A DNA stretch of 62,572 nt from a virus (IMGVR_UViG_3300033565_000049:1-62572), one strand, 5' to 3'; counted from the stretch's first letter, positions 1 to 62,572 are shown. Notes: generated by a model not told the origin, from the letters alone. Translations and numbers: made by a program.

Positions 1-127
1 CGGTTGAATTTGTCGGGGCTTTTCATTTTAGCCACTTCAAACGTGATGTAGGTGATTCCGTTTTTTACGAATGTTGTTTTCAGGGCGTCTTCCATTGGGA
101 TTACTACTTTCACGATGTCGAGATCGT
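1..127. repeat. 127-bp terminal direct repeat, identical to 62446..62572 (circular closure or terminal redundancy)
   Basis: Base-by-base identity of the window start and end, read directly. Confidence 0.95.
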
Positions 128-174
128 TTACCTGAGTTCCTTTACCGATGTAATGTTTTTCGAAAGTTGTCATA
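1..174 (-). CDS. 5' part of a wrap-around CDS (ATG at 174, continues 62572->62316). Small early protein, possible ssDNA-binding protein with an SSB-like acidic tail.
   Basis: Minus-strand ATG at 172-174 gives MTTFEKHYIGKGTQVNDLDIVKVVIPMEDAL..., in frame with ORF 62316..62558 through the terminal repeat. Confidence 0.6.
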
Positions 175-660
175 ACTGAAAAGTTTAAGTTAAAAATGAT
201 ATGCAGGTAACCGGCTACTTGAACCGGAGCAGGCAAAGAGGAACTGGAATACCGGAACGCAATGAGGATATGCCGGGAAAATCCTTGACGGGTAACACTT
301 CTCCGAAGTCAAGGAAGCCACCTTAGCAGATTATTTGGCAAACTAAACCAGGCATGACCTACTTTGAACATTGCCATCGGCAAGGATTAGAAAGGTGATA
401 TCGGCAGCAGTGAGTAATCGGCTGAAAAGAGCCCGGTAATGTTCGAATGCGCAGTAAACCTATAAGTTTATTGTGGCGGAAAATCCACGGCCAACGGACC
501 AACAGCACGACCAGACTAAAAAGCGAACCGGCAGGCATGAACCGGAACAGGGAGGAAGGTAAAAAGGAAGAAAGGCCGGAAGGGGATCGTTTTCCTGACG
601 TCAGGAAAATGGTCGATTGGTTGGTGGGGATATAATAAAAACTGAGTAAACGAACAAAAA
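175..660. other. 486-bp ORF-free region upstream of the wrap-around gene; candidate ori or structured RNA
   Basis: No credible ORF (447..635 is low-complexity). At least 5 copies of (A)ACCGG(A/C) words, a 20-bp palindrome and a CCTTGAC/GTCAAGG hairpin at 284..314. Confidence 0.4.
590..609. repeat. Perfect 20-bp palindrome TTTTCCTGACGTCAGGAAAA
   Basis: Read directly from the sequence. Confidence 0.9.
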
Positions 661-683
661 AGGGGAGCGCTAGCTCCCCCTTT
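655..683 (-). terminator. Intrinsic terminator hairpin (bidirectional shape)
   Basis: GGGGAGC-gcta-GCTCCCC stem flanked by an A-run and a T-run, 2 nt after the stop of 686..1066. Confidence 0.7.
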
Positions 684-685
684 GG

Positions 686-1066
686 TTAAAGATTGATCAG
701 TTCTTCAACATCGCGAACCTTGGTATCTAAGCTCCTTTTCATTTCGTCGATCACCGAGGTAATTACTGCGGAGTTCGAAGTCTTGAACTCATTGCCATTA
801 GCATCTCTCAGACTGATCACAGAGCTCAGTGAATCGGCACCGATCTGGAAGGTCTGCAACTTCCGGCGCGAATCGTTCAGGGTTTTCCACCGGTCGATCA
901 GCATCGACAGATCCTCCACCCGCTGGATACGTTCCTCCAGTGTCAGCTTACGAGCTGCTTCTTCAATCTTCTCTTCCTTAACCACTGTCATAGTTGGAAC
1001 AACTGGACTAACTTCAACAACTTCAGCAACTGTGGCTGTTTTTTCGGCAACATTTGTTTTACCCAT
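686..1066 (-). CDS. hypothetical protein (coiled-coil-rich)
   Basis: 126-aa ORF on the dominant strand; followed by a terminator and preceded by a conserved leader element. Confidence 0.6.
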   Translation of the reverse strand: MGKTNVAEKTATVAEVVEVSPVVPTMTVVKEEKIEEAARKLTLEERIQRVEDLSMLIDRWKTLNDSRRKLQTFQIGADSLSSVISLRDANGNEFKTSNSAVITSVIDEMKRSLDTKVRDVEELINL

Positions 1067-1260
1067 AATAATTTGCCGCTGCCCTGCGGACTTATCTTGG
1101 CATCTGGCTCAGCCGGTTAAAAATAAATTACGGGTAATCACCATTGAGCCGGGCGGATTCTAGTCAAGGGTAGTTCTGTTAAGGCAGGTTAAAACCCCTT
1201 GACTTTTCCGGCAGGCGATCAATACCTTCACCCGAAATTTGAGTATAACTACTTTCTCCT
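1067..1260 (-). repeat. Leader element family B, copy A (GTCAAGGG..CCCTTGAC hairpin plus conserved flanks)
   Basis: About 170 nt alignable to 58124..58295, and core alignable to 14615..14752. Shared blocks: ATTGATCGC.T.CCGGAAAAGTCAAGGGGTTTTAACCTG, CCCTTGAC..GAATCCGC, CAGGGCAG.GG.GCAAA. Confidence 0.7.
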
Positions 1261-1885
1261 TTAAAATCGGTAAGCCATTTTAAAATATACATCTCTACCC
1301 TTTGGGTGCACAGCTGGTAGTCTCTTTTGGTTCTTTTCTCTGGTGCCTTGCGGAAATCTAAGTAGCAAAATCAGAGAAAAGAACTGCGCAAAATTTTTAG
1401 GAGCGCAGCTGGTCCCTGAAAATTCAGACGTTTGAAAAATGGATGGCGCAAGGTTCTTTTTGGTCGCTTTTTCTATGAAGAAAAAGCGTAGAGTAAATCT
1501 TGTGTTTAGAATCTTTCTAAATAATACCGTTTTTCCCATCAAAAAAAAATCAAAAACCTAAAAATCAAGCAATCGGATTCAAAAGGGATATGCAATTCTC
1601 CCTTTTGTCTGTGGAAGACCCCGAACCGCCCTGTTCGCATTTTGTGCGCACAAGGTCAAAAAGGGGTGTAATATGCAGAAAATTGCATATGTTCATTTGA
1701 AGGGGGGTCTCTATCCAAAAGCCCATCGCACGAACGGAGGTAGTGCGATACCTAACTGATGTGAAAGCAAAAAGCAGATGAATGCGTAGCACATTCTCCT
1801 GCTGTGGGAAGCGAGCAATCATTCAGAATTGAATGAAGCCATGAAATGAAAGTATGAATGTTTGTGAGTGAGGGCGATTGTTTAT
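1261..1885. other. ORF-poor, hairpin-dense region downstream of the terminase operon (candidate pac/cos region or large ncRNA)
   Basis: At least 7 consecutive 6-9-bp stem-loops (e.g. 1334-1380, 1384-1408, 1465-1488, 1581-1606, 1671-1690, 1725-1749). The track ORFs here are low-complexity. Confidence 0.4.
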
Positions 1886-2083
1886 TTAATCTATGCCATC
1901 AAACTTCTCACCATTGATTTTACGCAATTGAATAATTATATCATTCAACAATCCAAATAAAAATGCAATCAGAATGGATAGGAAAATTGATTTAATACCC
2001 ATGCCAAATGAAAGTAAAAGAATGTAGACCATGAATGTATAAATGGACTGCACTTTCAAATTGTGTTTCAATCGCTTATTCAT
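1886..2083 (-). CDS. small membrane protein (2 predicted TM helices)
   Basis: 65-aa ORF with hydrophobic stretches YILLLSFGMGI and IFLSILIAFLFGLL; starts 4 nt after the terL stop. Confidence 0.5.
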   Translation of the reverse strand: MNKRLKHNLKVQSIYTFMVYILLLSFGMGIKSIFLSILIAFLFGLLNDIIIQLRKINGEKFDGID

Positions 2084-2087
2084 AATA

Positions 2088-3737
2088 TTATTGATTAAAT
2101 ACTGTTGACATTGGCAATGATGTGATTTGTCGTGGAAAGAAGTTCAGCCCGATAAACAAATCATCCCATGCATCGGTACCATCGGTACGAAGTTCGAGCG
2201 GATCATCTTCAGTCTCGCCAAGTTTCTCACCAGCTTTGTCTTTCTCAAAACCAGTGCGACCCATCCTGATGCCACACATTTCCATTGAAGGAAGCAGTGA
2301 CGTATTGTTTGCCCTATTAAACTTTGGAAAAAGATACTTACGTCCTTTCAGCGCATCGTCGATAACCTGATGCTTTACTTTGTGTGTCCAGGTATTGCCA
2401 ATGTAGACTGGCTCCACATCCCATCCACGTCGGTCAAGTTCTTCACATACGATCTCCTGAAAGTTTGGTGCATCTTCATCCGCATAGGCTCCATCGAGCG
2501 CGGTTGAGTTGTAGTAATAGATTACATGCCTATTTGAGTGATGTTCGTAATAGTCGCACCAATTGCGGCACAACTCTCTTAGCTTTTTATCGAACTTTAC
2601 AAACTTACTCATCAATGTCTTCATTACCGGCTCAACACGCTGACCAGTAACAACCCAGTTGATATTGGCATTGTAGTCAAAGGCAATGGCAAGTGGTACA
2701 GACTTATCGACATCACTATCTTTTAAACAGTTGTCATCGGATATCCTATCAAGATCCAGCGTTCCTTTAACTGTTCTAAGGTTATCGAGGTATGTGACAT
2801 TGTCTGCATCGTAATAGTGTATCTCTGGCTGAAGATTAGGATAGAACCCATCGGTTAGCTTTCTGATCCGCTTATTCATGATCGATGTCTGAAAAATGAC
2901 TGGAGGCAAAATGAGCTTTTGTTTCTTGATATAGTCAACCCCAACGATCTCAAGGTTTTCAATGGTATCGTACTCCTTGTATAGGAATGCGTTTTGTCTC
3001 AGGAAAAACAGTTCATCCCTTAAATGTTGTATCTGTCGGATAGCATTTACAGGCATTTCGGGCATTGCACTGTACTTATCTCTCAGGTAATTAATGTGTG
3101 AAATGGTATCTTCAATGGCTTTGATAAGTTCCGGATCCATTTGTTTTTCCTGATCGAGTACCCATTGGCCTTCTTTACTGGTTGGCATATCAGAAACAAT
3201 GGTTAACCCTTTCCATTTATGGCAGTTTTCAAAGCGTGGATGTGTGCCTGACATGGTCGGAACAACCTCTTCAAACAGTTTTTCCTTATTGATTGATCGC
3301 GCTTCGTCAATTTTACCCCAATCGGTCGTGAGTGAGTTGGCCGAAAACTTAACGTCTTGACTCAGCAGATAAACACAGGTTCCATTGTAAAAATGAATAG
3401 CCTGTCCCCAATCAATTGGCTCTACAGTCGGAAGAGCAAAATTCATAAATTTCGGAGCCTTGCGACCAACAAAATAATGAACGTCGCGTTGGTAACCATA
3501 CCTTTTCAAGAAAGTCATTGTGGCCGGAAGTGTTTTTCCCAACAGTTGTTTGAAATTGCGCTGGTATAGGAATCCAGATGAACCTGGCATATTCTGAACG
3601 TCGTACAACAAATCAGGTCCTTCTATTCCGTCTGATTTACCAAAACGGCGGGAACCAACAATACATTTACTGTTTGGATTTATCTCGTGCACATACATTT
3701 GTGCTTTATTGAAATAGGCTTTTTTACTCGTTTCCAT
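2088..3737 (-). CDS. terL: terminase large subunit
   Basis: Walker A-like GSRRFGKSDG and Walker B-like GKIDEAR. C-terminal nuclease-type acidic motifs (AIAFDYNAN, TDAWDD). 549 aa. Confidence 0.85.
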   Translation of the reverse strand: METSKKAYFNKAQMYVHEINPNSKCIVGSRRFGKSDGIEGPDLLYDVQNMPGSSGFLYQRNFKQLLGKTLPATMTFLKRYGYQRDVHYFVGRKAPKFMNFALPTVEPIDWGQAIHFYNGTCVYLLSQDVKFSANSLTTDWGKIDEARSINKEKLFEEVVPTMSGTHPRFENCHKWKGLTIVSDMPTSKEGQWVLDQEKQMDPELIKAIEDTISHINYLRDKYSAMPEMPVNAIRQIQHLRDELFFLRQNAFLYKEYDTIENLEIVGVDYIKKQKLILPPVIFQTSIMNKRIRKLTDGFYPNLQPEIHYYDADNVTYLDNLRTVKGTLDLDRISDDNCLKDSDVDKSVPLAIAFDYNANINWVVTGQRVEPVMKTLMSKFVKFDKKLRELCRNWCDYYEHHSNRHVIYYYNSTALDGAYADEDAPNFQEIVCEELDRRGWDVEPVYIGNTWTHKVKHQVIDDALKGRKYLFPKFNRANNTSLLPSMEMCGIRMGRTGFEKDKAGEKLGETEDDPLELRTDGTDAWDDLFIGLNFFPRQITSLPMSTVFNQ

Positions 3738-4326
3738 CGTTTACTTCGGTAAATGGTACATCTTCAACGGGTGCAGAGCCATATTTTTTACGGAGTTTAG
3801 CCATAACTTTTTCCAGATCAGCAATTGGTTTACGACCAATGACCGAAACGTCGGTCGATGGTTCCAGATTAAGAGGAATAATATCGGCCCATGGGATTTG
3901 TTCCGAAACATCTTTGTCGAGTTTATTGACTTTTACCAGTGCCTGGCCTGCCCGAATCATTGCTTCAGCTTGTTTTACTTCGAGAACTGATTTTGCATCA
4001 ACGGCCAGTTTGTAGCCTTCACGAATCATGTAGTTTGCCGTATGCCGGTGAAATTCAATGCTTACTCCTTTTACATTTCCGATCAGAAGTTTTATCCGGG
4101 ATAGATCACGGTATGCGGTCGATTTGCTTACTTCCAGAATATCAGTGAGGTAATAAATCATTTCTGAATCGTTCTTTTCAGGATGCGCCAACCAATGGGT
4201 ATAAGCATCACGGTATCGCAGAATCATATCCTGTTCATCCCTGTCAAAATGAACCGGAAGATCATCCTGATCAACGAAAAGGTACTTATTGCATTTTTCC
4301 AGAAAACTATCGGTCTCTTTTTGCAC
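3724..4326 (-). CDS. HTH DNA-binding protein of the packaging module (possible small terminase component)
   Basis: HTH-like VSKSTAYRDLSRIKLL; overlaps the terL start by 14 nt. Confidence 0.55.
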   Translation of the reverse strand: MQKETDSFLEKCNKYLFVDQDDLPVHFDRDEQDMILRYRDAYTHWLAHPEKNDSEMIYYLTDILEVSKSTAYRDLSRIKLLIGNVKGVSIEFHRHTANYMIREGYKLAVDAKSVLEVKQAEAMIRAGQALVKVNKLDKDVSEQIPWADIIPLNLEPSTDVSVIGRKPIADLEKVMAKLRKKYGSAPVEDVPFTEVNDGNE

Positions 4327-4603
4327 GGCGTTCGGCTATTTCTTGTTGGTTTATCATTTGTTTGGCCATTTCTTCGGCCTGTGGACTGCCATGTTTGGCC
4401 ATTTTCACAATATTTGCATGGATATCCTTTTTGCTTTCTGTTTTGCCCCTGAAATACGAGGTCCAGACAGCGCCTTTTTTCCGGCTGATATCATTCATGA
4501 ATTCTGCTTCGTCCAGATCCATCAAAACCGCAATTTCTTCCGGCTCCAGAAATATTCCGGAAAGCGTTTCAATCTCTTTGAGTTGGACTTCAGTTAAATT
4601 CAT
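4307..4603 (-). CDS. small-terminase-like / DNA-packaging HTH protein
   Basis: 98 aa. The pattern YFRGKTESKKDIHANIVKMAKHGSPQ resembles TerS-type N-terminal domains; its position upstream of terL agrees. Confidence 0.5.
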   Translation of the reverse strand: MNLTEVQLKEIETLSGIFLEPEEIAVLMDLDEAEFMNDISRKKGAVWTSYFRGKTESKKDIHANIVKMAKHGSPQAEEMAKQMINQQEIAERRAKRDR

Positions 4604-5096
4604 CGGGAGTTACTTTTAAGCTTTCTGAGTACCAGTTTTCGTAATGAGTCAACATGCTTTGATAATGCCAGGGAACTGAAATAATCACTCCAGCTTCTTT
4701 TTTGTCGTTTATATTCAGGTTAGCGCTGGTGATCACAACCACCTTCCAATTTTCGTTTTCAATAAATGCCGTTTTTGCATGAATGTTGGTCATTCCAATT
4801 TCGTTGATCACATTCGAAGCAAAAAACAACAATCCAAGGCGATATCGTTTAACTGATAAGTCGAATAAACAGGTCATTGAAGTAATCATTCCCGACTCCT
4901 GAAGTCTCAGAAAACTGCGGATAGCTGTTTCTGTGATCGAGAACGAACTGATCCTAACTTTAGCCGGTCCTGTTTGTTCCAGCAAATGGGCGATCAGCTC
5001 ATGAGTCGAAAAATCAGCATCCGAAACGTACGGGAAAATGCTATCTGGATTCAGCTGAATGTTGATTTGCTTTTTCAATGTCTTCAGTATAATCAA
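4590..5096 (-). CDS. PLD-like (HKD-motif) nuclease-family protein
   Basis: HAKTAFIENENWKVVVITSANLN fits HxK(x)4[D/E]...(G/T)SxN. Confidence 0.5.
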   Translation of the reverse strand: MIILKTLKKQINIQLNPDSIFPYVSDADFSTHELIAHLLEQTGPAKVRISSFSITETAIRSFLRLQESGMITSMTCLFDLSVKRYRLGLLFFASNVINEIGMTNIHAKTAFIENENWKVVVITSANLNINDKKEAGVIISVPWHYQSMLTHYENWYSESLKVTPDEFN

Positions 5097-5805
5097 TTCC
5101 CCATGCGGTTAACTCATCCATCCGGTTTTGCAATTCTTCAGGCTTTTTCCCGGTACCGTAATTTCGCTGGATATAGGTTTTATTGGCCTTGATGCGTTTT
5201 ACTTTATCAATGGCATCTTTACCGGCCTGATCAACCAGGCGCTGCTCCACGGTTTTATCCTTATTTTCCTTCCACCATTCATCTATTGAATCCCAACATA
5301 ACCGTATTTCCTTTTTATTTTCAAGCATTTGCGCTGTTAACTCGGCCCGCTTTTCTTTTTTCGAATCATCATGAATCAAAAGCTTCAATTCAGCATGAAG
5401 CGTTTTATTCTGATTCGATAATTCACCTGCAGTACGGTATTTTTCCTGATAAAGTGCCGGTAACTCCTCAAACCGCACAACAGGGTTAGCATCAACAATT
5501 ACACGGGATCCTCCTGTTCCTTCGACATGCTCAGGAGCCGTTATTTTAATCTTGGAAGCTGCGCCCACTGAGCGCGAAGCTGTCGAAGTGGGCTTTACAT
5601 ACAGTTGTGGCCTGATATCATACACTCTGGCATGGTATAGCAACTTATTACGGAGCATGTTGATGTGGATCTTCCCGGGCGTTGTTGTTGTCAAAAAAGC
5701 ATTTGAATCCGAATCAACTGCCAGATTCTTAAAAATTCGTAATCCAACCGCATAATCTTTCATGCCGGTGGCCATATAATCAGCTAATTCTTCCTGTTGT
5801 GTCAT
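5041..5805 (-). CDS. hypothetical protein; its N-terminal domain is paralogous to 5820..6296
   Basis: Start moved to MTQQEELADYMATGMKDY (ATG at 5805). The first ~65 aa align with the neighbouring gene. Confidence 0.6.
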   Translation of the reverse strand: MTQQEELADYMATGMKDYAVGLRIFKNLAVDSDSNAFLTTTTPGKIHINMLRNKLLYHARVYDIRPQLYVKPTSTASRSVGAASKIKITAPEHVEGTGGSRVIVDANPVVRFEELPALYQEKYRTAGELSNQNKTLHAELKLLIHDDSKKEKRAELTAQMLENKKEIRLCWDSIDEWWKENKDKTVEQRLVDQAGKDAIDKVKRIKANKTYIQRNYGTGKKPEELQNRMDELTAWGIDYTEDIEKANQHSAESR

Positions 5806-5819
5806 GATTTTGATAATAA

Positions 5820-6296
5820 TTAAGCGATTCTGAAAAACCAATATTTTACGTATTGATACTGTTCTCTTTTAAATACCTGATAATTTTCACCATCAGATGA
5901 AACCAATACATCTCTTATCCAGGTAAGACACAGCCATCCTTTTTCATCTGTTTTTCTGGGAATCCATGAAAAATAGATCTTATCACAGGAGTAAAATCCG
6001 GGTTGTTTGGTTTCAGAGGTTATTTTTGGTTCACTCACCTGAAGATCTTCATGTTCAGGTAATAATTCAATAGAAGTTTGCATTGTTATAATCCGCCTTG
6101 GTTTGATATTTTTGATTTTGGCGTAATAACTCAGCTTTTGATTAAGCAGATTAACCTGAATTTTAGTTGGAGTTTCAGTTTCAAAGAATGGATTATCACT
6201 TGCATTGATGCCAAGATTTTTAAATAAGGAAACGCCTTGCTGATAATCCTTCATTCCGGTTGCCATATAATCAGCTAATTCTTCATGTTGGGTCAT
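5820..6296 (-). CDS. hypothetical protein; its N-terminal domain is paralogous to 5041..5805
   Basis: MTQHEELADYMATGMKDYQQGVSLFKNL... aligns to the downstream gene. Confidence 0.6.
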   Translation of the reverse strand: MTQHEELADYMATGMKDYQQGVSLFKNLGINASDNPFFETETPTKIQVNLLNQKLSYYAKIKNIKPRRIITMQTSIELLPEHEDLQVSEPKITSETKQPGFYSCDKIYFSWIPRKTDEKGWLCLTWIRDVLVSSDGENYQVFKREQYQYVKYWFFRIA

Positions 6297-6573
6297 ATGT
6301 CTTATCTTTTAACTTGATTTCTATAGATGGAATGCCAGATATTTCAGCTGATGTTTCTTCAGTACAACTGAATTTAATTGCTGCTGTTGATGGAATTATC
6401 GCTACTATGTATATGTAAGTAGGATTATTTGTTGAATAGATTGTAGTCTGTCCAGTTTCTTCATCTCGCTGTAACATCATACCTTTTACTCTAAAAGTTT
6501 GTCCGGTGGCTAAAAAAATGTCATAGATTTTCATTTTTATCCATTTAAATGATTTGTATTTAAACCTCCCCAT
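6283..6573 (-). CDS. hypothetical protein (probable true start at 6534, MKIYDIF)
   Basis: The ORF is 96 aa. The promoter-like site at 6561..6596 lies inside the 5' extension, which favours the internal ATG. Confidence 0.55.
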   Translation of the reverse strand: MGRFKYKSFKWIKMKIYDIFLATGQTFRVKGMMLQRDEETGQTTIYSTNNPTYIYIVAIIPSTAAIKFSCTEETSAEISGIPSIEIKLKDKTYDPT

Positions 6574-6596
6574 TTTGTGCGCACAAAAAAAGGACG
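6561..6596 (-). promoter_or_regulatory. promoter-family member (CGTCCTTTt-N19-GAGGTTTA)
   Basis: Same geometry as the 8 other sites. The spacer contains the palindrome TTTTGTGCGCACAAAA. Confidence 0.5.
6574..6589. repeat. 16-bp palindrome TTTTGTGCGCACAAAA (14/16 copy at 1640..1653)
   Basis: Read directly; candidate operator. Confidence 0.8.
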
Positions 6597-6633
6597 AATT
6601 GAAAAGCCCCGATCACTCAGGGCTTTTCAATTC
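6596..6633 (-). terminator. hairpin terminator after 6669..7499
   Basis: 14-bp stem GAATTGAAAAGCCC / GGGCTTTTCAATTC with a 10-nt loop. Confidence 0.6.
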
Positions 6634-6668
6634 GTTAGACTTCGACAGGCTCAGTCTGATTCTTGGAA

Positions 6669-7499
6669 TCACTTTTCGAATCGCGATGGATCCGGGAACA
6701 GATCCTTAATCAGCTTTTGCAAATCATTGCTCATGCCCGATTCTGCATTGTTCATGTATTTCTTCACCTGCAGCTGGGCTTTAATGTTTGCCCAATTGGG
6801 ATTTGGCCGGTTAATGCAAAATCCCTGGTTATTTTTCAGGTCGAGCGAGTCCCAATAAGGGATCCAGTCGTTAAACCAGTAGTTGTAATAAATTTGGGTG
6901 AGCACAATCGGATCTGTGAGCATCGAGTACTTTTCAATCAGAAATTTTAGTTTACTTTTTTCGAAGCGGTGCGGAATATGCACGCCATAATTCCAGGTGG
7001 TTAAACCTTCCTGCTGCAGCAGCTTCAAAGTGCGAATGTTGTCGCGACCCCAAACAGTTTGAGGCGAAAGCAGCGAAACATTACTTTTCAGGTCGTTCAC
7101 AGCAACCGGTAGACACATGTCTGCATACATCACTTTATTCACCAGGTAAATGTCGTCGTTCATCCAAAAATATTCTTCGCCAATTCCGGGATGATTGATA
7201 ACAGCCAGATGTTTGTGCAAAATATCGATGCGCGGGGTTTCTCCGGAATAGTCAACCGGTATAAAATTCACTTCATCGGTATTAATCCACGCTGGAAGTT
7301 CTCCAACGATCCACAACCTGAATTTTACATCCGTCAAATTCTTTTCGAGTGAGCGGATCGAGTATTTCATTTCTTCCCATTGCACAAACTTTTCAACATT
7401 GGGATAGATGATATCGATTACGCGTTCACCGGTTCGGTATGTCTCCAGCTCATTCCGGAGTAATTTCACTTCATTTTCGAGTTCTAATTTTGTTGCCAT
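6669..7499 (-). CDS. Stealth-like (CR2/CR3) sugar-1-phosphate transferase family protein
   Basis: EEMKYSIRSLEKN...LWIVGELPAWIN...NFIPVD...EEYFWMNDDIYL matches the Stealth CR2 pattern. HIPHRF is CR3-like. Confidence 0.5.
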   Translation of the reverse strand: MATKLELENEVKLLRNELETYRTGERVIDIIYPNVEKFVQWEEMKYSIRSLEKNLTDVKFRLWIVGELPAWINTDEVNFIPVDYSGETPRIDILHKHLAVINHPGIGEEYFWMNDDIYLVNKVMYADMCLPVAVNDLKSNVSLLSPQTVWGRDNIRTLKLLQQEGLTTWNYGVHIPHRFEKSKLKFLIEKYSMLTDPIVLTQIYYNYWFNDWIPYWDSLDLKNNQGFCINRPNPNWANIKAQLQVKKYMNNAESGMSNDLQKLIKDLFPDPSRFEK

Positions 7500-7512
7500 T
7501 TTTGTAGGGTAT

Positions 7513-7544
7513 AAAAAAACCGCTTCAATACTGAAGCGGTTTTC
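7513..7544 (-). terminator. intrinsic terminator
   Basis: ACCGCTTCA-atac-TGAAGCGGT with flanking A and T runs. Confidence 0.7.
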
Positions 7545-7561
7545 GATATTTAAAAGAGTCG

Positions 7562-8113
7562 TTAAACTCCTAAATCCATAGCTGAATCAACGGGGATTAC
7601 TCCTTCGTACACCGGACAAGGTCCGAAACCACTGTCAGAAATAGTGAAGGTTACACCTTTACGGTCGGTAACTGCCTTACCGGTAGTATCGTTCGATTTA
7701 ACTTCAGCAGGAAATGCTGGACTACCTTGTAATCGGTATTTGCCATCGTGTTCCTGGTAAATGAAAAACATTCTCCGGTTCAGGAATTTAAGTGCAGCTC
7801 CAAGCGCCCTTTTCGATGTTGTTGGATAAAACCAGGTAGCTGTCCGTTTAGTGCTTCCACTATCGCGTTCGCCCTGTCCTTCGCCATCCAAACCAGCAGT
7901 TTCAGCTGTTCCGTACATAGGGTACATGGTTTTGCCAGGCTTCAACACAATATCTTCGGTAATTACGATCGATTCCTCAAGGGTTGCAGGGCTTACCGGA
8001 AGTTCGGGAAAAGATTCCCTGATAACATCGGCAATAAAGCCGTAATAACCAATGGTGCGTAAACCGCCCATATTGTTCATGCCTTCCTGAAAATCTAATG
8101 CTTCAAAGTTCAT
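7562..8113 (-). CDS. virion structural protein (unknown role; immediately follows the capsid gene)
   Basis: 183-aa ORF 23 nt after the major capsid gene; followed by a terminator. Confidence 0.55.
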   Translation of the reverse strand: MNFEALDFQEGMNNMGGLRTIGYYGFIADVIRESFPELPVSPATLEESIVITEDIVLKPGKTMYPMYGTAETAGLDGEGQGERDSGSTKRTATWFYPTTSKRALGAALKFLNRRMFFIYQEHDGKYRLQGSPAFPAEVKSNDTTGKAVTDRKGVTFTISDSGFGPCPVYEGVIPVDSAMDLGV

Positions 8114-8136
8114 AGTAGTTCCTCCGATTTTTTAGA

Positions 8137-9192
8137 TTATGCTCCCAAGTTTGCACCTGAGCCGGTATAGTCACCGCTCAGTTCGTTACCAGTTACTGAA
8201 CCATCGCTGATCATGAATCCGCGTTTGTTCAGATTTTTGATACGCATACCAATTTCGAACTGGTTCCAGAACTGAATTTCGTTCGGATCTTCGAAAGGTG
8301 AACGGACCTGAACAAAACCGGCATCGCCGAAAGTGTTCATACCCAAATCGAGGTTGCCAGGTTCGGTCAGCATCAGGCGATCGCCAATACCCAAACAATA
8401 ATGAGATACCATCTGAAGGTTTGGAATACCACAGTCTTCCTGCAGCTGGGTGAGCAAGCTGGCAAAAGTCACATCTTTGTAAGATGTCTTTTTGTTTTCC
8501 AACGAATCTTTCACATTGATCAACGCGCTGTATGGGATATACAGAACAGCGTTTTTCTGACGCCATTTTGGATCGATGTTACGCAACCAGTCGCGAAGGC
8601 TGTTGAATGCGGTAAGATCAGTTGCATTGGCAGGAGCAGTCAAATCGCCACAGGCAACCAGGTTACCTTTAGGTGCAGAAATTTCACCAGCAACAATCAG
8701 TGCATCGGCAAGGGTGTAGAAACCGTTAGCCATACCTTGTGGGGTCTGGTCAGATACGTTACGAACTGCATGAAAAAGGCAGTCGATAATATCTTCACCA
8801 ACAGTGGTAATAATGTCGGCAATAATATCACGTTCGAGCGGATGTTGTTTGCTTTGATTATTAACCTTGTTTTTTGAAGCATCGAACAATACCTGTTTGG
8901 TACTGTAATTCGTAATGTTGTCCTTAATTGGGGCAACGGCACGGTAGGTTTGCAATTCGCGTTCGATCAAACGCGAAATTTCGTTTTTGTAGGTGTTAGC
9001 TCCGGCCACGTATGGACGGGCGGCGCCACCAGCACGTTCTTTCACAATAACAATGTCTTTATTGTTCACCTCAAGCATCGAGATTTTAAGCTCTTGCAAG
9101 ACTGGAATCAATAAAGCGTAAGGAAGCAGCATGAAATCTTTCTGATAAGTTACTGCCGCCCTTTGAAGTCCGCTAATATTTACAGCATCCAT
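8137..9192 (-). CDS. major capsid protein (position-based)
   Basis: 351 aa, directly downstream of the protease-scaffold gene. Size and position are typical of HK97-fold capsid proteins. Confidence 0.65.
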   Translation of the reverse strand: MDAVNISGLQRAAVTYQKDFMLLPYALLIPVLQELKISMLEVNNKDIVIVKERAGGAARPYVAGANTYKNEISRLIERELQTYRAVAPIKDNITNYSTKQVLFDASKNKVNNQSKQHPLERDIIADIITTVGEDIIDCLFHAVRNVSDQTPQGMANGFYTLADALIVAGEISAPKGNLVACGDLTAPANATDLTAFNSLRDWLRNIDPKWRQKNAVLYIPYSALINVKDSLENKKTSYKDVTFASLLTQLQEDCGIPNLQMVSHYCLGIGDRLMLTEPGNLDLGMNTFGDAGFVQVRSPFEDPNEIQFWNQFEIGMRIKNLNKRGFMISDGSVTGNELSGDYTGSGANLGA

Positions 9193-9200
9193 CGTATAAT

Positions 9201-10577
9201 TTATTTAAGGGTTTTACCAAGGTATTCCTGTGATACAGCTTCGAGCTGTGCACCAAGGTCTTCGTGTTTAGAACTTACTGCTTCTGGCTTTGCAGTTCCT
9301 TCAGTGTCTTGTTCAGTAGGAGCAATTGCAGCTTGTTCTGCTGGGCCTGCTTTTAGGGTAGCAACTTCGCCCTGTAAAGTGGCGATAGTCAGGTTCAGTT
9401 CGGTAACTAATTGTTCGTTGGCGGTAGTGGCTTGCTGAGCAGCCTCTTGAACCGTTTGTAAATTAGTCTGAACTTCGCTCAGCTGCAATTGCAATTCGGA
9501 TGAATTGTCTGCAGCCAGATAGTCTTCCAAGGCCTGCATTTCTTCCACAGTGAAAGTCCGGCGGCCATCAGATTCAACTTCGAAAGAAGCTAAACCCAAA
9601 ACGGATTGAAGTTTTAGAAAATTCATAGTTATCTGAGATTGATTATTATTTGCCGCCTGTCCTGAATTGGAAGCAGGGGTTTCTTTCTGGTAGTTGGCCA
9701 ATACGATCACCCGGTTCACGGCATCGTCGAACGATCCGATACTGTCAACCAGCGACCCAATTACTTCACCAGCCTGAAATGTACGTCCATGAAGGTGCTG
9801 GTCTTCCACTCCGGGAAGCTGAGCTTTCATGTCGTTTACAAATTGTTCGTTGTGTGGATTGAGTAATCGTTCTTTGGCAGGCTTGAAATTGAATTCGTTA
9901 ATGGCCTGTTCGTACTCTTCATTTTTCTCGAAAGCATCGTCGGCGTAAATGGTAACCTCACGTTCTTTAAGCAGGTTCTCATCGCTTTTCGCAATTCTGC
10001 CCGAATAAACTAACATAGTACCAATGCATCCAACCATGTCGGTGGCCCTTGATGCAATCCGTTCGGCGGCATATGCGCCAATGTACATGTGTGCGCTGGC
10101 CATCAACCCGTCAACCCAAACAACGATTGGCTTGGTACAATTTTGCATAACATCAGTCAGTTCAGGTACTGCATGAGCTGCTCCACCCGGACCTTCAATA
10201 ATCATGACATGACCAATCACCGATTCATCATTGTCGGCATCGGCTAATCTTTTGCCCAGTGTTCTGGCTCCGGATGGTCCGCAGAACATGTCGTTCTTCA
10301 TCAATACACCACGCACCGGTAAAACATGAATCACCTTTTCATAGGTCTGCTCTGTCGACTCAGGAGAATCTGGTTCCTGATCATCGGCATAATAACCTGC
10401 ATATGGCTGAAGAGTATTGGCTGAAATTGCGAAAGGAATATTTTCTTTTGGTTCCGGTTCAACTTCAATCATGGCGCCGTTCAGCATTCCGCGAACAACG
10501 GGCATGTATTGCTGTAAACCCTGCACTGAAATGTGCCAGGGTAAACCAAAAATTTCGCTTGCGATTGAGTATTGCAT
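9201..10577 (-). CDS. S49/ClpP-like prohead protease fused to a coiled-coil scaffold region
   Basis: SppA-like VWVDGLMASAHMYIGAYAAERIAS; the C-terminal ~140 aa are Q/E/A-rich coiled coil. Confidence 0.75.
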   Translation of the reverse strand: MQYSIASEIFGLPWHISVQGLQQYMPVVRGMLNGAMIEVEPEPKENIPFAISANTLQPYAGYYADDQEPDSPESTEQTYEKVIHVLPVRGVLMKNDMFCGPSGARTLGKRLADADNDESVIGHVMIIEGPGGAAHAVPELTDVMQNCTKPIVVWVDGLMASAHMYIGAYAAERIASRATDMVGCIGTMLVYSGRIAKSDENLLKEREVTIYADDAFEKNEEYEQAINEFNFKPAKERLLNPHNEQFVNDMKAQLPGVEDQHLHGRTFQAGEVIGSLVDSIGSFDDAVNRVIVLANYQKETPASNSGQAANNNQSQITMNFLKLQSVLGLASFEVESDGRRTFTVEEMQALEDYLAADNSSELQLQLSEVQTNLQTVQEAAQQATTANEQLVTELNLTIATLQGEVATLKAGPAEQAAIAPTEQDTEGTAKPEAVSSKHEDLGAQLEAVSQEYLGKTLK

Positions 10578-10598
10578 AGTTGTAGCGTTTGTACACTA

Positions 10599-10634
10599 CA
10601 ACTTTACAATACTAGGAAGGGTAAATAAAGGACT
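10599..10634 (-). promoter_or_regulatory. promoter-family member (AGTCCTTTa-N19-TAAAGTTG)
   Basis: The -7 box ends 21 nt before the ATG at 10577. Confidence 0.55.
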
Positions 10635-10639
10635 TGAAG

Positions 10640-11131
10640 CTACGGAAGGTCTGTAATTACGGGCGATTCGGATATTGAACTACCTTGCAAATTCACCATT
10701 ATGGCACTAATTGAAGTTATTTGCCCCGGAATTTGTTTTTTTCTCAAAATTCTGACCGGAAAAACCAAAAAAGTGGATCCATTCATTTTAGTCACCAAAG
10801 CGGCATTTGGCCGGTTTTCGAAGTTTTGGAGTCCGGCCATGATTTCTGACCTGATATCTGGAATCTGTAAGTTAATTTCCTTTTTCCATAGACTACCTGA
10901 TGCCGTTCGATCTTCGGTTTCGACAAACGATCCGGTCTCGGGAGTAAAGTATATCTCCTGAAATGCGCCCCCTGAATTAAAAGTTAAAGCATTGAAACTA
11001 ATTTCACCGGCAACAGGTTGTGGAATCGAACCCAAATTATCCAAAGCGATTAAACTAATCGATTTGATATTTCCGAGGTTTTGGTCTTCAAAAGGTGTAT
11101 TCATGGCTATAAAAATTAATACTAAAAACAT
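10640..11131 (-). CDS. hypothetical protein (alternative start at 11104)
   Basis: 163-aa ORF on the dominant strand. Confidence 0.55.
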   Translation of the reverse strand: MFLVLIFIAMNTPFEDQNLGNIKSISLIALDNLGSIPQPVAGEISFNALTFNSGGAFQEIYFTPETGSFVETEDRTASGSLWKKEINLQIPDIRSEIMAGLQNFENRPNAALVTKMNGSTFLVFPVRILRKKQIPGQITSISAIMVNLQGSSISESPVITDLP

Positions 11132-11169
11132 TAAATTGTGCAGAAACTATTAATTTATTTTATAAATGC

Positions 11170-11688
11170 TTAATAATCATCCATTAATAACTCCTGAAAT
11201 GATAATTCTTCACATTTTCTTTTATTTCTGTAGTCGTGTTTTGAGATTGCATCAAAATTTGTTGTATTATTTCGAAGATTCAGTCCTCTTAAAATTGCTT
11301 CAATAATTTGCTTTCTAGTTTTATTTTTTTCATATCCTATTTCAAATCTTCTTTTTATCCATTTTATAAATTCATATTTGATTCCATTTTCAATTTTCTG
11401 TAAACCCCAGTTGTCTACATAAAGAAATCCTGAATTTATGCTAAAAGTATTAATTGGATTTATGGGTAAAACAATCACAACTGGATTAGTAACGGAAGGA
11501 CCTTTTCGATAACAATGATTTGACTTTATATGAGAATGAATTAATAAACCTATATCGTGATTTAAATTTATTTTTATTTCTGCCTGATCTGTAGATGTCT
11601 TAAAAATCAAGCGACAAAAAGCTTCAAGTCTAGGTTCTAGTGAAATTGTTACCTGAGGTTTTGGTCTTAATTTTTCATTTTTAATCAT
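11170..11688 (-). CDS. hypothetical protein in an AT-rich island
   Basis: 172-aa ORF, visibly lower in GC than its flanks. Lies between the MTase terminator and the head module. Confidence 0.55.
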   Translation of the reverse strand: MIKNEKLRPKPQVTISLEPRLEAFCRLIFKTSTDQAEIKINLNHDIGLLIHSHIKSNHCYRKGPSVTNPVVIVLPINPINTFSINSGFLYVDNWGLQKIENGIKYEFIKWIKRRFEIGYEKNKTRKQIIEAILRGLNLRNNTTNFDAISKHDYRNKRKCEELSFQELLMDDY

Positions 11689-11789
11689 AGGGAAATATTC
11701 ACGGGTTTAACAATGAGTTTTAAGTTAAAACCGGTGAATGAAGCGTTTACAATATACAAACTTTATAAAAAACAAAGGGTTCGAAAAAC

Positions 11790-11824
11790 ACAAAAAGCCT
11801 GATCAACTACGAACAGGCTTTTGT
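11790..11824 (-). terminator. intrinsic terminator after the C5-MTase
   Basis: AAAGCCTG...CAGGCTTT stem followed by a T-run in minus sense. Confidence 0.7.
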
Positions 11825-11877
11825 TGATAAAGTAAAATATAATTTAGGCTAATTTACTTTTAGGTATCGAAAGTAAA

Positions 11878-13875
11878 CTAAACAGCAATCTTACTGTAAT
11901 ACATCTCAATTGCTTTGCTGTTGCTTTGCACCAGGGCTTTAGCAACTACCGGTACAACTGCATTTCCGATAAACTTTTTCTGTTCGGTTTGTGTGCCTTC
12001 CAGATGATATCCATCAGGGAAACCCTGAATGCGTAGTAGTTCGCCGATAACCAGCATCCGCATTTTAATGTCAACAATTCCGTAAATAGCCATAAACATC
12101 CTGATCTTGGTCATCGTTTCGCATTCGCGTTCGAAGATGGGGATGGCGAAGATCTTCCCAGAACTGGCTGCCACTTTATACATGGGCGCCTTATCCTGTC
12201 GGGCAATGATGACCGGTGATGGCTGATCGATTCCTGAAGCATAACCAAACCAACTCGGATTCATCAGGTAGTGCCATTTGTGATTGGCGGTGATGACACT
12301 GAGCGGATTATCCAACGACTGACCAACATTGCTGAAGTTGGTATTCATGATCCAGCCTTCGACCGGCTCAGGCAGCGTGGCTGATATCAGGTTTAACTTT
12401 GGGTTTGCAGTTACGGTTCCTGCCGGTTCTTCAATGCTTGCTGGCTTCGACATGCCATATTGCTGGTCCATGAAGTTAACCGTTGTCAATCGCTGCTTTG
12501 GAACTCCGGTAATTGTTGGGTTTGGGTGGTCAATGCTGCCTAGCTGTCCACCTCCAGTGTAATAACTTTGAATGAACTGTGGCTCAACCTTTGCCAGTTT
12601 ATCCTTGGTAAGAAGGGTAGGAGCCGGTTTATCCAAACTGTGTGCATTCGATTTATACTGGTAATCGAGCAGGAAGGAAGCTTCTACCTTTGTAAACCGA
12701 TCTTTTGTGCTGACAGTTGGGCATGGACTTTCAATGGAATGGATATTCTTTCCTGTTGAATAATGAGCCGTCAGGAATGTTGAACTAACCAGGGCATGTC
12801 CGTCTTTTGTGGTGATGGATCCAGCGGGTTGATCAACCGATATATTCTTGCTTTCAGGATGTCCGGAGTAATATTTCGAAAGGAAAACCGATTTGATTAA
12901 TCCGTGTCGGTTACTGCAGGCGATTGCTCCCAGTGGGTTTAGAACCGATTTCGATTTCTCTTTCATGTCGCCACCATTGTAACGGATGGTAAACAGATCT
13001 TCGCCACCGGCAACGAACTTCACCAGTCCGGCATAAATACGCTCCAGTGTTTTCTCCGAAAGTGGTTTCTTGCGGGTAAAAATGCTCCGGCCTTCGTCTT
13101 CCAGGTTCAGTACTTCGCGCACGGGTTTCCATTTGGCTTTGGCTCCAAACAGTCCACCGATATCGGGCGACTTCGAATGGGTTGTTTCAGGCCATTTAAG
13201 CGGCAAACCTATTTTGGCAAACTGCCCGAAGTACCGTTCTCGGCTGGTGTATGCTCCGTGATCGGCAGAATTGATCAGCTGGTAATCGTATTCATACCCG
13301 TAGCTTTTCAATTCTTTGATCCAGCGCAGGTAATCGCGACCATTCAGTTTCGAGATTGGACGGCCTTTTTCGTCCAACGGTCCCCAGCTCATAAACTCAC
13401 GAACATTCTCGATGTACACGTAATCGGGTTTCAATTCTTCGATGTACATAAACAGGGCATGGGCCAGTGTGCGGCTGTCGGCATCGCGTGGTAATCCGCC
13501 TTTAGCTTTCGAGTAGTTGGTACATTCCAGACTGGCCCATAGGTTAATTACACAGCCCGGGAACTGAATCCGTAATTCTTCGACCAGTTTACGCAATTCT
13601 TCAACAACCCTGAAGTCGCGAACATCTTCAACAAAGTGCATGCACTCCGGATGGTTGCGCCAGTGACTCATCAGGGCATTGTAGTCGTGATTCACACAGG
13701 CTACAACTTTTACGTTATCCAATCCGGCCAGGTGGATCCCGGTAGTAGTTCCACCGGCACCCGCAAACAAATCGATCCAGAAGATCATACGGCCATTCGA
13801 TTCATCGTAACCCTTGTGCAGGTGCAGCATCAACGGACCGATCTTTATTTCTTCAAATATGTGTTGTGGTTTCAT
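11878..13875 (-). CDS. DNA (cytosine-5) methyltransferase with 7-8 reiterated TRD-like modules
   Basis: Motif I DLFAGAGG, motif IV variant SLECTNYS, motif VI YIENV, and C-terminal QGFPDGY...GNAVVP. Confidence 0.85.
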   Translation of the reverse strand: MKPQHIFEEIKIGPLMLHLHKGYDESNGRMIFWIDLFAGAGGTTTGIHLAGLDNVKVVACVNHDYNALMSHWRNHPECMHFVEDVRDFRVVEELRKLVEELRIQFPGCVINLWASLECTNYSKAKGGLPRDADSRTLAHALFMYIEELKPDYVYIENVREFMSWGPLDEKGRPISKLNGRDYLRWIKELKSYGYEYDYQLINSADHGAYTSRERYFGQFAKIGLPLKWPETTHSKSPDIGGLFGAKAKWKPVREVLNLEDEGRSIFTRKKPLSEKTLERIYAGLVKFVAGGEDLFTIRYNGGDMKEKSKSVLNPLGAIACSNRHGLIKSVFLSKYYSGHPESKNISVDQPAGSITTKDGHALVSSTFLTAHYSTGKNIHSIESPCPTVSTKDRFTKVEASFLLDYQYKSNAHSLDKPAPTLLTKDKLAKVEPQFIQSYYTGGGQLGSIDHPNPTITGVPKQRLTTVNFMDQQYGMSKPASIEEPAGTVTANPKLNLISATLPEPVEGWIMNTNFSNVGQSLDNPLSVITANHKWHYLMNPSWFGYASGIDQPSPVIIARQDKAPMYKVAASSGKIFAIPIFERECETMTKIRMFMAIYGIVDIKMRMLVIGELLRIQGFPDGYHLEGTQTEQKKFIGNAVVPVVAKALVQSNSKAIEMYYSKIAV

Positions 13876-14342
13876 ATCGTATCTTCTATATTTTGCATTA
13901 CTGCCTGTTCGTGTTTGAATTTCTTTTCATCCAGTTTGCAAAGCAGCTTCTTGTAAATCGGATCGTTTTCGTAGTCATTCCAGAGTGTTTTGCCTTTTTC
14001 TTCCTTAAATACTGCAATGGCATTCTCCACTTTGGTAATCTGCGCTTTGGCTGCTGAAATACTGTTTAGCCGCTTGCTATTTAGGCGTTCTTTCGTTTCC
14101 GGATAATAACCGCAGTAGGTTGAATCTACTCTGTAATTCTTAAACCGAACCTGGTAAATGCATCTTACCCAACTAAAAAACCGATCATGCTTTTTTATAA
14201 TCCACCGTGGGTAATTCCATTCTTTCAGTACATGCCAGTGATAATGGTTCGTTTGATAACATCCATCTTGAGTCATTCTCTTCTCATTGGGATGAACCCG
14301 GATTATAATCTGGGCCCATAACTGATCTGGATTGCTTTTCAT
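13872..14342 (-). CDS. hypothetical protein
   Basis: 156-aa ORF with a 4-nt overlap with the MTase start. Confidence 0.6.
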   Translation of the reverse strand: MKSNPDQLWAQIIIRVHPNEKRMTQDGCYQTNHYHWHVLKEWNYPRWIIKKHDRFFSWVRCIYQVRFKNYRVDSTYCGYYPETKERLNSKRLNSISAAKAQITKVENAIAVFKEEKGKTLWNDYENDPIYKKLLCKLDEKKFKHEQAVMQNIEDTI

Positions 14343-14614
14343 GGCTGAAGTATTGATGTCAACAACTCAACTTCGCCGTTAGCAAGCATCCGGTTGAATT
14401 GCTTGTTATTCATTACTGCATTGCAATCTCTTCGGGGTTCATCATGCGAAAACCAACAATGATCTTCATTTTCACGATTGTGAATGATCGATGTGTAAAT
14501 AATCTCATTCGAACTTTTGATTCTGGCGGCATACTTGCTGTCCTTACTGTAGAATTTTGATTCTGTCATAACATTACATTTTAAAGTGAAACTTAATTTT
14601 AGCTTCCTGATCAT
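14339..14614 (-). CDS. hypothetical protein (probable start at 14569, MTESKFY)
   Basis: The ORF's 5' extension overlaps the conserved leader element. Confidence 0.55.
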   Translation of the reverse strand: MIRKLKLSFTLKCNVMTESKFYSKDSKYAARIKSSNEIIYTSIIHNRENEDHCWFSHDEPRRDCNAVMNNKQFNRMLANGEVELLTSILQP

Positions 14615-14752
14615 TGAGCAGTTCCGGATTCTGTCAAGGGCCTTCGACCGAGCTCAGGCCCCGTCGCTCACTGAGCAGCGCAGCGTGTCGAAGTGAGAAC
14701 TTAGAAGCCTGCCCTTGACTTTTCCGGGATGCGATCAATAACTTTGCGCAAT
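14615..14752 (-). repeat. Leader element family B, copy C, with a REP-like hairpin (14641..14693) nested in its loop
   Basis: GTCAAGGG (14633) and CCCTTGACTTTTCCGGGATGCGATCAATAACTT (14712) match copies A and B. The loop is 71 nt rather than 25 nt and holds CCTTCGAC...GTCGAAG. Confidence 0.7.
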
Positions 14753-14759
14753 TAAGTTT

Positions 14760-15179
14760 CTAGTCTCTCCGCTGTAAATCGATGATTAGATCAAGAATAT
14801 CTTTTGCAGATAAACTGTATTCGCCTGTCCAACCCAAGTCATCGTGAATGCGTTTATGATTTTGTTTTTCATTGAAATAAGTTTCTATTTCGGAAGGTTG
14901 TGGAACGAACTCGATTGGTGAATTTGCCAATTCAACACGAGTTTTTTCATATTCATTTCGGTTAACTGCCATACAAAAAATCATGTATTTACCAGGTAAA
15001 CCAAAGTCTTTTTGTATTCTGGCATCTTCTCCAATATTCTTTTCAACTCCAAATTCGATAATCGATCCACGCGGATCATCAGATACTTTTACAATTGTGG
15101 TTGACATCTGAATACCCTTGTTGTCATCCTTGACCATTCGATCAAAGATTGATAGTTCTGATATTTTTCCCTTTTTCAT
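14760..15179 (-). CDS. hypothetical protein
   Basis: 139-aa ORF, tightly packed with its neighbours. Confidence 0.6.
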   Translation of the reverse strand: MKKGKISELSIFDRMVKDDNKGIQMSTTIVKVSDDPRGSIIEFGVEKNIGEDARIQKDFGLPGKYMIFCMAVNRNEYEKTRVELANSPIEFVPQPSEIETYFNEKQNHKRIHDDLGWTGEYSLSAKDILDLIIDLQRRD

Positions 15180-15180
15180 T

Positions 15181-15852
15181 TTATTGCTCTTTAGTTTGGT
15201 TTTTAGAATTCTCTAATGCTTCAGTAACGCGGGTTAACCGGTAAACCCGTACGGGGTATGAGTTCATTTCTTCAGCAGCTGCAAAGTCTTCGCCAATGGT
15301 CAGGCAATTATTATTTGCATCGATCCAAATCAGTAGTTGTGCTTTTGTTTTTTCAGGAAGACAGCGTGGAACTTTACGAACCCAATCGCTTTCGCTTTCC
15401 AATGTTAGTAGCAATTCGCCGTTGAAACTTGGTTTTAATTCTTCCAGCAGAACCTGATCGTTTGGTTCTAATGGGTAAATTTTTATCTCCTCATTATTTA
15501 CACTGACAGAAAATTCATCAGGAAGGAAAATATAGCTTGTTTCTCCTTCAAGTGCGTTGACAATTTTTTCAATCTCGATTCTGACTTGTTTGGTTTTCTC
15601 TTCGCTGCTCAGACTTTCTATGTCCGGAATCATCCGATTGAAAAAATCATCTTTGATTTGTATCAGGTATCTTTTAACCCGATTACTTTCAGCTGGTTTG
15701 AGCTGATTCATAAACTCAACCATAGCATCGTATTCAGCTTTTGGTACGATTGCAAACTCTCCGGCTTTCAAGGTGAAATCTCCCTGCATTTCAAATGTCA
15801 TGGTGTTTTCCTCAAAATCACCTGTCAATAATTCTCCAAATAGTGTGTTCAT
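15181..15852 (-). CDS. hypothetical protein
   Basis: 223-aa ORF. Its C-terminus NQTKEQ and the gene junction are duplicated at 15848..15875. Confidence 0.6.
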   Translation of the reverse strand: MNTLFGELLTGDFEENTMTFEMQGDFTLKAGEFAIVPKAEYDAMVEFMNQLKPAESNRVKRYLIQIKDDFFNRMIPDIESLSSEEKTKQVRIEIEKIVNALEGETSYIFLPDEFSVSVNNEEIKIYPLEPNDQVLLEELKPSFNGELLLTLESESDWVRKVPRCLPEKTKAQLLIWIDANNNCLTIGEDFAAAEEMNSYPVRVYRLTRVTEALENSKNQTKEQ

Positions 15853-15853
15853 T

Positions 15854-16132
15854 TTATTGCTCTTTTGTTTGGTTTAAAAATTCGTCTGATGGTTCCATCA
15901 GCTCAACGGCAGCAGCCATAAACATCATTTGACCCATTCCGTTTTCCTGGTATGTTTCGGTTTTGCTTATCCGGAGGATAGCCCCCAGTTCATCAAGTTC
16001 ATTGGCTTTCATTACCGCCTTAATAATGGCGATGTAAGGCTTCAGTTTTTCGGCATATTCTTCCCGGAAGAAGCGTTTGGCAGTATCTCTGCATTCGTAG
16101 AGTTTGGCTGCTATTTTGATTTGTGTTTCCAT
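15854..16132 (-). CDS. hypothetical protein
   Basis: 92-aa ORF. Confidence 0.55.
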   Translation of the reverse strand: METQIKIAAKLYECRDTAKRFFREEYAEKLKPYIAIIKAVMKANELDELGAILRISKTETYQENGMGQMMFMAAAVELMEPSDEFLNQTKEQ

Positions 16133-16135
16133 GGG

Positions 16136-16441
16136 TTAAGCCTTAACCTGTTTCAGTTTTAGCGTCACTTCTTCGCCATACTCATATATGGTTCTCCGGT
16201 GACGGCAGCAACCATTTTTGCCATTTCGCGGTTCATAGTCTTCACACTCTTTGCCACAGTTGGAAGATTCGCCACAGCTATCAATAGCAGTGCAGTAGAT
16301 GTATTCTTTTTCCTTGCTTTTATTGGCTTCGAGAACGGTTAGTTCTTCGAGCCCTTCTTCCTTCATTTTATCCTGAAAATATTCTTCAGAATAGCAGTTT
16401 TCAGCATCTTCATTTTCAAAATAAAGCTTCTTTTTATTCAT
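16136..16441 (-). CDS. hypothetical Cys-rich protein
   Basis: 101 aa containing CGESSNCGKECEDYEPRNGKNGCCRH. Confidence 0.55.
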   Translation of the reverse strand: MNKKKLYFENEDAENCYSEEYFQDKMKEEGLEELTVLEANKSKEKEYIYCTAIDSCGESSNCGKECEDYEPRNGKNGCCRHRRTIYEYGEEVTLKLKQVKA

Positions 16442-16752
16442 TTATTAATGTTTTAAAGTGTTCATATTCAATTTATTGGTTTCAAAAAACATACTTATGC
16501 GTAAAAAAATAAACCTGTAACTTACCTACCACATACCACACTGCTATTGTGTTGTGTATAAACTATTTAATGAATTGTTGTTTTTATGTGTTAGGTTATG
16601 GTAGGTTTGTGGTAAGTAGGATAAAATTGCCAACCTAACACAAATTACTCTTTATTGGCGCGGCTCTTGGCGGTGTGTTAGGTGTGTTAGGTTGTTTTAG
16701 TGTTTTCATTTTTTCATTTAGTTTTTTATATATTACTGAAAATATTAAAGTT
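16442..16752. promoter_or_regulatory. candidate replication origin: iterons plus an AT-rich tract
   Basis: GTGTTAGG at 16588, 16674 and 16683, inverted at 16633. ACC-rich inverted repeat at 16521-16541 / 16588-16620. T/A-rich tract at 16695-16750. Adjacent to the VirE-like gene. Confidence 0.45.
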
Positions 16753-17997
16753 CTATAAAGAATCTAAATGAGAGAGATAGTAAGCGAATACCGAATCGTT
16801 ACCACGCCTGACTTTTTTCCGTTCGAATCCGAGTTGGGTTAATGACCGGCCTATTGCTTCATTGCTAAGGTTTCCGCGATCGTCAGATCGAATCAGTTTT
16901 TTGTCGACCAATATTCCTAAAACTTCCTGTGGCTGCATCCATTTTCCTTCGCCATTCAGCGGAGTATTAAAATACATGCGCACATATTTGGTGGCTGCTG
17001 TTTCAATGCGGTACCGTTCATTGACGATCCGGAATTCGTTCCAGTCTTCCTGATCCCAGGCATAGTCAAAATCCTGATCCAATAAGGTGATAGCTTCGGC
17101 CCATAACTGGTCTTTACAAATTTTTTGGCTATAGTCCTGGTTTATCGATTCGAGTTCGATAACCAATAAACGGCGGTAGCTCATGCCTTGAGTGATAAAC
17201 CCACCTTTGGCCGGTGTTTGGTTGGTGGTAAATGCGCCACTCCCGATGCGAGGCATGTTTTGAGGAAACGGATCTCTGGGTAACAGAATTTCAATTTCAT
17301 CTTCCGACATTACTTTTTTGAATGTCTCGTTGTTGTTTCGACGGTTCAATCCAACCAATTCTTCGAAAAGGATAATCAGCTTTTGTACAAATGCGGTTTC
17401 CATATCGAATTTATTGGGATCGTCTTTGGTGATGATCAGGTAGTACTTCAGAATATCGGGCATCAGGAACTTAAAAAAGTAGGTTTTGCCAATTCCTTCG
17501 TCGTCGTGAACCAGACCCAGAGCCACATCGTTTGGCCGTTTTCCGAGCGCACACGCAACAACGGCAACCATCCATTTTTTGAAATATTTGTACCACCTGA
17601 TTTGATAATAGTCCCGGCCGCGATCGTGGTAATCTTTAATGGTAAAATGAGCTGCCAGAAGATCGATCTCGCTTACTCCTTTCCATTTTCCGCGAAGGCT
17701 TTCGAAATAATCGGTAATTGGGTTGTACGTTTTCATGTAATTGGGCGACCGAAGCAGCTTCTTGAGCAGTGTATCGCTGCACTGGATACCTTCTTCAATC
17801 AGGTGAATGCTTATTTCATTCCAGCTGACTGAATAATCATATTTTCGGGTCTTCGGTCGTATAATTGCACGGTTAGGATTAGGATCGAAGCGGTTGATCA
17901 GAATTTCATAATTCCGTGAAAGAAATTCAATGACCTCGGCAACCTTGTTAATGGATGCTAGCTTCGAGTCTGTTTTGAGTGAGGATATTTTGGCCAT
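16753..17997 (-). CDS. VirE-like P-loop NTPase (primase/helicase-associated replication protein)
   Basis: P-loop HDDEGIGKTYFFKFL. Size and layout are typical of VirE/P4-alpha C-terminal type proteins. Confidence 0.6.
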   Translation of the reverse strand: MAKISSLKTDSKLASINKVAEVIEFLSRNYEILINRFDPNPNRAIIRPKTRKYDYSVSWNEISIHLIEEGIQCSDTLLKKLLRSPNYMKTYNPITDYFESLRGKWKGVSEIDLLAAHFTIKDYHDRGRDYYQIRWYKYFKKWMVAVVACALGKRPNDVALGLVHDDEGIGKTYFFKFLMPDILKYYLIITKDDPNKFDMETAFVQKLIILFEELVGLNRRNNNETFKKVMSEDEIEILLPRDPFPQNMPRIGSGAFTTNQTPAKGGFITQGMSYRRLLVIELESINQDYSQKICKDQLWAEAITLLDQDFDYAWDQEDWNEFRIVNERYRIETAATKYVRMYFNTPLNGEGKWMQPQEVLGILVDKKLIRSDDRGNLSNEAIGRSLTQLGFERKKVRRGNDSVFAYYLSHLDSL

Positions 17998-18039
17998 GGT
18001 GAAAAGAAAAGTGAAGGATAGACTTATTGAAGGATTGAG

Positions 18040-18552
18040 TTATTTATGAAGTTTTCCGCCGCTTAACTCCATTAGAAATTTAAGTACCAGTTCAAGTTCC
18101 GGATTGCGAAAAGCATGTGTCAGATAATCCCTGGGTGTTGAATAATGATAATCATTCAATCGGATGTGTTCTTTGCAGGCTTTTTCGGTCAGGAATGCAT
18201 TATTGTATTTTTCCATTGTTGTAACAGAGTGTTTCTGATAATTTTCTTCCAGAATTTTATCAATATCATAGCTGTCCAAATCGTCAAATTTTTTATTGTC
18301 TGATTTGCTTTCTAAATTCCAATCTTTATATTCAAAAACAGCATTTTTTATGTCATCATCAGTACGGAGGCAAATAGATCCATCACATACCCAAACTTCT
18401 TCACCACAACCTTCAGAAGTTGGAATCTCTATCGTTTCCTGAATTTGAAAAAAGTAAGGCATCGCGGTTGCCCGATGATCCTGTGTATTTAAGTCTTTAG
18501 AAAGCACCATTAGCTGTTCGTACATTTCATCCGATAGTTCTATTGTTTTCAT
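18040..18552 (-). CDS. hypothetical protein
   Basis: Start moved to MKTIELSDE (ATG at 18552) to remove the overlap with the upstream gene. Confidence 0.55.
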   Translation of the reverse strand: MKTIELSDEMYEQLMVLSKDLNTQDHRATAMPYFFQIQETIEIPTSEGCGEEVWVCDGSICLRTDDDIKNAVFEYKDWNLESKSDNKKFDDLDSYDIDKILEENYQKHSVTTMEKYNNAFLTEKACKEHIRLNDYHYSTPRDYLTHAFRNPELELVLKFLMELSGGKLHK

Positions 18553-18562
18553 AAATTTAGTT

Positions 18563-18898
18563 TTACATTGGTAAGTCGTCGTCGTCATCATCTTCAGAAC
18601 CATGATTAACTGGTGCTTTCAAAGCCATCAGTTTCTTTTGCATCACACTAATGTCCCACGAATCAATAGGCTTTGATGTGATCATTTCAGCCATGTGTAA
18701 CATCACTTCTTCGGTTACCGGATTGATCGCATAAATTGCCGAAGGATTGAGAAGCCGTGTAAACTTGGGTTGTTGTGTGGTTTCAGGAACATCCACCCGT
18801 ACAAATGTTGCAACGCCTATGGTTTGTTCCGTTACTTTTCCGGCCATTTTGGTATGACCAAATAATTCAACTACTGCATTCAATTCAAATTTTTCCAT
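18563..18898 (-). CDS. hypothetical replication-module protein with an SSB-like acidic tail (..DDDDDDLPM)
   Basis: 111 aa, immediately downstream of dnaB. Confidence 0.6.
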   Translation of the reverse strand: MEKFELNAVVELFGHTKMAGKVTEQTIGVATFVRVDVPETTQQPKFTRLLNPSAIYAINPVTEEVMLHMAEMITSKPIDSWDISVMQKKLMALKAPVNHGSEDDDDDDLPM

Positions 18899-18912
18899 GA
18901 TTATTGTATTTA

Positions 18913-20337
18913 TTAAAATTTATCTTTTTCCTTTTCATACCGATCATCCAGCTTCGGGATCCAGTTATTCGGAGCGCTGTCGAATATCTGCGAGAAATCG
19001 TTCGATTTTTTACAGGTAATGGTGCGGATATCTCCTTCGCGGTTTTTGGCAATTACCAGGAATACTTCATTCTTCAGCGATACACCAGCTTCGTCAACTA
19101 CATCAGGGTCGTAGTACTCCGGTCGCCATGGGAAAATAACCATGTCGGCATCCTGCTCAATGGCTCCCGATTCGCGAAGATCCGACAGCATGGGGGTTTT
19201 ATCGGCACGGCTTTCAACGCCACGGTTCAACTGTACCAACAGAATGGCGGGTATGTCGAGATCCTTGGCCAGTTTTTTCAATCCGCGGCTGATTTCGGCC
19301 ACTTCGCGCTCTCGGTTTTTGTTGTTATAGCCATTTTCCTGTGGTGTTTCGACCAGCTGCAGGTAATCGATCACAATCATCGAGCATTCGCCACGGCGGG
19401 CTTTATTGCGTGCCACAGCCGAAATATACCGCAACGATGAAGCCGCTGAATCGTCGATGTAAATGGGCAGGTTTTCGAGTTGTCCAAAAGAGCGGTGATA
19501 TGCCGTCCAGTCTTCGGTAGTCATTTTACCCGATTTCAGGTGATCCGAATCAATGCCACCATTCGAGAGGATTAACCGTTGGCTCAGGCGGGTATCTTTC
19601 ATTTCGAGCGAGAAAAAGCACACCGGAAATTTTTCTTTTGCTGCCCATTTGCCAAAATGCAGGGCAAATGCTGTTTTTCCCATTCCGGGACGTGCGCCAA
19701 TAATAATCAGGTCGCTTTTTTGCCATCCGTTGGTAGCACGGTTCAGGTCGGCCAATCCGGTTGGTATTCCTGGCATTTCGCCACGTTCCGCTTTCTTCTG
19801 GCGTTCTTCCACTTCGCGGGTATTGTCTTTCATGACCTCACGAATGTGGCGCATTCCGGTTTTTCCGGCCAGTAAATCATCAATAGCCTGGGTATTCATG
19901 GCATAAGCCAGATCCACTTCGTCGAAATCGTCGTTGTAGGCAATGGTGATTAAATCATTAAAACGGCGGATCATTTCGCGCAGGGCATACTTTTCGTAAA
20001 TAATACGGGCATGATGTTCGATGTGTGCAGCGGCGGCCACCCGCGACGTGAGTTGGGTAATGTACACCGGACCGCCAACCGCTTCCAGTAAATCATCGTT
20101 CTTCAATTGCTGGGTAACGGTTAATAAATCGATGGTTTTACCCGCGGCTACCATGTTCTCAATGGTCCTGAAAATCTTCTGGTGCTCTTCCTTGTAAAAC
20201 ATTTCGCAGGTCAGCAAACCCGATATGTTCGAATACGCATCGCGCTCAAGCATACAGGCGCCCATTACCGCTTCTTCAACATCAATGGCCTGTGGCGGAA
20301 TCTTTCCGTACTGGGCATTGATCTGGTCGATGGTCAT
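18913..20337 (-). CDS. dnaB: replicative DNA helicase DnaB
   Basis: N-terminal DnaB-type PPQAIDVEEAVMGACML and Walker A GARPGMGKTAFAL. Start set at MTIDQINAQ, adjacent to the upstream stop. Confidence 0.9.
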   Translation of the reverse strand: MTIDQINAQYGKIPPQAIDVEEAVMGACMLERDAYSNISGLLTCEMFYKEEHQKIFRTIENMVAAGKTIDLLTVTQQLKNDDLLEAVGGPVYITQLTSRVAAAAHIEHHARIIYEKYALREMIRRFNDLITIAYNDDFDEVDLAYAMNTQAIDDLLAGKTGMRHIREVMKDNTREVEERQKKAERGEMPGIPTGLADLNRATNGWQKSDLIIIGARPGMGKTAFALHFGKWAAKEKFPVCFFSLEMKDTRLSQRLILSNGGIDSDHLKSGKMTTEDWTAYHRSFGQLENLPIYIDDSAASSLRYISAVARNKARRGECSMIVIDYLQLVETPQENGYNNKNREREVAEISRGLKKLAKDLDIPAILLVQLNRGVESRADKTPMLSDLRESGAIEQDADMVIFPWRPEYYDPDVVDEAGVSLKNEVFLVIAKNREGDIRTITCKKSNDFSQIFDSAPNNWIPKLDDRYEKEKDKF

Positions 20338-20338
20338 T

Positions 20339-20824
20339 CTATTTCGGTCGTTTGACGATTGTTGGTTTTTTCTCTTCTGGTCCATTATTAAGTAGATTAT
20401 TGGTTTCTAAGTCTTCGTCTTTTATCGGATATAAATTGGCCCAACGGAGAGCCATGGCATGATTGAGCATTTTTACCGCTTTAGTCGGATTATTGTCGCT
20501 TAATTCTTTCAACTTTTTAAGCGCCATTACCTCCGCCCGACTTCGGATCCATACCCCGTGTTGTTCCTGAAGGTAATCCTTCCAGAATTTCCAGGTCGAA
20601 AGGAACTCCGGATCGTTCCACGGTTCTTTCACCTCGATGGCCTTCATGGGCGAAATAAAACCGTCGAAATTGTTGAACGACTTTTTGAATTTCTCCCATG
20701 TTTTCTTGACCTTATTTTCGGCCTTAAAAAAGGTTGGCGACTGCGGAAGTATCTCGATCAGCTCCTGCATGGCCTCCTGTAAATTGCGGACATCGATGCC
20801 CATTTGATCCCATTCTTCGCGCAT
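20339..20824 (-). CDS. hypothetical protein (upstream of dnaB; helicase-loader role is possible but unsupported)
   Basis: 161-aa ORF preceded by the start-associated motif. Confidence 0.55.
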   Translation of the reverse strand: MREEWDQMGIDVRNLQEAMQELIEILPQSPTFFKAENKVKKTWEKFKKSFNNFDGFISPMKAIEVKEPWNDPEFLSTWKFWKDYLQEQHGVWIRSRAEVMALKKLKELSDNNPTKAVKMLNHAMALRWANLYPIKDEDLETNNLLNNGPEEKKPTIVKRPK

Positions 20825-20848
20825 AGTGTTGTGAGTTGAAGGATTGAA

Positions 20849-21088
20849 TTACTGCTCTGTTGATTCTGGTTCTGTTGTGGCTTTATCTGATATCTCGGTG
20901 AGGCCTTCCATGAATTCATTCAGTTTACCGTAAAGTGTTTCGAGTACTTCTGAAGCCTTATTGACATCATCGGTAATTACTTTTTCGGCTTCCTGAATCA
21001 GTTTTCGCTCTCTCCGGATCACAAAAACTGAAAGTATGATGATAGCTGTAAGTATGCCGTAAATTGATAGCATGATTATTTCTTGCAT
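20849..21088 (-). CDS. small membrane protein
   Basis: 79 aa with the N-terminal TM segment LSIYGILTAIIILSVFVI. Confidence 0.5.
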   Translation of the reverse strand: MQEIIMLSIYGILTAIIILSVFVIRRERKLIQEAEKVITDDVNKASEVLETLYGKLNEFMEGLTEISDKATTEPESTEQ

Positions 21089-21348
21089 TGGTTTTGATTT
21101 TTGGGTTTTGAATGTTTTTTCTGGTAGTTATCGAATTCGACTTGCAAACCGTGAATAAATTCCGATTCGCGGCCTTTGTAGTCTTCGGGGTAAATGCCCA
21201 TTGTGAAGCCTTGCACAATTAAGTCAGCGCCTTTCAACTCATTTTGGTTAATGAATTCAATGGCTTCGGTAATCATTTCGTGCAGCGAGAAGTTACTCCG
21301 AGGTACAAGCTCAACATACTGGTCGCTTTTTAATTTCAGGAAGTTCAT
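21076..21348 (-). CDS. hypothetical protein
   Basis: 90-aa ORF. Confidence 0.5.
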   Translation of the reverse strand: MNFLKLKSDQYVELVPRSNFSLHEMITEAIEFINQNELKGADLIVQGFTMGIYPEDYKGRESEFIHGLQVEFDNYQKKHSKPKNQNQCKK

Positions 21349-21358
21349 AGGAATTCAC

Positions 21359-22438
21359 TTAGATGTTAATTTTGGCTGCTGAGCCTGTCGAAGCAGGCCA
21401 GTTATGGTGTTGTTCGCCATAGAGAAGATTTCCGGCAGCTTTGCGGCCAACCTTAAAAGTTTCAGTATTGCTTAACACTTCGCATTTTGCTTTACTTATC
21501 AATTTAGATCCATCCCTGAAGGTAAATTCTCTGGTAGCGTAATGTTTATCGATAACTTTCATGTGTATTAACTCTGAACCATCGAACGGTAACCATTCGC
21601 CCCATTGCTTAAAAAAGAAAGGCACATCATCAACTTGGCATTGGTCACGCACTGAGCGAACCCAATCGGAATGCATTGGCCGGGCTTTGGGACCTGATTC
21701 ACCACCGCAGATTACCCAGTCAAGTTTTGATCCTTCGAACTTTTCACCAGTTTTAAATTGATACCCAATTACATTTGGCCAATCTGTTATTGAACTGATA
21801 TTTGTTAAATCAACCGGTCCTAACATCGGCTCGATGCTTACGAATCGCTTTGCTGCAGGAATCTGGAGCAGGATGGGGATACGCTTATTGGCTTGCTCCT
21901 GGTTCTCGGCGGTAACCCCGATCCAAACGTTTGGAGGGAAAGGTAATCCCCAGCCAACACGTTTCATTAAAGGAATTACATTCTCAGGTCGTTTGGTCAG
22001 GACAATAAAAATGTGTTGATCGTTTGAATGCATCACATCATATATCTTCTCGATGGTTTCAAATGAAACTGATTCATGGAAAAGATCGCCCATCGAGCAC
22101 ACAAAAACCATTCTCGGTGCTTTCCAAACAAGCGGCCAATTCCACTGATTAAGGCAAACATTTGTAGTGCCATTCCATTTGCTATCAGTAATTACCGGCG
22201 AATAATTGTCTTTCGTTGCCTGAATTCCAGTTAAACGGTTGGCCATCCGTTCGGCATAGCAGTTATCGCATCCGGGAGATACTTTCGTGCAGCCAATAAT
22301 TGGGTTCCATGTTTCGGGCTTGTAACCTGGCATATTGAGCCAGCCAATGGGGTGCTGTTTGCCGCGTTGTCCGGCTTCGAGGGGTTGATCGGTGAGCTTG
22401 TCGAACCGGTCGTGGTTATGTTCTTTTGTTGCTGACAT
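21359..22438 (-). CDS. Gp37/Gp68-family (DUF5131) protein
   Basis: Signature WNPIIGCTKVSPGCDNCYAERMANRL. Confidence 0.75.
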   Translation of the reverse strand: MSATKEHNHDRFDKLTDQPLEAGQRGKQHPIGWLNMPGYKPETWNPIIGCTKVSPGCDNCYAERMANRLTGIQATKDNYSPVITDSKWNGTTNVCLNQWNWPLVWKAPRMVFVCSMGDLFHESVSFETIEKIYDVMHSNDQHIFIVLTKRPENVIPLMKRVGWGLPFPPNVWIGVTAENQEQANKRIPILLQIPAAKRFVSIEPMLGPVDLTNISSITDWPNVIGYQFKTGEKFEGSKLDWVICGGESGPKARPMHSDWVRSVRDQCQVDDVPFFFKQWGEWLPFDGSELIHMKVIDKHYATREFTFRDGSKLISKAKCEVLSNTETFKVGRKAAGNLLYGEQHHNWPASTGSAAKINI

Positions 22439-22450
22439 GATTAAAATGAT

Positions 22451-22822
22451 TTACTTGTTAAACTCAGCCATTTCGGCATCTGATAGTTTTTGAATCTTGG
22501 CGATGTAGTTTTTAATTCCCTGAACTGTATTTCTATTTCGGGGCTCATCGTAACGGTTTCGTAAATTCGGATCAAGCTGGTGGTTATAACCTTCACGGAT
22601 GGCATATCGGTATAAAATGAGTAAATCAGCCGTTAAGAGGTGACGTTCGTCTTTAACTTTATCCGATTTTTCAAGAGCAATAGTCATATACCAGTCGTAG
22701 TCATGCTGTTTAAAAACCTGTAATTCGGGTTTAGAGAATTGCTTAAAGGTGATTGTTTCTTCCTTCGAGTACTGTTCTTCGCTCTCGCATTTATATACAT
22801 CGTTTTCTTTGATTAAAACCAT
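22451..22822 (-). CDS. hypothetical protein
   Basis: Start moved to MVLIKEND (ATG at 22822), 4 nt after the upstream stop. Confidence 0.55.
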   Translation of the reverse strand: MVLIKENDVYKCESEEQYSKEETITFKQFSKPELQVFKQHDYDWYMTIALEKSDKVKDERHLLTADLLILYRYAIREGYNHQLDPNLRNRYDEPRNRNTVQGIKNYIAKIQKLSDAEMAEFNK

Positions 22823-22826
22823 GATT

Positions 22827-23402
22827 TTAAACTTGAAGGGTTGATTGAAGTGTGGCGATTGACTTTTGCAGTTCGGCATGGTAAACCAGATATGCTTTTT
22901 CAGGATCGTGGTACAGAAGTGGGTATTCGCTGCCTTTGAAAAAGCAGTTGTATTCAATTTCCTGCGCTTTGAGGTCGTATTTTTTAAGCAGCTTCAGTAA
23001 ATATACTTTCAGGCCAAAACGCTCGAAAATAACCTTCAATATGCGGTCTTCCACCTCGCAATAATAGGGCAGGTGTACTTTCAGCGGTTTAAGCATGTTG
23101 CCAATGTAAGCTTCGGCGGCATCGTGCAACAGTGCAGCCAACTCAATGCCAGGCGAAACGTGAACGGTATTCTTTATAAGCAGGTAACGAACCAACAGCG
23201 AGTGTTCGGCCACCGAGAAAAACCGTGGCGACATACCGCCAAAATGCGGTTTATAGGCTAATCCTTTGGCGATGTCTTCAATGTCAACCATATCGACGGT
23301 TGGTTCTAAAAGATTGAATTTTTTGCCCGAAATGGTATTGATACATCCGTCGAGCTGACGGAGCGGAATTAAGTCTTCAGTTGTTGATTTTTGATTTTGC
23401 AT
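22827..23402 (-). CDS. HD-domain phosphohydrolase (YfbR-like nucleotidase family)
   Basis: SVAEHSLLV plus AALLHDAAEAYIGNM (H...HD...D pattern). Confidence 0.7.
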   Translation of the reverse strand: MQNQKSTTEDLIPLRQLDGCINTISGKKFNLLEPTVDMVDIEDIAKGLAYKPHFGGMSPRFFSVAEHSLLVRYLLIKNTVHVSPGIELAALLHDAAEAYIGNMLKPLKVHLPYYCEVEDRILKVIFERFGLKVYLLKLLKKYDLKAQEIEYNCFFKGSEYPLLYHDPEKAYLVYHAELQKSIATLQSTLQV

Positions 23403-23444
23403 GGAGATTTATTTATTGAAGGATTGAATTATTGATGGTTTGAT

Positions 23445-23771
23445 TTAGATAAAAAAGTGAATTGCATAGCCTATACCTAACATGATAGCACCATTCGCTA
23501 TCGCCGCTGGAATGGCTTTCAAAGCTCTCTTCCAAAAATTTGATTTTTCCCAGAAATTAACGCGGCTTTTACGTGTATTTACTGAAGGAGTCAACCATTT
23601 AATAAATACGAATAGACTGAGTGCTTGAGCAATAGTTAATGGGGAAGTATGAAACGTTGGGACAATAAACCATGCCCATAAACGCATAAATACATAAATG
23701 TTTATTGGTACTGCGACTAATATAAGAGCCGCTATAATCAATACTTTTTGATAGATTTTGTATGTTTTCAT
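23445..23771 (-). CDS. membrane protein (3 TM)
   Basis: 108 aa, strongly hydrophobic. Confidence 0.55.
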   Translation of the reverse strand: MKTYKIYQKVLIIAALILVAVPINIYVFMRLWAWFIVPTFHTSPLTIAQALSLFVFIKWLTPSVNTRKSRVNFWEKSNFWKRALKAIPAAIANGAIMLGIGYAIHFFI

Positions 23772-23860
23772 TTCGATTATTATTTAGGATTGAATTACAT
23801 GCTTTCGCGGCAAAGACCTTTACAGTCGTATTTGCATACTTCATTGGTCTTGTAGCACAT

Positions 23861-24604
23861 CTATGGTTTTCCGGTAGTGGAGAGTGTTTTGAACTTGACG
23901 ACCCAAACCCAAGGGTTGATAGTCACCGACAGAGGCTTTCCGCGGTAAATACCATCATATTTTGCCCAGTTCTTATCGAAATCATCCTGATCCCAAGCGA
24001 TGGCCGTATAAGACAAAATAGTTCCGTAGTTTGCTCTTTCGCGATTGGGACTTGGTTTTGCATTTATCGAAAGAAAAAGAGATTTGAATGATTGTACAGG
24101 ATTAGAACAATATCTTTCATTTACTAAATAGTCTTTCCATGCTGTAAGACTAAGGTTTTTAATTCCTTCAGAAATTGCATCTAGTGCAGAAATTTTATTC
24201 AATCGTTCGACCTTTATTTCTTCAACCTGTAACCAGATACGTGCTGTTGCTTTAGGCATGTGGATGGAAGGTTTCCACTTTCCTTGCCAAATAATAGGAT
24301 CTGCTTTAAATATATTTTGATGTTGACCTGATTCACGGAGAATATTCTGAAAACTTTCTCTCACCCAAAGCAAATCACCCTGTTTTCCGTACGGACATTT
24401 TACTGAACCTGGTTCGTCGGCTAATTTGTGTTGAAAAATGGCACGGTAACTTCCGTCTTTATATTCCTGAAATCGGACGAATTCTACTGAATCCGGGTCT
24501 TCATTTATTTTTTCTAATCCTCGGGTGCGCCTTGTATTTGTTTTTCGGTCATCCAAATTGGCCTGAACCATTGGGGTACTGAATAAAATTGGTTTTTCTT
24601 GCAT
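23861..24604 (-). CDS. ASCH/PUA-like domain protein
   Basis: N-terminal KPILFSTPMVQANLDDRKTNTRR pattern. Start set at MQEKPILF (24604). Confidence 0.45.
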   Translation of the reverse strand: MQEKPILFSTPMVQANLDDRKTNTRRTRGLEKINEDPDSVEFVRFQEYKDGSYRAIFQHKLADEPGSVKCPYGKQGDLLWVRESFQNILRESGQHQNIFKADPIIWQGKWKPSIHMPKATARIWLQVEEIKVERLNKISALDAISEGIKNLSLTAWKDYLVNERYCSNPVQSFKSLFLSINAKPSPNRERANYGTILSYTAIAWDQDDFDKNWAKYDGIYRGKPLSVTINPWVWVVKFKTLSTTGKP

Positions 24605-24608
24605 GATA

Positions 24609-24890
24609 TTATTGGTTTGATTCTGTTTGACTTGTTCGTCCACCTTTTTTCAAAGGTTCGTTATTGGGCTTTTGTGCCAGGCGTTCAATACACCTGTTTT
24701 TTTGCTCAACCGTAGTGAAAAAATAAGTGCATTTCATCTTTGGATCATGAAGTTTTAAAGGCATTTTCGAAACATCGGGGCTTTTAATGTGCTTATGCTT
24801 CAGCACTTCGCGATCGTGTGCCGGCTTTATGCGGTTAATACCTGGTATCAGTGTGGCCGGTAATGCTTTTGATGGTTTTTTGTTGCTCAC
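24609..24890 (-). CDS. hypothetical basic protein (GTG start)
   Basis: 93-aa ORF; the codon at 24888-24890 is GTG. Confidence 0.5.
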   Translation of the reverse strand: MSNKKPSKALPATLIPGINRIKPAHDREVLKHKHIKSPDVSKMPLKLHDPKMKCTYFFTTVEQKNRCIERLAQKPNNEPLKKGGRTSQTESNQ

Positions 24891-24999
24891 AATAAATTAG
24901 TTTCAAGTTTCAAATTCAAAGTTTCAAGTTGTTTTTAACCACATAGGCCCATAGGTCACATAGAAATAAAACCTATTGTGTTCTATGTGTCTATGTGGT
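24891..24999. promoter_or_regulatory. repeat-rich intergenic control region
   Basis: GTTTCAAG appears 3 times (24900-24930). Nested inverted repeats ACCACATAGG..CACATAG..CTATGTG..CTATGTGGT at 24939-24990. Confidence 0.45.
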
Positions 25000-25212
25000 T
25001 CATTCTTCTGTTTTTCCTCTCAGTACAGCTTTGTCGATCTTCTTCATATTCCAGTCGAGTTTCAGCATTTTAGCCAGGTTCAGGTATCTTCGGTAACAGT
25101 CGGGGCAGCAATTATCGGTGTTCATTCCGGCCGCATCTTCAAACTGTATGTAGATACCACCTCCGTGGCACAGCGCTTTACCATGCTGATAAATATGAAG
25201 TTTCCCGAGCAT
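25000..25212 (-). CDS. small Cys/His-containing protein
   Basis: 70 aa; strand chosen by context over the overlapping + ORF. Confidence 0.4.
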   Translation of the reverse strand: MLGKLHIYQHGKALCHGGGIYIQFEDAAGMNTDNCCPDCYRRYLNLAKMLKLDWNMKKIDKAVLRGKTEE

Positions 25213-25214
25213 GA

Positions 25215-25319
25215 TTAGGAGATTAATAATAGTATTGCCAGTAAAATCAGGTTTAATACTATTGCTCCAACAAACAGAGTGGAGAAGATTAATTTTCGTT
25301 GATTGATTGGCTGTTCCAT
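25215..25319 (-). CDS. 34-aa single-TM peptide (below the ORF-track cutoff)
   Basis: Hand-translated as MEQPINQRKLIFSTLFVGAIVLNLILLAILLLIS; fills the gap between genes exactly. Confidence 0.3.
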   Translation of the reverse strand: MEQPINQRKLIFSTLFVGAIVLNLILLAILLLIS

Positions 25320-25323
25320 TTTA

Positions 25324-25722
25324 CTACTGTAAAAAATTGAATGGCCAACGGCTATGTGGCCGGTCGGCAAAATTGATGCAGGCTCGCCAGTCGACCATGC
25401 GATATGGCTTGCATTTATCGTACATAAATTTGCGTTGGGCTATGTTATTACGGTGCTTGCGAACCTTGTATTTCGTTTGTGCCACTTTGGTTGCAATGCT
25501 GTGGCTGCGATGCACCATAACTCGTTCAGTATTGCAACTGCATCCGATTAAAATGAAAAGGATGAAAATGGCAATGGGGTATAAATTGGTTGATAAGATT
25601 TTGGCGACATAAAATCCGCATTCGGGACACACTTCTCCATGGAGGTGTTGATCGTATTCAATTCCGCATTGTTCGCAGAAATGCCAAGTTTCGTGATTTG
25701 GTAATTGTGTTGAATATTTCAT
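25324..25722 (-). CDS. zinc-ribbon plus TM protein
   Basis: CEQCG...CPECG followed by the hydrophobic stretch IAIFILFILIGC. Confidence 0.5.
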   Translation of the reverse strand: MKYSTQLPNHETWHFCEQCGIEYDQHLHGEVCPECGFYVAKILSTNLYPIAIFILFILIGCSCNTERVMVHRSHSIATKVAQTKYKVRKHRNNIAQRKFMYDKCKPYRMVDWRACINFADRPHSRWPFNFLQ

Positions 25723-25725
25723 GGT

Positions 25726-26040
25726 TTAGCTGTTAATCAATTGTTTAGTTTCTTGATGTGTTTTACTGTCCTTATCGAGATATTCGAAGTGAACCATTAG
25801 CGCCTTAAATCCATTGTAACTCGATGTTGGAATCAGGTAACGAATTTCGGTGCGATGGTTAATCCAGAACCTGGCCATGCGTTCGTTCGTTTCGTATTTG
25901 TTTTCCTCAATAAGCGGCTGAATTCTGTTCCGGCATTCGTTCACCACATTTTGGTCGGTGCGATCGTATCCTTTGCCTTTAATTTTTTTCTGAATCAGAA
26001 TCAGACCTTCAATGAATTTTCTGGCTTCGATGGCAAACAT
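25726..26040 (-). CDS. hypothetical protein
   Basis: 104-aa ORF. Confidence 0.55.
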   Translation of the reverse strand: MFAIEARKFIEGLILIQKKIKGKGYDRTDQNVVNECRNRIQPLIEENKYETNERMARFWINHRTEIRYLIPTSSYNGFKALMVHFEYLDKDSKTHQETKQLINS

Positions 26041-26052
26041 GACGGTATGGAT

Positions 26053-26271
26053 TTATGAATTGCGTTTTAAAAGCTCATCGATCAATTGATCACCCTTTTT
26101 TGCAGAAATGATTTGCATCATCTTAATTTCGTTGGCTGCATTCAGAATTTGCTGTAAGAGTTCAGGATCATCCATTGCTTCTTCGGCCAGTGTATCGCCA
26201 AAGTGTTTCATTTCGCCGGTGTAGTTAATCGTGCGGCACGATCCAACTTTGATGTTAATTATGCTGCTCAT
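26053..26271 (-). CDS. hypothetical protein
   Basis: 72-aa ORF. Confidence 0.5.
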   Translation of the reverse strand: MSSIINIKVGSCRTINYTGEMKHFGDTLAEEAMDDPELLQQILNAANEIKMMQIISAKKGDQLIDELLKRNS

Positions 26272-26648
26272 ACTGCCGGAATTTCGGGGATTAGAATTCG
26301 TTCTCGTAAGTCAGATTCCAAGTCGTTGAATCCGTGAAAATCTTCGAAGTAGATTTGAATTACCCGGTTTTTTCGGTTGGAGTTGTGCTTGTGAACGGCT
26401 AAAAATTCTTTTTTAGCAGCATCAGACTGGTTCCAGTCTTTCTGAAGGAAAATAGCAGTAGCTTTTTCGGTAATAACTTCTTTCCGTTTGTTGTCTTTTT
26501 CGATCTGCAACCAACCATCAGGAATACCTAAATTCAACGGATTAATGACTAAAGCGCCAAGTTCAAAAATCTTGTGTGTGATGTCACGCACGTTTGCTTT
26601 TGCAATTTCAGGATCCAGTCCTTCAGGAGGCGATGAAATGTAAATCAT
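26268..26648 (-). CDS. possible nucleoside 2-deoxyribosyltransferase-like (DUF4406-type) protein
   Basis: N-terminal MIYISSPPEG...ALVINPLNLG resembles the family pattern; the match is weak. Confidence 0.35.
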   Translation of the reverse strand: MIYISSPPEGLDPEIAKANVRDITHKIFELGALVINPLNLGIPDGWLQIEKDNKRKEVITEKATAIFLQKDWNQSDAAKKEFLAVHKHNSNRKNRVIQIYFEDFHGFNDLESDLRERILIPEIPAV

Positions 26649-26698
26649 TGTTGTAGGTTTTTGGGCGTGGGGACGCGTTTGTAATAGTGTTGTTTGTT

Positions 26699-26740
26699 CC
26701 CTTCGACTACCCTTCGATAAACTCAGGGAACTGCTCAGGG
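26699..26740. repeat. REP-like half-sites (CTTCGAC, CTTCGAT, CTCAGGG x2) next to the tRNA
   Basis: Same words as the CTTCGAC/GTCGAAG hairpin family. Confidence 0.5.
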
Positions 26741-26801
26741 TAAAAGGTGAAATTTAGGGGCTCCACGAAGGGTTCACCCCCAAATTGCTTCATCCACCGT
26801 G

Positions 26802-26874
26802 TAGCGAAGACAGGATTCGAACCTGCGACCTCCGGGTTATGGGCCCGGCGAGCTACCAACTGCTCTACTTCGCA
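26802..26874 (-). tRNA. tRNA-Met (anticodon CAU), initiator-like
   Basis: Hand-folded cloverleaf. U1-U72 mismatch, A11:U24, G29-31:C39-41, T-loop TTCGAAT, anticodon loop CCCAUAA (C33). No encoded CCA. Confidence 0.85.
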
Positions 26875-26890
26875 AAATTTTGCCCTTCTG

Positions 26891-26967
26891 CCTTCGACAC
26901 GCTTCGCTGCTCAGGCGACGGCTCAGGGACCAATGCTCCGGAAGAATAACTGCTGACCGAAGCGTGC
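26891..26967. repeat. REP-like element flanking the tRNA
   Basis: CCTTCGACACGCTTCGCTGCTCAGG (26891-26915) pairs imperfectly with CTGACCGAAGCGTGC (26953-26967). Confidence 0.55.
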
Positions 26968-27036
26968 ATTTATATATGTGTATTTGAACTCAGGCCATTT
27001 TTGTACAGCGGCCCCGACTGCTCAATCAATCTTAAA

Positions 27037-27579
27037 TTATTCAACAAGCTTATTTTTACAGGCATAGGCTACCAGCACACGGTCAGGATTAGATGTTCCG
27101 GTTAAACCCAGCTTGGAGTAAATGTGAGTTGTGTGATTGTGAACAGTTGACTGGCTAATGAAAAGCCGTTCTGCTATTTCAATTTCTGAGAATCCCTTCA
27201 CAAATAACGCGACCACTTGAATTTCGCGTTCTGACAGCTTCCCTGAAACACGGGCTTTACAGGTAATCCGCTTGCAGGTGTGGCGAATAGGGCATGATAC
27301 CCGCTCAAGCATAAAATTGCCGTCATCATCAATATCGGGGTTGCCATCACGGGTACTGAAATTACAAGCTACGAATTGATATACGCGGCCATATTCGCAA
27401 CCAGTAATCCCAATAACCTTGCACAATTCTTCATGAACCTCTGGGAATTGCTCTAGTATTTTATTATCGAGAGCAATAAACTCGATGCGTGGCATTTGAT
27501 CGAAACGTGTAACTGCTCCTGATTTTAAATCCTCCTTTAGAAGCATCGTTTTGTCTGTATTGAAAAAAAATTCAATCAT
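27037..27579 (-). CDS. LuxR/GerE-type HTH transcriptional regulator with a Cys-rich N-domain
   Basis: LSEREIQVVALFVKGFSEIEIAERLFISQSTVHNHTTHIYSKLG. Confidence 0.8.
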   Translation of the reverse strand: MIEFFFNTDKTMLLKEDLKSGAVTRFDQMPRIEFIALDNKILEQFPEVHEELCKVIGITGCEYGRVYQFVACNFSTRDGNPDIDDDGNFMLERVSCPIRHTCKRITCKARVSGKLSEREIQVVALFVKGFSEIEIAERLFISQSTVHNHTTHIYSKLGLTGTSNPDRVLVAYACKNKLVE

Positions 27580-27809
27580 ATTGTTTGGATATTTGCTGTT
27601 GATGGAAATAATTCATCGATTGATTTTTCGGCAATTTGAGCGATAACAACTTTTTGAGGATAGTCGAAAGTGTCATCATTAAGCTTGTTATAAAAAGTCT
27701 TTGGAGTGATGTCTAGGACCTCACATATTTTATCACGCAGCTCGACGTGTTGGTTTTTGAGAGAAGTATAATAATCCTTAAAGCTCATATTTTCCTGATT
27801 TGTGTCCAT
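27576..27809 (-). CDS. Cro/excisionase-like small HTH protein
   Basis: 77 aa, divergent from the cI-like gene; contains ICEVLDITPKTFYNKL. Confidence 0.5.
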   Translation of the reverse strand: MDTNQENMSFKDYYTSLKNQHVELRDKICEVLDITPKTFYNKLNDDTFDYPQKVVIAQIAEKSIDELFPSTANIQTI

Positions 27810-27933
27810 TTGTTTGCTTTGTTTAATTTTCTATTGTAATTTTTACACTGCGAATGTAACAATTATATGACACATGACAAATAAATATGACAATAATGTC
27901 ATATAAATATGATATTTATAATTCTTCTAAATA
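27810..27933. promoter_or_regulatory. divergent lysogeny-switch control region with ATATGACA operators
   Basis: ATATGACA-ataa-TGTCATAT at 27885..27904, plus half-sites at 27865-27872 and 27873-27879. Confidence 0.6.
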
Positions 27934-28320
27934 ATGGACTATGATCAAATCTGGTCACTCAAGAATCTCAGCGGTTTAAGTGATAGAAAATTTGCGAAAA
28001 GTATTGGTATGACAGGTCAGGGTTTTAAATCTATGATGGACAATAAGTCTTTAAAGGTTGAAACTCTTGAGCGGATGTGTGAAGAATATAAAAAACCACT
28101 GTCATATTTTTATGGCAAAACGGAACAGGAATCGACGATGTATGATAGCAGAGAGGTGATAAATCTAAGCGCCGAGCCAAAAGTCACAACTTACACCTGT
28201 CCTGACTGTATTGAAAAAGAAAATACCATTAAAGATTTACGGGCAAACCTAAATGATCTGAGAAAACATATTGAATTTTTGGAGTTTAGCCTGGGGAAGA
28301 GGAAAACCATCTCAAAGTAG
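27934..28320 (+). CDS. XRE/cI-like repressor
   Basis: N-terminal HTH LSDRKFAKSIGMTGQGFKSMM. One of only three + strand genes; lies upstream of int. Confidence 0.65.
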   Translation: MDYDQIWSLKNLSGLSDRKFAKSIGMTGQGFKSMMDNKSLKVETLERMCEEYKKPLSYFYGKTEQESTMYDSREVINLSAEPKVTTYTCPDCIEKENTIKDLRANLNDLRKHIEFLEFSLGKRKTISK

Positions 28321-28683
28321 TGCATCGTAATTATTTTACAATGCCGGGGCTAGTCTGTTGGGGTGGTGATGAAATTCAGGTTATAGAAGTGATAGAAGTA
28401 CTGGCCTTGGGACTTTTTTTAGGTGCATAAAATATACCAGGCGTTGGCTATTCGTAGTTAAAGCAATTTTTGAAAGCATATAAAATATTGATTGATAACG
28501 CATTTTGTTACAATGTGTGTGAACTTGCCGGGGTCACATACACATTGTATCAACAAAATCAAAATGCCGTCAATCCCTTTATTGACGGCATTTTTAGCAC
28601 TATAGCATTTCTTGAATAGGTCTGAAAATTCGTAGTTGAGTCGTAACCAGTTGAATTCGTAGTTAATCCGTAGCTCAAAAACA
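28321..28683. promoter_or_regulatory. candidate attP / integrase arm-site region
   Basis: ATTCGTAGTT 3 times (28450, 28628, 28655). Inverted repeat TACAATGTGTGTGA / TCACATACACATTGTA at about 28505-28555. Confidence 0.35.
28561..28596 (+). terminator. intrinsic terminator
   Basis: ATGCCGTCAAT-cccttt-ATTGACGGCAT followed by TTTT. Confidence 0.65.
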
Positions 28684-29955
28684 ATGGCAAACCTGAAAAT
28701 CTACATCGACCCGAAAAAAAAGAAGAAAAACGGGGAATCGAGCGTATTTATCACCGTCAACTTGCAGTATAAGAAGCTGTTCTTTTATACTGGCGTAAGT
28801 TGCGATCCCGATAAGTTTGACTTGGCAACCAATAAAATCAAAGGAAATTCGAAAGAGGTTAAAGATGACAATCTGATAATAGATCGCTGTGTGGCCAGTC
28901 TAAACGATATATTCGTCAGATACAGGTTGCAAAATATAGAATTAACACCCGACTTACTGAAGCGAGAATGGAAGAACCCAACGCGTCGGATAGATTTCTT
29001 CACGTTTTTTGATGAAGCATTTAAGGAGCGCAAGAATGATATTGCTCCAGGAACATATAAACAGCATCAATCATCAATTGATAAGTTAAAGGAGTTTATT
29101 CATGATCGCAATAAAGGTGCGTCAGGCAATACACGGAAACAGTCAGACGCGGTAACTACAGGGAAAAAGAAAAAAATAGTATATACCGAAAAACTGGCAT
29201 TCTCTGAAATCGACAGTGAGCTGGTTGAATCATATCGTCGATGGTTAAAAATGACCAAGGGTAATGACCTGAATACCATCTATACGGCCCTTAAGAACTT
29301 CAAAACGTATGTAAACATTGCTAAGCGTAAGGGGGTTATCGATCATTCGCCGTTCGATAATTATCGCCTGCGGAAATCGAACCCTGACCGTATTTTCCTG
29401 ACTGAAGCCGAATTGCAGTCGCTTTGGAAACTGTATGAAAAGGATTACCTGGCGGATGGTGACCAACGCGTTTTAAGGCATTTTCTGTTTATGTGTTTCA
29501 CCGGGTTGCGCATATCTGACCTGAAATCGATTACTCCCGATAGCCTTGTTGGTGATGTTCTGGTATATTCGGCGGTTAAAACCCGCTCGATTAAAACGGG
29601 GCAAACGGTAAAAGTGCCGTTGAACATGTATGCTAAAAAACTGATTGCCGACGAAGCGACTAAAACCGGGCTGTTGTTTAATTGCCTGAGCGATCAAAAG
29701 ATGAATGTAAAAATAAAGGAGATTGTAAAAGCAGCAAAACCGAAGATACTGAAGGATGTGAGCAACCATTCGGCCAGGCATACATTTGCAACGCTCTGGA
29801 TGAATAAAACAAAGGATGTTTTGGCTCTTCAAAAGCTATTGGGACATAGCGATATTTCTCAGACTATGATTTATGCCCATATAACCGATGGCATGATTGC
29901 AGCCGAAATGAATAATTTCGAAAATACACTGTTTGCCGAAAAACAAACCAAGTAA
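28684..29955 (+). CDS. int: tyrosine integrase (Bacteroidota phage/CTn type)
   Basis: Catalytic residues TGLRISD (R), HSARHTFAT (HxxR) and LGHSDISQTMIYAH (H, Y). Confidence 0.9.
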   Translation: MANLKIYIDPKKKKKNGESSVFITVNLQYKKLFFYTGVSCDPDKFDLATNKIKGNSKEVKDDNLIIDRCVASLNDIFVRYRLQNIELTPDLLKREWKNPTRRIDFFTFFDEAFKERKNDIAPGTYKQHQSSIDKLKEFIHDRNKGASGNTRKQSDAVTTGKKKKIVYTEKLAFSEIDSELVESYRRWLKMTKGNDLNTIYTALKNFKTYVNIAKRKGVIDHSPFDNYRLRKSNPDRIFLTEAELQSLWKLYEKDYLADGDQRVLRHFLFMCFTGLRISDLKSITPDSLVGDVLVYSAVKTRSIKTGQTVKVPLNMYAKKLIADEATKTGLLFNCLSDQKMNVKIKEIVKAAKPKILKDVSNHSARHTFATLWMNKTKDVLALQKLLGHSDISQTMIYAHITDGMIAAEMNNFENTLFAEKQTK

Positions 29956-29972
29956 CCTACCTACCACTTACC

Positions 29973-30010
29973 ACAAAAAAAAATCCGGATACACTCGGCA
30001 GTATCCGGAT
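29973..30010. terminator. convergent terminator hairpin between int and 30042..30443
   Basis: ATCCGGATAC-actcggca-GTATCCGGAT; an A9 run on + gives a T-run for the minus transcript. Confidence 0.65.
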
Positions 30011-30041
30011 CTAAACCAATAAAACTATTTAACTAAAAAAC

Positions 30042-30443
30042 CTAAACCTGCGAATCGGCCCTGATCTGTATTGGGCTGATTGTAATATTTTCAGTGGTTG
30101 CTTTCGTGCTTTGTAAATTAGGTGGTCGTTTATAAGAATCAAGTGTCATCTGGCATAATCGATCAACATAAAGCGTAGCAACGGCAGGTAATTTAAGACT
30201 GATTTTCTCATCCGAGAACAAACTGTTTGCTGGCAAAATAACATCCTGATGAGATAAAACGACCACATTACTTAATTGCTGATTTGCAACACCCCCAATC
30301 TCCTGAATCATAGCTACAGGTGCCACATGGCCAACGTCGGCCACAAACGTAATTTGTTTATCAATACTCGTCGCCTGCGAATAACCTGGTGGCATTGCCA
30401 CCAAGCAGATCGCCAAAAATAGGAATGCTAAAATCGCTTTCAT
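30042..30443 (-). CDS. secreted protein (signal peptide); probable moron
   Basis: MKAILAFLFLAICLVAMPPGYSQA; has its own promoter-family site and terminator. Confidence 0.6.
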   Translation of the reverse strand: MKAILAFLFLAICLVAMPPGYSQATSIDKQITFVADVGHVAPVAMIQEIGGVANQQLSNVVVLSHQDVILPANSLFSDEKISLKLPAVATLYVDRLCQMTLDSYKRPPNLQSTKATTENITISPIQIRADSQV

Positions 30444-30477
30444 CTGGTAAAATTTTGGTTATTAATAATTGTGAAAT

Positions 30478-30513
30478 CAAATTTTCTGATTTTTACCGGC
30501 CGGGAAAAGGACA
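30478..30513 (-). promoter_or_regulatory. promoter-family member (TGTCCTTTt-N19-AAAATTTG)
   Basis: The -7 box ends 34 nt before the ATG at 30443. Preceded by REP-like sequence at 30514..30560. Confidence 0.55.
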
Positions 30514-30566
30514 ACTTTGATAGGACTTCGGCGAGAGCTCTGTCGAACGCTCAGTTACCAAACTTA

Positions 30567-30797
30567 CTATCCTTTATCCTGCTCGTCCCAGCACCATCGA
30601 CAGCCATTGTAACCCATTTTATTTATTAGTTTCAATGCCCTCGACTTCGAAATGTATTCGCGGTTATGATCGGCAATAAGGTCAAGCTTGCAATTGCTCG
30701 ACTTATCGCTCAGTTTGTGTATCTCGCGGCTTCGGTGGTTTACCACATATCCGTAACCAAATAAATCCATTAAAAATTCCCAGAACGTTAGTTTCAT
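30567..30797 (-). CDS. small His/Cys protein (possible Ada-like Zn-binding domain)
   Basis: 76 aa with REIHKL...NCKLD...GYNGCRWC. Confidence 0.45.
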   Translation of the reverse strand: MKLTFWEFLMDLFGYGYVVNHRSREIHKLSDKSSNCKLDLIADHNREYISKSRALKLINKMGYNGCRWCWDEQDKG

Positions 30798-30831
30798 GGC
30801 TGTTTATTTAAAGAGTTTAACTGTTATAAAA

Positions 30832-31326
30832 TCATGCAGCCGTATTCTGATCTGGCTTCTGAAATTTCATTTTATTAATGAATTCAACCATTTTCTGCTT
30901 TTCGGCACTTCCAGCTGATGATCCGTAATAATATCCGTAAACAAATCCAATCAGCATCGAAATGATTGGTAATATTTCCCGGTCTTTTGAATCGGAAAAC
31001 ATATAAAGGATAAGCAATATGAATATAAATGCTACTGTGACGAGTGTCAGGATAGGCATAATATTTTTATTCAGCTTTGTGGCCTGTTCTGATGTAGCAA
31101 TAGAGACTTCGCGCTGGCGAGCATTCGCCATCTCGCCAAAATCAAGTTGTTTCTCTTCGATCGACATTTTTTGCATCTCAAGCTGAAACTGCATTTCTGA
31201 TTTGCGAATTTCATTGTCTAATTGCCCTTTTTCCTCCTTCGTAGTTATCACATTATCGAGTACTTTGCCAACCGAATCGACCAGCGTACTTGCTCCTTTT
31301 GAAAATATCTCGTTTAGAAATCCCAT
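30832..31326 (-). CDS. holin (3-TM, GTA-holin-like)
   Basis: N-terminal GFLNEIFSKGASTLVDSVGKVLDNVITTKEEK, coiled coil and TM helices. Follows the endolysin. Start set at 31326. Confidence 0.6.
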   Translation of the reverse strand: MGFLNEIFSKGASTLVDSVGKVLDNVITTKEEKGQLDNEIRKSEMQFQLEMQKMSIEEKQLDFGEMANARQREVSIATSEQATKLNKNIMPILTLVTVAFIFILLILYMFSDSKDREILPIISMLIGFVYGYYYGSSAGSAEKQKMVEFINKMKFQKPDQNTAA

Positions 31327-31337
31327 GATTTTAATTA

Positions 31338-31874
31338 TTAAGCGTTTTCTCCTAAAGCTCTGATAACCCAACCGTAGAAGTATTTCCGGCTGGTAGGTCG
31401 TTTCTTCACGATGTTAACGTATCGGGCAATTTTGGCAACGGTGAATGCTGCGAGGAAATGCTCCGGATCGAAAGCATTAATTGCTGTTAGCGAATCGGGA
31501 CCAATCACTCCATCGGCTTTTACTCCAACGACCATTTGTGCCAATGCGGAGCTGGTACCAATTCCACCGTTTACTCCAAAATCGAAGATTGAACTGGCCA
31601 CTTCCTGATTGGTAATTTGATCACCATTCATTTTATCCCAGAAAGTGATACGATAGAAGTCTGAAACGCTTTGCTGAATATCTGGATCCCGATCAAGATT
31701 AGCTGGGAAACCTGACTGACGTTTCAGCATATCGATCGTAGTCCAACCGTCCCATTTGCTGAAAATTTTGCGGGCTACACCTTTGTAGGTTTCGCCACCC
31801 GGATCATCCGGATCGTTGACATAGCCACCTTCGTGGACAATCATTAACTGGAATGCTTGAGTAAAGTCTGCCAT
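31338..31874 (-). CDS. endolysin: GH108 lysozyme plus a peptidoglycan-binding domain
   Basis: VHEGGYVNDPDDPGGETYKG signature; the C-terminal half fits the PG_binding_3 pattern. Confidence 0.85.
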   Translation of the reverse strand: MADFTQAFQLMIVHEGGYVNDPDDPGGETYKGVARKIFSKWDGWTTIDMLKRQSGFPANLDRDPDIQQSVSDFYRITFWDKMNGDQITNQEVASSIFDFGVNGGIGTSSALAQMVVGVKADGVIGPDSLTAINAFDPEHFLAAFTVAKIARYVNIVKKRPTSRKYFYGWVIRALGENA

Positions 31875-31876
31875 GT

Positions 31877-32146
31877 TTATTTATTTTGTCGTAAAATATA
31901 ACCAGCTTGTTCGTTTAGCCTTGTCGCTATTTTATCGATGTTCATATTAATTTTTTCTTGATCCTGTCTCCATTCAAGCCGCATAGTTTCAACTTTTTGA
32001 GAGGTATTCATAATTCGCTCATCCTGAACATCAATTTTTCGAAGTGTAGTTGTATAAAATGCAAAACCGCCAAGCAGTAATGCGAGTAAAAACCCTGCGA
32101 GAACAGTACTTAAAACCTTAATAAAGGTTGATTCTTTTTCCGACAT
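31877..32146 (-). CDS. lysis-module membrane protein (N-terminal TM plus coiled coil; spanin/holin-accessory-like)
   Basis: LAGFLLALLLGGFAF followed by a coiled coil. Confidence 0.5.
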   Translation of the reverse strand: MSEKESTFIKVLSTVLAGFLLALLLGGFAFYTTTLRKIDVQDERIMNTSQKVETMRLEWRQDQEKINMNIDKIATRLNEQAGYILRQNK

Positions 32147-32157
32147 AACTATAAGTT

Positions 32158-32355
32158 TTATATTCCGGGCTCAACCGGAAGTTTATAATTTTCAGCTTTG
32201 AAAAATGCCACTTCATAATCAAGTTGCCGTTTAATCTCAGCTATGTGTTCTTCGGTATCATCTTTATTTTCTTCAAGCATATCGAGAATAAACCAACCTA
32301 ACCAATCTGGATGCATTGATCGTTCTATTCCTTTGTATGATTGAACTTGTTGCAT
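32158..32355 (-). CDS. hypothetical protein
   Basis: 65-aa ORF. Confidence 0.45.
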   Translation of the reverse strand: MQQVQSYKGIERSMHPDWLGWFILDMLEENKDDTEEHIAEIKRQLDYEVAFFKAENYKLPVEPGI

Positions 32356-32756
32356 TAGTATGCTCCTGATTTTTCGTCCATCAAACCCTCCTGAATAAAG
32401 TTCGTTTTCCAGTTTTTATAAAAATCAGGAATTGATGGGATGCGCCTTTGAACAGGTAACATTACCCTTATTAAAACTTGTTTTTGGCTTTCGGTAGTAG
32501 TTATGGTTTTTGTGCCATAAGCTACAAGAGTAATCGTTGGAGTCTTACTGGTAACCCAATGTCCGGTGGCGTCCAGATACAGACCATTTATTTTTAACAC
32601 AGAAACTTTTAAGACTAAATCAAATGGTCTGTCAATTGGAGTATTACAATATTCCAGGTATTTGGCATATTCAACCTTATCTGATGATTTTACTACAGTC
32701 TGAGCAGATAATACTGAACTAAACAGGATTATAAGTATTAAATAAAATAGTTTCAT
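32355..32756 (-). CDS. secreted protein (signal peptide)
   Basis: MKLFYLILIILFSSVLSAQT; has its own promoter. Confidence 0.55.
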   Translation of the reverse strand: MKLFYLILIILFSSVLSAQTVVKSSDKVEYAKYLEYCNTPIDRPFDLVLKVSVLKINGLYLDATGHWVTSKTPTITLVAYGTKTITTTESQKQVLIRVMLPVQRRIPSIPDFYKNWKTNFIQEGLMDEKSGAY

Positions 32757-32768
32757 GCGTTTTTATTT

Positions 32769-32804
32769 CAAACTTAACCCCTATGGCCAGCAATGGAAAG
32801 GACA
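32769..32804 (-). promoter_or_regulatory. promoter-family member (TGTCCTTTc-N19-TAAGTTTG)
   Basis: Perfect TAnnTTTG box 12 nt before the ATG at 32756. Confidence 0.65.
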
Positions 32805-32831
32805 AAAAAAAGCGACCGAAGCCGCTTTTTG
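32803..32831 (-). terminator. intrinsic terminator after the fibre gene
   Basis: AGCGAC-cgaa-GCCGCT hairpin between an A8 run and a T5 run. Confidence 0.6.
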
Positions 32832-32862
32832 AGATTTATAAAATGATTGGAGTTTCCTTACT

Positions 32863-35800
32863 CTATTGTATAAATGCGCCCTTTTGCCATACCAATGGCT
32901 GTCCTTTTGTAACAATTATAGGAGTAGTTGTTACGTTTCCAAATGTGCTTAAAACGTCTAATCCCGTATTATATGCTACTGACAAATCAATTCCGGATAT
33001 TGGAGTTGCTGGAATCAAATTTGCGCTAAGTGAAGGATCGGCAACGACAGAATTAAGGAGTTTACCAGCTGCATTTGCAGTTGCCAAATCGCTATAATTA
33101 GTGCCATCTGAAAGCAAATATTGACCGCCGTATAGTTGATTATTTTCTGCCAAACATCCGTTTGCAGCGGCATGAGCATCCATACCAATCAAAGTATTTG
33201 CATTTAAAACATTTTTTAAAATGTTATTTTTCGCAATTACGTTTTCACTCCACTGACTTCCGGCCTGTACTAAATTTTGATCAATCCGTAAACAGAAGCT
33301 ACAATCTGTAACTGTATTATTAAAGACATTCAGCCCACGCACTCCGCGAACATAAATGCCCGATACTGCTCCAGAAACAAGATTATAAGACAATCCATTT
33401 CCCGTATAAGTATCCATAAGACCGGTTTTAACAACAATGCCATTGTATGCATTCTTGACTTTATTGAATTTCACGGTCATGTTTTTACCGCACGACAAAA
33501 GCAAACCGTGTCCAGCAGCATTTTGAGTATTTACAGCTTCAACATAATTTCCTACTATTACAGAATTATCGCAGCGATTTAGTAAACCTAATTCACCTCC
33601 TAAACTGATACATGTTGATGAAGTTGATGAACTTCTAATAAAATTGTAGCTAATCGTATCAGCGCCGTTTGTTGCGGTTCCTGAATTAAATGTCTTGCTG
33701 ATTTCAGTGAAGTATAACAATGACTCAGATGTAAATACATTTCTCAAAACGTTTATCTGATGATCTTTTACAATAAGACCATATCCTAAATTGTTAATTG
33801 AAATTTGGCCTACCTGAGAAATTACATTATCCGTAAAATTTACAATGTATTTATTTGTGGTGTATCCGGTAAGGTTAACTGGAGCATACGAAATAGTGCC
33901 TCCGGCTACATTTAAAATGCTCACATTGTTATACTTAAAATCAACATTTTTTGCTGCGGCCATAGTGCTATTGGCGTCAGCAATCATGTTATTTCTCGTC
34001 ACAACCCTGTTCCCTTTGAAGGTGAAATTAATATCACCAAGGGGGAACATATTTTTCGATACCGTAGCAGCTGCATCGCAAGTTACTATTGAATTAACAA
34101 TAGTTGAATCACTTGTAAGGGTGGGTGTAAGAACGTTTTTGAAAATACAACTATTTAATACTATGTATTTAAGCTGTGCATTTATATAACCTGTTGATGA
34201 AATAATGCAATTTGTAAACTGATAGCCGTTTGAGCTATCATATGAAAATTGAGTACCAAGATTAGTGAAAGTACATCGATTAAACTTATTCAGAACACTA
34301 CCCGAAGCAGTAACGGCAATGCCGTATGTTTTGCCGTCATTAAACGTAATTCCTTCACAGTCAAAATAGATAGTTGCCCCACTCTTACTTATTACTCGAT
34401 CTGTAACACCATTAATCTGGACTAAACCGACACCTACAAGTTTCAATTGCTTTGAAACAGAAATAAACGATGCTTCTTGGTATACACCGTTGTGTATATA
34501 GATCGTGTCGCCTGTGGCTGCTGCGGTCATTGCTGCCGTAATGGTTGTATAAGTTTTACCTACGCCAACGTCTCTGAAATTACTGGTGAGTTTTGCATTT
34601 ACTCCAAAATAAGTGTTGCAATGCACTAAATCTGCATCTGATTTTACCGTGTTATACAAAACGATGTCAAGTACTCTTGCCGGATCAGTCTCTACACCAT
34701 TAACATCAACTACCTGCGCATATTGTCGGCAAAACAGTTTATGTGCGTAATTTACGTCTGAGAACAACGCAGTAACAGGAATTTGATTTGGAGTTCCACC
34801 TGCTGCATAAAGGAAGTTATTAACGTCGGCAGAAATTAAAGTAGCATCACCAACCGGAGCCGAAATAGTTGCCTGAGATTTATAAGGCACTCCGGCAAGC
34901 CATGCAGACGGAAAGTCTTTATTTGTAATGGTAAAATGACGGTTATTACCTGACTTATCGAGTAATTGATTACCTGAAATAAGACCGTCCAACCAAAATA
35001 ATGCGTCAGTACTCAGGGGGATTCCTACCATAGAAAGCGTCTGGTCAGCACTATATGTAGTACCATCGCTGTTCACTGCTTTAAATCGCCAATGTAATTG
35101 TGAATCTGAAGCTAAACCAGTTAATCCAACTGTTTTTGCACCATTTTCAGACGTAATTCCTCCGGTCTGAATAGAACCGTAGGCAGTTGTTGCTCCATAT
35201 TCGATTGACCAAGTTGTTGATAATCCCTTGCAATCCAGAGTTGCTCCGACCGTAGCAGTCGTATCGGTAATTGAAGTTTGGGTTGGTAGTGTAATATCCG
35301 GAGGAGTCAATGCAGAATTAATTCCATAAGCCGTTTTTACCAGTCCTGAAATCAAATAGTCTCCATTGAAACTATAGTGCGTTCCGTCTTTTGTCATCGG
35401 ATTAATAATCCGAATAGTGTCTGTAGCCGCAATTGCACTTGATATGGTATTAATCGTGTTAGCTGTGTTTGAAGTAATTAGTGCCATTACATTCTGAGTT
35501 ACAGAATATAGCATTTTGCCTTTAAACTGGTCAATTGACCATGCCTGACCCGTAAAAGTGAATCGGTGTGAGGTTTTTGATGATGGGATTCCAGTAAAAT
35601 AAAGGGTTTCATCACACGCCCACTTGCCCGTTGTTGCGTTTTCGGTTGTTGCGGCAACATCTATAACTGTTGCATATCCGTCTAATGCGCCACTTCTTAA
35701 TTGAGAGTTTACCGACTGCCTGACGGTTTGAATGCCTGCAACTAATGTCTGATTAGCAAGCGTTTGCCAACCATCCGTTGAAGTAGTCATTGGCGAGATG

Positions 35801-36723
35801 GTGGTAATGTAAACTTTCGTTATGCCATTACTTTTCAGCGTATCACAAATCGTTTTATAGTCTGCTATAATTTGTGCGGCTGTTCTTCCATTGTTTACGT
35901 CATTGATGCCAACCATTAAAATACTCGTTTTGCAGTATTTTGCAAGGCTCATCCTTTTAGCGTTATAATATGGTAATGCGATATTGTTCGCTAGATCCTG
36001 ACCACAACCGGCAGAGCAATACGGTAAAGTATTGTGGAAGGCTAATTGCCACCATGGGGCAATTCCATCCCAGATATAACTTCCGACTTGTACTGTTGAT
36101 GTCGAGTCGCCAATCACGAATACGGCTGTTTTTTCTTTTACGAGTCCAACTACTGCATATATTGTAGGTATAGCAGCGTTATCGTATGCGGTCGGGATTA
36201 CGCCTGAAGCTGTTGAATTTCCGGCTATTTTACCTTCCCCGCCTAAATTAAAGTTTGGATAATTTATATTGCTAAACCCATCTAGCCCCTGACTTCCATT
36301 TCTGAATTTTGCGACTGAATTTATATCTGCATATGATCTGATCCAACATTGTTCCTTAGTTGGTATTTCAATCGGAATAGCAGGAAATAGTTTTATTCCA
36401 GTAGGTACGTTTTCAATTGCCGATTGGTGAATAGTTCCGCTGAAACGTTCTAGTGATGCCTGAACATTTATAGCTACGTCTGCGGCTTCAATGCCCTCAG
36501 ATTTGCCTATCCCCCCGTTTGTGGTAGATCTGATCCTACCCATGTTGACATGGACCAGCTGTGGATTTTTACAGGGATGAATTATAGTTTTCTTTCGATA
36601 CGTGTAATTAGTCCCGCCGCCTGTTGCAATATCAAGGCCGAAAGGAACAGACCCCAACTCCGAAACGATGCCATATTTCAGAACTGACCCTAGTTGAACC
36701 CTATTTAATCGTAGTCCAGGCAT
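32863..36723 (-). CDS. multidomain tail fibre/depolymerase: SGNH esterase, FN3-like, ConA-like and right-handed beta-helix domains
   Basis: SGNH blocks VFVIGDSTS, MVGINDV and TKDGTHYS. C-terminal half has pectate-lyase-like repeats after TGDTIYIHNGVYQE. Confidence 0.7.
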   Translation of the reverse strand: MPGLRLNRVQLGSVLKYGIVSELGSVPFGLDIATGGGTNYTYRKKTIIHPCKNPQLVHVNMGRIRSTTNGGIGKSEGIEAADVAINVQASLERFSGTIHQSAIENVPTGIKLFPAIPIEIPTKEQCWIRSYADINSVAKFRNGSQGLDGFSNINYPNFNLGGEGKIAGNSTASGVIPTAYDNAAIPTIYAVVGLVKEKTAVFVIGDSTSTVQVGSYIWDGIAPWWQLAFHNTLPYCSAGCGQDLANNIALPYYNAKRMSLAKYCKTSILMVGINDVNNGRTAAQIIADYKTICDTLKSNGITKVYITTISPMTTSTDGWQTLANQTLVAGIQTVRQSVNSQLRSGALDGYATVIDVAATTENATTGKWACDETLYFTGIPSSKTSHRFTFTGQAWSIDQFKGKMLYSVTQNVMALITSNTANTINTISSAIAATDTIRIINPMTKDGTHYSFNGDYLISGLVKTAYGINSALTPPDITLPTQTSITDTTATVGATLDCKGLSTTWSIEYGATTAYGSIQTGGITSENGAKTVGLTGLASDSQLHWRFKAVNSDGTTYSADQTLSMVGIPLSTDALFWLDGLISGNQLLDKSGNNRHFTITNKDFPSAWLAGVPYKSQATISAPVGDATLISADVNNFLYAAGGTPNQIPVTALFSDVNYAHKLFCRQYAQVVDVNGVETDPARVLDIVLYNTVKSDADLVHCNTYFGVNAKLTSNFRDVGVGKTYTTITAAMTAAATGDTIYIHNGVYQEASFISVSKQLKLVGVGLVQINGVTDRVISKSGATIYFDCEGITFNDGKTYGIAVTASGSVLNKFNRCTFTNLGTQFSYDSSNGYQFTNCIISSTGYINAQLKYIVLNSCIFKNVLTPTLTSDSTIVNSIVTCDAAATVSKNMFPLGDINFTFKGNRVVTRNNMIADANSTMAAAKNVDFKYNNVSILNVAGGTISYAPVNLTGYTTNKYIVNFTDNVISQVGQISINNLGYGLIVKDHQINVLRNVFTSESLLYFTEISKTFNSGTATNGADTISYNFIRSSSTSSTCISLGGELGLLNRCDNSVIVGNYVEAVNTQNAAGHGLLLSCGKNMTVKFNKVKNAYNGIVVKTGLMDTYTGNGLSYNLVSGAVSGIYVRGVRGLNVFNNTVTDCSFCLRIDQNLVQAGSQWSENVIAKNNILKNVLNANTLIGMDAHAAANGCLAENNQLYGGQYLLSDGTNYSDLATANAAGKLLNSVVADPSLSANLIPATPISGIDLSVAYNTGLDVLSTFGNVTTTPIIVTKGQPLVWQKGAFIQ

Positions 36724-36726
36724 GGC

Positions 36727-37026
36727 TTAATAGGATATTTGGATACTGGTTTTTGAATTTCCAACATCGTTAAAAATCTTTCGCAAGGGCATTGGGTATG
36801 GAACTCCGGCAGGGAAAGTCCAAACAACTGCTTCTCCATTCCATGGCTCAACTTTAAGGGTTGTTTCTTCTTTGGCGCAAACTACGAATGGTCGTTGAAT
36901 TTGCTGAGTCTGATTTCCTTTAAAGGTTTTGGCCACATAATCTTCGGAGGCCACGTTTGCAATCTCGGGGTAATTGAGTTGTAAAATTACCTGATCGTCG
37001 AAAGATCCTGCTATGTTAGTAATCAT
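36727..37026 (-). CDS. hypothetical tail-module protein
   Basis: 99-aa ORF. Confidence 0.55.
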   Translation of the reverse strand: MITNIAGSFDDQVILQLNYPEIANVASEDYVAKTFKGNQTQQIQRPFVVCAKEETTLKVEPWNGEAVVWTFPAGVPYPMPLRKIFNDVGNSKTSIQISY

Positions 37027-37057
37027 GATCGTAATTTTTAAGCGTGAATGAATGTGT

Positions 37058-37093
37058 TAAAAGTAATTCAGGGCGCTAGCGATTGAAAGGACA
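37058..37093 (-). promoter_or_regulatory. promoter-family member (TGTCCTTTc-N19-TACTTTTA)
   Basis: 31 nt upstream of the ATG at 37026. Preceded by the REP half-site CTGAGCCTGTCAAAG. Confidence 0.55.
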
Positions 37094-37120
37094 ACTTTGA
37101 CAGGCTCAGTTACCAAAAAA

Positions 37121-39946
37121 TCAATACAAAAACAGTTTTGTAAAGAATGCTGAAACATTTAGGTACGTCCATACAGCTTCAGGCGTATGCCAATCAGCAT
37201 TGTACTGGGCAATTTTGGTATAGCCCGAAGTGTCGCGAACTCCGATGTATGCGTATTTCGTTCCATCGAAACAGGCGCCTCCTGCATTCTTAATTCCTGA
37301 AGGGGTTATGTTGGCATTCGTTACTCCCGGATCGACCAGCCATATACATTCATTATCGTCGGCACACATCCATAGAAGTTTATCGCCTAATGTTGGCTGT
37401 ATTTGACGCACAGCCTGCCGCTTCGCCCCGGTTAATCCGCTGAAACGCGAATATGATGTTGGATTGCTCTTCGATGCATATAGTGAATCATCGTGTTCTT
37501 CGGCTGCCCAAATGCGGTTTGCTGTTTGAGCAATCTGAATCATCGAAGCGTTATATCCGGAATAGCCATCGATATCGGCCAGCTGGCTCCAAACGGTAGC
37601 GAAATTGTTTGTGCGGAATACTTCTCCTTCGCTTGTGGCAGCATAATAATAACCATTGAAGAACAGGAAGCTTCGTACATAACCGGTTCCATGATCGAAC
37701 GTTGCTGTTGCAACGGCTTCGCTACTCACATAATCGTCGAAATTGGCATGATAAGGCTGAGCATAGGCCGCGCTTACCTGGTTGGTGCCTTTACCGATCA
37801 TCAAAATTTTAGTAGTTCCGTTATCTACCAGGCTAACTCCACAAATTTCGTCGGTACCAACATAAATCTGTATGGTTTTATACCGGATATTATCCATATC
37901 TGACAAATCGGCTACATGCAACTGACCATTATTTCCACCAACAAAAAGCAATTTATCGGCAGCCGAATAATCAACACAGGTTTGAGCTGCAAATTCGAGG
38001 GTCGAGATGTCGCCAAATACCGGTATCGAACGGTATAATCCGGAAGCTGTAACCAGGATTGGCCACCCGGTTTCGGATATCCCGATAAATTTCGGTGTAA
38101 ATGTAGCTCCTACGTGCTGGCCACCTCCATCAACAATACCTGTTGAATTATCGAAAACATTATCCTCGTTCTTAAACACTGTAAGAGTAGCATCAATGTA
38201 TTCTGATTGGTCGCCCTGAACCTGCATTTCTTTGATGAAGAATGAGCCGTCTTTATCGCCAAATGGCTTGTATATTTCGTTCATCACTTTATAAAAAATA
38301 TTTCCCGGGAAACGAAAATCGGCTTCAGCAATTAAAGCATTGGCGTAAAACGGCGCGGTACGCCTCCACCGGTTAGCCAGCAGGCTTTTCCATTCGAGCG
38401 ATAAGCCGTTTGTGGCTGTCGCCCCTCCGGTATTGTTGCCGTTGTAAAACATCAGTCGCGGACTGAAATTTTCGGTGAATTGAGCAAACTGACGGTTATA
38501 GCCCTTTTGATAAGCAATAGGGTAACCGTTTTCGTGCATCCTGAGAGTAGAAAATTTGGTTTCAATATCCTCCGGATTATCGCCATTGCGGTTGTATTTA
38601 TAATTTTGAATATCAAGCGATATTGGCGCCCACATCAAAACTTCTTTTTGAGTTTCATCAACATCTTCGACTGATTCTTGTCTGTATTCATAATCCATCT
38701 TTTCAGATTTTACCAAACGAATTTCACCAATGGCTGGATTTTCAATAGTCGCTAAATCGGCATATTGATCAACTGATGGCTGACGGTCTTCTTCGCGTGA
38801 AGATAAATCAGTAAAGTTTTCAGAAAATTCCTGATCGTCGGAGTCGTGATTAAATTTAAAGTTCAGTATCAGGTTTTGACGCTCTACCGGAAGCCATTTG
38901 GTTACCCGATAATCTGATAAGTCGAAAGGAACCAAATCAAATAAACTTTCGCGGTCGATGTTATCCACATCGTCAACTCCTGAAAAATGATAAAATGAGT
39001 TTGTTTCGTTTTGAACGGATAACAATAGCTCGTTCAGCTTCATTTTAGGAATCAGCTTATTGATCCTGAAATTTCCGGTTGACCAAATTTGTGAGGCTAT
39101 CTGATAAACGTATGCAACTGTGCCGGCATAGCTGGTTTGTATGTGGTATTTGTCCATCAGGGTTGTTTCAATCGTCTGCGTAACCTGCTCGGGTTTGCAA
39201 ATCGAAACATTGTGATATAGGCACAAGGTTTTTAATATTTCGTCTGTGCCAATAAAATCATTACGCATGAAAAAATTATTTTCACGGAGTAGCAATTTAA
39301 CAAGCTTTGGCAAAAAAAGAAATGGACTAACGACAACAACCCCATTTTCATCGGATGTGGCTTTAACGCCAGCAACATCCGAAGCGTTCACCATAAATTC
39401 GGCAGTAGTTTCAAATTTTCTGGTCAATACTTCGCGGGTAGTTTTTTCGCCATCAGAATTGGTATAATCTTCAGTCTCACCTTTATCGACCCAAAAACCC
39501 GAATTATGTAGCCTAATTGTGCAATACCGATCAACGTCAGGATCGTAGTTTAATTTGTTTTCGAATGTAAGTTCTCCACCCAATTCGTGATCTGAAATGT
39601 ATTTTTCCAGTTGTGCATCGCTAAGTGTTCGCTGTTGACTTTGTATTACACCACTGTAAGCGCCATCAGATGGTTTCCCTAATACCAAGGTTCCGTGTAT
39701 CCACAACGAACCATTTTTACGCAACTCGGCGCCCGGAAATTTGCGGTCGTTACTCTTTGCCTTTTTCGAGAACCGTCCGGGAAACCCGAGAATATTCCGG
39801 TTAAGGTCATTATCGGGTATGGTGATATCTAAAGCCAACGGTCCCGGTATTTCGTCGAATTTCCAGCACGGATTGACATACACCATAGTAGGCGAAAAAT
39901 CTTCGTCGAGAATGAGCTGGCGCGAGTTGATGGTAAGTGTGAACAC
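37121..39946 (-). CDS. large tail/baseplate structural protein
   Basis: 941 aa within the tail module. Confidence 0.6.
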   Translation of the reverse strand: MFTLTINSRQLILDEDFSPTMVYVNPCWKFDEIPGPLALDITIPDNDLNRNILGFPGRFSKKAKSNDRKFPGAELRKNGSLWIHGTLVLGKPSDGAYSGVIQSQQRTLSDAQLEKYISDHELGGELTFENKLNYDPDVDRYCTIRLHNSGFWVDKGETEDYTNSDGEKTTREVLTRKFETTAEFMVNASDVAGVKATSDENGVVVVSPFLFLPKLVKLLLRENNFFMRNDFIGTDEILKTLCLYHNVSICKPEQVTQTIETTLMDKYHIQTSYAGTVAYVYQIASQIWSTGNFRINKLIPKMKLNELLLSVQNETNSFYHFSGVDDVDNIDRESLFDLVPFDLSDYRVTKWLPVERQNLILNFKFNHDSDDQEFSENFTDLSSREEDRQPSVDQYADLATIENPAIGEIRLVKSEKMDYEYRQESVEDVDETQKEVLMWAPISLDIQNYKYNRNGDNPEDIETKFSTLRMHENGYPIAYQKGYNRQFAQFTENFSPRLMFYNGNNTGGATATNGLSLEWKSLLANRWRRTAPFYANALIAEADFRFPGNIFYKVMNEIYKPFGDKDGSFFIKEMQVQGDQSEYIDATLTVFKNEDNVFDNSTGIVDGGGQHVGATFTPKFIGISETGWPILVTASGLYRSIPVFGDISTLEFAAQTCVDYSAADKLLFVGGNNGQLHVADLSDMDNIRYKTIQIYVGTDEICGVSLVDNGTTKILMIGKGTNQVSAAYAQPYHANFDDYVSSEAVATATFDHGTGYVRSFLFFNGYYYAATSEGEVFRTNNFATVWSQLADIDGYSGYNASMIQIAQTANRIWAAEEHDDSLYASKSNPTSYSRFSGLTGAKRQAVRQIQPTLGDKLLWMCADDNECIWLVDPGVTNANITPSGIKNAGGACFDGTKYAYIGVRDTSGYTKIAQYNADWHTPEAVWTYLNVSAFFTKLFLY

Positions 39947-39988
39947 GGAATGAAATTATAAGTTATGAATTATAAATTTTGAATAAGG

Positions 39989-40444
39989 CTATAGCAGCGT
40001 AAACGTCAATGCTTCGGCTGAAATTTTTGGCTGAATACCAGGTGCAATGGTTATATCGGCGTTCAATTGCTTAAATGCAATCCGATGCGCTTCTGTTGAT
40101 CCGGTATTGTTCATCCAAAGTTCTGCATAACGCGCATTTTCAGATCCTACCGTGCAGGCTCCAAACAAAAGTTCTGAGGCATTTTTAATTACATTTCCGG
40201 TATCCGAAAGCGCTACGTCGGTGCGTGCAATAGCAATGCCTTTAGCTGCATAACCGGTGTAGCTACATTCGGCGCCAATAGTATCCTTATCTGGAACTAC
40301 GGCATCGGTGCAAAGTCGAATGTAGAAACTTCCGGCAGCAGCCGATGGGAGTAACCCTACGGAGTCACCAATTCCGGCATGTGCGGCATTTTGAAAATAA
40401 TGTTTCAAAAGTAAATTTGCGAATGTTGATGATGCGTTTGACAT
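39989..40444 (-). CDS. tail-module structural protein (fibre-like)
   Basis: 151-aa ORF; N-terminal pattern NLLLKHYFQN...SFYIRLCT. Confidence 0.5.
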   Translation of the reverse strand: MSNASSTFANLLLKHYFQNAAHAGIGDSVGLLPSAAAGSFYIRLCTDAVVPDKDTIGAECSYTGYAAKGIAIARTDVALSDTGNVIKNASELLFGACTVGSENARYAELWMNNTGSTEAHRIAFKQLNADITIAPGIQPKISAEALTFTLL

Positions 40445-40455
40445 GATATGAAATT

Positions 40456-41853
40456 TTAAACTGTGATTATTGTTACTGAATTATTTGCTTGTAAGTATTG
40501 AATGTCTCCATCTGGATTTCCACCATTACATGTCATTAATACTGCTGGAATAGTAAGAGTTATTGTTTGCCCAGAAATATAAAAAAACATAAAATTGTAA
40601 TTTACAGAAGTACCCAGATTGAGACAATTGCGTAAGTTCAATGTAAGAACTGAATAGCACGTATAGAAACATTCATCCCCAATATTTTCGAGTAATGGAA
40701 AGTCAAAAACTGTTGTATTATAGCATCCATTAAAACATTGATTACCTGCTGACAATAATGAAGGAAGTCTAATTTCATTACTTAAATTTCCAGCAAAACA
40801 TAAATTTCCAGCCGAAGCAATACGTGGAAGATCTATATTAAATAAGTTTAATGTTCCAATAAAAACTGAATCTTGTGCAGCAATTATTGAACCTGAATCT
40901 ATAATTGAAATTAATTTATGGTTATTGGCAAACAGATTTGTTTTTAATATGATGTCGCTACCGCCAATCAAGCGAACTTCATTTCCAGAAACGACTACAG
41001 AAGTAAATGGATTTCCTTTTGTTGGAAGTTCAAAAAATGAATTCCAATCCGAAATATTTGCTGGATTTGTAACTGGTACATTTGCAATATTATCCCATGT
41101 CAAAATTAAATTCTCCGATACCGAACCCGAATCAATTAATTCTGCGCTGACATTCAATTCAAAACCAAACCCGGCTGAAATTTCCTTATTAGCTAATATT
41201 TTGGCATCAACATCTAGTTCCAACTCAAAATCAGCGGATATGTCGGTATAAGCTAAAGGTTTCGCGTTCATATCAAAATTGAAGTCAAAATCAGCGGATA
41301 CTTCAAAAGCCCTTTCGCTAAGTACACACCGTTCCATACAAAAGTGAATCCGTTTGGCATCTTCTGGCATGTTTTCAACTCTGGCATAAAGCTTATTTTT
41401 GCCTACACCAAGGATTAAGCTTATCGCATCGTCGGTTAATAAGTTATTTTGAATAAATGCCGGTACTGTATCGGAGTAATCGAAGCTTAAGAGGCTAATT
41501 AAGGTGACAATTGTATTTGTGGTTTTGTTTCTCACAGCCACCACGGCCTTAAATTCGCCCATTTGCTGGTTATATGGCAGTACCGACCAAGGAGAAACAA
41601 CCGTTTCAGACGTATTTATCGTGTTTTCGATTTGTGCAACATAGTGGTTATCGGCTTGTTTTGCACCAATTATTTGGCTGATTGACTGATAAATATTGGT
41701 GGTATTATTTACAATCTCGTTATTGATGATATTGATGATCTTGCCCTGATCGCTCCAAAGACGGCGAATGATTTCTGAAAGCTGCAATTGGGTGACAGGC
41801 TTATCTCTATCAACGCCTCTTATCGATTTTTTTAGCCGGTCAATTGCTTTCAT
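40456..41853 (-). CDS. receptor-binding/fibre protein with a BspA-type LRR C-terminus
   Basis: LRR_5-like repeats (IASAGNLCFAG, LLSAGNQCFNGC, IGDECFYTC). Three ISADFxFxLDVxAK repeats. Confidence 0.6.
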   Translation of the reverse strand: MKAIDRLKKSIRGVDRDKPVTQLQLSEIIRRLWSDQGKIINIINNEIVNNTTNIYQSISQIIGAKQADNHYVAQIENTINTSETVVSPWSVLPYNQQMGEFKAVVAVRNKTTNTIVTLISLLSFDYSDTVPAFIQNNLLTDDAISLILGVGKNKLYARVENMPEDAKRIHFCMERCVLSERAFEVSADFDFNFDMNAKPLAYTDISADFELELDVDAKILANKEISAGFGFELNVSAELIDSGSVSENLILTWDNIANVPVTNPANISDWNSFFELPTKGNPFTSVVVSGNEVRLIGGSDIILKTNLFANNHKLISIIDSGSIIAAQDSVFIGTLNLFNIDLPRIASAGNLCFAGNLSNEIRLPSLLSAGNQCFNGCYNTTVFDFPLLENIGDECFYTCYSVLTLNLRNCLNLGTSVNYNFMFFYISGQTITLTIPAVLMTCNGGNPDGDIQYLQANNSVTIITV

Positions 41854-41856
41854 TTC

Positions 41857-43089
41857 TTAGTAATGTGAGTTTTTATGTCCTTCGGTAAATACTAACTCCA
41901 GCTCGTCGTTAATGACCAGGTCGCGCATGGTGTCGGTGAGCAAGAAATCGCCATCTTCGAGGTTCACCGGTATGGTTTGCCCCTTCCAAACTATCCACAC
42001 GAATTTCGAATACAGGAGATCCTGCAAAGCTTCCATGTCTTCAACGGTCAACCGGTTGCCTGGGAATATCGACCATTTGCGAGATCCTGTTTTGCCGGTA
42101 ACCACCACACCACGGTTTTGGGTTGTAGCATCGCGTCCAAGCGTTTGAATACCGGTTTTGCTTTCGATGGGTAATCCGGTTTTAATGGCGCCGGTCATCC
42201 AGAAATCGTCGATACCCGATTTTGAATTACTGAAGAAAAAGAAAGTGTTATTTTCGTAGTATTTCGAGTCGAAAATAAACGTGCGTTTTTCGCCTACCTG
42301 CACACCTGCGGATGATTGGTAAACCGACATCTGGACCGCATCGGACGGAACGCCCCATTTGGCCGGATCGAGTATAAATTCGTATTCGCCATCCGGATCC
42401 AGAGTGATGTCTTCAGACAATACGGTCACTGCTCCGGTCGAATTGGTATATTCAACAATGAGCTGGCGCGATACCGGTTCAGTTTCAGGAATGATATACC
42501 ACAAACGAAGCGGCTGGTCGTAAGCTATTTTTTGATTGTTTGGCCTATTGGTCAAAAACTTATTTCCCTGGATAAAATCCTGGTAAAAATTCGTGCCTGC
42601 CTCGTTATACAACGATTTTTGATGCTGACTGATTCCGCCTTTCAGGATTCGGATAGGAACTGCATTCTCTTCGGCCTGCCATAGTTCAATTTTAGTTCCG
42701 AAAGTATTTGTTTCAGGAACATCCGGAGTATAGTGGGTGATGTCGTTATCGATATACGAGCAACCGGCCAGTAAGGAAAGATCGAAAGCCCTGAGTGGAT
42801 GTTTTACGGCAACGGCATCGCCGTATGGAAATGTGAAACTATACTTAACGGCAGCATCGAAATACTCCTGAAAATCGAAAATTGCTTTTCCGGATCCTTC
42901 GACAGGTGTATCGAGCGGAAGCCATTCTTTTGAGTCTGGCCACGGACCACCAGGAACAGCGCCATCGATGCTGATAACTTTTAAAAGTGCACGAGGCGAT
43001 TCGCCTTTGATATCGTCGTTGGTTACTTCAATTTCGACGCTATTGCCGGAGAGTTGAACGATGCCGCCGTATATGCTAAAGTTGATCAT
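41857..43089 (-). CDS. distal tail/baseplate protein (first gene after the tape measure)
   Basis: 410 aa; call is position-based. Confidence 0.55.
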   Translation of the reverse strand: MINFSIYGGIVQLSGNSVEIEVTNDDIKGESPRALLKVISIDGAVPGGPWPDSKEWLPLDTPVEGSGKAIFDFQEYFDAAVKYSFTFPYGDAVAVKHPLRAFDLSLLAGCSYIDNDITHYTPDVPETNTFGTKIELWQAEENAVPIRILKGGISQHQKSLYNEAGTNFYQDFIQGNKFLTNRPNNQKIAYDQPLRLWYIIPETEPVSRQLIVEYTNSTGAVTVLSEDITLDPDGEYEFILDPAKWGVPSDAVQMSVYQSSAGVQVGEKRTFIFDSKYYENNTFFFFSNSKSGIDDFWMTGAIKTGLPIESKTGIQTLGRDATTQNRGVVVTGKTGSRKWSIFPGNRLTVEDMEALQDLLYSKFVWIVWKGQTIPVNLEDGDFLLTDTMRDLVINDELELVFTEGHKNSHY

Positions 43090-43120
43090 ACTGAAGGATT
43101 GAATTACTGATTTACAGAAT

Positions 43121-43156
43121 CGAAGATAGGGCGCGGAGTATGGTTGAGAAAGGACA
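43121..43156 (-). promoter_or_regulatory. promoter-family member (TGTCCTTTc-N19-TATCTTCG)
   Basis: 31 nt upstream of the ATG at 43089. Confidence 0.55.
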
Positions 43157-43169
43157 GGTTTTAGTTATG

Positions 43170-43227
43170 CCTTCGACACGCTACGCTGCTCAGGCACCGC
43201 TCCCTGAGCAGCGCAGCGTGTCGAAGG
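43170..43227. repeat. REP-like hairpin (best copy): 25-nt arms CCTTCGACACGCTACGCTGCTCAGG / CCTGAGCAGCGCAGCGTGTCGAAGG
   Basis: 24/25 complementary arms with an 8-nt loop, 3 nt after the tape-measure stop. No T-run follows. Confidence 0.85.
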
Positions 43228-43230
43228 GAG

Positions 43231-46200
43231 CTATTTTGTGAATCCTCCCATTCCGGTTTGATTGAGAAGATCTTCCACTTCTTTCATTTTTTTGATTCCG
43301 GCCACCATCGGGAACGAAACGCCTCGTTTCATGAGTAATGCAATGGCTTGGGTATTTAGGTTAATGGCATCGGTTAGAGCTGGATCGGAAGAAGCTGCGG
43401 GAATAATAACTGGTGTGGTTGGTCCACCACTTACCGCAATATTACTTTCAAACCCTCCTGACCGGCGATTATTAGGTATTGAACCAGTAGCGGCTAAAAC
43501 AGCCGGGAGATTAAGCTGGGCAATGGTACCATCTTCCTGAGCCAGACGAATAATATCATATGCCTTTTTAACCGTTGGATTTTGGACTGATTTAGCATTA
43601 CCAATAAATTCAGTGCCTTCCTCTCCAGCTCTATAAATACGGTCGCCATTGGTATATCCGCCCGAAGCATACCCGCTGACAAAATTGCCAATTGTTTGAG
43701 CCACAATAAGACCTGTTTGCAGCGCTGCATTTGTATTATTCGCTGCAAGTGGAGCAGCGGCAAAGGCAGCAGCCGCTGCTGGAGCTCCTGGCCCCAGCCA
43801 AGCAAATTCAGCAAGTGCCGTTGAAACAATTGCGGCATTTGCAGCAGCTGCCTTAACCCAAACATCGGCAACGGCTAAGGCTTGTGAGAATAAAAACATG
43901 GCCTTCCCCAGTGCTGATTCCTGTCCAAAAATATTTGCAAGCGCCCCCATGTAAGCCTGTCCCCATTCTATTTTTCTCGAAAGAGTTGCATAATAGGCCT
44001 CGGATTCATTTTTATTTAATTCACTAATCCTCTCATTGTAACGTTCCTCTGCTGCCAATAATTGAGCATGATTATCTCCTGCCAGTGTTTTCTCATACTC
44101 ATATTGCTTCTCAAGCAGCGATTTTCTGTTATCAAAATATTCCTGTAATGTATCAAGACTAACAAAAGGAATGGAAGTATCATTTTGAGATATTGAATTG
44201 AACTTATCGGCAATTTTTTGTTTTTTTCTTAATTCCTCTGCCTTATCTAATGCGGTCATCTTTTTTAGGTGTGCCGCTTGTTTTTCTTCGATGGTTTGGT
44301 TAAGAATATCATTTAAAGTTTCTTCCTCTTTACTGAGGTTTTCGTGTATCCTTAATTGTTTCCACAAACCATCAAGTTCCTGGCTCCAACGTTGTTCCTC
44401 AATAGCTTTTTCTTTTGCAATACCATCCTGAAGATTTTCAATTTTAGCGTTGGCCAGTTCTTTTTGAGCTGCTAAGATTAAGTTTTTTATATTTTGTTCG
44501 GCCTGAACCTGTTTTTCAAGGAATGCAGTTTGAGTTTCTTCATATTCTTTCGATCCTTTTTTATAGATCGTTAGTTTTTCCTGCAAAAAATCAAACTCAG
44601 CCTTTAAGATATCGGCATTGTATTGATCTTCTGAACCTTTAGTTTCAAGATGGTTCTTTTTAATTAAGGTTAACTTGGCATTGTAAGCAGCCTCCTCTAT
44701 TTCAATTTGTTTTTTTATTGCTGCATCACTCAATTTTTCACCTGAATTTCCTTGTTTGGTAGTTCCCAATTCTTTCAATGCATCAATTTCTTTCTGTTTT
44801 GCTTCAGCCCTTTGGTTTCTGGCAGCAACCAATGCAGGAGTAGCAGCAATTTCTTCATTAATATCCTGCAATTCTTTTTCCTTCAGCTTAATCAGGTCTT
44901 CAGCAAGCTTAGTATCGCCACCACCTGGTTTTGCTCCTGAATCGTCAGTTGAACTCTTCTGATTGCTATCCATTTGCTCGGTTAGCTTCTTTTTTGTCAA
45001 GATCAAAGCCTTTGTTTTTTCATCGATGTTATTAAGAGCTGTCATCGTTGATTTACCAGCATACACAGCAGCATTACCGGCAGATGTTGCCATATTCCAT
45101 GCATTCTGCCAGAAAGTAGGTTCAGCGCCTTTCCCATTTTCAAGATCAATCAATTCTTTTTCGATGTCAACCAATTTCTGAAACCCTGCCTGAGCTTTCG
45201 CTTTGTTTTTAATCGACTCGATATATTCATCAGTCGCTTTTTTTGCCTCGTCAGTATTGATCTTTTCCAGGGTAAGATTACCTAGAAGTTCAGGTGAAAG
45301 TGCATTAATATCCTTAATTGCTTTTCGACGTGTTTCATCCGATAGATTTTTGTTTTTTGCAATTTTGAGTAATTGATCAAGCTTTATTTTCTCTTCAACC
45401 ATCGCTTTTTGAGCCTCAATGTTTACATCATTAATTGCTTTCTGCGCTTGCTGTACATCAGTAAGTTTTCGAGAATACATGGAAAGTGCTATGACTGCGG
45501 CAGTAATTATTCCAATGAATAAACCTATTGGATTAAGTTTTGTAACGGCGCTGAATACACGCATGGCCTGAGTTGCTCCCTTTATGTTTCCGGTAAGCAA
45601 CATTTGCGCAGCTGCCCAAAGTTGAGTTACTGCTATTTGAGCATTAATGGCCAGTGTTTCGAGTTTACGGGCAATTATGCTTTTCAGTGTTAGGCTGTAC
45701 TCTATTTCACCTATGATAATGGATTTTGACTTTTGCTTGACTAAAAATTCCTGCCAAAATGCGGCCAGTTTTGTGGCTACGGTATAGCTAACTATTGCTG
45801 CAGTAGAAGTGAAAATCACGCCGCTATACTTTATAAATACATCGACCAGATAAGACAAAATAGCTAACGATTTGCCAAAATATCCGGTTACCAAGGTCAT
45901 TGCCGGTGAAAGTTTTTCACCCAGCGCAATGCTGATGACATTGATACGATTACGCGCTTGAGCTAACTTTGCATTATTATTATCGGTATTGATGGCGGCC
46001 TGTTCAATGGCTACGTTGGTGCCGGTCATTGCCTTTGTATATTCATTCAAGTTTGCACGCTCTCTAACCAATAATTCCCCCATTTTAGCATGTTCTACAT
46101 CAAATATATCAGCAGCAGTAGTACCAGAAGCATACATCTTTTCAAGTTTATCAAGTGCAGCATTCATATCGAACACTCCATTGACATAACCAATTTGCTT

Positions 46201-47253
46201 TTCACGCATTTTTAATAAGACACGGTCAAAACTTCTCCCCGCGATTTCTGCCTGTTCATAATATGGTGCAACTGCTTCAATTGCACCTCCCCATTGTTCC
46301 AATGGAATTTTCATCAGGCTAGCCGTTGTTCCTGATTTCTCCATCGCTTGAGTCAAATATGGTATTTCACCAGCCCCAACTTTTGATCCTGCTGCGAAAA
46401 CATTTATGATTCTTCGACTTTCACTAGCTTTCATATTGAACTGATTCAATGTCATAGCGAGTCCAGCAACTGCCGGGTCTAGTTCTGTTTTTGCAGCATT
46501 AGCAAGTATAATTGCTTCTGTTGTTACTGTAGCCAAGTCTTCTTTTACTTTCAGTAATTCAGGCCTTTTACTTCCAACTTTTGTAAAACCATCAACAATC
46601 TCCTGTGCGCTTTGCTTAATTCGTATTCCTCCTTCGATTGTAGATGTGGAAAGATTTTTGGCTTTCTGGCTTAACCAGTCGAGATCGTCACCGGCTAACC
46701 CGGTTAAAGCAGAAAGATTATCGACACGTTCTTCATAATCGTTAAAAGCCTGAACGACTTGTTTCATCCCGAGGATAAAGCCTGCTAATGAAGCAGCTCC
46801 AGCGGTGATAATGCTGAAATACTTATTTGCTCCTTCGGCCATACGGCTCCAAAGTGGAGTATGTGCTTTCTGCTCGTTGCTCAATTCCCCAAGTTTAGTT
46901 TTCAGAGCCACCACCTTTTGTTGTTGTGCCTGATAGCCTGGATCGGTCTGCTGCATTTTCTTCAGGTCGTTGGTAGCTTTCCGAACGGCTTGCGACAATT
47001 CGTTAAAGCTTGCGCCATTGATATTTTTCAATACCCGGTCAACGTCGAACGCTTCTTTTTTAAGATTCCTGATTTCGGTATTGGTAGCCTTAAGCTGTTG
47101 TTGTAGTCGTTTTTCTTTTTGTGGATCACCGGCGGCAGCAGCTTCCATCATTGCATCGCGGAATTTCTTTGCTTTAGCAGTGAGGTTCTCCAGTTCCTGC
47201 TCTGCCTGTTTGCCATCGAGTATTACTTTGGGGCGGGCGACTTCGTTCTTCAT
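43231..47253 (-). CDS. tail tape measure protein
   Basis: 1340 aa with long coiled coils, central TM/hydrophobic segments and a Gly/Ala-rich C-terminal part. Confidence 0.85.
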   Translation of the reverse strand: MKNEVARPKVILDGKQAEQELENLTAKAKKFRDAMMEAAAAGDPQKEKRLQQQLKATNTEIRNLKKEAFDVDRVLKNINGASFNELSQAVRKATNDLKKMQQTDPGYQAQQQKVVALKTKLGELSNEQKAHTPLWSRMAEGANKYFSIITAGAASLAGFILGMKQVVQAFNDYEERVDNLSALTGLAGDDLDWLSQKAKNLSTSTIEGGIRIKQSAQEIVDGFTKVGSKRPELLKVKEDLATVTTEAIILANAAKTELDPAVAGLAMTLNQFNMKASESRRIINVFAAGSKVGAGEIPYLTQAMEKSGTTASLMKIPLEQWGGAIEAVAPYYEQAEIAGRSFDRVLLKMREKQIGYVNGVFDMNAALDKLEKMYASGTTAADIFDVEHAKMGELLVRERANLNEYTKAMTGTNVAIEQAAINTDNNNAKLAQARNRINVISIALGEKLSPAMTLVTGYFGKSLAILSYLVDVFIKYSGVIFTSTAAIVSYTVATKLAAFWQEFLVKQKSKSIIIGEIEYSLTLKSIIARKLETLAINAQIAVTQLWAAAQMLLTGNIKGATQAMRVFSAVTKLNPIGLFIGIITAAVIALSMYSRKLTDVQQAQKAINDVNIEAQKAMVEEKIKLDQLLKIAKNKNLSDETRRKAIKDINALSPELLGNLTLEKINTDEAKKATDEYIESIKNKAKAQAGFQKLVDIEKELIDLENGKGAEPTFWQNAWNMATSAGNAAVYAGKSTMTALNNIDEKTKALILTKKKLTEQMDSNQKSSTDDSGAKPGGGDTKLAEDLIKLKEKELQDINEEIAATPALVAARNQRAEAKQKEIDALKELGTTKQGNSGEKLSDAAIKKQIEIEEAAYNAKLTLIKKNHLETKGSEDQYNADILKAEFDFLQEKLTIYKKGSKEYEETQTAFLEKQVQAEQNIKNLILAAQKELANAKIENLQDGIAKEKAIEEQRWSQELDGLWKQLRIHENLSKEEETLNDILNQTIEEKQAAHLKKMTALDKAEELRKKQKIADKFNSISQNDTSIPFVSLDTLQEYFDNRKSLLEKQYEYEKTLAGDNHAQLLAAEERYNERISELNKNESEAYYATLSRKIEWGQAYMGALANIFGQESALGKAMFLFSQALAVADVWVKAAAANAAIVSTALAEFAWLGPGAPAAAAAFAAAPLAANNTNAALQTGLIVAQTIGNFVSGYASGGYTNGDRIYRAGEEGTEFIGNAKSVQNPTVKKAYDIIRLAQEDGTIAQLNLPAVLAATGSIPNNRRSGGFESNIAVSGGPTTPVIIPAASSDPALTDAINLNTQAIALLMKRGVSFPMVAGIKKMKEVEDLLNQTGMGGFTK

Positions 47254-47286
47254 AACTCTTCAGTTGAAAGATTAATGTTTCAAGTT

Positions 47287-47322
47287 GAAAGTTAATGCGG
47301 GAGGCAGGCCAAATAAAGGACA
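47287..47322 (-). promoter_or_regulatory. promoter-family member (TGTCCTTTa-N19-TAACTTTC)
   Basis: 33 nt upstream of the ATG at 47253. Confidence 0.55.
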
Positions 47323-47357
47323 TATCCCGAAACAAGTTCGGGATGACTAGCATAAAT

Positions 47358-47388
47358 AAAAAACCCCGGATCAGTTGGTCCGGGGTTT
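47358..47388 (-). terminator. intrinsic terminator overlapping the stop of 47371..47517
   Basis: CCCCGGA-loop-TCCGGGG followed by a T6 run in minus sense. Confidence 0.65.
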
Positions 47389-47517
47389 AAGGATATTTTG
47401 GAGGCGGCGAATTTCGCGTTTTATTTTCAGGAGTTGGTTTTTGGCTCGGTCGAATTCTATTTTGGCAGCTTCTTCCAACTGCCTGAGTTCTATCAGGCGG
47501 TCGCGGATATCGGTCAT
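47371..47517 (-). CDS. 48-aa coiled-coil protein (below the track cutoff); paralog of 56471..56626
   Basis: Hand-translated as MTDIRDRLIELRQLEEAAKIEFDRAKNQLLKIKREIRRLQNILKPRTN. ATGA overlap with the upstream stop. Confidence 0.6.
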   Translation of the reverse strand: MTDIRDRLIELRQLEEAAKIEFDRAKNQLLKIKREIRRLQNILKPRTN

Positions 47518-47804
47518 GGCCTTGCAAGTTGGCTAAAATTATCGCGAACCATCGCAAGCTCTGTTAAAAGTGAAGCAACTTTTGTCTTTTCACTATCATA
47601 TATATCATCAGAATGTTTTATTACCAGGCATATTACGTCGGCAATTATTCGGCATGAATCATCAAGAAGTTCATTATCGTGCGATTGAATCTCTTTAAGA
47701 AATTCTATGGCCTTATCGGTAAGTAAAACGCCATTAACAATGGTGCAATTTTCGGTTTTGTTTTCGTCTGATTTTTTCATGATCTTTGTTGTGTTAAAAT
47801 TCAT
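47514..47804 (-). CDS. hypothetical protein
   Basis: 96-aa ORF (alternative start MKKSDE at 47780). Confidence 0.5.
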   Translation of the reverse strand: MNFNTTKIMKKSDENKTENCTIVNGVLLTDKAIEFLKEIQSHDNELLDDSCRIIADVICLVIKHSDDIYDSEKTKVASLLTELAMVRDNFSQLARP

Positions 47805-47811
47805 TTTTAAT

Positions 47812-47852
47812 ATCCCCCGGCAGGTGCTAGTAACACCTGAGCCCCGGGGGAT
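47812..47852 (-). terminator. nested hairpin terminator after the antirepressor gene
   Basis: Outer stem ATCCCCCGG/CCGGGGGAT; inner stem CAGGTG/CACCTG. Confidence 0.55.
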
Positions 47853-47863
47853 TGTTGTTTTGA

Positions 47864-48634
47864 TTAACCATTTACAATTTCAATGATCTTTGCTTTTATC
47901 TTCTCAATCTGATCCTCAAATCCTTTGATGCGAAGTTTTACCATTTCTTTTTTATATCCTTCGGGCATTGGGTTTTCCACTTCCAAAATAAAATCGCTCT
48001 GGTACCGCAATTTGTTTTTATTTTTAGAAATGTTCCGCTGGATGTTATTTTTCATGTTTCTCAACTGGTCGAGATCGTTGGGCAACTCCGATCCGATTGC
48101 TTTTAATTGCTCCTGCGCTTCAGGAAGTTGTTTTCCCTGAAACAGGTTTGGTTTTATCTGCGTCCATTCGTTTGGCAGCGATGCCAGGCATAAATCGCGG
48201 TGTTGCTTTTGTTCGGTAATGTATTCCATTACCTGCCGGTTGACCCGTATAGCCGCATTGATGTTTTCGACATACCTCCGGATATCTTCGAGCTGGGCGA
48301 TTTTTGATTCATTGCCATGCCATAAATAGTCAAATATATTTGCCTGGAATATTTCAAATTTTTCTCGTAACTCACCCCTCACAATAGAAGGGTTAATCAT
48401 CTGTATCCATCTGGCGAACCCTCTATTCTGAATGGTAAGTCGTTGTTTATTATCTCGAAATAGTGACTCAAACCGGTTTTTTCCTGTGTCCGTTTGGCAT
48501 ATTTTATCTCTTTTTATATTCTGAACTTGATTATCGTAGTCAAGTCCGAAAAAATCACATACTGGTTTTACAAACCAATCGCCATTATCCGATCGAAACA
48601 TGAAGCCATTAAAAAAATCTAATTCGTTTGCCAT
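47864..48634 (-). CDS. antirepressor-like protein (P22 Ant N-terminal domain type)
   Basis: WFVKPVCDFFGLDYDNQVQNIKRDK parallels the P22 Ant motif (..V.MKPICE.IGLDW..Q...IQRD). Confidence 0.6.
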   Translation of the reverse strand: MANELDFFNGFMFRSDNGDWFVKPVCDFFGLDYDNQVQNIKRDKICQTDTGKNRFESLFRDNKQRLTIQNRGFARWIQMINPSIVRGELREKFEIFQANIFDYLWHGNESKIAQLEDIRRYVENINAAIRVNRQVMEYITEQKQHRDLCLASLPNEWTQIKPNLFQGKQLPEAQEQLKAIGSELPNDLDQLRNMKNNIQRNISKNKNKLRYQSDFILEVENPMPEGYKKEMVKLRIKGFEDQIEKIKAKIIEIVNG

Positions 48635-48661
48635 GATTTATAGTTTGAAATTAAACATGTA

Positions 48662-48694
48662 CAAATTTAAATCAATTTCTATTTAATATCCAAA
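48662..48694 (-). promoter_or_regulatory. promoter for the ant-like gene (TTTG-N21-TAAATTTG)
   Basis: Perfect -7 box with a -33 TTTG. Confidence 0.55.
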
Positions 48695-48733
48695 TAATAT
48701 CTAAAAGAAATTATAAAAATATTTTTAAAGGCT

Positions 48734-48763
48734 TTTGAAAGTATCTTTTAAATATTACTTTTG
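48734..48763 (+). promoter_or_regulatory. promoter for the RHH gene (TTTG-N18-TACTTTTG)
   Basis: Perfect -7 box 31 nt before the ATG at 48795; back-to-back with the ant promoter. Confidence 0.5.
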
Positions 48764-48794
48764 TTATCAATTACAATGACTTTAAAATACAATC

Positions 48795-48953
48795 ATGGGA
48801 AAAACACCATTTAGTTTAAAACTTGATTCAGATATTATGGAAGCAGTTAAAGAACAGGCAAAGAAGGAACATAGACCTGTGAATAATTTTATTGAAGCTG
48901 TTTTGATGAAATATCTGGAGGAACAGAAAGAAAAAGAAAAACCCGCTGAATGA
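48795..48953 (+). CDS. 52-aa ribbon-helix-helix (Arc/Mnt/CopG-like) DNA-binding protein (below the track cutoff)
   Basis: Hand-translated as MGKTPFSLKLDSDIMEAVKEQAKKEHRPVNNFIEAVLMKYLEEQKEKEKPAE. Beta-strand FSLKLD followed by two helices. Has its own terminator. Confidence 0.65.
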   Translation: MGKTPFSLKLDSDIMEAVKEQAKKEHRPVNNFIEAVLMKYLEEQKEKEKPAE

Positions 48954-48964
48954 GCGGGTTTTTT
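48941..48964 (+). terminator. intrinsic terminator of the RHH gene
   Basis: ACCCGCT-gaatg-AGCGGGT plus a T6 run; the stop codon lies in the loop. Confidence 0.75.
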
Positions 48965-48966
48965 GT

Positions 48967-49077
48967 TTATATAATACCGAGTAATGACAATATAATTGCA
49001 ACAATTAGAATAATGAGCCCCGGAATAAGGTAGGGTTTAACGCGGTAACGCCAGATTTGTTTGCGAAGATCATCCAT
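48967..49077 (-). CDS. 36-aa single-TM peptide (below the track cutoff)
   Basis: Hand-translated as MDDLRKQIWRYRVKPYLIPGLIILIVAIILSLLGII; starts 2 nt after the upstream stop. Confidence 0.3.
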   Translation of the reverse strand: MDDLRKQIWRYRVKPYLIPGLIILIVAIILSLLGII

Positions 49078-49079
49078 GG

Positions 49080-49631
49080 TTACCAACTATCATTTGACTT
49101 CATTTTTGCTTTTAAAGATTCAATCGTTTTATGAAATTCCTGATTAGAACCTTCGTAAATGGCGGCATTAAATTCGGCTGTTTTCTTTATTAGTTTGGCT
49201 GATGGATTTTTCATGCCTGCTTCTTTAACAAGAACCTGTTTAGCACCATCAAATGTAGAGGCATTCTTATATTCATCAATTGAATGCGGCCCGCCACTAT
49301 CTATAAATATTGAACCAATCTCATATTTATAGATAGAATCTCTAACTGATATTTTTACGGTAAAAGAGGTACTTAATACAATAGGAACCGTCATTACTAT
49401 TGATTTATATGGTAATGCAATTTTCATTGTACCTTTTCCAATAAGTTTACCTGCGACTGGATCATCCATTTGTAAAACACTGTTAGCAGATTTAAAATAT
49501 TCTGCAAACCATTCCCTTCCTGAAACATATAGTTGATTTGCCATTTTTCCCGGCACTTTAATAACTTCAGAATATTCCTGTGCAAATGAAATGAGTGGTA
49601 GAAAAAATAGAATTAGTAATAGTTTTTTCAT
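49080..49631 (-). CDS. DUF4468-like secreted protein (moron)
   Basis: Signal peptide MKKLLLILFFLPLISFAQ, plus the pattern ANQLYVSGREWFAEYFKSANSVLQMDDPVAGKLIGKG. Confidence 0.55.
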   Translation of the reverse strand: MKKLLLILFFLPLISFAQEYSEVIKVPGKMANQLYVSGREWFAEYFKSANSVLQMDDPVAGKLIGKGTMKIALPYKSIVMTVPIVLSTSFTVKISVRDSIYKYEIGSIFIDSGGPHSIDEYKNASTFDGAKQVLVKEAGMKNPSAKLIKKTAEFNAAIYEGSNQEFHKTIESLKAKMKSNDSW

Positions 49632-49682
49632 GTTGGATTGATTTTTGGTTTATCCAACTAAGTTATGACAAATGAATGAAAT

Positions 49683-49717
49683 AAAAAAGCGATAAGGAGC
49701 TTAAACCTTATCGCTTT
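49683..49717 (-). terminator. intrinsic terminator
   Basis: AGCGATAAGG-loop-CCTTATCGCT followed by a T6 run in minus sense. Confidence 0.7.
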
Positions 49718-49757
49718 AAATGGCAGATTGCCACGCTGCGCTCGCAATGACGGGAAA

Positions 49758-50177
49758 TTAAGTTTTAGTGTTTCCTTCAACGTCGAACGATTCGAGGTTG
49801 ATCATGATCACCTGCGAAGCTTTCATGGCATATTTTTCGGCCAGTAATTCACGAAGGATCTGCAACTGGTGATAGAATGTTTTGCTATACCAAGGCTTTG
49901 CATGACGGCCATTCATGCCGGCAGCCATCAATTCGGTCGCTTCCGATTTCGATACACCATTGCCCACACCCATATCGACAAATTTACCGTAATACAAAAA
50001 TGCGAACTCGATACGCTCCGGATCGCCGTTGGCATTGGTAATGACATGGTGTGCAAAACTGTTGTAAAGCGCATGACTGTAATTGATATTCAAACGAATG
50101 ATTTTTTCGAGCCAGGTCTTAATTACAATCTCGGCCCATGCTTCGATGGTGAGTGATAGGGTTGTATTGTCGCTCAT
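49758..50177 (-). CDS. head-tail connector/tail-completion-type structural protein (position-based)
   Basis: 139-aa ORF with a 4-nt overlap with the upstream gene. Confidence 0.5.
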   Translation of the reverse strand: MSDNTTLSLTIEAWAEIVIKTWLEKIIRLNINYSHALYNSFAHHVITNANGDPERIEFAFLYYGKFVDMGVGNGVSKSEATELMAAGMNGRHAKPWYSKTFYHQLQILRELLAEKYAMKASQVIMINLESFDVEGNTKT

Positions 50178-50674
50178 GACCAGTCATCCTTATTATAAAC
50201 TAAGCGGGTATCGCCATCGGTAACGGTGAACGAGAACATGACTCCGTGAAAATTCACACCAACAGGCCCCACATTTTGGTATGGAATACTGGTAAAGTCG
50301 AGAAAATCCAATCCGTTTAATCCTTTACGTTTATCGCGGATCATCCGGGCAAGTATTTTAAACCCGGCAGTTTTGCAATTTTGTTTGGCCAGTTCTTCAG
50401 CGTCAAAATCGTTGTAATCTTCCACTTTTTCAAGCACATAAAAAACGAAGTATGGCGAATCAAGAAAATTGTCCGCTTTGTTCATGTCGCCCACTGATCC
50501 TTCTTCGTTGTTGTGGATAACCAATACACGGCCTGAAACGTCGGTTTGCATATTGAGCAATTCTTCCAGTCCGGCAATTCCGGAGCAACGGAAAAAACGT
50601 TTGACTGAATTGGTGTGGCCAATGTCTTTTAGGCGAGTGGCGCAATCGAGCATGTATGATTTGAAGTTGAACAT
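50174..50674 (-). CDS. structural protein (unknown role)
   Basis: 166-aa ORF. Confidence 0.55.
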   Translation of the reverse strand: MFNFKSYMLDCATRLKDIGHTNSVKRFFRCSGIAGLEELLNMQTDVSGRVLVIHNNEEGSVGDMNKADNFLDSPYFVFYVLEKVEDYNDFDAEELAKQNCKTAGFKILARMIRDKRKGLNGLDFLDFTSIPYQNVGPVGVNFHGVMFSFTVTDGDTRLVYNKDDWS

Positions 50675-50688
50675 GATATTGAGTTTTG

Positions 50689-50765
50689 CCTTCGACTGCT
50701 TCGCGCTCAGGCACCGGTGCGTTGAACAATGCGCCGCCCACTGAGCAGCGAAGCGTGTCGAAGTG
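50689..50765. repeat. REP-like hairpin
   Basis: CCTTCGACTGCTTCGCGCTCAGG ... CTGAGCAGCGAAGCGTGTCGAAGTG with a 29-nt GC-rich loop. Confidence 0.75.
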
Positions 50766-50767
50766 GG

Positions 50768-51595
50768 TTATTTTTTATTCGGTTTTTGTTTTTCGATCAT
50801 GCGTTCGAGCAGATCCAGAACATCCCATGCCGGTGAGTTGAATATCTGTTCGTTCTTAGTTACATCTCCCAGATTAAGGTCTGATACCAATTGTATAAAT
50901 CCTTTTACCGGACTTACAGGGGCTTCGGATGAAACGCCTGAAGACTTGAATACCTGCGGATGCGCTTCGACCATCGCATTGCGGCAACCGGCATAAAAGG
51001 TATAAACCGCATAGCGTTTGTTCACCGAGAGAAATCTGAACCATTTTGCACGGTGCGGATAGATAAAATCGTTGAACGGTTGACGGCGATCTCCATTGTA
51101 ATCGGGCGACATGGGATGGTAATCGGCTTGCTGTGGCCGGTATAAAACGGCACAAAGCATGTTCAGGTAAAAACCTTTGCGTTGTGTTTTGGAATTGTTG
51201 TAGGCAAAAAACTGACCTTCAGCATGAATAAATTCTTTCCAAGAAATGTTTCGGCATTCGCGGCATGGTCCCCAGTACCGACGTAAGCCCATCCGGAATG
51301 AAGGAAATAGATTGACGGTTAACTTACAATTTTCGGTCAGGTAATTTACAAACTGAAGGAACCAGGTTAACTCCAGATCAGTCATCCAGAATTTTTCCTT
51401 TCCTCTTTTAAATGCCCAATACATCTGATCTTTCTCAATTTTTTGCGGCAATGCTTTTACTCCGGTTAGTCTTAAAAAAGCTTTCAGGCGAAACGTATTG
51501 GCATCGAACCCGCTCCGGAACAGCCTGCAGATATAAAGTAGCTGATTTCGCGTCAGTTCGTTCCATTTGGGCAGATGCAGGTTTATTTCGCTCAT
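50768..51595 (-). CDS. structural-module protein (unknown role)
   Basis: 275-aa ORF. Confidence 0.55.
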   Translation of the reverse strand: MSEINLHLPKWNELTRNQLLYICRLFRSGFDANTFRLKAFLRLTGVKALPQKIEKDQMYWAFKRGKEKFWMTDLELTWFLQFVNYLTENCKLTVNLFPSFRMGLRRYWGPCRECRNISWKEFIHAEGQFFAYNNSKTQRKGFYLNMLCAVLYRPQQADYHPMSPDYNGDRRQPFNDFIYPHRAKWFRFLSVNKRYAVYTFYAGCRNAMVEAHPQVFKSSGVSSEAPVSPVKGFIQLVSDLNLGDVTKNEQIFNSPAWDVLDLLERMIEKQKPNKK

Positions 51596-52491
51596 CCTGT
51601 AATCCCTCCAATAAAAAAACCTGATTCCTGACCATCGGTAGCATTATCGTAAGGCGCTTCGTAAGCATTTGAAGCATAAACCGGATAAGTATCGAGGTGA
51701 TTTCTCAGGTATGAAAGTGAAACACTTAAGGCGGTAACATACCGGTTCAGTAAATAGGCAGTGTCGGCAGTGGGGTTTGTTGATGTGTGAAAATGAATTT
51801 CTGCTTTCAATGCCAGTGCCTGTTGAATGAGCGGTTTAACCGCAGTATCGTTTTTGGTTCGCAAATCGGCTAAAAACTCGGCGCTGAATACGTTGGTAAA
51901 CGTGGTGGCTTCTTCAAAATTAATATGCCGTTTGAGATCGACAAACCGGCGGCGACTGCAATTGATATCGATTAACTGGTCGAATACTGAAGCGGATGGA
52001 ATTAAACTTCCGGTATTCACACTTGATTTGTTCCAACTGGTATATTTATCTGCATTGGTTTCGAGGAACAATAACAAGCGGTCGAGACCATCGTTGGCAG
52101 CCTGAAGGCAGGAGTCTTTCAGATCGCGAACGCGTTCCATACTTGCAGGAGCCTGATTCTGGTTACTTACAATACCAAAACCATATCCGGTGGCCACCAG
52201 GTTAAACTGCGGAATACTTTCGAGAATAGTAAGGTTGGCCAGTACCGGCTTCAGTGCAACAATCAGTTTATTCATGTAGGCAGTATCCGGATCAAGTTCT
52301 GAACCTGCTGAACCACTCCCTTCGATAAGTTCAGGGAAAGCATGTTCGTAAATTTGTTGCAGAAGATCGTCGCCCAGGTATTTAGGCAGATATTTATAGA
52401 ATGCCCTGATCTCGAAAGCTTCATATTTTGAGGCGTCGTTGATTGAATTCAACGGCAGATATGTTTTTATATCTTCTATCGTTAGTATCAT
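51592..52491 (-). CDS. structural-module protein (unknown role; follows portal)
   Basis: 299-aa ORF with a 4-nt overlap with the portal stop. Confidence 0.55.
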   Translation of the reverse strand: MILTIEDIKTYLPLNSINDASKYEAFEIRAFYKYLPKYLGDDLLQQIYEHAFPELIEGSGSAGSELDPDTAYMNKLIVALKPVLANLTILESIPQFNLVATGYGFGIVSNQNQAPASMERVRDLKDSCLQAANDGLDRLLLFLETNADKYTSWNKSSVNTGSLIPSASVFDQLIDINCSRRRFVDLKRHINFEEATTFTNVFSAEFLADLRTKNDTAVKPLIQQALALKAEIHFHTSTNPTADTAYLLNRYVTALSVSLSYLRNHLDTYPVYASNAYEAPYDNATDGQESGFFIGGITG

Positions 52492-53906
52492 TTGGTTGGC
52501 TCGTTTACTTTGGTTACACTTCCGGTTTTATTATTATCGAGCGTGGTAAGCTCCAGATTAGGGATTACAAAGTGAAGATCTGCCGGCCACTTGTTAATTG
52601 ACTTGATCAGATAAAGCGGGCGAAGTATCCGGTCGCGGAATGGCTTCATGAGCACCTGTTTGATGATGAACAGTTCGCGGGCTTCGGTGCCGTTAATGGT
52701 TTTGTTCTTGCCTGGCGATGGACCGATTAACGAAGGATGGATCAGCATGCCGTAGGCAATCAGGTTCGATACTTCTTCAGAATCTTCGATGTAGGCGCCA
52801 TCTTTCATTTCATTTTTAACTACCTCGATCTTAATCATCGGATAAGGTTGTCCCTGTGGGTCTTTTTTCTGGAAGGTGATGATTGATTTGCCGGTATTGC
52901 CTTCGCCCTTGATGAAATCGTTGATGTCTTTGTATTCTTTTTTGATACGGGCCTTTTGTTCTTTTTCGCCTGAAATGTTCTCGCGACGGAATATTTCTTT
53001 GAAATAATCGGGATCGAGTAGAATGATATAATTGATCAAGGCCTGATTTTTCATGATGGCATCCTTGAACGGGATGATCTTCATGGCAAAATCGTATAGT
53101 CCACCCTCAAAAATTGCATACCAATAAGGCTTTTGGTAGTAATTGCGACCCGGAGAAGGAAAATTTACCGGAACAATAAAACGATTGCGACGTGCTTTTA
53201 CTGTCTTTTTTTCATCCTCTTTCATGATTTCGCGTAGATGGCGCAATGGGCTGTAATTATCGAGCACCGGCGTTGCAATGCAGGGATATTCGTCGCTTGG
53301 CTGCTTCTCTTTCCAATAGGGAAAATAGTAATGCCAATCGATACGGCCGGTCTCTTTATTCATTTCGCTCCAACGCGAGAAAGTTGCTTCTTTACTTCGG
53401 ATCTGCACGAGCTTCCGTTTGGCGCCATCTTCGGCATTGAAAATTATTTCAGGAAAACAGTTGAAAAACCAATGCATATCGATCATTTGCTCCAGCAAAT
53501 ACAACTGCATGTCGTTTTCTTCAAAAAACAGATCAACTTCAGCATTTCCGGTATATGGTTCAATCTTCCTATTTTCGCCTTCTCCAGTAATTTTTACCGG
53601 CTTAATGCCATCACCATAACTAAGCAGTACATTAAACCAAAGGTTGGCATTCATCTGTGCCAGTTTTCCGGCTTTTTCAATTATTTGTTTGGGTAAATCG
53701 TTGTTTGCTCCCCACGGTACCATTTTAGGTAAATCTCCCAGTTTGAATCCTTTTACCGCAATATCGGCAGGATCCCGGTCGGGTGTACTGAAAATGTCGG
53801 AAGAGCTGGTTGATTGCAAAAAAACGGCAGATGTACCTGTTGCATAGGCGGTAGTACCGTCGTAATGCATCAATATTTCATCCTTTGATTTAACTGTCTG
53901 TGTCAT
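52488..53906 (-). CDS. portal protein (probable)
   Basis: 472 aa, and the only unassigned protein of portal size. Heads the connector/tail operon. Confidence 0.5.
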   Translation of the reverse strand: MTQTVKSKDEILMHYDGTTAYATGTSAVFLQSTSSSDIFSTPDRDPADIAVKGFKLGDLPKMVPWGANNDLPKQIIEKAGKLAQMNANLWFNVLLSYGDGIKPVKITGEGENRKIEPYTGNAEVDLFFEENDMQLYLLEQMIDMHWFFNCFPEIIFNAEDGAKRKLVQIRSKEATFSRWSEMNKETGRIDWHYYFPYWKEKQPSDEYPCIATPVLDNYSPLRHLREIMKEDEKKTVKARRNRFIVPVNFPSPGRNYYQKPYWYAIFEGGLYDFAMKIIPFKDAIMKNQALINYIILLDPDYFKEIFRRENISGEKEQKARIKKEYKDINDFIKGEGNTGKSIITFQKKDPQGQPYPMIKIEVVKNEMKDGAYIEDSEEVSNLIAYGMLIHPSLIGPSPGKNKTINGTEARELFIIKQVLMKPFRDRILRPLYLIKSINKWPADLHFVIPNLELTTLDNNKTGSVTKVNEPTK

Positions 53907-54154
53907 ATCATTACCTCCATACCATTAACATTAAAAAGCAGCTGGGCGTGAACAGTACGAACCTCGGTGCTTTCCGGAAATTTAAAATTGAACGTATCGT
54001 TTTTGAAGTTTGACGATGTGCAAATCACCCGGGCATGAACCACATTGCCGTCTTTTTCTCCATATACCACATCGAATGGAGTGCGTTCGATGCTTCGGTC
54101 AAACGGATCGAGCAAGTGACGAAGGGCTTTGAGAAAGATTTGTTTTTGTGCCAT
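53903..54154 (-). CDS. hypothetical protein
   Basis: 83-aa ORF, first gene after the promoter at 54243..54278. Confidence 0.5.
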   Translation of the reverse strand: MAQKQIFLKALRHLLDPFDRSIERTPFDVVYGEKDGNVVHARVICTSSNFKNDTFNFKFPESTEVRTVHAQLLFNVNGMEVMI

Positions 54155-54171
54155 AATTTGAAATGTTTCAA

Positions 54172-54208
54172 GTTTCGGGTTACAGGTTACGTGTTTCGGG
54201 TTACAGGT
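54172..54208 (-). repeat. two 16-nt direct repeats GTTTCGGGTTACAGGT, 21-nt period, in the 5' leader of the portal operon
   Basis: Copies at 54172-54187 and 54193-54208 are identical. Confidence 0.8.
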
Positions 54209-54242
54209 ATACCCGTTTCACGCAACCCGTTCCGTTATATTT

Positions 54243-54278
54243 CAAATATGGGGTATCAGTAAACTAAGGAAAAGGACA
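54243..54278 (-). promoter_or_regulatory. promoter-family member (TGTCCTTTt-N19-CATATTTG)
   Basis: 88 nt upstream of the ATG at 54154. Confidence 0.55.
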
Positions 54279-54279
54279 T

Positions 54280-54352
54280 CTTCGACAGGCTCAGATACCG
54301 TTATAATTTTGATCGAAGCGGCGCTCACTGAGTAGCCGAAGGCGTATCGAAG
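54280..54352. repeat. REP-like element overlapping the 3' end of the glycosyltransferase CDS
   Basis: CTTCGACAGGCTCAG ... CTGAGTAGCCGAAGGCGTATCGAAG. The right arm encodes the last residues (..FDTPSATQ). Confidence 0.6.
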
Positions 54353-55092
54353 TGAGCGATCAGAGGAACTTGCTTCCGGCGTTCGCCAAACATTACACTA
54401 TCCTGATCCAAATGTTCGACCAGGGTAGGAACTGAGGTGTACATCTTCCAGCCGCGGCGGTGAATCTCGTGCGAATTTTTACGGCCGATGCCTGATGACG
54501 AACGGAAGATGGTAACCGGATCTTTCAACCATTCTTTCATGGCGGCCAGTACTCCGGATGTCATGTAAAAATTGCCATCAACCCATGCCTGATCGATAAA
54601 ATTGAAAACATCAAATTTTACAGGATGACTTACGGCGCCGGTATAAAAATCTGAATTACGATTTGGAAGGTAGATTGGGCTGAGTGTAAAATTGGCAGTC
54701 GCAGTCTCAGTAGGCAGAGATCCCGAAAATGATCCTGAAATAAATTCAGGATGACCGGGATGACGGGGACGCACAGTTTTTAGAATATCGATGCGATTAA
54801 GTAGTGCATAATAAAAATGAGGACAGGGAACAATATCGTCTTCAATGATCAGGCATTCTTCATTGGCATACTGGAGCATTAGCCGAAACGTTTCGACATG
54901 ACAGGCTTTGGGTTCTCCTCCGATGTCGGTAAATATAAGTCTTACATTTACCGGAAGGTCGAGCGCAATGTATTTCATCAGGTTTTCGGGAGTCGTGTTA
55001 TTTACGAATCCGATCACCTGAAAATGTTCGAGCCGCGAAACGAGCCGTGCAAATAGCTCCGGCCGGTTGCAGGTTGGTACAAGTGCGATCAT
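54325..55092 (-). CDS. GT-A-fold glycosyltransferase-like protein
   Basis: N-terminal MIALVPTCNRPELF and DxD-like IIEDDIV. Confidence 0.55.
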   Translation of the reverse strand: MIALVPTCNRPELFARLVSRLEHFQVIGFVNNTTPENLMKYIALDLPVNVRLIFTDIGGEPKACHVETFRLMLQYANEECLIIEDDIVPCPHFYYALLNRIDILKTVRPRHPGHPEFISGSFSGSLPTETATANFTLSPIYLPNRNSDFYTGAVSHPVKFDVFNFIDQAWVDGNFYMTSGVLAAMKEWLKDPVTIFRSSSGIGRKNSHEIHRRGWKMYTSVPTLVEHLDQDSVMFGERRKQVPLIAHFDTPSATQ

Positions 55093-56360
55093 ATTCCGAG
55101 GTTAAAAAGGTTCTGGCTGTATTTGCGGTTGAACTTATGAACCTGGTCAACGGTAATTTTGTCCTGTTCAATTTGGGAGAGTGTCTTAAGGGTTTCGGAA
55201 GCCAGATGTTGAACATGAGAATTTGGCACCAAAGCCGGAGTAATGTTTAAGGCTTTCAATTGCTCCACAGTTGCATTATCGGCGCACCAGAACGGGAAAT
55301 CTTCATCGAGTCCACCAATCTGTTCCCAAACTGTTCGGCGCATCACAAAACACCACCCGGAGAAATGACGTCCAACCTGATAACCGCATTCGGTTACCCT
55401 GATACCAGCCTGACGCCGATCGCCCGGATTCTTTGGCGACATCACCATCAACTTGTGCTGAATCATTTCACTGAACCATCCGCGCATAAATATCAGATCG
55501 TTATTGGCAATGCAAACGAAAGGGGCACGGCCTTTCAGTACTCCCAGATTGGCAAATTGGTTGTAATTGAATTCGCCTGGCATGTGAATGGTTTGCGTAC
55601 GTGGATAGGAAACATCAGTCTGCTCTATGACGATGATATTGAATGTACCGGCTTTTTCAGAATATAGCAGGGTGTGAATGGTTCGTTGTGTCATTTCTTT
55701 CAATGCCTGTGTTTTTGCATTCGAAAGGATCACTACATCACATCTTGCCTTGTTTCGTTGCTCCTGAAGTTTTTCGCGCTGGTATTCCTGAGCTTCTGTA
55801 GTTTCGATGTTATAATCGTAGAAATACAGCGTTTTCCCGATGTGAAATTCAGTATTTAGCAGAGGTTTTAGCCGCTTGGAATAGTCTGAGTCCTCTCCAT
55901 ATAAAATGGGCTTAAATGGGGTTGCTTCGGCATGTTCACGCTTCACACACATAATATGATTTGGCAGTCGGTGATAACGGTCAGGTTCGTTATAATCAGC
56001 ATCGTACATTGACGAATAGTGACATGGTTTTGGAGTTTCACCGTTGATGCTTACTGAAGCGATGAATGTAATCACATCAGGTTCCTTTTCGGTAGCTTCC
56101 AAAATGGAACTGATATAATCATCGGCCACCCGGTCATCATCATCAACAAAAACCACGTAATCGCCTTTTGAAATGTCGATCAGGTTATTGCGTTTGGTGC
56201 CCAGCATGATGGTTTTGTTGTCGATCAATGTCAGGATCTCCACTTGTTTTTGTTGTTCCGGATCCAGTTTTTTCAATTGTCCAAAAAGCTGGTCCAGAAT
56301 TTTTGGAAGAAAAGTATTGTAACGGTTGTGGGTTGAGCAAACGAGAATAGATAGTTTCAT
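55089..56360 (-). CDS. two-domain family-2 glycosyltransferase
   Basis: KLSILVCSTHNRYNTFL...VVFVDDDD, then a second GT2-like half (ANNDLIF...GWCFVMRR...GGLDEDF). Start set at MKLSIL (56360). Confidence 0.7.
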   Translation of the reverse strand: MKLSILVCSTHNRYNTFLPKILDQLFGQLKKLDPEQQKQVEILTLIDNKTIMLGTKRNNLIDISKGDYVVFVDDDDRVADDYISSILEATEKEPDVITFIASVSINGETPKPCHYSSMYDADYNEPDRYHRLPNHIMCVKREHAEATPFKPILYGEDSDYSKRLKPLLNTEFHIGKTLYFYDYNIETTEAQEYQREKLQEQRNKARCDVVILSNAKTQALKEMTQRTIHTLLYSEKAGTFNIIVIEQTDVSYPRTQTIHMPGEFNYNQFANLGVLKGRAPFVCIANNDLIFMRGWFSEMIQHKLMVMSPKNPGDRRQAGIRVTECGYQVGRHFSGWCFVMRRTVWEQIGGLDEDFPFWCADNATVEQLKALNITPALVPNSHVQHLASETLKTLSQIEQDKITVDQVHKFNRKYSQNLFNLGI

Positions 56361-56386
56361 ACTGATGGATTGAATTATTGAATGAT

Positions 56387-56422
56387 TGAAATTATCCAAC
56401 AGCAGGAAGATGGTAAAGGACA
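56387..56422 (-). promoter_or_regulatory. promoter-family member (TGTCCTTTa-N19-TAATTTCA)
   Basis: 26 nt upstream of the ATG at 56360. Preceded by the REP half-site at 56423..56447. Confidence 0.55.
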
Positions 56423-56470
56423 CCCTTCGACTGCTTCGCGCTCAGGGAACGAGCAACTAAATGAAGGCTA

Positions 56471-56626
56471 TTAGTTTTCGGGGGGAGTGAGAAGTTTTTC
56501 GAGTTGTTTGATGCGGCGTTTGATGCGAAGGAGTTCGTTTTTTGCAGCATCGAATTGAACCCGTGCAGCTTCTTCGAGCTGCCGGAGTTCAATGATTTCC
56601 TGCATGATTTCTGTTGCGTGTATCAT
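56471..56626 (-). CDS. 51-aa coiled-coil protein, paralog of 47371..47517
   Basis: MIHATEIMQEIIELRQLEEAARVQFDAAKNELLRIKRRIKQLEKLLTPPEN; the track ORF's 5' extension was trimmed by homology. Confidence 0.55.
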   Translation of the reverse strand: MIHATEIMQEIIELRQLEEAARVQFDAAKNELLRIKRRIKQLEKLLTPPEN

Positions 56627-56833
56627 AAAAGCCCCTCCCATCTTATTTTGCGCAACACTTTCCCCTGAAGGATATATGTTATAAGACAGAAAGGGCCGTA
56701 TTCTGTGGCCCATTCTGCCTTCAGGAGAATGTTTATAAAAAGTATTGCGCGGTGTAAAGATAAAAATTTATGAGTTATTAAGGAAAGTTTAAGTACTGGA
56801 GTGATTATTTAAGTTTCAGGCTGAAAACTTAAA

Positions 56834-56854
56834 TAAAAAAGCCCCGAAGGGCTT
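56834..56854 (-). terminator. intrinsic terminator
   Basis: AAGCCC-cgaa-GGGCTT plus a T-run in minus sense. Confidence 0.65.
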
Positions 56855-57602
56855 AAAATAAAGTGAGCTGTTGAGTTTTTACCGGAGTCAGTAAATCGTC
56901 AAACAGATCAGTCGGTAGTTCATTCCCTTCCGGAATTGTTACGCTTTTTGGTTTTTGCGTTACGTTTTCGGGCATTTTTAGCACGATAACGCTTTCGGCT
57001 TCGGCGATGGGAACAATGTACGGTCCTTTGCCGGTTGGATGAATGGTAACCTGCCATGCTCCGTAAAACTGGTTTGAGAGTGAGTTCATCCAGGCAACTT
57101 CGCCAAACATTCCGTTCAGGCACATGTTTATGAGGCACATCATACAACAGTTGCGGTCGATATCGGCTCCGTAGAATGTTGCATTGCGGTTTACCTTCGC
57201 AGCTGCCATCAGTATGCGGCCAGATCCGCAGGCGCAATCGAGTACCCGCTGTCCAAAGCCGATCGGTTCATTGAGTCGTGCCATCAGTTCGCAAACAGGC
57301 TCCGGAGTGAAGAACTGCCCATTGTGGCCGTGTGAGATGTGTTCCATAAAGAAATCGCCAAATATGTCGCGTAATCCTTCGCCGTTATCGTCCATTTCCA
57401 TCACCAGTGCGCCAAATGCTTCGGCCATCAGGTAGGCTTCCGGTTTATCGTACCCGCGCACGATTTCGAGGTAACGGTCTTCCATCGCTCCGAGTGATAA
57501 GGCGCAAACAGTCATTTCTAAAAAGTCGCTGAATACGTTACTGATGCTGTTCCGACGCGCTAACTGCTGCATGTACTGGGCAAAGCTTTTCTGTTTTTCC
57601 AT
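56853..57602 (-). CDS. N6-adenine-MTase-like AdoMet-binding protein lacking the (D/N)PP(Y/F) catalytic motif
   Basis: GQFFTPEPVCELMA, VLDCACGSGRIL, GADID and NMCLNG are present; the expected motif IV position reads WMNSLS. Confidence 0.55.
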   Translation of the reverse strand: MEKQKSFAQYMQQLARRNSISNVFSDFLEMTVCALSLGAMEDRYLEIVRGYDKPEAYLMAEAFGALVMEMDDNGEGLRDIFGDFFMEHISHGHNGQFFTPEPVCELMARLNEPIGFGQRVLDCACGSGRILMAAAKVNRNATFYGADIDRNCCMMCLINMCLNGMFGEVAWMNSLSNQFYGAWQVTIHPTGKGPYIVPIAEAESVIVLKMPENVTQKPKSVTIPEGNELPTDLFDDLLTPVKTQQLTLF

Positions 57603-57615
57603 ACTTGAAATGATT

Positions 57616-57637
57616 AAAAAAAAGGCCGAAGCCTTTT
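57616..57637 (-). terminator. intrinsic terminator
   Basis: AAAGGC-cgaa-GCCTTT plus a T8 run in minus sense. Confidence 0.7.
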
Positions 57638-58123
57638 CTACATTAATCCTTCGTCGGCAAATGAGAAGTATGATTCGGAGGTAAGTATCAGGTGATCCAA
57701 TACCGGGATATCGAGAAACCGACCGGCTTCTTTAATTTTCTTCGTCAATTCTTTGTCGGCCTCGCTGGGTACCAGGTTCCCTGATGGATGGTTGTGGCTG
57801 AGTATAATGCTGCAGGCGTTTGATTTCAGCGCGGTTTGCATGATTATTTTTACATCGGCAATAGTTCCGGTAACACCTCCAACTGAAATCTGACAGTAAC
57901 CCAGCACTTTGTTATTCCGGTTAAGGCAAAGTATGTAGAAGAATTCGCGGTAGTCGAGACTTGGAAAAACATCTTTGAGGCAGGCATAGCCATCGGATGA
58001 TGTTACAACTTTTGGCAATTCGGACGCTTTGTACTTCGGTTTGTAACTGATTTCGATTTCGGCCAAAGTTGAATTGTACATTGGCACCGGGGTAAATAAA
58101 TTTGTTTGCATTGTTTGCACCAC
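57638..58123 (-). CDS. radC: RadC-like JAB/MPN domain protein
   Basis: JAMM motif SHNHPSGNLVPSEAD. Confidence 0.8.
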   Translation of the reverse strand: MVQTMQTNLFTPVPMYNSTLAEIEISYKPKYKASELPKVVTSSDGYACLKDVFPSLDYREFFYILCLNRNNKVLGYCQISVGGVTGTIADVKIIMQTALKSNACSIILSHNHPSGNLVPSEADKELTKKIKEAGRFLDIPVLDHLILTSESYFSFADEGLM

Positions 58124-58295
58124 TGCCCTGTGGATTTATGTAGGCTGGCTCTCCTGTTAATTTTGAGCCAATAGAAGTTGAGCAGCGCGGAATCATGTCA
58201 AGGGTAGTTACGATATACCAGGTTAAAACCCCTTGACTTTTCCGGGATGCGATCAATAACTTCGGGGCAAAATTGAGTGAGAGTAATCTTTCTCC
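58124..58295 (-). repeat. Leader element family B, copy B
   Basis: Aligns with 1067..1260 over about 170 nt, including the GTCAAGGG(25 nt)CCCTTGAC hairpin. Confidence 0.7.
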
Positions 58296-58363
58296 GTGGT
58301 AAGTAAAACCCAAAATAAAGGGCATAAAAAAAGAGGCGTAAGCCTCTTTAAAATGATGAATTA

Positions 58364-58648
58364 TTATTTGTCGAAATATATAATTGCCGTCAATTCCGGA
58401 TCAAGCATTAGCTCCATAGATTGGATTGCACATTTATAACTTTTTTCTTTAATAATATGAGTTTGCTCAGCTTCTTTTGAATTCTTGTCAAAGCCATTGT
58501 ATTCTTTAATTTGATCGATCATTGGCTGAAGTTCTGTTACTGTATATGGCGTTTTAATTGCCAATTCTTCAGCTAGGGTTGATGGATATTTTCTGTAAGG
58601 AAATAACCAATTCCAAAATCGTATAAATGGATTTTTCATCTTATTCAA
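58364..58648 (-). CDS. hypothetical protein
   Basis: 94-aa ORF in an AT-rich block. Confidence 0.5.
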   Translation of the reverse strand: MNKMKNPFIRFWNWLFPYRKYPSTLAEELAIKTPYTVTELQPMIDQIKEYNGFDKNSKEAEQTHIIKEKSYKCAIQSMELMLDPELTAIIYFDK

Positions 58649-58904
58649 TTTTAAATGGTTTAATTATTTTGAGTCGCATTGTTTTTGCTTCATTGCCAAA
58701 TCCAAGCATTGGTTTTGGCAATGACTTATCCCAACGTTTATACTTTTTTCGAAAAGCATTTTGTTCGAATACCACTTCAAAATATGAACTTTTTGTAGAA
58801 TCATCAAAATCATAACCGACGATATCTCCCAAACAAATTACATTTCCATTAATATCTATGGTATGTGTGGGAAAACCTTTTGGTAATTCATTCATCTTCT
58901 TCAA
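58641..58904 (-). CDS. hypothetical protein (weak YopX-like pattern)
   Basis: 87 aa; contains NGNVICLGDIVGYDF. Confidence 0.45.
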   Translation of the reverse strand: MKKMNELPKGFPTHTIDINGNVICLGDIVGYDFDDSTKSSYFEVVFEQNAFRKKYKRWDKSLPKPMLGFGNEAKTMRLKIIKPFKIE

Positions 58905-59064
58905 TTTTAATTTTTAATCCGAGTGGTTTGAGAATGTTGTTGAGTCTTAGGATGTAAAAATTCATGCGACGTTTTCCGTGCCTGGCTGGTATTCCGGCTG
59001 CTTTTTCGTAAGCGGGCCACCCTTTAAACTTTTTCTTGACGTAGGTTTCGATAAGGTTGATCAT
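58888..59064 (-). CDS. 58-aa hypothetical protein (below the track cutoff)
   Basis: Hand-translated as MINLIETYVKKKFKGWPAYEKAAGIPARHGKRRMNFYILRLNNILKPLGLKIKIEEDE; fills the gap and overlaps the next start. Confidence 0.45.
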   Translation of the reverse strand: MINLIETYVKKKFKGWPAYEKAAGIPARHGKRRMNFYILRLNNILKPLGLKIKIEEDE

Positions 59065-59071
59065 GTTTGTT

Positions 59072-59266
59072 TTATTGAATTACTTCACCAAAAAGAACAA
59101 TCGCTTTTTGTGGTGTAGTTGGAAGTAATCTTTTTTTTACTACAAAATGTTTTTGATCTTCAAGTTCGAGGCTGTCTTCGATAATTGGCACAATTGAAGA
59201 TTCGTATTTTTTAACGAAAGATAGATCATTTAATCTCATCAGATGAATTTCAAATAGATTGTCCAT
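59072..59266 (-). CDS. hypothetical protein
   Basis: 64-aa ORF. Confidence 0.45.
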   Translation of the reverse strand: MDNLFEIHLMRLNDLSFVKKYESSIVPIIEDSLELEDQKHFVVKKRLLPTTPQKAIVLFGEVIQ

Positions 59267-59343
59267 ATAGCTGGTTTTAATTATTTATCTAATTATAGTG
59301 GTTTAATAAGTAGTTGCACTCAGCGAATTTAAATATTTTTTGT

Positions 59344-59886
59344 TTATGCCAGTTCTAAATCAGGTGTGCGAATTTTGGATATCGTCCGGTTTGAAATATG
59401 GGTGTATCGCATGGTTGTTTTAATGTTTTTATGACCCAACAATTTCTGAATGATGGCCAGTTCGGTTCCTGATTCGAGCAGGTGTGTTGCTGTACAATGC
59501 CGCAATAGGTGTGGATGAACGCGCTTTTTTATCTGGGCAATAGCTGCATACTTTTTTATGAATTGCTGTATTGAAGTAACTGAATATTGTTCGCGTTGCT
59601 GTCCGTTAAACAGGTAACGGCGTGGATAGCGAATATACTCGAAGGTTCGATCGTCGTTTAAAACTAACTTATAAAATAACTTGATGGCTCCCAGGCGTTG
59701 CCTTAACAATGCTTGGGAAGATGACGTGCGGAGATACTTTTTAATTTCAAGATCAGTTATTTTTAATGGATGCCTGTAAAAGTGCATAATAAACAACCGT
59801 ACTAATCCTTTGTAACAGGTAATGGTTTGTTGGCAATAGTTGCCAAGAATCATTTCGTCTTCGTACTGCTGCAAAAGTTTGCTCAT
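59344..59886 (-). CDS. internally deleted IntI/Xer-type tyrosine recombinase (probably non-catalytic)
   Basis: SAM-like N-domain (..YKGLVRLFIMHFYRHPLKITDLEIKKYL..) joined directly to HLLRHCTATHLLESG...LGHKNIKTTMRYTH. The Arg-I/Lys segment (about 100 aa) is absent. Confidence 0.6.
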   Translation of the reverse strand: MSKLLQQYEDEMILGNYCQQTITCYKGLVRLFIMHFYRHPLKITDLEIKKYLRTSSSQALLRQRLGAIKLFYKLVLNDDRTFEYIRYPRRYLFNGQQREQYSVTSIQQFIKKYAAIAQIKKRVHPHLLRHCTATHLLESGTELAIIQKLLGHKNIKTTMRYTHISNRTISKIRTPDLELA

Positions 59887-59929
59887 AAGTTATTGATTTT
59901 TAAATGTGTTTTGTATAGGCAACTGTTAG

Positions 59930-59962
59930 CGGTAATGCCAAAAGCATCTTTCAGCATTACCG
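59930..59962 (-). terminator. 9-bp hairpin after 59972..60355 (terminator-like; no T-run in minus sense)
   Basis: CGGTAATGC-15 nt-GCATTACCG. Confidence 0.35.
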
Positions 59963-59971
59963 TTGACTTTT

Positions 59972-60355
59972 TTAGAAAGGTGGATTCTCGTCATCATCTT
60001 CATAATCGTAACGACAATCAAACTGAGACTGCCAATCTTCATCCTGGTATCTTTTCAGCATTGCAACCTCGTTAATTGTCCTTTCTCCTTCCGGCTTCTG
60101 CATAATTTTTTTGCATTGGCTTTCAAAATTTTGCATTTTATACTCACCGTCCGAACGGTCCGCGGCCATTTTTTTAGCTTTTTTGTATTGGTTAACGGCT
60201 TTGTCCGCTAATCTTTGGCAGCTCTTTCTTCCTTCGTCAATTTCGTTCATTGTCAACCCAAATTCATTTTCGAGCGACATTGAAGCCTCAAAATGTGAGT
60301 AGTCATAACTCAACATTACTTTAACAGATGCGGTTTTTACAATAGTTGTACTCAT
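59972..60355 (-). CDS. hypothetical protein with an SSB-like acidic tail (..YEDDDENPPF)
   Basis: 127-aa ORF. Confidence 0.55.
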   Translation of the reverse strand: MSTTIVKTASVKVMLSYDYSHFEASMSLENEFGLTMNEIDEGRKSCQRLADKAVNQYKKAKKMAADRSDGEYKMQNFESQCKKIMQKPEGERTINEVAMLKRYQDEDWQSQFDCRYDYEDDDENPPF

Positions 60356-60412
60356 TGATTTAAGTCGGTTGCCTGTACTCCGAAAGGTTTTTAGTATTTA
60401 TGTGATTTTGAA

Positions 60413-60553
60413 GGCACTAACCAATAACTTGCACTACCCGTCAATTGCCGAAACTGGTGGTTTGCGAGCGTTTCAGCCCGCTTGTAATTCATTTCGGCTT
60501 GACATGAAAACTCTACGCATCGGCAACTGCGTGTAGCCTTTAATGTTGTAGGC
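60413..60553 (-). repeat. attC-like structured element c1
   Basis: Minus sense: GCCTacAAC..GGCTACACGCAGTTGCCG...AAACCAC...CGGCAATTGACGGGTAG..GTTAGtGCC. Starts 4 nt after the stop of 60558..60797. Confidence 0.6.
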
Positions 60554-60557
60554 TATA

Positions 60558-60797
60558 TTAAAACTGCGCTACTTTGAGAGTTTTGTTTTCGATAAATACC
60601 TTTTCGAGTTCTGGATGATCGACAAGGTATTTATTGATTTCATCAGCTTCGTTCTGAGCTTCGAGTTCTGTTTTAAAATTGACTAAATGTTTGTCTTTTG
60701 CGACAAAAATTGTACGACGATTATTGACCATGATTTTAACACCAAAAAGCAATTCTGGTGAATTAAAATCTAATACTTTCATTGTTTTTGCTTTCAT
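60558..60797 (-). CDS. hypothetical protein (cassette-like ORF)
   Basis: 79-aa ORF flanked by elements c2 and c1. Confidence 0.55.
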   Translation of the reverse strand: MKAKTMKVLDFNSPELLFGVKIMVNNRRTIFVAKDKHLVNFKTELEAQNEADEINKYLVDHPELEKVFIENKTLKVAQF

Positions 60798-60845
60798 AAT
60801 AATTTGATTTATTAATAGTTAATTAATGATTGATTCTAAAATACA

Positions 60846-60977
60846 GCCTACAACTTCAGCTACCCGTCAAGTGCGGCAGCGGTGGTTTTCGGTGTGCATC
60901 TTTCCGCTCAAACTGCTTTTCGGCTTGACAGGAAATCGCCCGCAGTCCGCCCCTGCGTGTAGCTTCCTACGTTAGGC
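60846..60977 (-). repeat. attC-like structured element c2
   Basis: Minus sense: GCCTAAC..AGCTACACGCAGGGGCGG...AAACCAC...CCGCACTTGACGGGTAGCT..GTTgtAGGC. Starts 7 nt after the stop of 60984..61370. Confidence 0.6.
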
Positions 60978-60983
60978 TTCATG

Positions 60984-61370
60984 CTAAAGAGACGGCACAA
61001 CTTTGAACATTCCTTTTTCGTTCTGAGTTGTTAAAACCTCAAAATAAGCGGCTTTCTCTTTTTCTATTTTAAAGAAGTCAATAAAATAGTTCATGAGTTC
61101 TTTACTTGTAAATCGGTAATATTCTCGCCCTGCATTGCCTAAATAGTAGCTATCCTCTTCGGGTTCTTCCTTGTATATGTATGCACAATTATCTTTGCGA
61201 CTAAATGCAAACATTACGGCATCTCTTTGAGTAGCATTAAGTAGTTCCGCTACTTTTTTAAATACTACAAATGTACCTCGTGGCATTTCGATTTTAATGT
61301 GTGGCTTTTCGTGGCTCTTCCATTGTCCTGTCGTAGCCCTTTGCCTTCTAAATATTAATAAATCTTCCAT
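60984..61370 (-). CDS. hypothetical protein (cassette-like ORF)
   Basis: Start set at MEDLLIFRRQ (61370). The 5' extension of the track ORF runs into element c2b. Confidence 0.5.
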   Translation of the reverse strand: MEDLLIFRRQRATTGQWKSHEKPHIKIEMPRGTFVVFKKVAELLNATQRDAVMFAFSRKDNCAYIYKEEPEEDSYYLGNAGREYYRFTSKELMNYFIDFFKIEKEKAAYFEVLTTQNEKGMFKVVPSL

Positions 61371-61417
61371 TTTATGATATGTTTTTAAATTGTTTAATGA
61401 GATAAAAAAGCACGAAA

Positions 61418-61549
61418 GCCTAACACAACCTATAACCAATAAAGGTTTTAGTGGGTAATCCAACGTTGTATCTCGCATCCAGTTTAGTGTATTTTGACAG
61501 TTTTTCGCCCCCGTAATCCTTTACTGGTTATAGCTTCAACGTTATGGGT
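61418..61549 (-). repeat. attC-like structured element c2b (divergent sequence, similar size and fold)
   Basis: Imperfect long hairpin (CTATAACC/GGTTATAG, AGTAAAGG/CCTTTATT). The 3' end GGTTGTGTTAGGC carries a GTTAGGC core. Confidence 0.4.
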
Positions 61550-61580
61550 AAGCATATTGCAGCCTACCCATTTGATAAGT

Positions 61581-61802
61581 TTACGCTGGTTCGAGATTGT
61601 CATCAAAGTATTTCTTTGAAACATACCATAAATCAGCATGGTTTTTTGGATTGCGCGCAACATACCCCAGCTTAAATTCTGAGTCTGGTAAACGTTTATC
61701 GGGTTCCGACACGCTAACAACGCCTTGACCTTGATTTTCAAACTCTAAAAGTGTAACCATTTCAGAAAAACCTTTTCTTTTGTACTGTTTAAATTCTAAC
61801 AT
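61581..61802 (-). CDS. hypothetical protein (cassette-like ORF)
   Basis: Start set at MLEFKQYKRKG (61802); 73 aa. Confidence 0.5.
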   Translation of the reverse strand: MLEFKQYKRKGFSEMVTLLEFENQGQGVVSVSEPDKRLPDSEFKLGYVARNPKNHADLWYVSKKYFDDNLEPA

Positions 61803-61849
61803 AATTGAAAAATTTAAGTGATTAATAACTATATAATTGACAACTAAAT

Positions 61850-61992
61850 GCCTAACCCATAACACCAGCTACCCGTCAAATGCGGCAGCAGTGGTTTCAA
61901 TCGGCATCTTTCCGCTCGATGTCCTTGTCCTACCGGACAGGACATCGCCCGAAATCCGCCTCTGCGTGTAGCTTCCGTGCGTTCGAATAGGT
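61850..61992 (-). repeat. attC-like structured element c3
   Basis: Minus sense: ACCTAttcgAAC..AGCTACACGCAGAGGCGG...AAACCAC...CCGCATTTGACGGGTAGCT..GTTAGGC. Confidence 0.6.
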
Positions 61993-62031
61993 ATAGTGTC
62001 GCGTTAAATCGTTGAATCAAATCTACAAACT

Positions 62032-62073
62032 ACATTTGAAACATTCGCACATATGTGCGAATGTTTCAAATGT
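62032..62073. repeat. perfect 42-bp palindrome (21-bp arms), probable strong bidirectional terminator
   Basis: ACATTTGAAACATTCGCACAT|ATGTGCGAATGTTTCAAATGT, 9 nt after the stop of 62083..62253. Confidence 0.85.
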
Positions 62074-62082
62074 TTTTCAGCA

Positions 62083-62253
62083 TCAACTGGCGATACTGCT
62101 AACAAATTGGTTGTACTCGAAGCTGATCAGCTCCTGATCGAGAAGTTCGGAAGCACCTTCGAAATAAATTGAATCGAGGTACTGGGTGAATTCGTCCCAG
62201 AGGTTCTGGCGGGTTTCGGATTCTGAAGAATGGGTCAATCGTATTGTTTTCAT
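62083..62253 (-). CDS. 56-aa hypothetical protein (below the track cutoff)
   Basis: Hand-translated as MKTIRLTHSSESETRQNLWDEFTQYLDSIYFEGASELLDQELISFEYNQFVSSIAS. Confidence 0.45.
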   Translation of the reverse strand: MKTIRLTHSSESETRQNLWDEFTQYLDSIYFEGASELLDQELISFEYNQFVSSIAS

Positions 62254-62282
62254 TTGTTCGATTTTTAAAATTGAGGTTTTAA

Positions 62283-62308
62283 AAAGTCCCCCGATTTCTC
62301 AGGGGGCA
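62283..62308 (-). terminator. intrinsic terminator after the wrap-around gene
   Basis: CCCCC-gatttctca-GGGGG, followed by a T-run in minus sense. Confidence 0.6.
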
Positions 62309-62315
62309 ATCTGTT

Positions 62316-62572
62316 TTAGTAGGGAAGATCATCTTCAACAGGTTCTTTCTTCGATTTCTTTTTGGCTGATTTTTTTTGCTGTTCAGGCTCCTTGTCTTTG
62401 GCTGGTTCGCTTTGTTCTTTGGTCTGGTAGTAACAAGTGTGGGTACGGTTGAATTTGTCGGGGCTTTTCATTTTAGCCACTTCAAACGTGATGTAGGTGA
62501 TTCCGTTTTTTACGAATGTTGTTTTCAGGGCGTCTTCCATTGGGATTACTACTTTCACGATGTCGAGATCGT
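62316..62572 (-). CDS. 3' part of the wrap-around CDS (see 1..174); ends ..KKEPVEDDLPY
   Basis: The ORF is open to the window end, and the sequence 62446..62572 equals 1..127. Confidence 0.6.
   Translation of the reverse strand, partial: DLDIVKVVIPMEDALKTTFVKNGITYITFEVAKMKSPDKFNRTHTCYYQTKEQSEPAKDKEPEQQKKSAKKKSKKEPVEDDLPY
62446..62572. repeat. 127-bp terminal direct repeat (copy of 1..127)
   Basis: Identical to the window start. Confidence 0.95.

Follow-up and report, generated by a model that had tools for sequence, protein, structure and literature searches.

A probable integron-like cassette array beside a broken tyrosine recombinase gene in a tailed phage, with relatives in Prolixibacteraceae chromosomes

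Introduction

What are the elements of ~140 nt that separate the small same-strand ORFs of this locus, and how do they relate to the damaged recombinase gene that they adjoin? The window (the whole 62,572-nt stretch of DNA analysed) is a tailed phage that none of the phages of the GenBank/INPHARED collection matches. Four such elements, c3, c2b, c2 and c1, lie on its minus strand, co-oriented within 1.6 kb, next to a tyrosine recombinase gene with an internal deletion. Integrons are the textbook device of gene-cassette capture and are defined by IntI, an integrase with a special insert; a cluster of attC sites without the integron integrase is called a CALIN. The initial annotation had taken the block for a cassette array, integron-like or of CALIN type, that lies in a phage early region next to a gutted recombinase of the IntI/Xer type. 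All four elements are present where it placed them on the minus strand, the reading as a whole gains support from chromosomal arrays and AAC/GTT junctions, and the phage setting is borne out, "early" being a presumptive label for the surroundings. The four elements belong to a family that fills cassette arrays of 70-90 kb in Prolixibacteraceae chromosomes, and for this reason we consider it probable that the phage carries an integron-like cassette array here, adjoining a broken recombinase gene.

The four elements

Element c3: 61845..61992, minus strand, attC-like folded repeat, R1 score 124.5 bits; 5' AAC core at 61981-61983, 3' GTT core at 61861-61863
Element c2b: 61406..61552, minus strand, divergent member, R1 score 47.7 bits (E ~4e-9); AAC core at 61541-61543, GTT core at 61422-61424
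Element c2: 60836..60982, minus strand, R1 score 148 bits; AAC core at 60971-60973, GTT core at 60852-60854
Element c1: 60410..60556, minus strand, R1 score 129.5 bits, a subtype mainly of viral contigs; AAC core at 60545-60547, GTT core at 60426-60428

The covariance model R1 is built from c1, c2 and c3 with seven viral homologues, so that these three match it by construction; c2b was left out of the building, and its match is independent, which upholds the view that it is divergent kin of the others. Same-strand arrays of the R1 element are also found by this search in other viral contigs. The blocks said to be shared by c1-c3, GCTACACGCAG and TTGACGGGTAG, indeed occur three times each in the 62.5-kb window, nowhere outside these elements and always with a spacing of 82 nt. 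Element c2 has 95-96% identity to elements in the Prolixibacteraceae chromosomes L120, L064 and L041, a near-identity that we count in favour of the integron-like reading as a possible trace of recent exchange. The identity of c3 to chromosomal copies is 88%, and its hairpin, which had been taken as private, is of a subtype present in those copies too. Element c1 is 86-88% identical to copies in L012 and L001 and 77% to one in L021, chromosomal copies reaching only 72-75%.

The stem is conserved as a structure. Among 97 family members, pairing is found in 92.3% of cells, versus 79.4% after shuffling and 28-52% with the partners slid, and both-sided changes occur at 18 of the 22 stem pairs; the compensatory changes that had been pointed out in the window (T-A, G-C and A-T at one pair, C-G and G-C at another) are real. 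The AAC/GTT pairs are retained in 91-93 of the 97 copies, and each of the four window elements has both AAC and GTT. The ends had been described as GCCT/AGGC-extended inverted cores matching the RYYYAAC/GTTRRRY consensus. What stands of this is the invariant AAC...GTT, which fits well; the GCCT/AGGC extensions vary family-wide (pairs 7-9 are only 50-77% paired), and the RYYY/RRRY flanks are only loosely kept. Further in, there are analogues of other attC parts: an unpaired spacer GUAGGA/GAA, the inner helix AGCUAC/GUAGCU in the place of the second helix (L box), a bulged A with an A.G mismatch, and a centre of ~65 nt. The bulge is missing from c2b-type copies, and the c2b stem, AUAACCAG/UUGGUUAU, is unbroken. 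The centre has the conserved motifs GGAUUnCG, CUGUCAA, GAGCGGAAAG and AAACCAC, exceeding the needs of a free variable terminal structure, and we count this against an attC reading.

When folded as single-stranded DNA, the sense strand is better than its complement for four of four window elements, the c3 minus strand reaching -28.3 kcal/mol (z -3.4). The sense strand in the family has 153 G.U versus 44 A.C pairs, an excess that shrinks to 61 versus 44 once an invariant G.U pair is removed. A folded single strand would be the substrate of recombination.

Chromosomal arrays in Prolixibacteraceae

An HMM search finds 421 copies of the element in 120 chromosomal blocks of up to 8 kb each, mostly of Prolixibacteraceae (Bacteroidota). 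Nearly all copies within a block are on one strand, and contiguous blocks add up to the 70-90 kb arrays. A recombinase of 577-582 aa (~578 aa below) is found at array ends in seven loci; it has an N-terminal extension of ~300 aa and is co-directional with the cassettes. In the isolate Aquipluma nitroreducens, whose genome is closed, the 10 kb following this recombinase contain nine elements and the 10 kb preceding it none. Downstream of the recombinase stop codon is an attI-like block, conserved up to ACTAGTT and diverging beyond. Among NCBIfam models, the protein matches the integron integrase TIGR02249 best, with 236.5 bits, below the cut-off of 265; in the PDB, its best match is IntI4. The matches of the phage and chromosomal proteins to TIGR02249 each come in two stretches that skip model positions ~177-233, and the comparison with IntI4 has 30 residues where IntI4 has 72, ~42 being missing at the insert. 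By these two comparisons, the IntI-specific additional domain around patch III is absent from phage and chromosomal recombinases alike. The window recombinase had been described as IntI/Xer-like; among curated models, those of the integron integrase and XerA do match best, but the insert is lacking.

The chromosomal unit is an ORF followed by an element, with ORFs antisense to the element in 92 gaps versus 7, and toxin-antitoxin cassettes are among the array contents. One cassette is found four times in a single genome with different neighbors each time. In 151-218 pairs of homologous cassette bodies, one flanking element is 93% identical (median) and the other 31%. The first mismatches are at the base preceding AAC and 4-6 nt past the first A of AAC, placing the exchange points within ~4 nt at AAC(G); read on the opposite strand this is G|TT, as at attC sites. 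Recombination would take place at the elements, with the array-end recombinase as its catalyst.

The window recombinase and its phage relatives

Recombinase remnant: 59344..59886, minus strand, Xer/IntI-clade tyrosine recombinase, from Pfam, BLASTP against L012, and NCBIfam
attI-like junction: 59887..59928, minus strand, TAAC core at 59925-59928, then the recombinase leader CCTATACAAAACAC...AATCAAnAACTT

In Pfam, the recombinase ORF matches Phage_int_SAM_4 over its full length and Phage_integrase only at positions 92-169 of 172. Residues 1-89 and 90-180 of the remnant align to 1-89 and 181-271 of an intact 271-aa homolog (L012:2475-3287), and from this two-block alignment the remnant is an in-frame deletion of 91 residues, 90-180 of the intact protein, in agreement with the remark that the middle of the catalytic domain is lacking. 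The sequence of the intact homolog has GMREGE and KGKKDR within the deleted stretch, and by our own reading these probably carry the catalytic Arg and Lys; the His-x-x-Arg and Tyr region is kept. The phage protein scores 165 bits against TIGR02249 (cut-off 265). When five phage loci are aligned, conservation begins exactly at TAAC and the sequence upstream is unrelated. By tblastx, the onset of homology is at -41 to -47 from the recombinase ATG in every pair, and the TAAC leader motif precedes the recombinase gene in L012/L031, L032, L033 and L157.

A recombinase gene that adjoins elements in five phage loci could also mean that the elements are mainly attP-type sites, by which the whole phage integrates into the host cassette array, element by element, the small ORFs being incidental. 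The host chromosome would offer hundreds of target sites, c2 is 95-96% identical to host copies, and related 270-aa recombinases are found in prophage-like regions of Draconibacterium chromosomes. Against this, the two Draconibacterium regions, whose ~270-aa recombinases are 60-63% identical, have no element within 10 kb, and the 120 chromosomal blocks hold no prophage related to the window. Also, a phage would need a single site to integrate, and phages have two to four or more, the space between them being taken up by ORFs. We consider this unlikely as the main role; it is a special case of the integron-like explanation and no true alternative. That these two prophages are free of elements nearby, and that one related phage has no array, also counts against the integron-like reading itself.

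Phage ORFs and their orientation

The limits of the putative cassettes are drawn from the C of one AAC through the AA of the next, and coverage refers to the element-sense strand of each gap.

Putative cassette A: 61542-61981, 440 nt, element c3 with a 73-aa ORF at 61581..61802, minus strand, covering 75% of its gap
Putative cassette B: 60972-61541, 570 nt, element c2b with a 128-aa ORF at 60984..61370, minus strand, covering 91% of its gap
Putative cassette C: 60546-60971, 426 nt, element c2 with a 79-aa ORF at 60558..60797, minus strand, covering 85% of its gap
Putative cassette D: 59926-60545, 620 nt, element c1 with a 127-aa ORF at 59972..60355, minus strand, terminating at the TAAC core ahead of the recombinase

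The 73-aa ORF has no match in Pfam or PHROG. Early-type genes are abundant in the region holding the array, and there are methyltransferase-type genes near it. Phage ORFs are sense to the element in 13 of 16 gaps. Since they sit on the strand opposite to that of the chromosomal cassette ORFs, the phage unit is an element plus the ORF downstream of it, and the pairing of each element with the preceding ORF in the initial annotation has to be replaced. The exchange of ORFs between conserved elements, for which it had proposed to compare related phages and prophages, has a counterpart in the chromosomal arrays, where a cassette can have different neighbors; among the phages compared, no ORF recurs. 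Because no phage cassette ORF was found twice, the recombinase-proximal junction is the only one to speak for mobility within phages, whose sites may still be recombinogenic.

The orientation also bears on whether the elements are instead cis-acting RNA structures of a phage polycistronic early transcript, that is, processing sites, stabilizers, terminators or leaders, for which T7, with RNase III sites separating its early genes, is the model. The elements are in intergenic spacers on the coding strand, where G.U pairs are tolerated; they form stable RNA folds (z -2.1 to -3.4) and are followed by a U-rich GCUUUAU; and a stop codon is found 8-14 nt before AAC, with the next ATG 20-60 nt past the element. 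Rfam 15, which contains no attC family, does not hit the elements, either at the gathering threshold or at E up to 10, permissive filters included; its only hits are one tRNA elsewhere and spurious miRNA hits on a palindrome. In more than 400 chromosomal copies, the element runs antisense to the ORFs beside it, so that a transcript would bear the poorly folding strand, and the conserved GCTTTA is, on the other strand, the TAA stop codon of the chromosomal ORFs. Furthermore, the arrays have a recombinase at their start, and the junctions of moving cassettes are inside AAC. The switch from antisense in chromosomes to sense in phages suggests that the elements function as DNA, and together with the Rfam result it disfavors the RNA leaders or attenuators that had been offered as the alternative. 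We regard an RNA role as the primary one as quite unlikely, while a secondary RNA effect may exist in the phage.

Another possibility is that the elements are conserved intergenic linkers at which ordinary homologous recombination, without a dedicated recombinase, reshuffles the genes of phages, as proposed for the promoter-early stem-loop (PeSL) modules of T4-type phages, short motifs of a promoter and a hairpin. DNA similarity between phages is indeed confined to the elements and the spacer up to the next ATG, the ORFs all differing, and c1-subtype elements sit before unrelated ORFs in four phages. However, the chromosomal exchange points are concentrated within those ~4 nt at AAC and are not spread across 140 nt of homology, the conserved phage recombinase module starts exactly at the TAAC core, and homologous recombination needs no strict co-orientation, covarying hairpin or array-end recombinase. 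We find this explanation very unlikely. Selfish MITE- or REP-like repeats spreading intergenically, which the inverted AAC/GTT termini, constant size and high copy number could suggest, can be practically dismissed, since copies are only in co-oriented arrays at few loci per genome, the element travels with the adjacent ORF, the stems covary while the size stays, and an unsystematic look at the junctions read noticed no target-site duplications.

Proposed explanation

We think it likely that the elements are structure-specific recombination sites of attC type, of an integron-like system native to Prolixibacteraceae. In the chromosomes, the ~578-aa recombinase beside the attI-like site would serve arrays that reach ~100 cassettes, with an ORF and then a 130-145-nt imperfect hairpin in each and with strand exchange inside the AAC/GTT core. 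Phages would have a small platform consisting of the 271-aa recombinase gene and a TAAC-cored attI-like junction before it, with cassettes stacked upstream in the unit order element, AT-rich spacer, ORF. The genes of the phage are all transcribed from a single strand, and its cassette ORFs are therefore on the better-hairpin strand, which is the bottom strand in chromosomal terms. Since the deletion is read as removing the catalytic Arg and Lys, the window array would be frozen, a remnant of CALIN type, except if a recombinase of the host acted on it in trans. The absent IntI insert and the presumably dead recombinase of the window itself count against the integron-like reading.

More tentatively, and with confidence a little short of even, we propose that this is an integron-type system with an insert-less Xer/IntI-clade recombinase, extended by ~300 aa in chromosomes and 271 aa long in phages, which drives arrays of ~100 units through folded sites of 130-145 nt. 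Phages would keep the attI-like TAAC and recombinase as a mini-platform, along with a separate pool of inverted-ORF cassettes suited to phage transcription, and would have near-identical sites in common with the host. We found no description of such a system in the literature.

Bacteroidota have been reported as nearly without integrons: apart from In0 elements, a single complete integron is known, from Salinibacter (PMC9024848). If the integron-like reading is right, searches based on the integrase have missed a whole family of large cassette arrays, and the structural requirement for folded-site recombination can be tested on an insert-less recombinase. Compatible phage sites, among them c2 with its 95-96% identity to host copies, would then be a route for cassettes or whole phages into and out of host arrays. 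If the more tentative proposal also holds, folded sites can be recombined without the IntI insert, which is then no universal requirement, and phages are active partners in cassette traffic. The inverted orientation of the phage ORFs gives a checkable prediction, that the direction of transcription filters cassette content.

Comparison with known systems

The closest likeness is to integron attC sites and sedentary chromosomal integrons such as the Vibrio cholerae repeats, which also have co-oriented small ORFs, mostly of unknown function, each with an imperfect-hairpin site. As in attC, there are invariant inverted AAC/GTT cores and homogeneity of sites within a lineage, and the unpaired spacer between outer and inner helices, the stem bulge or mismatch and the variable centre may be further likenesses; the element size is at the top of the attC range. 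A chromosomal cassette likewise goes with the site on the 3' side of its ORF and has its junction at G|TT, the phage-window ORF being on the other strand, and toxin-antitoxin cassettes and a recombinase with an attI-like site at one array end are as in chromosomal integrons. Unlike attC, the RYYY/RRRY positions beside the cores are unconserved, the spacer is asymmetric (6-7 nt versus 3-4 nt), and the ~65-nt centre has conserved motifs. The recombinase differs from that of integrons in having the ~300-aa N-terminal extension, in being co-directional with the cassettes, and in its lack of the IntI-specific insert, without which integrons reportedly do not function.

CALINs of virulent phages have been shown to recombine with IntI1 (Qi et al. 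2023, PMC9892861), a precedent for the present reading. The window resembles them in having at least 2 co-oriented attC-like sites, small ORFs, no working integrase, and methyltransferase-type genes nearby. It differs in that its sites are of a non-canonical family, no GenBank/INPHARED phage matches it, its ORFs are on the strand opposite to chromosomal cassettes, and it has, besides an attI-like junction, a cognate recombinase gene with a deletion. Among simple tyrosine recombinases, an integron-like subgroup and XerA-type recombinases have been described (Smyshlyaev et al. 2021, PMC8138268). The proteins here share with these (NCBIfam NF040815, TIGR02249) the SAM-like core-binding and catalytic domains, and the integron integrase and XerA models match best, but the scores are under the curated cut-offs (236.5 versus 265 and 212.9 versus 220) and the phage protein is only 271 aa. 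Finally, conserved stem-loops flanking small variable ORFs in a plastic phage region are as in PeSL modules; unlike those, the window elements are 140-nt sites that also occur in bacterial arrays and go together with a tyrosine recombinase.

Elements of the window and their surroundings

The window belongs to a tailed phage. Its genes, nearly all on the minus strand, include those for a tape measure protein and a head protease as well as for DnaB and a primase. On this strand, between 59.3 and 62.3 kb, small ORFs are kept apart by four elements of about 140 nt. This arrangement, noted in the initial annotation, is confirmed. R1, a covariance model made from c1, c2, c3 and seven viral homologues, also recovers c2b (47.7 bits, E about 4e-9), the element left out of its building.

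Elements located by R1, with single-stranded DNA folding energies of both strands
61845-61992, minus strand: element c3; minus (sense) -28.3 kcal/mol, plus -22.9 kcal/mol
61406-61552, minus strand: element c2b; minus (sense) -14.7 kcal/mol, plus -10.3 kcal/mol
60836-60982, minus strand: element c2; minus (sense) -24.2 kcal/mol, plus -17.5 kcal/mol
60410-60556, minus strand: element c1; minus (sense) -23.1 kcal/mol, plus -19.4 kcal/mol

Elements c1, c2 and c3 have GCTACACGCAG and TTGACGGGTAG in common, each found in 3 exact copies in the 62.5-kb window at a constant 82-nt spacing; with one or two mismatches allowed, the same window gives chance-level matches. The four inferred cassettes measure 440, 570, 426 and 620 nt.

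Several other features lie around the block. A hairpin resembling a terminator (62281-62307, minus strand; GCCCCC...GGGGGAC and then TTTTT) comes directly after ORF 62316-62558, upstream of the cassettes. Between ORF 62083-62253 and c3 is a perfect 40-bp palindrome, CATTTGAAACATTCGCACAT|ATGTGCGAATGTTTCAAATG (62033-62072), a possible operator, terminator or further recombination site. A 38-nt exact match joins window 61541-61578 to positions 3256-3293 of the otherwise unrelated viral contig L018; it holds a small hairpin GGGTAGGC..GCTTACCC; in the window it adjoins c2b at the 5' core, and in L018 an element follows about 116 nt downstream of it. The cassette block is followed by a protein like N6-adenine methyltransferases (56853-57602) and a RadC-like JAB protein (57638-58123), and a second large DNA methyltransferase is encoded at 11878-13875; we take these to be typical anti-restriction and early-gene content.

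Structure and strand of the elements

Every copy is a single long imperfect hairpin whose outer helix has invariant AAC/GTT, with an asymmetric internal loop (GUAGGA opposite GAA) and an inner helix AGCUAC/GUAGCU that continues into CG/CG and CAGnnnnnn/nnnnnnUUG. The centre, about 65 nt, varies by subtype and keeps short motifs. In 97 copies from 29 sources, pairing cells reach 92.3%, against 79.4% in shuffles and 28-52% with the partners slid, and both-sided changes are seen in 18 of 22 pairs; this alignment was fitted to the model, which biases the counts towards structure, but the margin is large all the same. RNAalifold finds no consensus helices in the central domain, which has several subtypes. 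A pseudoknot of CCUGUCAA with UUGACGGG was rejected, as divergent copies retain UGUCAA while the 3' strand becomes UUGGUUAU.

The phage-sense strand, which is the bottom strand in chromosomal terms, folds better as ssDNA in all four window elements. On that strand G.U pairs outnumber A.C pairs by 153 to 44, or by 61 to 44 once one invariant G.U pair is removed.

Chromosomal arrays and their recombinase

A scan of bacteria with one genome per species gives at least 120 blocks, each up to 8 kb. Those listed are nearly all from Prolixibacteraceae and other Bacteroidales, including Draconibacterium, Mariniphaga, Maribellus and Sunxiuqinia, and by HMM hold at least 421 elements, as many as 11 of them in 8 kb and nearly all on one strand within a block. 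Contiguous blocks make up arrays of at least 70-90 kb, of which two examples are OW818695.1 (424-496 kb) and CAXXQR010000001.1 (3.904-3.992 Mb). The order is recombinase, ORF, element, ORF, element, repeating, the cassette ORFs being co-directional with the recombinase gene and their stop codons abutting or overlapping the element. The closed genome of Aquipluma nitroreducens has housekeeping genes before the recombinase and nine elements after it, within 10 kb. One cassette of this array (AP018694.1; 18813-19332 of locus L159) is a Gp49-type toxin with an HTH antitoxin, a likeness to sedentary chromosomal integrons. In four loci the recombinase stop codon is followed by a common attI-like block of about 40 nt that ends in TACTAGTT, after which the loci diverge; the chromosomal attI-like site ends ...TACTAGTTAT.

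The recombinase at one array end is a tyrosine recombinase of 577-582 aa, complete in five loci (L116, L037, L058, L110, L140) and truncated at the edge of the block in L130 and L059. Among NCBIfam models, its C-terminal 280 residues score best to integron integrase TIGR02249 (236.5 bits, cut-off 265), with lesser matches to XerA (212.7 bits) and XerC/D (166-173 bits). Among solved structures IntI4 is its best relative. The recombinase lacks the IntI-specific insert, since 30 residues stand where IntI4 has 72. There is also an N-terminal extension of about 300 aa with a match to DUF5710. Database names for the family are "phage integrase", "XerD" and "tyrosine-type recombinase", never integron integrase.

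Another tyrosine recombinase, of 301 aa, is found in chromosomes directly after an element on the element-sense strand (L128 831-1736 and 3971-6048; also L114, L035, L036 and L079), with at least nine matches in one genome. It was rejected as the array integrase: the sole complete copy in L128 has downstream of it a 391-aa ORF which we read, by eye, as resembling an IS91-family transposase of the Zn-binding, HUH type, and the pair looks like an insertion sequence that targets array sites.

Cassette mobility and the exchange point

A 237-nt cassette body occurs in four copies in one genome with different neighbours, and the copies are homologous over one flanking element and the body, as well as over the few bases that precede the next AAC. 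For homologous bodies compared in 151-218 pairs, median element identity is 93% on one side versus 31% on the other. Moving outwards, these pairs first differ at the base immediately 5' of AAC on one side and 4-6 nt past the first A of the next AAC on the other, which puts the exchange point inside AAC(G), or G|TT on the coding strand. Exchange at attC sites takes place at this same position, G|TT. In published notation the attC point is G|TTRRRY (PMC9892861). From comparative anatomy we infer a mechanism in which the folded strand would be the substrate, exchange would be site-specific at AAC, and the array-associated recombinase would be the catalyst.

Phage recombinase and the attI-like junction

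Five phage loci (the window, L012/L031, L032, L033 and L157) encode a recombinase of about 271 aa whose gene shares the strand of the elements and lies downstream of them. It scores 212.9 bits to the XerA/"integron integrase" model, just below the cut-off of 220, and has no IntI insert. Its nearest relative among the fetched chromosomal loci is the long recombinase of L118 (46% identity), whose gene adjoins an element, the two converging as they do at array ends. The association with elements is not universal: two prophage-like regions with 60-63% identical recombinases have no element within 10 kb, and the related phage contig L154 has none in the stretch retrieved. Another such contig, L155, ends at the recombinase, and any array upstream of it would lie beyond the contig.

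The window copy, ORF 59344-59886, had been described as gutted, and that description holds. Its SAM-like N-domain is complete, but of the 172 positions of the catalytic-domain profile it matches 92-169 only. Aligned to an intact homologue of 271 aa, its residues 1-89 fall on 1-89 and its residues 90-180 on 181-271, an in-frame deletion. We read the deleted stretch, which in the intact sequence includes GMREGE and KGKKDR, as bearing the catalytic Arg and Lys, and the platform of the window is inactivated by the deletion.

Conservation among the five loci starts exactly at a TAAC core (window 59925-59928) about 40 nt before the ATG. Upstream of it only elements match, even in pairs whose synteny extends several kb downstream, which is the mark of an anchor site flanked on one side by variable cassettes. 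In phages the attI-like site is TAACGnnTnCCTATACAAAAC. Between the 127-aa ORF and this junction there is a short hairpin (59930-59970), GGTAATGC..GCATTACC around GAAAGATGC; because GAAAGATGC is also in the centre of c2 and c3, it may be what is left of a fifth element that is otherwise largely deleted. L018 has a single copy of the attI-like motif TAACnnnTnCnTATACAAAAC (6204-6224, minus strand), upstream of the element array of that contig and with no recombinase gene after it; this copy falls within an ORF.

The first pattern scan of viral contigs gave 30 loci, of which 22 are chance matches and eight are true homologues, resolved by R1 into same-strand arrays of 2-4 elements spaced 0.2-1 kb. 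At the DNA level these phages resemble the window only in the elements, in the recombinase and in the spacer that runs to the next ATG. No cassette ORF is common to the viral loci compared, the small ORFs of the window have no homologue in any fetched locus, and blastn of the block finds no match in INPHARED (GenBank phages). Among the chromosomal blocks listed, relatives of the window amount to a methylase fragment, and c2 and c3 are 95-96% and 88% identical to chromosomal copies; the c1 subtype is seen mainly in viral contigs.

ORF orientation and RNA-level function

In 283 chromosomal gaps, a main ORF filling over 60% of the gap is on the strand opposite to the element in 92 and on the same strand in 7. 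In 16 viral gaps, the main ORF is on the same strand in 13 and opposite in 1, with 2 unclear. In the viral exception (L010 2194-2868), a 226-aa ORF fills its gap on the strand that the elements do not use, which is the chromosomal arrangement; L010 may be a piece of chromosome that was classed as viral, or else a phage with an acquired host cassette. Given the mapped crossover, the phage unit is element, AT-rich spacer and ORF. We infer that the direction of transcription limits phage cassettes to inverted ORFs: it would run towards the recombinase, so only such cassettes would be usable in the phage.

The initial annotation offered RNA leaders or attenuators as an alternative. The main argument against an RNA-level function shared by phages and chromosomes is the reversal of ORF orientation between the two. 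No Rfam 15 family matches the elements, either over the whole window or in a permissive scan of 59300-62572; the sole match in the window at the gathering threshold is a tRNA gene (26802-26874, minus strand, 64.4 bits), and the permissive scan gives spurious miRNA matches due to the palindrome at 62033-62072. We regard this alternative as unlikely.

Place among known systems

The integron-like reading of the annotation is supported by chromosomal arrays that behave like integrons and by the phage TAAC junction, with amendments. The array stands, while the proposed unit of ORF and then element gives way to the phage order of element, spacer and ORF. Of the end motifs, AAC/GTT is invariant; the RYYY/RRRY positions, which in attC sites lie next to the cores, are not kept. 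The recombinase is like XerA and integron integrases by its score, and not a canonical IntI, since the insert that defines the canonical integron is absent from chromosomal and phage recombinases alike. Membership in the integron or CALIN class is hence not clean. IntegronFinder surveys report for Bacteroidetes only In0 elements and one complete integron (PMC9024848). Among the papers searched for integrons in Prolixibacteraceae or Marinilabiliales, none describes such arrays, and the supplements of the IntegronFinder 2.0 paper make no mention of either group. CALINs have been found in 17 phages, with sites that are recombined by IntI1 (PMC9892861). By analogy, the chromosomal system would work like an integron, and the window block like a CALIN in a phage.
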